A program made the translations under genes and the position numbers. From Elusimicrobiota bacterium (GTDB taxonomy: Bacteria; Elusimicrobiota; Elusimicrobia; JACQJN01): a DNA stretch of 10,628 nt. Positions 1 through 10,628 of this stretch are shown in pieces; within the stretch, counting starts at the first letter, position 1; every line of letters begins with the position of its first letter. The notes below the pieces were generated by a model. That model did not search any database. It saw nothing but the letters and a program-made list of their open reading frames with translations, and was not told the DNA's origin. The stretch covers positions 1 through 10,628 of the forward strand of contig JACQJM010000147.1 in the NCBI GenBank assembly GCA_016205045.1. The letters are read 5' to 3'.

Positions 1-63
1 CATCCTACCATGGGATTAGGACTGACTTTGCCGCGGCCCTTTTGGGCAAGTTTGAGAACCTGA
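1..63 (+). CDS. Possible 3' end of an upstream plus-strand CDS. Frame 1 reads ...GLGLTLPRPFWASLRT and stops at TGA 61-63. Frame 3 alternatively reads ...DFAAALLGKFENLTHPK and stops at TAA 73-75.
   Basis: Reading frames are open to the window edge. A plus-strand intrinsic terminator follows at 130-154. No start codon is visible, so the product is unknown. Confidence 0.2.
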   Translation, partial: HPTMGLGLTLPRPFWASLRT

Positions 64-81
64 CTCATCCAAAATAAGTCA

Positions 82-109
82 GGGGCGAGGGGTGAGGGGT
101 GAGGGGTGA
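82..109 (+). repeat. G-quadruplex-type repeat GGGG-CGA-GGGG-TGA-GGGG-TGA-GGGG-TGA (tandem GAGGGGT heptamers) on the plus strand
   Basis: Read directly from the sequence. There are four G4 runs separated by 3-nt loops at 82-106. Confidence 0.7.
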
Positions 110-129
110 ACTTATTCTTCATTTTTCCG

Positions 130-154
130 AAAAAGGGGTCTGTCCCCTTTTTTT
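130..154 (+). terminator. Rho-independent terminator, plus-strand orientation. The structure is AAAAAGGGG-tctgt-CCCCTTTTT followed by T7. It is also hairpin-competent on the minus strand, where a T5 run follows.
   Basis: GC stem GGGG/CCCC at 135-138/144-147 is extended by A:T pairs. The loop is TCTGT. A T-run lies at 148-154. Confidence 0.6.
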
Positions 155-160
155 ATATTG

Positions 161-188
161 AAATAAAAAACCCCGAAGGTCTTCGGGG
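161..188 (-). terminator. Rho-independent terminator for minus-strand transcription arriving from the right
   Basis: Hairpin CCCCGAA-ggtc-TTCGGGG spans 171-188 and has a 7-bp GC-rich stem. On the minus strand it is followed by TTTTTTATTT (the complement of 161-170). On the plus strand the downstream side is not T-rich, so the terminator is unidirectional. Confidence 0.65.
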
Positions 189-189
189 T

Positions 190-684
190 GTATAAAAGCA
201 GACCGGTTCCTTTCTTTGAAGAAAGAATCGATTTAAGGCTCTTCTCCCATCCGGACTATACCGTCGGCTCCCGATTCCAACGGGATCCACCGTTGCCGGT
301 CCGGTGTAACACCGGACAAAATTACCCTTTGGTAAGGATAAGCGGCATCGGGTCGTAGGCTCGTCCTTGCACTTTACTAGGTATCACATTAATAAGTGCA
401 TGGCATCGCTACCGGTGGGGACTTTCACCCCGCCCCGAAGAGTGACTATATTTTACTAACCTGAGAACTTCAGTTCAACTGAAGTTCTCCCTGCTACGCG
501 GCCACACCTTCTTGGTTAGCCAGCCCTCAACAGATCGAAAAGCTCGAAGGTGCGGGGTCGCGCCCCTCACTTGCCAGACATCTGCTTTTACAGAGTCAAT
601 CCTGGCTAGTGCGGGGCTAATTTTTAGACGGATTCTGAAGTGGAAAGTCTTTAATCCAGTGGTCTGTAGACATTATCATTTTAA
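190..684 (-). other. About 480 nt of structured non-coding region between the stop of the 968-aa gene (TGA at 685-687) and the minus-strand terminator. It is a candidate ncRNA or a long structured 3' UTR of unresolved identity.
   Basis: Neither strand has an ORF longer than about 20 codons. There are many perfect local helices: GTCCGGTG-taac-CACCGGAC at 299-318, GGGG-actttca-CCCC at 417-431, an 11-bp perfect hairpin at 463-489, and GGGGTCGCGCCCC at 556-568. The region is bounded by the intrinsic terminator at 161-188. Confidence 0.3.
463..489. repeat. Perfect inverted repeat / hairpin GAGAACTTCAG-ttcaa-CTGAAGTTCTC with an 11-bp stem and a 5-nt loop
   Basis: Read directly from the sequence. 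No T-tract follows on either strand, so it does not look like a terminator. Confidence 0.8.
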
Positions 685-3591
685 TCAGGGTGTTATGAGT
701 TTTATGACCTTGACGATTATCTCGGTACAGATTCCCCCGATACCAGTGAAAAAGCTGATCAGTCCGATTTGAGCTGTAAAATATTGGAGGATGTATCCCT
801 TCCCACCAAGTATAGATCGGCCACTAATTATGAAGCCTGCAATGAAAAGTAATACTGAAACCCACCAATGTGTTACAAGGGCCACTCCGACTCCGAGAGG
901 AATGCCTGTAAGAAGAGGGATGAGGAAGAAAGGAGGGATGAGGTCGAAAAGTTCTACGCTGCCGCGCTCGGGATTTTTGTAAATTCCCGAGCGGGCCATG
1001 GAGGCGTCTCGAATGTATTCCGTAAGGTCGAAAGGTAATACACCTCCGAAGGCCCAGCGTACGGTCGATTCTGTGTCCGGTCGCGGCTGAAGCGCATAGG
1101 TTTCAGTTGTAGGGGAATAGCGGTAGACGTTGCCTTGGGCGTCCACGTTTAAATATCTCCGGGTGGTTGTGTGTTTATAGGAATAAATGACCGTCCCATT
1201 GGTTTCTGTCTGGCCCATGAGCATAAACCAATGCCTGAGACCCCTGGGAACAAGTAGTTCTAAGGGGTACCATTGGGGGTCACTGCCCAGATTCTGTTCT
1301 CCAAATCTTCCCAGTTTTCTCTTCAAAGCATCGAGTTCTGGATTGGGACGAAAAGGACCCATAAGTCCTAGTGAGATGGGCAGTAGGCTTCCTGCTCCAG
1401 CGTGGTGAGGGGCCAGAAGGGAGAAAAAGGAAGTAATTGCCTTTTGGATATGGGGCCACAAGAATATTGCTAAGGCGATTATTCCGAGGATGGCTAAAAC
1501 CTCGATGAGCCAATAGACAACCGTCCCACGCTCAGCGTTCTTGTAGATTCCCAGATGGGTAAGGATTTGTCGGATCTTTTTGAAGGGCCAAGATAGAATC
1601 TCACCCACCACGCCAAGTCCTGCGATTGCCATAATAGCCAGCAGGCCGAACAAAGAAGGACTCCCCACTCCGGCTTGGGAGATAGGTCGGGAAGTAAGGA
1701 GAGCCTGGAATTGGGAGATGGGGTCTGATTCGACAGGGTACGAAAAGGCGTAAAGAATGGTCACAAGCGCTCTGAGTAGTAATGTGAAGAGTACCGTGTA
1801 GATGCTGAGCTTTATGATTCTGCCGGCTTTCTCCTGAATTCTCTTGGACCTTCCTTTAACCCTTACTGCTCCAGAGGCTACGCCCACAACTAAAAACACC
1901 GCAAACAAACTGGGCAGGTATATAGGGCTTGTTCCCAGAATACCCCCAATAGCAAGGGCCGTGAAGTTCCAAGGATTCTTTAGGAAATTAAAAGTGATCG
2001 CGAAGATGTTGGGTTTAGGGACATAGGCCTCCATGTCTATCATGACAATGGTGTCTTCCGTGGGCAGGGGAATTTCGGAGACTTCTACCAGGGTGCGCTT
2101 TGGAAAAGGGGCTTGAAAATATTCTCTATAGACTTTCTCGAGCCCCGCCTTATTCGCGGCCATATCTTTTATGGTTATGGTTACGTCGGCCACATCTTTA
2201 AGACTGCCTCCCGCCGCTTTTAAAACAGCCTTGAGATTTTCTAAAGCTTGTCGGGTTTGTGGTTCAATGCCTCCCGGCACGACTTCATCTGTTTCTGGGA
2301 TATTTCCTGTTTGTCCCGATAAAGTGACCCGAATATTTTTTTGGAGATCGACGGCCACAGCTTGGCTATAGCTTCCTGGAGGTGGAGCCTTCTTTGTTTG
2401 GATGGTTGTGTGTCTTGTGGATACTGGAGTTATTTTATTCTTGCGGCGTTTAAAATCATTGAGTAATTGAAAAAATCTAGTACTGGAAATATTTTGAAAG
2501 GTGAACCGGCCGTCCGGACTGATAATATAGGGCGATTTTTCAGCGCTCTCCACTGCAGAATTGGCAAAGCGAGATAGGGCAGCTCCCGCTTTTTCTGCCC
2601 AACGCCGGATGCTGGATTTTGTCAAATCTGGAAATTGTCGTTGTAAGGCCAAGAGTTCAGTCCTGGTACGCTCTTCTGCCGCCTCCTCGTTGGGCTCTAA
2701 TTTCCTAAATCCATATTGAATGCCTGGAAATGGAGTGACGGTGGGACTAGGAAGTGCGTGTTTGTCTGCGTATGTTGCCAAAATATTTTTTAGATGCCTG
2801 ATCTTTTTTTGGGCTTCCTCGCGTGAAATGATGGTTGGTACGATGACAGTTGTTTCTATTCTTGTAGGAGGTGGCTGAATTTCTGCGGAGAAGGGGGTAC
2901 GCCTAACGGGGCCGGAAATAGGTTCCCCGCGAAGGCCAAAATCGTCAAAGCGTGGGGCGGCATTCACGATGAGAGCTTTTTTAAGTTCCGCAACTTTTTT
3001 TTGGGCTTGCGCGCTTATTTGATGAACTCCGGGGCCGTATAGATCAAGGCTTCTGGTCTGATCTTGAAAAGCCTCCCAATCGGCCAGACTGTGATGATTT
3101 GTGATCATTCCATTCAGTTTCCCACGGACAAACTCTTCTATATGGGGAACCAGGATTTGATAGGTTTGTAAAAACTCTCTTCCTAATTCTTCTTGTTTTT
3201 CAATGGGAAGTTCATTGATGCGCTCGAGATCAGGAAGATGTTTTCGATTCAGGGCGAAGGCGAGGGGTCCGAGAGCTTCTAAGTCATTAGGATTGTTAAA
3301 CCTAAAAGTCTGAAGGTTAGCTAAGTTAGGCGCCTGTACTAGAATATGGGAGATGACGGGGTTGCTGATATCGAGCAGAAAAGTCTTTAGGCTTGCCAGG
3401 GCATTGAGAGTGGTTGCCGGGGCCGGTGCAAATAGAGGAATGCGCTGCCCAAAGGGTATTCCAGAGTTGCCCGAACTTGAGGCCGCCGCCAGGGCACGAG
3501 TGACCTCAGGCCCCAGGGTGGTGATGAGGAGGGATGTTATTAAGAGAGCAGAAATTTCCTGCTTCAATCGCAATAAACCGATTTTTTTCAT
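685..3591 (-). CDS. 968-aa exported multi-pass membrane protein with an internal RidA/YjgF (enamine/imine deaminase) domain. It is a paralog, in its N-terminal part, of the upstream 1391-aa protein. The family is unknown.
   Basis: Long ORF with a GAGGA ribosome-binding site 8 nt upstream of the ATG. The N-terminal signal peptide is MKKIGLLRLKQEISALLITSLLITTLGPEVTRALAAA, with an AxA-type cleavage site. Residues ~402-525 align along their whole length with RidA/TdcF. The conserved pieces are GSYSQAV, LSGQ and QTRQALENLKAVLKAAG, followed by a PKRT motif carrying the arginine and then LVEVSEIPL. From ~aa 528 to the C-terminus there are about 8-10 hydrophobic helices. A ~130-aa soluble loop sits between them. 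The motif GIYKN[AP]ERG[TS]V occurs twice. Confidence 0.85.
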   Translation of the reverse strand: MKKIGLLRLKQEISALLITSLLITTLGPEVTRALAAASSSGNSGIPFGQRIPLFAPAPATTLNALASLKTFLLDISNPVISHILVQAPNLANLQTFRFNNPNDLEALGPLAFALNRKHLPDLERINELPIEKQEELGREFLQTYQILVPHIEEFVRGKLNGMITNHHSLADWEAFQDQTRSLDLYGPGVHQISAQAQKKVAELKKALIVNAAPRFDDFGLRGEPISGPVRRTPFSAEIQPPPTRIETTVIVPTIISREEAQKKIRHLKNILATYADKHALPSPTVTPFPGIQYGFRKLEPNEEAAEERTRTELLALQRQFPDLTKSSIRRWAEKAGAALSRFANSAVESAEKSPYIISPDGRFTFQNISSTRFFQLLNDFKRRKNKITPVSTRHTTIQTKKAPPPGSYSQAVAVDLQKNIRVTLSGQTGNIPETDEVVPGGIEPQTRQALENLKAVLKAAGGSLKDVADVTITIKDMAANKAGLEKVYREYFQAPFPKRTLVEVSEIPLPTEDTIVMIDMEAYVPKPNIFAITFNFLKNPWNFTALAIGGILGTSPIYLPSLFAVFLVVGVASGAVRVKGRSKRIQEKAGRIIKLSIYTVLFTLLLRALVTILYAFSYPVESDPISQFQALLTSRPISQAGVGSPSLFGLLAIMAIAGLGVVGEILSWPFKKIRQILTHLGIYKNAERGTVVYWLIEVLAILGIIALAIFLWPHIQKAITSFFSLLAPHHAGAGSLLPISLGLMGPFRPNPELDALKRKLGRFGEQNLGSDPQWYPLELLVPRGLRHWFMLMGQTETNGTVIYSYKHTTTRRYLNVDAQGNVYRYSPTTETYALQPRPDTESTVRWAFGGVLPFDLTEYIRDASMARSGIYKNPERGSVELFDLIPPFFLIPLLTGIPLGVGVALVTHWWVSVLLFIAGFIISGRSILGGKGYILQYFTAQIGLISFFTGIGGICTEIIVKVIKLITP
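2017..2388 (-). other. RidA/YjgF/L-PSP family domain embedded within the 968-aa CDS
   Basis: The translated segment APPPGSYSQAVAVDLQKNIRVTLSGQTGNIPETDEVVPGGIEPQTRQALENLKAVLKAAGGSLKDVADVTITIKDMAANKAGLEKVYREYFQAPFPKRTLVEVSEIPLPTEDTIVMIDMEAYV matches E. coli RidA/TdcF motif by motif: the Tyr of GPY, SGQ, Q-R-SLDNVKAIVEAAG, and PARS-VEV with its Arg. Confidence 0.8.
3484..3526. repeat. Nucleotide-level repeat shared by the 5' coding ends of the two giant genes. The partner copy is at 7719-7761. Identity is about 79% over 43 nt, with a 16-nt exact core ggccccagggtggtga.
   Basis: Aligned by eye. On the minus strand the repeat encodes the conserved TTLGPE[VF]TRALAA signal-peptide block in both genes. 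Confidence 0.7.
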
Positions 3592-3644
3592 AGATTAAGT
3601 TCCTCTGTAGAAACCCATTGGATATTGCAGTTTTGATCCAATCT

Positions 3645-6600
3645 TTACTTAATGCCAGTTTTATCTTGAAGTTTTTTGACTTGTTCCTTCAAGGTTTTTA
3701 TTTCTTCTTGCGTATTAGAATCATCTATAACAAGAAAGAATGTTGCCACGGGCCCAAGTAAGAGAGACACCAAAAACCAGTTGAAACCCGAACGCCCCTT
3801 ACCTTGTGCGATACCTGCATTGATTAATGACAGAGTCCCCCAGCCTACTGTGAAGCCATTTAGGGAGGTGCCATTCTCAGCTAAAGCTAAATGAGGAAAG
3901 AGTGATATTCCTAGAGCAGATAAGAGGAGTGTGAGCAGTAGAAGTACTCCCATTTTTACTGAACCTCTTTCAGATCGGGCTTTGGCTATTTGGGTTTCCA
4001 AATCTGAATCGATCTTTGCATCGACCCAGTTAGATTCCTGGTTTCTGCGGGAGGCTACTTCTTTCTCCACAGCCTGCAGGGTACTCAACACGGGAGCGAA
4101 CCCAGTTCGGGCGCTGGACCCATTATTGAATAGATTGGAAAATAACCCAAACAAAGGAGGGAGAAGCAAGTCCATGAACATTCCGTTTCCAGCATCAACG
4201 GAACTGCCAGCATGCCCGGGCAGAGCCGCGCCTAGATTTTCGGCTTTGATGGTTTCATCGTTCTGTAGAGCGGTGATCATAGGGCGCAAAGATTGTAGTC
4301 CCGCATTAGCGGCAGAAGCCTCAGATTGTGCTGCAGAAGCTTCTGAGGCCGCTAAGGCTCTGTACATTCCGCTGTGATCCTCATAAGTGATGGAGGTATT
4401 ACCTTTAGAGTCTGTGTGGGTTACCGGAACATTGGTGTTCATGGCGGCCATGGCCAAGTAGGATGTTTCGCTGTTTCGATGAGAAATCATGCTGTCGATA
4501 TGATGGTCGATTTCACGTGCCAAATCAGCAGCGGGCTTAAGTTTCTCATTAAATAACGTGCTGAGCCGGTCTAGATGGTCGCGGTGTGTCTTGAACTCCC
4601 CACTTTGTGCATATATTTTGTCGCTGACCCGTTTGCGCATGGCGCTGTTGAACCTATCATATAGGGCTTCTTCTGTAACGATGTCTGTCTTTTCAAATCC
4701 TTCTAGTTCTGCCTGAGTTTTCTTGGATTGCTGACCCATCTTTCCTTTAAAGAGAGGAGGAATTTTCTTGACAAAGTTTGCGATGTTCTCTGCGATTGTG
4801 TTGGCGGTATTATTTTCCTGATCAATTTCGGCCGCAAAGGATTTGAGCAGTAAGGCCAGAGAGCCTTCGAAACCTGTGCTTACAGCAGGGGCTTCTTTCT
4901 GAGTCAGTTCAGATTCCCAGATTTTAGAGAGTTTCCCCCCGATGCGCGAACCACTGTCTTCAGAAACGGTATTTTCATTGAGGTCTGCTCGTGCGGCCAC
5001 TAGAAGATCAAAAGCAGCATAGGTTTCTGCTAGTTTAACAGGGTCCTTGGTGGCATTGTCCACTCGCTTTGCTTTAGATGCTTTGGCTTGATCTAGGGCT
5101 ACGGTCATTCTTTTGTGACGGGCTCTGGCTTGTTCGCCAATCCGATCCAGAGCGGAAGCATTATTAGCTTGTTGGGCCTCTTCGATGCGCACCATATCTG
5201 CCGCGCTTTTGGATTTTTTCCAGACTTGGTTTTTTCTGGAGGAGTAGTAATAAAATCCAGCCAGAGTGATTCCTCCCGCAAGTACTACCGCGGCGGTGAT
5301 CAGAGCCCAAAGAGGGAACTGGCTCAAGAAGCCGGTCTGAAAGAGACTATTAGCAGGTTCGGACCAGCCATCTAAGGCATCTGCCACGGCGGTTTTGAAA
5401 TGGAATAATGTTCCTAGGGAGGATAAGAGGAGTGTGAGCGTCAACAACCCTTTCACTTTCCCCGATTTTCCTCCGGGTTTGGTTTCTGGTTTTTGTTTAT
5501 TCTTTCTGTCCAGGTAGGAGTGGTGAGATTGATGCACAAAAGCAAGTCCTAATAGGATGGCGGCTAGGAAGGCCAGTCCGATGATGATTCCCGCGCCCTG
5601 GATTGAGAAGCTGGAAGCTGCGGCTTGAGTCAGTAATTCCGAGGCATGGGCCGGGGTGGGGTTGAGAATAACCCGAACAAGGACGGCAATCGTGAATGTG
5701 GAGAGGGCGTAATTCCTCGTATCTTTTAGAATTTCATCGGCGTCTTTTATGAAGTTTTGGGAATTCCACGAGGGCAGAACAGGTAAGATCACCAGGAGAG
5801 AGGAGACGGCGAGAGTCAATCCAGTTGCCAACAAAAAAATCCCAACGGAGGAAAGAGGAAGCATTCCAAGAAGCGCACCAACGACGAGACTGCTTACACC
5901 CAGGTGTGTTTTGTAGAAACTGCCGACCGAATTCAAAACGGACTGGACCGGCGGATGATATTTTCTGTATTCCTGAGCTGTTTTTATTCCTCTCTCCAAC
6001 AGGTCGATACCATATTTTTTAAAGGTCTTTAAGGCTTCCTGGTCTTTAACCGTGGTTAGAAATTGAATTGCCAAAGGATTATCTTCCAGGGCTACAACCA
6101 ATACCGAAGAAATTCTTTTTAATCCTGTTTTGGTTCCATTCCAATCGACAAGTTCCTCATCTACTCTTTGTCTTAGTTGTTCCAGGCTTTGGGGGTCTCC
6201 AATTTCCAAGAGAGCTTTTACAGCATCGAGTGTGTAGTATAGGATCATCTCATGCTTCTCTTGATCTATGAGATTCAGGATGGGTTGAGCGAGTTTGGGA
6301 TTTTTGAGTTTTGCCGCTTGTTTGATAGCGCGTTGTTTTTGTTTTACAGAGGATTTTTCATCGGTAAGCGTGGCAATTAATCTATCAAAAGATTTAGCAT
6401 CCCAGTTTGCGAAAATGAAAAGAGCGGTCATGCCTGCAGCGATCATGCCTGCCACGAGTGCTAGGCTTTCTAAGGAACTCGTAGCGGGAACCAAGATTCC
6501 ATTGTCTTGGGCGGCCGAGCGGGACGGAAAGATCAATTGTGTGATACCTTGAACCAAGCCCATCGTAAGAAATAAAGAGAACCAACCCCGAAATATGTTC

Positions 6601-7820
6601 CCTGGTTTGGGGCGGGGTCTAGTCTCGGATGCCGTTTTTGAGTCAGGTTCTGGAGTAGGAGGACTTGTCGCTTGGCTCGTTTTAGGATGGGCATTGCTGC
6701 GGACAAAAGTCTTTCTGGCCCAGTCGCGCACCCTTGAGGTCCAGCTAGGAGGTTTCAAGCCTGGATATCGGGTTTCCAGTTCTGCTTTTTCCGACTCTAA
6801 TTCCTGGATGCGTTGCAGAGAGCGTTTACCGCTGACCCGGGATGGGCCTATCCTATCTAAATATAAGGAAACTCGAGTGTCGCGAATCCGTGCCGCTTCA
6901 GCCATTTTCAAGTAGGAGAGACTTTCCGTGACTTCTCTGTATTTTTGAACGGCATCCAGGGGAATCGTTTGAGGGGATGACAGATTTTTTACCGGCTCTG
7001 CAGTGCGAAGATTATCTAGAGTTTGGCGACGAATACTCCTTTGTAAAGGGTCAACGATCCCACCCAACCCGGGGTTAATGCGTCCACCCTCATTGACCAT
7101 GTCCATAGACCCTGTTGAACCGTCATCTGACCCTGTGTGCCCTGGGGCGATGGCTTGGGTGGTGCGTTCCATGGAAGCGGTTGTGGCTTCGCTCCTCATT
7201 CTGGAAACTGTTATTTTCACCGATTGGGCCAAGTCAGAAATAATAGAGCCTTTAGGGGAGAGATCCTTGGGGTGGGCAAAGTACATCAAAAGACCGCTGA
7301 GTTGGGAATCTAACTGAGTCAAATCAGTTAGGGCGTGTTCCCGGGCTTTGTACTCTTGGTCACGGGCAGAGATAGCTTCTTCCATGTCAGGGGCAGCAGC
7401 TTTGGCGGCATCTTCCAGTGTTTCTAATATTTTTCCCTGTTTATGAGAGTCGAACGTGGCGATGCGATCTAATTCTTGGCGGAATTTTCTAGGAAGATGA
7501 GAAATTAAAGGAGCTATGACAATGCGTCCTTCCTGGTAGTAATTTAATCGGGCTAGAGGAGCAATGAAGGGATACCGGACTTGTAGTTCTTTGCCAGCGG
7601 GTGAGTTTAAGAATGGCACGAGGTGCTCCGCAAAACTCTGGCCCCATCCCTTGGAAGCGGGATCAAACAGAGGTCTTCCGATGGACAGGGGAGCGGCTCC
7701 CCCTGGATTGGCGGTAACCGCTGCCAGGGCCCGGGTAAATTCCGGCCCCAGGGTGGTGACTAAAAGAGCTACTGACAGAATAATGGAGAGTGATTTTTTG
7801 GTTAGTTTGGAATAGTTCAT
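3645..7820 (-). CDS. 1391-aa exported giant membrane protein. It has a signal peptide, a coiled-coil-rich soluble N-domain of about 400 aa, several clusters of transmembrane helices, a HEAT-like helical repeat region and long charged coiled-coil segments. It is a paralog of the 968-aa protein. The family is unknown.
   Basis: Uninterrupted 4.2-kb ORF. An AGGAGA ribosome-binding site lies upstream of the ATG at 7820, and the gap from the HTH gene's stop codon is 20 nt. The N-terminus MNYSKLTKKSLSIILSVALLVTTLGPEFTRALAAV, followed by PLSIGRPLFDPA, matches the 968-aa protein's LLITTLGPEVTRALAAA and IPFGQRIPLFAPA. Both proteins have a KP(G)NIF motif at the transition into the TM domain. A TM module is duplicated internally (LLLLTLLLSALGISLF versus LLTLTLLLSSLGTLFHF). 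Confidence 0.85.
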   Translation of the reverse strand: MNYSKLTKKSLSIILSVALLVTTLGPEFTRALAAVTANPGGAAPLSIGRPLFDPASKGWGQSFAEHLVPFLNSPAGKELQVRYPFIAPLARLNYYQEGRIVIAPLISHLPRKFRQELDRIATFDSHKQGKILETLEDAAKAAAPDMEEAISARDQEYKAREHALTDLTQLDSQLSGLLMYFAHPKDLSPKGSIISDLAQSVKITVSRMRSEATTASMERTTQAIAPGHTGSDDGSTGSMDMVNEGGRINPGLGGIVDPLQRSIRRQTLDNLRTAEPVKNLSSPQTIPLDAVQKYREVTESLSYLKMAEAARIRDTRVSLYLDRIGPSRVSGKRSLQRIQELESEKAELETRYPGLKPPSWTSRVRDWARKTFVRSNAHPKTSQATSPPTPEPDSKTASETRPRPKPGNIFRGWFSLFLTMGLVQGITQLIFPSRSAAQDNGILVPATSSLESLALVAGMIAAGMTALFIFANWDAKSFDRLIATLTDEKSSVKQKQRAIKQAAKLKNPKLAQPILNLIDQEKHEMILYYTLDAVKALLEIGDPQSLEQLRQRVDEELVDWNGTKTGLKRISSVLVVALEDNPLAIQFLTTVKDQEALKTFKKYGIDLLERGIKTAQEYRKYHPPVQSVLNSVGSFYKTHLGVSSLVVGALLGMLPLSSVGIFLLATGLTLAVSSLLVILPVLPSWNSQNFIKDADEILKDTRNYALSTFTIAVLVRVILNPTPAHASELLTQAAASSFSIQGAGIIIGLAFLAAILLGLAFVHQSHHSYLDRKNKQKPETKPGGKSGKVKGLLTLTLLLSSLGTLFHFKTAVADALDGWSEPANSLFQTGFLSQFPLWALITAAVVLAGGITLAGFYYYSSRKNQVWKKSKSAADMVRIEEAQQANNASALDRIGEQARARHKRMTVALDQAKASKAKRVDNATKDPVKLAETYAAFDLLVAARADLNENTVSEDSGSRIGGKLSKIWESELTQKEAPAVSTGFEGSLALLLKSFAAEIDQENNTANTIAENIANFVKKIPPLFKGKMGQQSKKTQAELEGFEKTDIVTEEALYDRFNSAMRKRVSDKIYAQSGEFKTHRDHLDRLSTLFNEKLKPAADLAREIDHHIDSMISHRNSETSYLAMAAMNTNVPVTHTDSKGNTSITYEDHSGMYRALAASEASAAQSEASAANAGLQSLRPMITALQNDETIKAENLGAALPGHAGSSVDAGNGMFMDLLLPPLFGLFSNLFNNGSSARTGFAPVLSTLQAVEKEVASRRNQESNWVDAKIDSDLETQIAKARSERGSVKMGVLLLLTLLLSALGISLFPHLALAENGTSLNGFTVGWGTLSLINAGIAQGKGRSGFNWFLVSLLLGPVATFFLVIDDSNTQEEIKTLKEQVKKLQDKTGIK
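3908..3936. repeat. Intragenic direct repeat inside the 1391-aa gene. The partner copy is at 5411-5439. Identity is 26/29, with an 18-nt exact core gataagaggagtgtgagc.
   Basis: Read from the sequence. On the minus strand both copies encode a poly-Leu TM segment (LLTLLLSALG versus LTLLLSSLG). This indicates an internal module duplication. Confidence 0.7.
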
Positions 7821-7840
7821 GATTTTTTCTTTTCTCCTGG

Positions 7841-8023
7841 TTAATTAACTTCGGTCAGGTACTTCTCAATGGCCACTTGGGAAATTTGGTACTTTCGGCC
7901 GAAGCGCTTCGCCTGGAGTTTACCCGATTTGATGTACTCGTAAATGGTGGCGGGGCTAACCTTGAACTTCTTGGCGAGGTCTTCTACCGTGTAAAACGTC
8001 AAATTGCCTATCGCGATAGACAT
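7841..8023 (-). CDS. 60-aa helix-turn-helix DNA-binding protein of the excisionase family (HTH_17 / AlpA-Xis-like, MerR superfamily). It is the first gene of the minus-strand operon.
   Basis: The sequence MSIAIGNLTFYTVEDLAKKFKVSPATIYEYIKSGKLQAKRFGRKYQISQVAIEKYL fits the excisionase-family HTH pattern: xTveEaAxxLgvSxxTIYrlIrsGxLxAxKxGRxxrIxxxxLxxYL. An AGGAGA ribosome-binding site lies 6 nt upstream of the ATG. The giant gene starts 20 nt after its stop. Confidence 0.8.
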   Translation of the reverse strand: MSIAIGNLTFYTVEDLAKKFKVSPATIYEYIKSGKLQAKRFGRKYQISQVAIEKYLTEVN

Positions 8024-8061
8024 GGATGATCTCCTGCTTAACTTAATTCAGTTAGGTTATG

Positions 8062-8067
8062 AGTATA
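8062..8067 (-). promoter_or_regulatory. Candidate -10 element TATACT for the minus-strand HTH operon, about 40 nt upstream of the HTH ATG
   Basis: Hexamer read from the sequence on the minus strand. No strong -35 element was found. Confidence 0.3.
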
Positions 8068-8145
8068 TTAAAACCGCTCAGCACAGGCATGAGTCCTTTA
8101 GGGTCGTCAGAAGTTGGTAAAAGACCTACGAAATCCTTAGGAAAA

Positions 8146-8168
8146 AGGACCTGGATATCCTGGGTCCT
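8146..8168. promoter_or_regulatory. Near-palindromic operator-like site AGGACC-TGGATATCC-TG-GGTCCT
   Basis: Inverted AGGACC/GGTCCT arms flank a central GGATATCC palindrome. The site lies in the divergent intergenic region. Confidence 0.45.
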
Positions 8169-8216
8169 TGGGGTTCTAAAATTTCGTGGGACTTGCATGG
8201 GACCTAGATCATACAT

Positions 8217-8263
8217 AGGACCTTAGGGTGTGGGGCCCAAATTTGGGATAGGCCCAAGGTCCT
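8217..8263. promoter_or_regulatory. Composite nested palindrome. An outer inverted repeat AGGACCTT...AAGGTCCT encloses a perfect 12-bp palindrome CCCAAATTTGGG (8236-8247). GGCCCAA direct repeats are also present.
   Basis: Read directly from the sequence. The outer arms at 8217-8224 and 8256-8263 are exact reverse complements. The inner palindrome is almost concentric with them. Further GGGAC(C/T)T copies lie at 8188-8205. Confidence 0.5.
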
Positions 8264-8265
8264 AC

Positions 8266-8295
8266 ATATCCACATAGGGGATAACCTGTGGATAA
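8266..8295. promoter_or_regulatory. DnaA-box cluster. It has ATATCCACA (8266-8274, 8/9 match to TTATCCACA), GGGGATAAC (a partial GGATAA half), and a perfect box TGTGGATAA (8287-8295, the reverse complement of TTATCCACA). An AT-rich tract follows.
   Basis: Direct match to the established DnaA-box consensus TTATNCACA. The boxes are in head-to-head arrangement. Flanking AT-rich sequence ctttaaaacatggcttttaatgtaaataatgcaaaaaatt follows. Confidence 0.5.
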
Positions 8296-8349
8296 CTCTT
8301 TAAAACATGGCTTTTAATGTAAATAATGCAAAAAATTAGGGAGATTCTG

Positions 8350-8378
8350 TTGCCTTGAATACCGAATTATGCTAGGAT
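8350..8378 (+). promoter_or_regulatory. Candidate sigma70-type promoter for the SPFH/M28 operon. It has -35 TTGCCT (8350-8355), a 17-nt spacer, and -10 TAGGAT (8373-8378).
   Basis: Hexamers and spacing read from the sequence. The position is about 30 nt upstream of the GGAGG ribosome-binding site and the ATG at 8408. Confidence 0.35.
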
Positions 8379-8407
8379 GACCCATCAAGTAGAAGTAGGA
8401 GGTCCTC

Positions 8408-9178
8408 ATGGCTGACATTTTTCACTTTTTCGGAGTTTCTTCTCCCTTCGTCCTCATTGTTCTTTTCATTGTGTTCAGTGCTATTAAGATCCTCAATGAG
8501 TATGAGCGTGGTGTCGTGTTCACTCTGGGGAGATTCACGGCGGTCAAAGGACCGGGACTGGTTTTGGTGATTCCCGGCATTCAACAGATGACCCGGGTAG
8601 GATTGAGGACGTTAGTTCTGGATGTGCCTCCTCAGGACATCATTACCCGGGACAATATATCCGTCAAGGTGAATGCGGTGGTGTATTACCGAGTGATCGA
8701 TCCAGAAAAGGCCATCATCCAGGTGGAGAACTACCACTACGCCACAAGCCAGCTTTCTCAGACCACGTTGAGGTCGGTTCTGGGACAACAGGAGTTAGAT
8801 GACCTTCTGGCCAACCGGGAGAAGATCAATGCCAGCCTTCAACAAATTTTGGACCAACACGCGGAGCCTTGGGGCATCAAGGTCTCCAACGTGGAGGTGA
8901 AAAATGTGGACCTGCCTCAAGAGATGTTGCGGGCGATTGCTCGGCAGGCTGAGGCGGAGAGGGAAAGAAGAGCCAAGATCATTCATGCGGAAGGAGAATT
9001 CCAGGCTTCTCAAAAGCTGGCGGACGCTGCTCAGATCATCACCAAATCCCCAGGAGCCATTCAACTGAGGTACCTCCAGACGATGACAGAAGTGGCCGGG
9101 GACAAGAGCGCCACCATCATATTTCCCTTCCCGATTGATCTGATCCAGTTGTTCTTAAACAGGAAAAATGACAACTAG
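8408..9178 (+). CDS. SPFH / Band-7 domain membrane protein (stomatin-like, QmcA/YbbK-type slipin)
   Basis: A GGAGG ribosome-binding site lies 5 nt upstream of the ATG. The N-terminus has a TM helix, [23 protein letters not shown]. It is followed by a typical SPFH core ([16 protein letters not shown]...[50 protein letters not shown]...). A C-terminal coiled coil follows ([30 protein letters not shown]). Confidence 0.93.
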
Positions 9179-10541
9179 AAAGAGTTCCCTAGTTTTAGGT
9201 TTAAGTGCTTTGTTTCTTATCTCCACTCGCTTGTCCTGGGCTCAAGTGGGAAGAGTTAAGGCTGATATCCCCGTCATTCCCAATCCTGTTATTGTTCCAG
9301 CCATCCAGACTCTTCCACCACTCAATTTTCCTCAGCCTCCTGTGACGGCGTTAAGTATTTCCGCATCGCGACCCATGTCTACAGTTCAGTCTATCCGGCC
9401 TCTGGCTCCTACCGCGAGGGTGAGGGTTCCAGCACGACCGTCGCCTGTGATGCAGTCGGTCGGTCATGAAATGGCGGCATTCCAGGGGATTCCTCCCTCT
9501 AATTTAGGAGACCGTTCGGGGTCCCTAAATCGCTTCTACTCCGGCTCGGGTTCCACGGGGCAGCCCCCTTCGGGGCCCGTGGGAGGTTCTTTTAAAGATT
9601 CTATTGAGTCTTTCGTGGAGAAAGCTAAGAGGCGTTTTTATCCCAAGCTCTCTCCTGGCCGAGAAGCTCCTGTTTTTATCCCCGACGCTCTTTTTCAAAC
9701 CGAGGGAGTGCCTACGGATGAGGAAATTCAAAAACGTGTGGAGCTTTCCCCTCTTAGCAACGAAGAAAGATTTAAGGCCATTCGACAAATTTATCTGGAT
9801 GCAGGCGCTAAGCCCGAACAGATGATCGCACAAAAAATAGGAAATCGCGAGGCCTATAACCTGATCGTGACCAAGCCTGGCAAGACGGATCGGGTGATCG
9901 TGATCGGAGGGCATTACGACAAAGTCCGCGCGGGCAAAGGCACCATCGACAACTGGACCGGGGCGACCATGGTGGCCAATGTATTTCAGGCCCTGAAAGA
10001 TGTGGAGTTGGAACACACCATCGTTTTTATGGCGTTTGGGTTGGAGGAAGAAGGAATGGTAGGGTCGAAATATTATGTTCGCAGCCTTCCGAAAGACCAG
10101 TTAGCCAAAATCGATAGAATGCTGAACCTAGACACCATGGCGGTGGACGGCACTTTCTCTTGGCCCAATGGCTCGGATCGGCCTCTCTTAGATCTGGCCA
10201 TAAAGGTAGCCCAAGAGGAAAAATTGGCTCTTAAAGAGCAGCCTCTCTCGGGAGGAGATAGTGATCAAACCAGCTTCCGCAGAGCAGGTGTTCCCGCCAT
10301 GATGCTCTATGGCGCTTCCCCTAGTGTCATCTGGGATATTATTCATACAGACAATGACAACATTGCTGCCTTTTCCTTGCCGCATTATAAAAACGCCTAT
10401 TTATTGTCTCGAGCGTTAATGCTGGCGATGGATAGATTGCCCAACCGCCCTGCATCCCTTGTCTTGGATGGGTTTTTGGAGGCTCCACTGAATCCCTGGT
10501 GGCTCCATTTCCTTACTTCTCCCAGACCTTCTCAACCTTAA
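9168..10541 (+). CDS. Secreted M28-family zinc metallo-aminopeptidase with a signal peptide and a ~160-aa proline-rich N-terminal linker
   Basis: An AGGAAA ribosome-binding site lies 4 nt upstream of the ATG. The ATG overlaps the SPFH stop by 11 nt (ATGACAACTAG). The signal peptide is [25 protein letters not shown]. The M28 motifs are GGHYDKV (His249), GTIDNWTG (Asp261), [13 protein letters not shown] (Glu293/294), NLDTM (Asp322) and IIHTDNDN (His393). All five zinc-ligand positions of the family are therefore present. Confidence 0.9.
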
Positions 10542-10558
10542 TATATTCCTATCCTATT

Positions 10559-10628
10559 CATGGCTTCTCATTTTTTTTCAGAAGGCTCAGCTAGTCGAGC
10601 GGAATCCGGCAAGCAGGGCCGTCCGGAG
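10559..10628 (+). CDS. Possible start of a further plus-strand CDS (MASHFFSEGSASRAESGKQGRPE...) running off the window edge
   Basis: ATG at 10559 with the frame open to the window end. There is no convincing ribosome-binding site, and only 23 codons are visible. Confidence 0.2.

Follow-up and report, generated by a model that had tools for sequence, protein, structure and literature searches.

This locus raises the question of whether a small DNA-binding protein and two very large membrane proteins encoded next to each other form one dedicated envelope system, and what the two large proteins are. The window, i.e. the whole stretch of DNA analysed, is a complete contig of 10,628 nt from an Elusimicrobia MAG; its host is an uncultured groundwater-type bacterium.

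Gene layout and integrity of the reading frames

Three open reading frames had been described on the minus strand, and their coordinates and lengths (60, 1391 and 968 aa) were recovered exactly, as were the intergenic gaps of 20 and 53 nt; AGGAG or GAGGA was present upstream of each of the three starts.

7841..8023, minus strand: HTH_17/excisionase-family DNA-binding protein of 60 aa (NCBI MBI4056892.1), first of the co-directional trio (PF12728 and TIGR01764 matches, AGGAG upstream)
3645..7820, minus strand: protein A, 1391 aa, a multi-pass membrane protein of mosaic build that lacks cysteine (open reading frame, uniform codon usage, hydrophobic segments)
685..3591, minus strand: protein B, 968 aa, NCBI MBI4056890.1 'hypothetical protein HY399_05005' (open reading frame)

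No terminator-like site was found between the trio genes on the coding strand which, together with the 20-nt and 53-nt gaps, would imply co-expression. The contig flanks carried housekeeping genes, namely a slipin-M28 pair, and an FMN riboswitch.

Open reading frames of this size could be artefacts in which smaller, unrelated genes have been joined by frameshifts or misassembly. Conservation does jump within A, from an orphan portion (residues 1-828) to a conserved one (829-1284), and the exact 1391-aa product was absent from the public protein collection, in which its neighbours were present. However, a chance origin of uninterrupted frames of 1391 and 968 codons is impossible in DNA of 48% GC. 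Codon usage was even along the whole of A and of B, GC3 and RSCU remaining constant through both, and the off-frames were uncorrelated. Additionally, other members of the family to which residues 829-1284 belong (see below) also carry extra TM segments or long N-regions (P0124, P0125, P0146) or a C-terminal extension (P0132), and the TM helix of A at 833-858 aligns with the family TM. An abrupt change in conservation had been named beforehand as a sign of such fusions; A does show one, being nearly orphan up to residue 828, but the frameshift artefact that it was meant to reveal was not found. The break reflects evolutionary domain accretion, and an artefactual origin of the frames is highly improbable.

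A shared N-terminus and two different mosaics

7719..7820, minus strand: A residues 1-34, Sec-type signal peptide with the conserved TTLGPEFTRALAA at its end (positive n-region, hydrophobic h-region, ALA-A site)
7266..7718, minus strand: A residues 35-185, the small all-helical N-domain shared with B
3037..3591, minus strand: B residues 1-185, signal peptide (1-36) and shared N-domain (homology to A)
5910..6401, minus strand: A residues 474-637, insert of HEAT-like helical repeats flanked by TM segments (HEAT_2 below cut-off, P0183 and P0132 matches)
3648..3968, minus strand: A residues 1285-1391, with the ERGSV motif, a pair of TM helices and a short tail of charged residues (hydropathy, phrog matches)
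2059..2406, minus strand: B residues 396-511, RidA/YjgF/L-PSP domain that keeps the catalytic-site Tyr (in GSYSQA) and Arg (in PKRTLVEV) (PF01042, PDB relatives)
688..1962, minus strand: B residues 544-968, about seven TM helices and a soluble insert of ~160 aa at 720-878 (hydropathy)

The earlier note presented A and B as a paralogous pair with a common architecture. The relationship was robust for residues 1-185 only, where the two proteins were homologous at 29% identity (E 4e-13) and where both the leader TTLGPE[FV]TRALAA and the PLF.PA motif were present in each. The signal-peptide motif was identical at 14 of 15 residues while the DNA differed synonymously; since the codons differ at five synonymous sites, this peptide has been maintained by selection rather than by gene conversion. 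Past residue 185 the similarity of the linkers fell to chance level (P 0.21), k-mers common to both proteins beyond the N-domain, including KP(G)NIF and ERGSV, were no more frequent than chance, and a coiled-coil-rich soluble domain of ~400 aa, claimed for both proteins, found no support. The remainders are different mosaics. Local similarity between A 1285-1391 and the TM unit at B 667-718 (P ~0.002) was suggestive of a short juxtamembrane/TM unit (ERGxV-TM) that may be common to both. B has an internal repeat, GIYKNAERGTV (681) and GIYKNPERGSV (869), and a TM helix comes after each copy. The copies are identical at 9 of 11 residues, a value that none of 200 shuffles equalled, and their DNA differs synonymously.

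As had been suspected, neither protein could be placed as an RND, MMPL, ABC permease or other transporter, a secretion component or an adhesin: the sole Pfam or NCBIfam match in either was the RidA domain of B, and no family scored above threshold in A. The HEAT-like repeats proposed for A (480-556) stood in part. HEAT_2 was matched below its cut-off (20.6 vs 27.7 bits, 5.5e-4), whereas the stretch matched the HEAT-repeat protein P0183 at 6.6e-7 in a library search and the HEAT region of P0132 at E 0.016; because the PF13646 score lies under the gathering cut-off and the other evidence is indirect, the insert is named HEAT-like only. The last TM of A resembled small phage membrane proteins (phrog_13090, 8.5e-5; phrog_8436, 1.6e-4).

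The RidA domain predicted for B was confirmed by PF01042 at residues 400-510 (7.5e-22, 78 bits, cut-off 27.3) and by 42 RidA relatives in the PDB (best 3.5e-22). In alignments with solved RidA proteins, its GSYSQA and PKRTLVEV fall opposite GPYSQA and PARSCVEV. Against TIGR00004, the archetypal RidA subfamily, it reached 86.4 bits, under the cut-off of 106.25, with the active-site Tyr and Arg aligned. It resembles the Rid family imine-enamine deaminases in sequence and in the Tyr and Arg signatures, but differs from them in forming part of a 968-aa protein, where a region led by a signal peptide precedes it and about seven TM segments follow. The RidA proteins known to us are small, soluble, cytoplasmic or organellar trimers. 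The domain of B is predicted to be extracytoplasmic because it is N-terminal to the first TM (548-575), which has one K or R before it and five after. An exported, membrane-fused RidA-type domain with intact catalytic residues would bring Rid chemistry or ligand binding to the envelope.

A search with PADLOC gave two domain-level matches only, the RidA domain to PD-T4-2_B and the HTH protein to mad1. B 395-518 matched the C-terminal part of the PD-T4-2_B model (E 1.8e-13), a likeness restricted to the RidA domain and to a RidA-like region of the model. The PD-T4-2 anti-phage system is characterised by DUF262 and HEPN domains (PMC10952713), whereas the window has neither. With no DUF262, HEPN or methyltransferase partner in the window, assignment to a known anti-phage defence system was rejected.

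An undescribed helical module and its orientation

3969..5336, minus strand: A residues 829-1284, TM helix and helical module of ~430 aa, the basis on which an undescribed family is defined (59 clusters, alignment A2, AF2 model)

The part of A that had been read as a charged coiled coil of roughly 350 aa is instead a conserved module, for which AlphaFold (AF2) gives a confident model of a helical bundle with a beta-hairpin (pLDDT 85.1, pTM 0.72). Among 1.84 billion representatives, 59 homolog clusters were found at E<=1e-10, all mapping to A 829-1284; in local phmmer searches the matches ran end to end and reached residue 1284 (E 1e-124 to 1e-30). The homologs are mostly 'hypothetical proteins' of Elusimicrobiota, up to 47% identical, and elsewhere the module occurs in stand-alone proteins, mostly of 450-740 aa. 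Family membership was defined by full-length alignment including SKS after the TM, RIGG, GFEG, MRxRVS, HRDxxDRL, YEDxSGxYR and PPLFGLFS, and A 829-1284 aligned over its whole length. Invariant positions in alignment A2 were, in A numbering, S870, R959, G961, W968, G986, P1021, E1050, R1062, R1064, D1148, S1150 and E1194. The module is the conserved core of an undescribed family, without any sequence match in Pfam, NCBIfam or the PDB (the latter even at E<=10) and without a global match of its model to a solved structure (Foldseek PDB best E 0.044, TM-score <=0.17).

The family layout was uniform: a signal peptide, a hypervariable N-region, one TM and then the module. Signal-peptide-like N-termini were present in 32 of 41 Met-starting members, and only two pairs of N-regions were related while the module itself was conserved. 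The shared N-domain of A and B was detected in no other module protein, and the association of module and HEAT was found again in P0132. Module genes stand alone in varied housekeeping contexts and therefore look self-contained. The closest known systems include the receptors with swappable sensors, i.e. MCPs and sensor histidine kinases, and by analogy a pattern that is variable outside and conserved inside would be typical of receptors. Nevertheless, HAMP, PAS, MCPsignal, HisKA, HATPase and GGDEF were not detected in A, B or 63 family members.

Tentatively, and with somewhat better than even confidence, we place the module on the cytoplasmic face. Across the family, K+R counts were higher after the module TM than before it (3.09 vs 2.09, Wilcoxon P 0.008). 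A rather unlikely alternative is the inverted topology, in which the variable N-region would be cytoplasmic and the module would extend into the periplasm as a helical stalk of ~7-8 nm. Such a stalk would either space or tether the envelope or be membrane-active in the manner of ClyA, Hbl and colicins. Cysteine is very rare in the family (0.12%, compared with 1.4-2.2% in cytoplasmic proteins of a relative), and 6 of 40 members have a pair of Cys residues that links the two sides of the beta-hairpin; both features would fit an extracytoplasmic module. The hydrophobic motif LPPLFGLFS is conserved and sits in a low-confidence loop of the model, which also favours the inversion. Likewise, the Foldseek PDB list was dominated by ClyA-family alpha-pore-forming toxins and colicin Ia. 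In its predicted shape, the module resembles ClyA, Hbl, Nhe, MakA and AhlB toxins and colicin Ia: an elongated bundle with helices of 35-66 residues and one beta-hairpin. However, its hairpin VPVTHTDSKGNTSITYED is hydrophilic, unlike their hydrophobic beta-tongue, and it is permanently membrane-anchored and most likely faces the cytoplasm. Membership of the ClyA family was rejected on the basis of E values of at least 0.044, TM-scores of at most 0.17, the lack of any PDB sequence match and the hydrophilic hairpin.

Another locus, L002, bears on the same point. There, a module protein and a neighbouring HisKA/HATPase kinase share an N-terminal cassette (63% identity, E 4e-92) that is unrelated to the N-domain of the window (hhalign probability 4%). 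In the kinase, no TM lies between this cassette and HisKA, so that a cleaved signal peptide would export the kinase; this suggests that the cassette is perhaps cytoplasmic or that the gene is aberrant, and the former would again suit an inverted topology. The presence of an N-cassette common to neighbours at two independent loci suggests cassette-exchange evolution of envelope proteins.

Provided that the module family is a genuine functional unit, bacteria have one more membrane-anchored domain, so far uncharacterised and distinct in structure. To our knowledge, Elusimicrobiota have almost no experimental biology, and the confident AlphaFold model is a concrete target for structural and cell biologists. 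The novelty concerns a protein family and its fold, with no new multi-gene system shown, and metagenomic dark matter commonly contains orphan families this large; the significance is therefore moderate for now.

The trio and its putative regulation

8114..8295, no strand: candidate operator/promoter region upstream of the HTH gene, with an AGGWCCT palindrome array and DnaA-box-like 9-mers (motif enrichment, repeat scan)

The earlier note saw in the trio an accessory, island-borne system in which the giant paralogs make up a membrane scaffold or sensor complex under an AlpA/Xis-type regulator. Tight co-directional spacing with a ribosome-binding site for each gene, an exported N-domain common to A and B with a leader kept by selection, and the repeat array upstream of the HTH gene are all consistent with such a system, as is a modest departure of A and B from the slipin/M28 neighbours in GC3 and codon usage (RSCU r 0.38-0.47), although that reference comprises only about 700 codons. 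However, the trio was seen nowhere else: scans of genome and metagenome contig collections with A and with the N-domain alignment returned no relatives, and the neighbourhoods of five module homologs and one N-domain homolog contained no HTH_17 gene, no B-like gene and no shared partner. The 10.6-kb contig, the one part of this genome that the analysis covered, holds no tRNA, no integrase or recombinase and no flanking repeats, no relatives were found among plasmids, phages and viral contigs, and the flanks are housekeeping genes. A dedicated system is thus unlikely; the families are undescribed, but the three-gene 'system' is not supported.

Alternatively, A and B may have no joint function, a tandem duplication having been followed by independent domain shuffling, with their adjacency and the HTH gene as historical accidents; they would then be envelope proteins specific to the lineage and quick to evolve. 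Only 185 of roughly 1000-1400 residues are related and all else differs, neither A nor B clusters with any other protein at 90% identity, module genes in other genomes have no fixed partners, and at L002 a cassette has likewise been duplicated between neighbours, there with an unrelated kinase. Against this, the implied co-expression, the purifying selection on the signal-peptide c-region and N-domain, and the ERG[ST]V-TM unit retained by both proteins make such independence a minority reading, a little more plausible than the dedicated system.

We favour another explanation. What it describes has good support: next to a gene for a small HTH_17 DNA-binding protein, the locus carries those of two modular proteins of the cytoplasmic membrane, both restricted to this lineage, which arose by duplication and then gained different parts. 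The remnant of the duplication is the 5' cassette (Sec signal peptide and helical N-domain of ~150 aa) and possibly one ERGxV-TM unit; A gained the HEAT-like insert and the TM-plus-430-aa module, B the RidA-type domain and a different multi-TM body. The notion of envelope proteins with a shared exported N-terminus is supported. Their operation as modular receptor- or scaffold-like proteins is a tentative proposal; description and mechanism taken together are slightly more secure than the mechanism, yet fall short of an even chance. The signal peptides are predicted to export the N-domains, in which case the small domain common to A and B would be displayed at the outer surface of the cytoplasmic membrane, where one ligand or partner may be recognised by both. 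In A, this binding would be coupled via the TM bundle to the cytoplasmic helical module, as a receptor- or scaffold-type output, and B would put a trimer-forming domain of RidA type, which binds small molecules (imine/enamine), in the periplasm, beside its own membrane domain. A wider proposal is that the module represents a novel type of domain that serves transmembrane signalling on the cytoplasmic side, as output or as scaffold, parallel to histidine kinases and used by Elusimicrobiota and a few other uncultured lineages, one N-cassette being placed on a kinase or a module (L002) or, here, on A and on the RidA-bearing B. The proteins would then represent a so far undescribed way of transducing signals or sensing the envelope; we consider this proposal improbable.

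The identity of the HTH protein as HTH_17 was upheld by PF12728 (5.9e-14, 52.5 bits, cut-off 27; residues 10-58 of 60) and it also matched TIGR01764 'excise' (2e-10, 40.8 bits, cut-off 28.8); BldC, MamR and MAD1 models matched only far below their cut-offs. By scoring above both cut-offs it resembles the small DNA-binding proteins Xis, AlpA, TorI and BldC. Unlike excisionase/MerR-like HTH_17 proteins, it is found on a contig without integrase, att site or prophage context. A role as functional excisionase or AlpA-type island regulator is not supported, as no integrase, att site or tRNA-flanked island is present within the short 10.6-kb contig; an integrase may lie farther away. The short-repeat array upstream of its gene would suit the cooperative binding of such proteins: AGGWCCT palindromes occur at 8146, 8163, 8200, 8217 and 8257, and GGWCC was seen six times in the intergenic region 8024-8407 where 0.52 were expected (P ~2e-5). 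The array is a candidate site for the regulator, and the HTH protein, predicted to share a transcript with A and B, would probably autoregulate the operon through it. It is worth noting that two DnaA-box-like 9-mers form an inverted pair in the same region (8266-8274 and 8287-8295), the second being a perfect TTATCCACA.

Gene layout and the region common to A and B

Three minus-strand ORFs of 60, 1391 and 968 aa were located at exactly the positions given in the earlier note, whose observation was, overall, largely right. The window is itself an entire, short contig, on which these and the neighbouring peptidase gene lie as follows:

7841-8023, minus strand: HTH, a 60-aa HTH_17 protein
3645-7820, minus strand: protein A, 1391 aa
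685-3591, minus strand: protein B, 968 aa
9168-10541, plus strand: M28-type peptidase

The genes are separated by 20 nt and 53 nt, and every start codon in the trio has AGGAG or GAGGA ahead of it as a Shine-Dalgarno-like element, which bears out the spacing and the individual ribosome-binding sites that had been described. A scan of the coding strand found no terminator-like sites between the three genes. GC3 and codon usage were even throughout the A and B ORFs and the off-frames were uncorrelated, which indicates real genes and not frameshift artefacts. Codon usage within the ORFs had been proposed as a check for frameshifted fusions of smaller genes, and this evenness makes an assembly or frameshift artefact extremely improbable.

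At NCBI, B is named 'hypothetical protein HY399_05005' (MBI4056890.1), HTH 'helix-turn-helix domain-containing protein', and the products of the two plus-strand genes 'slipin family protein' and 'M20/M25/M40 family metallo-hydrolase'; each of these four proteins was a singleton at 90% identity clustering. The exact 1391-aa sequence of A was missing from the public protein collection, in which its four contig neighbours are present under consecutive accessions (MBI4056890, -892, -893, -894). In the deposited record, A has probably been given a different start codon or been flagged in another way.

By BLASTP, residues 8-180 of A matched residues 10-185 of B with 29% identity (E 4e-13), and no other significant A-B match was obtained. 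The common part opens with a Sec-type signal peptide, the c-region of which (TTLGPE[FV]TRALAA) is unusually conserved, and goes on to a domain of ~150 aa (the N-domain), whose profile matched PDB sequences only at E>=0.39. The codons of the leader motif show five synonymous differences between A and B, so it is the peptide that is maintained, and recent gene conversion does not account for the match. Past residue 185, linker similarity was at chance level (P 0.21), and the number of 4- and 5-mers common to A and B, including KP(G)NIF and ERGSV, equalled the shuffle expectation. KP(G)NIF was consequently rejected as a meaningful common motif, all the more since the local alignment of the region does not select it.

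An internal repeat of B was 9/11 identical between its two copies, a level matched by 0/200 shuffles, and the DNA of the copies differs at synonymous sites. Each copy lies just N-terminal to a TM helix:

1519-1551, minus strand: GIYKNAERGTV (B 681-691)
955-987, minus strand: GIYKNPERGSV (B 869-879)

Right after its conserved module, A carries ERGSV, a TM helix and FPHL, a stretch that aligns to B 667-718 (P ~0.002) and in which ERGSV has the same placement relative to the post-module TM as the repeat copies in B. This similarity is only suggestive, shuffling being a lenient null for hydrophobic segments. GIYKN(A/P)ERG(T/S)V of B and ERGSV of A may represent a juxtamembrane functional or processing motif. 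The two large proteins had been described as a paralogous pair with a common architecture; the term paralogs holds for the 5' cassette (signal peptide plus N-domain) and perhaps for one TM unit, and not for the architecture as a whole. The preferred reading takes A and B as modular cytoplasmic-membrane proteins that would display the same small exported domain, possibly with a ligand or partner in common. It is unlikely that their adjacency is merely a historical consequence of duplication.

The conserved module of A and its family

When A 1-1200 was scanned exhaustively with HMMER against 1.84 billion cluster representatives, 71 matches emerged, including 59 at E<=1e-10, all of the latter on A ~829-1200. 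Local phmmer extended the match to residue 1284, where most homologs terminate. This module (A 829-1284), a TM helix followed by a helical segment of ~430 aa, shares up to 47% identity with its homologs, and is the segment that the earlier note had, wrongly, read as '350 aa of charged coiled coil'. A word-indexed homolog search with full-length A gave no match, a blank that reflects its sensitivity limit since the exhaustive scan later recovered the family; an indexed profile search with the module alignment returned at least five proteins. No relatives emerged when genome and metagenome contigs were scanned, using either A or the N-domain alignment as query. Named members are 'hypothetical protein' entries from Elusimicrobiota MAGs, and one cluster is labelled Deltaproteobacteria.

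Module motifs include SKS directly past the TM helix, RIGG, GFEG, P..FGG, MRxRVS, HRDxxDRL, ISHRxSE, YEDxSGxYR and LPPLFGLFS, and the residues invariant in a 14-sequence alignment comprise, among others, S870, R959, G961, W968, G986, P1021, E1050, R1062, R1064, D1148, S1150 and E1194. The AlphaFold2 model built from the family alignment was confident (mean pLDDT 85.1, pTM 0.72) and predicts very long helices (32-66 residues) packed as a bundle, and a single beta-hairpin; the conserved hydrophobic PPLFGLFS sits in a low-confidence loop.

No Pfam or NCBIfam model matched the module region of family members, and searches of Pfam, NCBIfam, PHROGs and PADLOC with A, B and their homologs gave no family for either the N-domain or the module. 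The module profile found no PDB sequence even at E<=10. Likewise, Foldseek against PDB returned nothing significant (best E 0.044, TM-score <=0.17), and what the fold searches retrieved overall was either non-significant or a generic match to helical bundles. In the Foldseek PDB list, where no match reached significance, colicin Ia and pore-forming toxins of the ClyA type were enriched. The earlier view that the proteins fit no known family and belong to the envelope was right. Module and N-domain are undescribed families and, the module having no global fold match, both stand far from any known kind; orphan families of this sort are frequent in metagenomes.

The layout of about 45 module members with a complete N-terminus was strikingly uniform, running from a signal-peptide-like start through an N-region and a TM helix to the module, which extends to the C-terminus. 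The signal-peptide-like start was found in 32 of the 41 members beginning with Met. N-regions span 60-260 aa without any Pfam match and are hypervariable, only two related pairs being detected at E<1e-5; the N-domain was not found in other module proteins. One TM helix precedes the module, or three in a few members. HEAT was the sole known domain found with the module: in the homolog P0132, the module is followed by two TM helices and bona fide HEAT repeats (1.3e-33). These repeats echo the HEAT-like insert of A (residues 474-637), which scored under the Pfam cut-off and matched a HEAT protein at 6.6e-7. A therefore belongs to this family but has a larger N-part, made up of the N-domain, a linker, the HEAT-like insert and about six additional TM segments, and a further tail with two TM helices at the C-terminus. 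It would join the exported N-domain to the conserved helical module as a receptor- or scaffold-type output.

The last TM of A, GKGRSGFNWFLVSLLLGPVATFFLV (window 3648-3800, residues ~1324-1381), weakly matches small phage membrane protein families of unknown function (phrog_13090, 8.5e-5; phrog_8436, 1.6e-4).

Predicted topology and the Rid domain of B

In favour of a cytoplasmic module are an odd number of TMs after N-termini that resemble classical signal peptides, a K+R count of 3.09 after the TM vs 2.09 before it (P 0.008), and the logic of a variable outside and a conserved inside. This orientation is somewhat more likely than not. The module could instead form an extracytoplasmic stalk or act on membranes, which is rather unlikely; pointing that way are the low Cys content of the module (0.12%; two Cys paired across the hairpin in 6/40 members, one Cys in 1/40 and none in 33/40) and an anomalous kinase at L002, a module-gene locus.

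The six members with hairpin cysteines (A ~1131-1147) were P0123, P0126, P0136, P0137, P0141 and P0145, each with exactly two Cys and no others in the module. In 5/6 the two stand on either side of the hairpin (C-x6-9-C), with a following His in four of these five, and in P0141 they form an adjacent CC. The pair may act as a disulfide staple or as a metal site, and bears on topology.

The five window proteins contain a single Cys in 3,132 residues (3,137 codons), where positional base composition predicts ~44; there is none in A (1391 aa), HTH, slipin or M28, and the mean for M28 homologs is 0.07%. At the related locus L001, the cytoplasmic ValRS and a radical-SAM protein have a normal content (1.4-2.2%). 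In this lineage, Cys depletion seems to be confined to envelope or exported proteins, which it tracks without being decisive; since all five contig proteins are Cys-poor, it is a weaker marker of topology.

At L002, the first ~230 residues of the module protein P0127 are 63% identical (E 4e-92) to those of a HisKA/HATPase kinase encoded two genes upstream, a common part that includes the hydrophobic leader:

L002 918-2360: HisKA/HATPase kinase
L002 3623-5842: module protein P0127

This sharing between neighbouring genes parallels that of A and B, but the window N-domain is unrelated to the L002 cassette (hhalign probability 4%). Between the cassette and the H-box, no TM helix was found in the kinase, an anomaly in a sensor kinase whose N-terminus is signal-peptide-like: either this kinase has its cassette in the cytoplasm, or its gene is aberrant. 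For this reason, the cassette was dropped as evidence of a shared periplasmic sensor. What it does show is an exchange of N-terminal cassettes by neighbouring genes at loci of this kind; it does not establish sensing.

Residues 396-511 of B form a Rid-family domain (PF01042, 78 bits; 42 solved relatives), placed between the signal-peptide-led region and the first TM. Two signatures of archetypal RidA, the tyrosine of GxYSQA and the arginine of PxR(S/T), are retained, and the domain scores under the subfamily cut-off of TIGR00004. With a K+R count of 1 before and 5 after the first TM, the domain is predicted to face the periplasm. Known Rid proteins are small soluble trimers, and a domain with this predicted location is unusual for the family. 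B would thereby place a RidA-type small-molecule-binding domain at the envelope. A PADLOC match of B to PD-T4-2_B was limited to the Rid domain; PD-T4-2 is defined by DUF262 and HEPN domains (PMC10952713), both absent here, and membership was rejected.

Candidate regulatory elements and genomic context

Upstream of HTH, AGGWCCT palindromes start at 8146, 8163, 8200, 8217 and 8257 (window 8146-8263), forming two pairs of 17-bp spacing (8146/8163 and 8200/8217) set 54 bp apart, with the fifth copy 40 bp past 8217. GGWCC occurs 6 times vs 0.52 expected (P ~2e-5), about 12-fold enriched compared with the rest of the contig. This array may be an operator that serves either the HTH_17 protein or the divergent slipin promoter; HTH, presumably co-transcribed with A and B, would probably autoregulate through the copies at 8146-8257.

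The slipin/HTH intergenic region also holds two convergent DnaA-box-like 9-mers (window 8266-8295), ATATCCACA on the plus strand and a perfect TTATCCACA on the minus strand, which form an 8-nt perfect inverted repeat (TATCCACA/TGTGGATA). A regulatory site is more likely here than an oriC, the contig having no dnaA or dnaN and its cumulative GC skew no inflection at the boxes.

Directly downstream of B, a full-length riboswitch was detected (84.9 bits, E 1.2e-18):

235-446, minus strand: FMN riboswitch, RF00050

A promoter-like site (478-450) lies ahead of it and a terminator-like hairpin with a T-run (189-170, minus strand) behind it; the riboswitch must control a riboflavin-related gene past the left end of the contig.

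Five module-gene neighbourhoods (a 43.8-kb JGI contig, L002, L003, L004 on a 164-kb contig, and a 63.6-kb contig) had no partner gene in common and no HTH_17 or B-like gene, and the same was true around P0186, an N-domain homolog. A dedicated system made of the three window genes is, given these neighbourhoods, quite unlikely. Neither tRNA nor integrase was found on the window contig, and no relatives were found in plasmids, phages or viral contigs; a mobile-element origin was accordingly rejected, and the earlier suggestion of an island-borne accessory system is unsupported.

The usual partner expected for an SPFH gene is an NfeD-type protease. In the window, an 11-nt overlap joins the slipin (SPFH/Band 7) gene to the M28 peptidase gene that follows it (window 8408-10541, plus strand). 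The nearest relative with this pair, L001 of GCA_016205085.1 (57% identity), has a sequence that stops at the slipin gene and the same overlapping arrangement (L001 1-1879), so that the SPFH-peptidase pairing is conserved.

Follow-up and report, generated by a model that had tools for sequence, protein, structure and literature searches.

A complete RidA module within a predicted polytopic membrane protein of an uncultured Elusimicrobia lineage

Rid proteins are homotrimers whose ligand clefts and active sites lie between subunits, and every biochemical study of the family that we know of deals with soluble trimers, located in the cytosol or in organelles, whose task is to protect PLP enzymes. 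A first-pass annotation of a contig from an Elusimicrobia MAG placed a RidA/YjgF domain in the exported part of a giant membrane protein. This raises the questions of whether the domain and its fusion are genuine, on which side of the membrane the domain lies, and what a RidA fold could do in such a place. The window analysed here is the entire contig (10,628 nt). The product of ORF A has the same sequence as NCBI MBI4056890.1 ('hypothetical protein HY399_05005'), and its parts are listed in Table 1 with two neighbouring genes.

Table 1. Features of ORF A, of its paralog ORF B, and of the gene upstream of them, in positions of the window.
Feature	Residues	Coordinates	Strand	Remarks
ORF A	968 aa	685..3591	(-)	order: signal peptide, orphan helical ectodomain, RidA module, four TM helices, second ectodomain, C-terminal TM helices
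Sec-type signal sequence	1-35	3487..3591	(-)	heuristics only
N-terminal region	~36-200	2992..3486	(-)	common to ORF B (29% identity, E 4e-13)
RidA/YjgF (PF01042) module, complete	394-527	2011..2412	(-)	
Tyr408 codon	408	2368..2370	(-)	Tyr17 of E. coli RidA (alignment)
Arg499 codon	499	2095..2097	(-)	Arg105 of E. coli RidA (invariant alignment column)
Met517 codon	517	2041..2043	(-)	position of the near-invariant Glu120 (alignment)
Four predicted TM helices	557-711	1459..1923	(-)	~557-576, 595-613, 647-665, 691-711
Second predicted extracytoplasmic region	712-887	931..1458	(-)	orphan; small beta-rich segment 774-825
C-terminal TM helices, two or three	888-962	706..930	(-)	predicted
ORF B	1391 aa	3645..7820	(-)	multi-TM; signal sequence and N-terminal region as in ORF A; without RidA domain
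HTH_17 (excisionase/MerR-like) DNA-binding protein	60 aa	7841..8023	(-)	20 nt upstream of ORF B

The domain is real. The HMM search suggested by the first-pass annotation gave a clear match to PF01042 (Ribonuc_L-PSP) at residues 400-510 (E 7.5e-22, 78 bits against a curated gathering cut-off of 27.3), and phmmer retrieved 44 RidA/YjgF/UK114 chains from the PDB sequences, headed by 1xrg (E 3e-22). TIGR00004 matches residues 395-511 with 86.4 bits, which is under its curated cut-off of 106.25. The AlphaFold2 model of residues 381-540 (pLDDT 88.3, pTM 0.81), compared with RidA structures using Foldseek (target-normalised TM 0.85-0.94, rmsd 1.0-1.8 Å), has the chorismate-mutase-like alpha/beta fold, some 125-135 residues long, expected of the Rid superfamily. 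The motifs quoted at first sight (GSYSQAV, SGQ, QTRQALENLKAVLKAAG, PKRT, and VEVSEIP) are all found and align with the family. The homologous stretch encloses, and is slightly wider than, the one initially delimited (residues 402-525, positions 2017-2388): residues ~394-527 cover a free-standing RidA from residue 2 through to the C-terminal end. They form a full, bona fide RidA-fold module, the single stretch of ORF A matched by PF01042.

The flanks of the module amount to ~840 residues, and we found no significant match for them in Pfam, NCBIfam, PHROGs, PADLOC, or the PDB sequences. The N-terminal ~180 aa alone have a detectable relative, in ORF B. Because the AlphaFold model of full-length ORF A has a mean pLDDT of 58, it was used for secondary structure and not for fold searches; in this low-confidence model, residues ~36-200 are largely helical. 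ORF B ends 53 nt upstream of ORF A, and the two are probably co-transcribed, possibly with the HTH_17 gene as the first of the operon. The scan for promoters and terminators gave counts that are not above the shuffled expectation. ORF B, another orphan membrane protein, showed sub-threshold HEAT/EMC6 and weak PHROG matches only. The other neighbours are genes for a slipin and for an M28 peptidase and a gene under riboswitch control; the surroundings of ORF A on the contig contain no gene for an oxidase, a dehydratase, or any other enzyme that produces imines. A PADLOC match to the PD-T4-2_B profile (169-287 of 294) coincides with the RidA domain. We rejected the corresponding anti-phage system, PD-T4-2, which includes DUF262/HEPN domains (PMC10952713); neither DUF262 nor HEPN was found in ORF A, ORF B, or the neighbouring genes.

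Could the fusion be an assembly chimera, the result of a sequencing error joining genes, or a decaying pseudogene? ORF A is known from a single contig of one genome, its sequence cluster has no other member, and its architecture was absent from any second genome searched. The best 150 phmmer matches (E to 1.7e-12) among 1.84 billion representatives all cover the RidA part only, and a word-indexed search with full ORF A recovered itself alone. GTDB genomes, JGI metagenomes, and IMG/VR were scanned by pattern and tblastn, both for the N-terminal profile and for residues 530-968, and gave no match. None of the 172 nearest RidA relatives is polytopic, and no independent contig with ORF A or ORF B is on record. 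A search with the profile of the N-terminal regions of A and B returned nothing; as it failed to recover its own query proteins, it is uninformative. Yet the gene itself argues against an artefact: the RidA part is in frame with both flanks along 968 uninterrupted codons, the codons at its junctions are at least two substitutions away from any start or stop, both alternative frames at the junctions are closed and full of stops, and the codon usage, uniform along ORF A, and the GC3 of the RidA part match those of the flanks. ORF B, with its paralogous region, also gives independent confirmation that the N-terminal flank is coding. We thus rejected an artefactual or frameshift fusion, which seems very improbable, and the large unrelated sequence to which the domain had been said to be fused most probably belongs to the same gene.

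The first-pass annotation also placed the domain outside the cytoplasm, between a Sec-type signal and the first TM helix. This is supported by our own heuristics (the positive-inside rule and crude insertion energies), used here for signal and topology calls in place of a dedicated predictor. The n-region (MKKIGLLRLKQE) has 4 K/R in residues 1-12, and the h-region (ISALLITSLLITTLG) has 15 residues and is followed by PEVTRALA/A, with Ala at -3 and -1 (AxA site). The signal of ORF B has the same end motif, TTLGPE(V/F)TRALAA. There are 7 K/R in the loop after TM1, 1 after TM2, and 5 after TM3, and the K/R-rich loops 577-594 and 666-690 are predicted to be cytoplasmic. An extracytoplasmic module fits this Sec-like signal and these charge-rich loops. 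If, instead, the N-terminal stretch were no functional signal and residues 541-576 formed a helical hairpin, the domain would lie on the cytoplasmic face and would perform the usual RidA reactions as a membrane-anchored unit. Indeed, the hydrophobic stretch 541-576 has a length of 36 residues, AlphaFold splits it into helices 540-553 and 556-576, and the K/R-rich loops remain cytoplasmic under the hairpin model too. However, segment 541-558 is poorly hydrophobic and not TM-competent (dG sum of +6.4 in our crude energies), which makes a topology-flipping hairpin unlikely. Moreover, helix 540-553 is too short for a bilayer, and the n-, h-, and c-regions of the N-terminus, with the AxA site, follow the textbook pattern, which is conserved in ORF B. 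We regard a cytoplasmic domain as quite improbable. With the module extracytoplasmic, ORF A would be a real, lineage-specific polytopic inner-membrane protein, with most of its mass facing the periplasm.

That RidA proteins are cytosolic, as the first-pass annotation assumed, is true only of the characterised ones: ~41 of the 172 database representatives nearest to the module have N-terminal signal or lipoprotein-like peptides by heuristic criteria, and P0003, P0011, and P0161, all closely related to it, are among them. As sequences, then, RidA domains outside the cytoplasm have precedents. The three proteins just named have a signal peptide and one RidA domain, predicted to be extracytoplasmic as in ORF A, and P0005 and P0013 have a signal or lipoprotein peptide and three RidA domains. 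In contrast to ORF A, these exported proteins have neither a TM bundle nor an orphan ectodomain, being soluble or anchored by a lipid. P0161 has proteases as gene neighbours. Nothing relevant to exported or periplasmic RidA was found in the literature searched, and the RidA of chitin oxidation (OngD) is cytoplasmic. A RidA module in a polytopic membrane protein, by contrast, is an arrangement that our searches did not find elsewhere.

Where does the module come from? Its nearest clade gathers divergent free-standing RidA-like proteins from metagenomes (P0151-P0160, P0004, and P0162), here called 'GQTGN', with 52-61% identity over the whole module. They share with ORF A the motifs G(N/S)YSQ, GQTGN, KDMxxxKxGFE, and PARSLVEVSEIPLxxE, and like ORF A they score at or under the cut-off of TIGR00004 (74.6-106.1), whereas the canonical P0163 scores 147. 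One member lies on an archaeal-type contig, another carries a Nanoarchaeota annotation, and P0157 adjoins a class-V PLP aminotransferase, a canonical context for RidA. Unlike the module of ORF A, they are stand-alone proteins of 134-168 aa, mostly without signal peptide; the ORF A copy no longer has a start or stop codon of its own, and it differs by E517M, A498K, and F473T. We propose that a stand-alone RidA-like gene of this clade may have been taken up whole and in frame, between the part that encodes an orphan helical ectodomain and the part that encodes the first TM helix.

Is the captured module still a functional Rid domain? Of the Arg, Tyr, and Glu named as an active-site trio by the first-pass annotation, the alignment recovers the first two (Arg499 and Tyr408) and shows the third replaced by Met517. 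In RidA, the carboxylate-binding Arg105 is the sole residue critical for activity, and substituting Ala for Tyr17 or Glu120 makes little difference in the S. enterica protein, where each is individually dispensable (PMC4433059). In ORF A, Asp519 occupies the position of Glu122. The E-to-M change is also seen in the stand-alone P0155, as well as in P0011 and P0023, and P0011 carries the same M-I-D last strand. Situated at the core of the trimer, this last beta-strand is changed to an unusual degree in ORF A (IVEIEAVAY to IVMIDMEAY), and other non-conservative changes are F473T, A498K (adjoining the Arg), R412V, and G417Q. The module differs from its clade at 12 of the 61 conserved positions, which is no more than P0161 and P0162 do, one exported and the other free-standing; this range of divergence fits continued purifying selection. 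Since the RidA fold, Arg499, Tyr408, and most clade motifs are retained, the module would still bind small alpha-carboxylates (2-imino, enamine, or 2-oxo acids).

These substitutions can also be read as the mark of a module kept for structure, whether as a very stable unit for trimerisation or scaffolding or as a ligand-binding module without catalysis, with imine hydrolysis irrelevant. The loss of Glu120, the clustering of changes in the last strand and in core aromatics (F473T, F484L), and the absence of an imine-generating partner from the neighbourhood are in line with this reading, as are the fusions of three RidA domains in which the fold serves as an oligomeric building block (PMC4433059). 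ORF A also has no cytoplasmic output domain, so its TM part looks like an anchor. A pure scaffold, though, would need neither the Arg and the Tyr nor SGQ and most clade motifs, all of which are kept, the divergence is not above that of free-standing members of the clade, and the stand-alone P0155 shares the E-to-M change. We find a structural role somewhat unlikely, while it accounts for part of these observations.

Another role independent of the active site would be that of an extracytoplasmic holdase chaperone activated by stress. E. coli RidA reportedly turns into a holdase after N-chlorination. An extracytoplasmic site would mean exposure to oxidants, and Glu120 would not be needed. A chlorination-induced activity is reported for a different Rid protein, YabJ of S. 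aureus (PMC6435465). Yet no evidence specific to this locus points to a holdase, which would leave the conserved Arg and Tyr unexplained, and we consider such a role highly improbable.

The most likely function is that of an extracytoplasmic protein, tethered to the membrane and probably trimeric, that binds or hydrolyses imino or oxo acids. The best overall explanation, to which we give about an even chance, is that the captured RidA module hydrolyses imines or enamines outside the cytoplasm while anchored to the membrane; its substrates could be, for example, imino acids from periplasmic or secreted amino-acid or amine oxidases. As RidA active sites lie between subunits, the function of ORF A would need trimerisation, and the RidA module may both require and enforce trimers of the membrane protein. 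With one RidA domain per chain, ORF A could form a trimer only between separate molecules. Against this explanation stand the change of Glu120 to Met, the altered last strand and the other non-conservative changes, the TIGR00004 score under the cut-off, the lack of an imine-producing neighbour, the heuristic nature of the topology calls, and the occurrence of the protein on a single contig of one MAG.

A broader interpretation, which we think unlikely, is that ORF A and ORF B make up a previously unseen envelope machine of this Elusimicrobia lineage, in which a trimeric membrane-embedded RidA performs or senses extracytoplasmic imine/enamine chemistry. As a singleton from one uncultured genome, ORF A is of limited general importance. 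Still, its architecture, together with the export signals of about one-quarter of its nearest relatives, suggests that reactive imines and enamines may be handled or sensed outside the cytoplasm, where amino-acid or amine oxidases are candidate sources. More broadly, the many database Rid proteins that bear signal peptides may represent an arm of metabolite-damage control that operates outside the cytoplasm and is still to be explored, and experiments would be easier to begin with the exported stand-alone relatives than with ORF A.

The comparison with known Rid systems delimits what is particular to this module. Archetypal RidA proteins (E. coli RidA and TdcF, 1xrg of C. thermocellum, 2dyy of P. 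horikoshii, and goat and human UK114) have the same fold, 36-44% identity, and the same Arg105, Tyr17, and SGQ motif. They are free-standing proteins of 125-140 aa in the cytosol or organelles, whereas the module of ORF A is internal to a much larger protein and predicted to be extracytoplasmic. It also differs from them by Met at Glu120, Glu at Asn88, Leu at Cys107, and three small clade-specific insertions. A precedent for fusion is that of the 3x-RidA tandem proteins, which mimic the RidA trimer covalently (Niehaus et al. 2015, PMC4433059): they show that a Rid domain tolerates covalent fusion and that the trimer can be hard-wired, with three RidA domains in one chain where ORF A has one.

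The window is one complete contig (10,628 nt) from an Elusimicrobia metagenome-assembled genome, and its 968-aa polytopic membrane protein, ORF A, is identical to NCBI MBI4056890.1, annotated as 'hypothetical protein'. The first-pass annotation had placed a RidA/YjgF domain at residues ~402-525. This is confirmed by PF01042 (Ribonuc_L-PSP, YjgF/RidA family; residues 400-510, E 7.5e-22, 78 bits vs a gathering score of 27.3), NCBIfam TIGR00004 (residues 395-511, 86 bits), and a phmmer search of PDB sequences, which matched 44 RidA/YjgF/UK114 chains (best 1xrg, E 3e-22, ~45% identity). The AlphaFold2 model of residues 381-540 (26 homologs, pLDDT 88.3, pTM 0.81) superimposes in Foldseek on solved structures of RidA proteins (target-normalised TM scores 0.85-0.94, rmsd 1.0-1.8 Å). 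The reported location holds, but the homologous stretch is slightly wider (residues ~394-527) and equals a stand-alone RidA from its second to its last residue.

Outside this module, searches of Pfam, NCBIfam, PHROGs, PADLOC, and PDB sequences matched nothing in ORF A, which bears out the reported fusion to unrelated sequence. The PADLOC match to the anti-phage protein PD-T4-2_B is restricted to the RidA part (residues 395-518 against profile positions 169-287 of 294, E 1.8e-13). Since the C-terminal region of that profile is RidA-like, a Rid-fold domain seems to be part of this known defence protein. A phmmer search of 1.84 billion cluster representatives with full-length ORF A returned 5,189 matches; the best 150 of these, which we examined, all cover only residues ~385-530, and none has the same fusion. 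Targeted scans of GTDB species genomes, JGI metagenomes, and IMG/VR, using a profile of the N-terminal part and the C-terminal 439 aa, yielded no relative. None of the 172 nearest RidA representatives is polytopic, and a single one has an extra hydrophobic segment (a C-terminal tail). ORF A is the sole example of this architecture. An AlphaFold model of the whole chain is of low quality (pLDDT 58) and suggests that the N-terminal ectodomain is mostly helical (pLDDT 70-80 over residues 107-209), with a small beta-rich unit at 774-825.

The protein is on record from one contig only, and one might suspect an artefactual fusion. The junction codons are not near-miss starts or stops (Thr392 ACA, Arg393 AGA; Pro527 CCC after Lys526), the other two frames are closed around each junction, and the RidA segment agrees with its flanks in GC content at each codon position and in relative codon usage. 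The N-terminal flank is 29% identical over ~180 aa (E 4e-13) to ORF B, the adjacent 1391-aa multi-TM protein, and is thus independently validated as coding. An artefact is unlikely, and we give it very little credence.

We assigned the topology by simple rules (signal features, hydrophobic segments, and K/R counts). The N-terminus reads as a textbook Sec signal: 4 of its first 12 residues are K/R, and an h-region of 15 residues, a break at Gly-Pro, and ALA|A come next. Hydrophobic segments follow at ~557-576, 595-613, 647-665, and 691-711, another two or three lie at 888-962, and K/R counts per loop are 7 after TM1, 1 after TM2, and 5 after TM3. A single topology fits, in which residues 36-556 (including RidA) and 712-887 are outside and only short loops are inside. 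A cytoplasmic module would require a hairpin at 541-576, the sole way to flip this arrangement. AlphaFold gives a short 14-residue helix and then a 21-residue helix there; the hairpin is disfavoured by the crude biological-hydrophobicity sum of segment 541-558 (+6.4), and we regard a cytoplasmic location as improbable. The extracytoplasmic location put forward in the first pass is thereby predicted with good, if not full, confidence. ORF A lacks a cytoplasmic domain able to act as signalling output, so its TM part has the look of an anchor or bundle, and the protein is unlike a classical sensor.

The closest relatives of the module are small stand-alone RidA-like proteins (134-168 aa, metagenomic, 52-61% identity). 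This clade shares with it the motifs G(N/S)YSQ, GQTGN, KDMxxxKxGFE, and PARSLVEVSEIPLxxE, and both differ from canonical RidA by three small insertions. Across the whole clade TIGR00004 scores are 74.6-106.1 bits, at or below the curated cut-off of 106.25 (the canonical RidA P0163 scores 147), so the 86 bits of ORF A are typical and do not reflect decay. One clade member adjoins archaeal ribosomal protein genes, one carries a Nanoarchaeota annotation, and one adjoins a class-V PLP aminotransferase gene, which is a classical RidA context. In a leave-one-out count, 12 of the 61 conserved positions in ORF A differ from the clade consensus, the same number as in the relatives P0161 and P0162, whose mean identity is similar. 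Its non-conservative changes are R412V, G417Q, F473T, A498K, E517M, and A520M. The module seems to remain under constraint; its last strand is noticeably altered.

We aligned the module with the E. coli RidA sequence, in which residues 17/30/88/105/107/120 are Y/S/N/R/C/E, as published. Tyr17 corresponds to Tyr408, Ser30-Gly31-Gln32 to Ser425-Gly426-Gln427, Asn88 to Glu486 (a clade-wide change), Arg105 to Arg499, Cys107 to Leu501, Glu120 to Met517, and Glu122 to Asp519. The Arg and Tyr of the active-site trio are therefore present, but the Glu is not. Met in place of Glu, the altered core strand, and the absence of an imine-producing enzyme nearby (encoded around it are ORF B, an HTH_17 protein, a slipin, and an M28 peptidase) suggest the main rival reading, a non-catalytic scaffold or binding role, which we hold possible but less likely. 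The same Glu-to-Met change occurs in stand-alone P0155 and in P0011 and P0023. Imine hydrolysis is nearly abolished by Arg105 to Ala, and S. enterica RidA is little affected by Tyr17 or Glu120 to Ala (Niehaus et al. 2015, PMC4433059), so Met517 does not exclude activity. About half of our credence goes to a membrane-tethered extracytoplasmic RidA module with an Arg499 ligand clamp, probable imine hydrolysis, and a putative trimer. Arg499 would still clamp alpha-carboxylate imino, enamine, or oxo acids, the module probably would hydrolyse imines, and it would need trimerisation, making the membrane protein trimeric. We would be surprised if it were a stress-activated holdase.

The HTH_17 gene, ORF B, and ORF A run in the same direction, separated by 20 and 53 nt, and thus probably form one operon; no other mobile-element hallmark was seen. 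ORF B is a second orphan, homologous to ORF A only in the first ~180 residues. The signal-sequence end TTLGPE(V/F)TRALAA has 13 of 14 residues in common, far above the rest; constraint on a signal for targeting or processing may account for this, or else gene conversion. The motif GIYKN(A/P)ERG(T/S)V occurs twice in ORF A, each time directly before a hydrophobic helix, and a related ERGSV + TM + (W/F)PH element lies near the C-terminus of ORF B (residues ~1283-1312); this has the appearance of a pre-TM module that was duplicated. At its C-terminus ORF B has a hydrophobic segment, GRSGFNWFLVSLLLGPVATFFLVIDD, with weak matches to phage protein families of unknown function (phrog_13090, E 8.5e-5; phrog_8436, E 1.6e-4). 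The FMN riboswitch downstream of ORF A is followed by two hairpin-plus-T-run elements, found by eye. The terminal gene starts with MSQVLKLAQKGRGKVSPNPMVG, which we take to resemble the RibD N-terminus; the C-rich heptad repeat is directly upstream of its start codon, with no obvious Shine-Dalgarno. The slipin and the M28 peptidase are each the sole member of their 90%-identity cluster, indicating a poorly sampled lineage.

Features of the contig
Feature	Coordinates	Strand	Remarks
Gene from 68, running off contig	within 1..230	-	
7-nt tandem repeat AGGGGTG x4.1	81..109		CACCCCT on minus strand
FMN riboswitch RF00050	235..446	-	84.9 bits vs gathering score 66.2; downstream of ORF A, same strand
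ORF A	685..3591	-	968 aa
GIYKN(A/P)ERG(T/S)V, second copy	~949..987	-	ORF A 869-881
GIYKN(A/P)ERG(T/S)V, first copy	~1513..1551	-	ORF A 681-693
RidA-homologous stretch	2011..2412	-	
ORF B	3645..7820	-	1391 aa
C-terminal hydrophobic segment	~3678..3842	-	ORF B 1327-1381
HTH_17 (excisionase/MerR-like) protein	7841..8023	-	60 aa; 20 nt upstream of ORF B
Slipin/SPFH (Band 7)	8408..9178	+	11-nt overlap with M28 peptidase gene
M28 peptidase	9168..10541	+	signal-like N-terminus

The view that RidA proteins are cytosolic holds for those studied but not for those that exist. Inspection of the N-termini of relatives, together with a simple n-region/h-region filter, flagged 45 of 173 proteins as signal-bearing; less ORF A and three false positives (hydrophobic stretches within the RidA fold), ~41 of the 172 nearest have predicted signal or lipoprotein peptides. 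The close clade member P0003 combines a signal peptide, RidA, and an EF-hand-like C-terminal tail, and P0011 and P0161 have signal-type N-termini; the P0161 gene (L001 2458..3102) sits between genes for an outer-membrane beta-barrel protein and a caspase-like C14 peptidase. Many ~400-aa proteins with three RidA domains carry signal or lipobox sequences (e.g. P0005, P0013). At the sequence level RidA export as such is not new. Literature searches for RidA in exported, periplasmic, or secreted form turned up no study of these proteins, and a survey of the Rid family (PMC4433059) does not mention signal peptides. The original observation is upheld and its interpretation partly supported. The fusion is an orphan of uncertain generality that draws attention to a wider class of exported Rid proteins, one that appears not to have been studied; it is a known domain family in a new architecture, found once.

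Follow-up and report, generated by a model that had tools for sequence, protein, structure and literature searches.

A slipin gene overlapping an M28 aminopeptidase gene in two Elusimicrobia genomes: probable lineage-specific relocation of the peptidase gene

Described SPFH-protease systems and the proteins of the slipin-M28 locus

To our knowledge, little has been established about what prokaryotic stomatins (slipins) and their NfeD partners do in the cell, and if a link to a second, exported peptidase had been conserved it would have indicated a substrate pathway. The classic case of an SPFH cage that organises a protease is HflK/C with FtsH, an AAA+ protease of the membrane-integral type whose catalytic domains lie on the side of the membrane opposite the HflK/C cage. 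The stomatin PH1511 of Pyrococcus horikoshii has PH1510 (STOPP, NfeD1b-type) as its operon partner; in such nfeD1b-slipin operons the gene for NfeD1b lies upstream of the slipin gene, and NfeD1b is a ClpP-like serine protease with a multi-pass membrane domain and a C-terminal OB-fold. The QmcA-YbbJ pair of E. coli consists of an SPFH1a protein with a single N-terminal anchor and a short NfeD, YbbJ, which is a small membrane protein and not a peptidase. QmcA faces the cytoplasm (PMC10434171), and QmcA-YbbJ is a cage complex according to the cryo-EM study of Tan et al. (2024), as cited in PMC12478178. In the literature we found no mention of stomatin in Elusimicrobia.

The window, the whole 10,628-nt contig that was analysed (JACQJM010000147.1, from an Elusimicrobiota metagenome-assembled genome, MAG), carries a slipin gene of SPFH1b type (8408-9178, plus strand, 256 aa) followed on the same strand by a gene for an M28 zinc aminopeptidase (9168-10541, 457 aa). 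The two reading frames share 11 nt (ATGACAACTAG, 9168-9178), so that the M28 ATG lies within the final slipin codons K-N-D-N-stop. An earlier note on this DNA, made from the letters alone, had described an SPFH gene whose stop overlaps by 11 nt the ATG of an M28 peptidase with a signal peptide and a long Pro-rich linker, and had remarked that NfeD is not the neighbour of this slipin; all of these observations were borne out. No domain or tblastn match to NfeD was obtained in the 10.6-kb contig, and the upstream neighbour of the slipin gene is a divergent HTH gene. As in the nfeD1b-slipin operon, a protease gene adjoins a slipin gene on the same strand. However, the peptidase gene lies downstream and not upstream of the slipin gene, its product is an M28-family dizinc exopeptidase with neither the multi-pass membrane domain nor the OB-fold of NfeD1b, and the linkage is not conserved. 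The M28 protein also differs from YbbJ in being a peptidase, and from FtsH in having no anchor once the signal peptide is cleaved. An exact-sequence look-up of both window proteins gave no record, and homologues were used instead.

The first gene encodes an ordinary prokaryotic stomatin, in which the anchor at the N-terminus, the SPFH domain and the hydrophobic motif at the C-terminus are all present. The Band_7 domain (PF01145, E=3.5e-40, 138.4 bits against a curated cut-off of 23.6) has its envelope at aa 28-197 (8489-8998), and an identical protein in an Elusimicrobia MAG is annotated 'slipin family protein'. Compared with solved structures, the protein is closest to human stomatin (E=1.9e-70) and to the core of PH1511 (E=2e-64), and more distant from QmcA (E=1e-39). 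It is not HflK or HflC, as it scores far below the cut-offs of both models (83.6 bits against 159.4 for HflK and 51.3 against 134.4 for HflC). The hydrophobic membrane anchor at about aa 4-30 (8417-8497) was located by Kyte-Doolittle analysis, with 19-residue windows of 1.7-2.45 over aa 1-33 and no further hydrophobic segment. No positive charge precedes the anchor and K27, R34 and R42 follow it, a distribution from which the positive-inside rule, together with the example of QmcA (PMC10434171), predicts the orientation that QmcA has, with the SPFH domain facing the cytoplasm. Human stomatin aligns across aa 20-254, with IIFPFPIDL in the slipin against IVFPLPIDM in stomatin; the C-terminal hydrophobic motif at aa 236-250 (9113-9157) was placed from the alignment to stomatin 9oh9 and from the C-termini of Elusimicrobia orthologues. 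The extreme C-terminus reads KRKNDN in the window, and KRKEN (L002) or KKNQN in genomes without an adjacent M28 gene.

The second gene product matches Peptidase_M28 (PF04389) over aa 231-412 with E=4.9e-28 and 98.6 bits (curated cut-off 21.3); it has no match to PF01957, the C-terminal OB-fold partner-binding domain of NfeD. Homologues numbered 132, mainly from Elusimicrobia where the source was named. The protein starts with a Sec-type signal peptide (aa 1-25, 9168-9242) consisting of MTTRK, a hydrophobic core and SWA, with a cleavage-type site before Q and no lipobox Cys. This segment, which AlphaFold (AF2) models as a helix at residues 2-22, is too short and too weakly hydrophobic for a transmembrane anchor, no 19-residue window in the whole protein reaches 1.6, and a signal peptide is found at the N-terminus of all 20 aligned homologues. 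It is followed by a disordered, low-complexity Pro/Ser/Gly-rich linker (aa 26-145, 9243-9602) with 16.8% Pro over aa 27-145 and pLDDT below 50 across residues 24-142, which differs in length and sequence among homologues (alignment columns non-conserved and rich in indels). Ahead of the Pfam domain lies a conserved family-specific extension (aa 146-230, 9603-9857) with invariant residues A153, D184, P195, E200, R201, G213 and A214, modelled by AF2 as partly ordered helices.

In the catalytic domain (aa 231-412, 9858-10403), delimited by motifs, alignment and the AF2 model, H249, D261, E293, E294, D322 and H393 are invariant across 21 M28 homologues. From what is known of the family we take H249, D261, E294, D322 and H393 to be the zinc ligands and E293 to be the catalytic residue. 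The motifs GHYD, DNWTG, EEEG and NLD align with the solved M28 domain of 9oqa, and the co-catalytic zinc site is, as judged from its sequence, intact. The core has pLDDT values mostly above 90, and the best Foldseek matches of the model (E 1e-15 to 1e-13, probability 1.0) were SGAP (1cp7/1qq9, Streptomyces griseus), BSAP/YwaD (6hc6, Bacillus subtilis), AAP (1amp, Vibrio/Aeromonas) and LapA (6ica, Legionella). These enzymes share with the window protein the fold, the zinc-site motifs and export by a signal peptide, at 17-25% identity in the fold-search alignments; the Elusimicrobia family adds the linker of about 120 residues and the conserved 85-residue extension. After export and cleavage the window protein would be a soluble exopeptidase, located either in the periplasm or outside the cell.

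Distribution and probable origin of the arrangement

Among the loci examined, a slipin gene adjoins an M28 gene only in the window contig and in one sister MAG (GCA_016205085.1). A slipin gene was found within about 6 kb of M28 in one of 79 loci of M28 relatives (L008, the same as L001), and M28 was found in none of 80 metagenomic slipin loci, none of five further Elusimicrobia slipin loci and none of the 53 slipin loci having an NfeD match. The neighbourhood comparison that the earlier note had proposed thus shows that the M28 linkage is not conserved. The slipin orthologues (63-74% identity) instead have the canonical NfeD1b gene directly upstream in 37 of the 49 loci with enough upstream sequence. 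This is in essence the outcome that the note had named as a refutation of its proposal. The statement in the same note that bacterial stomatin genes almost always form an operon with NfeD holds in that this pairing is typical, but was overstated: 229 of 353 slipins are paired with NfeD (Hinderhofer et al., PMC2636767), and the operon is typical and not universal. Elusimicrobia have split this canonical nfeD-slipin operon, an observation of modest value in itself.

The nearest other slipins (P0003, P0006, P0031, P0004 and P0008, 73-77% identical) are directly followed by the radical-SAM gene hemW, and the loci of the nearest other M28 proteins (P0123, P0125, P0127 and P0134) contain no slipin. 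The sister MAG has its genes in the order slipin-M28-hemW-valS and shows two overlaps, of 11 nt and of 19 nt; the HemW assignment is supported by TIGR00539 (278.6 bits). Because other Elusimicrobia have slipin followed directly by hemW, M28 appears as an insertion between the two. The slipin-hemW adjacency is conserved; terminator-like hairpins lie between both genes in L170 and L171, and we take the adjacency as synteny only and not as a real conserved operon.

Elsewhere, M28 relatives stand alone in at least seven different gene contexts. The genes 5' of M28 include those for an ATP-grasp protein (20 loci), NfeD (7), LepB (2), HemE/HemH, an AsmA-like protein, YwiC and MerR, and in the largest class (20 of 52 testable loci) M28 lies behind the ATP-grasp gene with neither slipin nor nfeD nearby. 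A TAnnnT motif occurs within 22 nt of the M28 ATG in 47 of 60 upstream regions, with a TGn extension in 33 of these 47, and a typical promoter-like block reads GGGCCCTTCGG...TGgTAGACTcgggccATG. As this conserved block abuts the ATG, M28 is probably leaderless in these genomes. The block is missing upstream of M28 in the window and in the sister MAG: M28 has lost its own promoter in the window lineage.

The explanation that we consider probable is that slipin and M28 form a lineage-specific bicistronic unit created by relocation of the peptidase gene, with no specific scaffold-protease partnership between the products. It is read as a lineage-specific relocation rather than a conserved system because the arrangement is limited to the window organism and one relative. 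The ancestral M28 would have been an exported dizinc aminopeptidase encoded by a stand-alone gene with its own promoter in varied neighbourhoods. In the common ancestor of the window MAG and its sister, the gene would have been inserted between slipin and hemW and lost its promoter, and its ATG would have ended up within the last slipin codons. The M28 protein would be exported and become soluble upon removal of the signal peptide, with the slipin SPFH domain on the cytoplasmic side of the membrane. Three observations sit less easily with this explanation. The exact overlap has been kept although M28 and slipin are only 57 and 86% identical, respectively, in amino acid sequence between window and sister, so that the unit is not ephemeral and its retention would fit selection for co-expression. 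In seven other genomes of Elusimicrobia, M28 orthologues adjoin nfeD1b, whose product is the usual partner of slipin. Finally, a client with its bulk across the membrane from the SPFH cage has a precedent in FtsH with HflK/C. A scaffold-client relation between slipin and M28 is nevertheless unproven, and we regard it as unlikely. Our verdict is that the proteins are ordinary and that their genes are, as the arrangement predicts, co-expressed.

Under the relocation explanation, the slipin-M28 pair reflects a local change of gene order, limited to two uncultured Elusimicrobia, rather than a general system, and it should not join the list of SPFH-protease modules. It is of modest value as a clear case in which a gene that normally has its own, probably leaderless, promoter would have become the distal and translationally coupled cistron of another gene.

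The nfeD1b-M28 adjacency and other functional readings

M28 lies directly downstream of nfeD1b, on the same strand, in seven genomes (L010, L014, L015, L016, L017, L051 and L064). The adjacent NfeD1b has all three Pfam domains (NfeD1b_N, NfeD_membrane and NfeD C-terminal), is 43-46% identical to slipin-linked NfeD1b and keeps the invariant S107 and K155. The nfeD stop and the M28 ATG are 34-119 nt apart in five of the seven loci, and the gene block reads lepA-lepB (signal peptidase I)-nfeD-M28, genes that share the theme of envelope proteolysis. In a back-of-envelope estimate, which assumes about 2000 genes and about 14 neighbour slots, the chance of M28 meeting NfeD is about 0.01. This unexpected second link of the peptidase to the slipin/NfeD pair is weakened by the promoter-like block that M28 has in the nfeD-M28 spacer of L014, L015 and L017. 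The inserts of 1.36 kb between nfeD and M28 in L016 and L010 are mutually unrelated and showed no SPFH similarity even at E<=10; on this result we rejected the scenario in which nfeD, slipin and M28 once formed an operon and slipin survives there as a pseudogene.

These loci bear on the possibility that M28 truly works together with the slipin/NfeD1b membrane-proteolysis module and that its gene has been drawn beside either partner in different lineages; M28 might, for example, trim peptides freed by the ClpP-like NfeD1b or by signal peptidase. The close spacing, the intact NfeD1b and the company of lepA and lepB speak for such an association, as do the unlinking of slipin from nfeD in these Elusimicrobia and the survival of the slipin-M28 overlap through substantial divergence. 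However, with a promoter-like block of its own in the spacer, M28 need not be in an operon with nfeD, and in L012 and L013, which are close relatives, M28 lies next to lepB and nfeD is missing between them. With L051 apart, the seven genomes largely cluster within a single part of the M28 tree and may represent one ancestral event followed by synteny. The large ATP-grasp class has neither partner near, M28 is missing from every slipin locus with an NfeD match, and we found no paper linking NfeD functionally with M28. We therefore hold a functional association of this kind to be possible but rather unlikely. Its specific form, in which M28 is an unrecognised third player of the slipin-NfeD1b module, acting as an exported exopeptidase after NfeD1b (SppA/ClpP-like) and signal peptidase, with its gene recruited independently beside nfeD in one clade and, translationally coupled, beside slipin in the window lineage, seems doubtful to us. 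If true, it would provide a first functional clue to what is processed by the stomatin-NfeD systems of prokaryotes. The nfeD-M28 adjacency in seven genomes is of modest value as a lead on NfeD1b function that is cheap to test.

Considerably less probable is that M28 took the place of NfeD, so that the slipin microdomain would now organise this peptidase in a scaffold-client pair like HflK/C-FtsH or stomatin-STOPP. The contig without NfeD, the overlap that implies co-expression at a fixed ratio, and the general lack of an adjacent NfeD gene beside Elusimicrobia slipins would fit such a replacement. However, related Elusimicrobia genomes contain NfeD1b elsewhere, so a slipin gene with no NfeD neighbour is no sign that NfeD has been lost. 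The pairing is moreover confined to two MAGs, M28 has no transmembrane segment beyond a cleavable-looking signal peptide (predicted SWA site before Q) and no OB-fold domain for partner binding, and it is exported, whereas the predicted location of the SPFH domain is the cytoplasm (by the analogy of PMC10434171). The suggestion of a new SPFH-scaffolded protease system, put forward in the earlier note, is thus not supported by this distribution, by the NfeD1b genes beside the slipin orthologues or by the make-up of the M28 protein.

The overlap, expression signals and flanking region

The junction itself is repeated in the sister MAG, which carries ATGACAATTAG at the position matching the overlap and whose M28 protein begins with MTIRK from the same embedded ATG. 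Nucleotide identity between window and sister is 77% over slipin and 70% over M28, and since an identical junction is present in an independent assembly from a different organism, the window is not a chimera. The next in-frame M28 starts, ATG (M70) or GTG (V27), would both remove the signal peptide; as no other start gives the signal peptide found in the homologues, ATG 9168 is the true M28 start, and the sister MAG and the 20 aligned homologues agree. That the overlap is an artefact, with the M28 start mis-called or unrelated genes joined by chimeric assembly, is very improbable: in its favour are the short MAG contig and the weak AGGA at a short distance from the M28 ATG, but the repeated junction and the unique signal-peptide start stand against it.

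A strong Shine-Dalgarno sequence, AGGAGG (8397-8402, in GTAGGAGGTCCTCATG), lies 5 nt upstream of the slipin ATG, and M28 has a weak AGGA 3 nt upstream of its ATG. Since M28 has this weak site only, its translation would most likely proceed by termination-reinitiation at ATGACAACTAG, and positions 9168-9178 are presumed to be the site of coupling. Transcription of M28 would be driven from the slipin promoter, presumably within the 384-nt divergent intergenic region (8024-8407). A putative sigma-70-type promoter on the plus strand (8350-8378), read from the sequence, consists of TTGCCT (8350-8355), a 17-nt spacer ending in TGc and TAGGAT (8373-8378); it fits 8 of 12 consensus positions, which is below the scan threshold and explains its absence from the scan output. 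A consensus promoter and terminator scan of 7800-10628 gave counts no higher than in shuffled sequences, with no terminator between slipin and M28.

Downstream, a further ORF starts at 10560 (MASHFFSEGSASRAESGKQGRP..., plus strand) and is interrupted by the contig end at 10628. The motif GLYxHxPFC, which HemW has within its first ~10 to ~25 residues, is not in the 22 visible residues of this ORF, and at the nucleotide level the tail of the window does not match the sister contig. A defence-system reading of the locus was rejected, as PADLOC gave no match for slipin or M28.

On the other side, the divergent gene (7841-8023, minus strand, 60 aa) encodes an HTH_17/excisionase-family DNA-binding protein (Pfam HTH_17, E=5.9e-14; NCBIfam 'excise' domain, E=2e-10). 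It heads a minus-strand block with membrane proteins of 1391 and 968 aa, outside the slipin-M28 unit. The idea that these two large proteins are the ATP-grasp or 'C2' proteins found beside M28 elsewhere was rejected, since they gave no tblastn matches in any of the loci examined. The intergenic region contains, at 8114-8271, a cluster of GGACC/TAGGNCC-type direct and inverted repeats (families D1-D5 and I1-I11), and four of the five TAGGNCC matches in the window fall at 8200-8264.

The overlapping slipin and M28 genes

The window is a complete contig of 10,628 bp from the MAG of an uncultured member of Elusimicrobia. Its plus strand carries a gene for a 256-aa SPFH/stomatin-like protein (slipin; 8408-9178; Band_7/SPFH domain, E=3.5e-40) followed by a gene for a 457-aa zinc aminopeptidase (M28; 9168-10541; Peptidase_M28 domain at aa 231-412, E=4.9e-28), in agreement with the identities proposed in an earlier note. 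Each of the two belongs to a known protein family and is unremarkable within it. The slipin is a textbook prokaryotic stomatin. Its top solved relative is human stomatin (E=1.9e-70, alignment spanning aa 20-254); Pyrococcus PH1511 matches with E=2e-64 and QmcA is remoter (E=1e-39). It has a single hydrophobic anchor at the N-terminus, the C-terminal motif conserved in stomatins and every other sequence-level feature of the family except the typical NfeD operon. No positively charged residue precedes the anchor and three (K27, R34, R42) follow it, so that an N-out/C-in orientation with a cytoplasmic SPFH domain is predicted, which matches the published topology of E. coli QmcA (PMC10434171).

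The M28 protein starts with a Sec-type signal peptide of 25 residues, with predicted cleavage before Q, and a linker of ~120 residues containing 16.8% Pro; both had been noted previously and were found again. Residues 24-142 are disordered in the AlphaFold model (pLDDT <50), whereas the catalytic domain folds confidently and matches the secreted aminopeptidases SGAP, BSAP, AAP and LapA. Six residues (H249, D261, E293, E294, D322, H393) are invariant across 21 homologues, indicating that the dizinc site is intact, and in sequence, active site and fold the peptidase belongs to the M28 family. None of its hydrophobic windows reaches the strength expected of a TM helix; with its cleavage-type site (SWA↓Q), the protein is probably released to the periplasm or medium.

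The two ORFs share 11 nt, ATGACAACTAG. Only a start at ATG 9168 keeps the signal peptide common to every M28 homologue, and in the sister genome, too, M28 begins at the corresponding embedded ATG. The overlap described in the earlier note is therefore real, and an artefact as its source is very improbable. The sister genome (GCA_016205085.1) contains the closest slipin (P0002, 86% identical). Its gene order is slipin-M28-radical SAM-ValRS, the first two genes again overlap by 11 nt, and its M28 also overlaps the start of the heme chaperone gene hemW, by 19 nt. In both MAGs the M28 ATG is embedded in AAA-AAT-GAC at the slipin end, giving slipin tails ...FL(N/K)RKNDN-stop, compared to ...FLKRKEN-stop or ...FLKKNQN-stop in genomes without M28. 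As the two MAGs share 77% (slipin) and 70% (M28) nucleotide identity and their M28 proteins are 57% identical, their common ancestor is not very recent. The simplest reading is that M28 was inserted at the slipin-hemW junction in this ancestor.

Distribution of the slipin-M28 pairing

The next five slipins examined (P0003, P0004, P0006, P0008, P0031; 73-77% identical) are directly followed by a radical-SAM gene, identified as hemW (TIGR00539, 278.6 bits), and M28 was absent at all five loci, as it was at all 80 slipin loci from a metagenome contig scan. For 54 slipin loci 1.2 kb or more of downstream sequence was available; the gene directly downstream was M28 in one (the sister contig L001, where hemW follows M28 and which was counted here as an M28 locus), hemW in eight and something else in 45. 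NfeD, the canonical partner, lies directly upstream of slipin in 37 of the 49 loci with at least 1.2 kb of upstream sequence; Pfam confirmed the NfeD1b_N, NfeD_membrane and NfeD C-terminal domains in six of these 37 genes. Scanning a single genome from each GTDB species by alignment gave 79 M28 loci, and only on the sister contig was a slipin found within ~6 kb. Slipin was also absent beside four further close M28 proteins in other assemblies (0/4). These counts, which answer the neighbourhood check proposed in the earlier note, indicate that the pairing is confined to two MAGs and do not bear out a conserved SPFH-M28 linkage; what is seen is a variant of gene order specific to one lineage. 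Slipin orthologues accompany NfeD1b outside Elusimicrobia-type loci and lie beside hemW within them.

HemW comes at once after slipin in every Elusimicrobia-type slipin locus examined, often with valS next (L002:1564-6181, L005:6001-7928, L169:793-5455, L170:61-1961, L171:10001-11916, L087, L089-L094), and genes further upstream and downstream vary. Because terminator-like hairpins separate slipin and hemW in L170 and L171, their adjacency may reflect synteny and not a shared operon.

Expression of M28 and its relation to NfeD1b

The gene upstream of M28 varies in other Elusimicrobia-type loci. In 20 of them it encodes a large ATP-grasp protein, in seven it is nfeD1b and in two lepB; hemE/hemH, an AsmA-like gene, YwiC, MerR or others make up the rest. 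M28 is normally an independent gene in mobile contexts. In the commonest neighbourhood (the 20 ATP-grasp loci; L031:15-9186, L034:2254-12139, L037, L044, L045, L053 etc.), the upstream protein (1100-1700 aa) has a membrane N-terminus and an ATP-grasp/L-amino-acid-ligase C-terminus, and one or two Ala/Pro-rich proteins of 800-1000 aa with signal peptides and no Pfam match are encoded downstream, which hints at a usual role of the family in some peptide-ligase-related pathway.

Most other M28 genes have a strongly conserved promoter-like block ending a few bases before the ATG, for example GGGCCCTTCGG-(about 25 nt)-TGgTAGACTcgggccATG. In the form GGGCCCTTCGG-(about 25 nt)-TGnTAGACT-cgggcc-ATG it lies ~60 nt upstream and ends 6-10 nt before the ATG (L011, L020, L022, L025, L029-L048, L053, L054, L057, L062, L066, L167, L173; e.g. 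L031:5428-5490). TAnnnT occurs at most 22 nt from the ATG in 47 of 60 upstream regions, with a TGn extension in 33 of these 47. The position of the block so near the ATG suggests that M28 mRNAs are leaderless and independently transcribed in many Elusimicrobia. TAGGNCC, a related heptamer and the commonest among 180 composition-matched permutations, occurs 5.5 times per kb upstream of M28 compared to 1.4 in other intergenic DNA (~4-fold enrichment) and 0.17 in coding DNA. It clusters in some other intergenic regions too and may mark a regulon.

Neither block nor TAGGNCC is present directly in front of M28 in the window and the sister MAG. The ribosome-binding signal of M28 in the window is a weak AGGA, 3 nt before the ATG buried in slipin, while slipin is preceded by a strong AGGAGG and, as a plausible promoter, by TTGCCT-17-TGcTAGGAT. 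M28 would so have switched from its own promoter to being a translationally coupled distal cistron. This change supports real co-expression with slipin; by itself it shows no physical partnership. The best explanation, which we consider fairly probable, is an incidental yet stably inherited operon capture resulting in slipin/M28 co-expression.

A real functional association of M28 with the slipin/NfeD module is a rather unlikely alternative. In seven Elusimicrobia genomes (L010, L014, L015, L016, L017, L051, L064) nfeD1b is directly followed by an M28 orthologue, in the order lepA-lepB (signal peptidase I)-nfeD1b-M28-(histidine kinase, opposite strand)-HAD hydrolase (for instance L014:944-8229 and L051:1646-8586). 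M28 is thereby a neighbour of slipin in one clade and of NfeD in another, and the probability of its meeting NfeD by chance is ~0.01, a rough estimate from ~14 neighbour slots and an assumed genome of ~2000 genes. The nfeD stop is 34-119 nt from the M28 ATG in five of the seven loci. However, the spacer retains the M28 promoter block in L014, L015 and L017, lepB adjoins M28 with no nfeD in the close relatives L012 and L013, 1.36-kb inserts between nfeD and M28 in L010 and L016 were ruled out as slipin remnants, the seven genomes may descend from one ancestral juxtaposition, and M28 occurs in none of 53 slipin loci having an NfeD match. A literature search found no paper linking NfeD with M28. 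The idea that the slipin-NfeD1b module of Elusimicrobia includes M28 as a third component is doubtful.

Less probable still is that M28 has strictly replaced NfeD. The M28-linked NfeD is 43-46% identical to slipin-linked NfeD1b and keeps the invariant S107 and K155, so Elusimicrobia do have NfeD1b, unlinked from slipin, and the missing NfeD neighbour in the window does not mean replacement. The canonical operon is split in this phylum, nfeD beside the M28 orthologue and slipin elsewhere beside hemW. The slipin-NfeD operon that the earlier note called near-constant is typical but has many exceptions: it was found for 229 of 353 SPFH1 genes, and SPFH1 occurs without NfeD1 in 50 genomes (PMC2636767). 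The proposed new SPFH-scaffolded protease lacks the defining features of such systems, as the linkage is unconserved, M28 is not membrane-integral and a partner-binding domain is absent. A cage-client relation like that of HflK/C and FtsH would need M28 to be kept anchored, and nothing suggests anchoring. The observation itself is confirmed and its interpretation only partly supported.

Other features of the window

The divergent intergenic region between an HTH gene and slipin is dense in direct and inverted GGACC/TAGGNCC-type repeats at 8114-8271. Four of the five TAGGNCC matches in the window lie at 8200-8264, and the exact AGGACCT sites, four in number, all lie at 8146-8406; 11 slipin upstream regions from other Elusimicrobia have none. 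The repeats may be operators for the HTH protein or for the slipin-M28 unit. The minus-strand block (685-8023) consists of the 60-aa excisionase-family HTH gene, whose product matches PADLOC mad1, followed by genes for multi-pass membrane proteins of 1391 and 968 aa that are 29% identical over ~180 N-terminal residues. Embedded in the 968-aa protein is a RidA/L-PSP domain (aa ~395-511), and the same region matches PADLOC PD-T4-2_B. No homologues were found in any compared locus. In several related loci (L002, L087) slipin has nusB upstream, and the block may be an inserted island replacing it. A partial plus-strand ORF (10560-10628) starts 19 nt beyond the stop codon of M28 and is cut off by the contig end; as its 22 visible residues are unlike the N-terminus of HemW, which is encoded after M28 in the sister MAG, gene order downstream of M28 may differ between the two.
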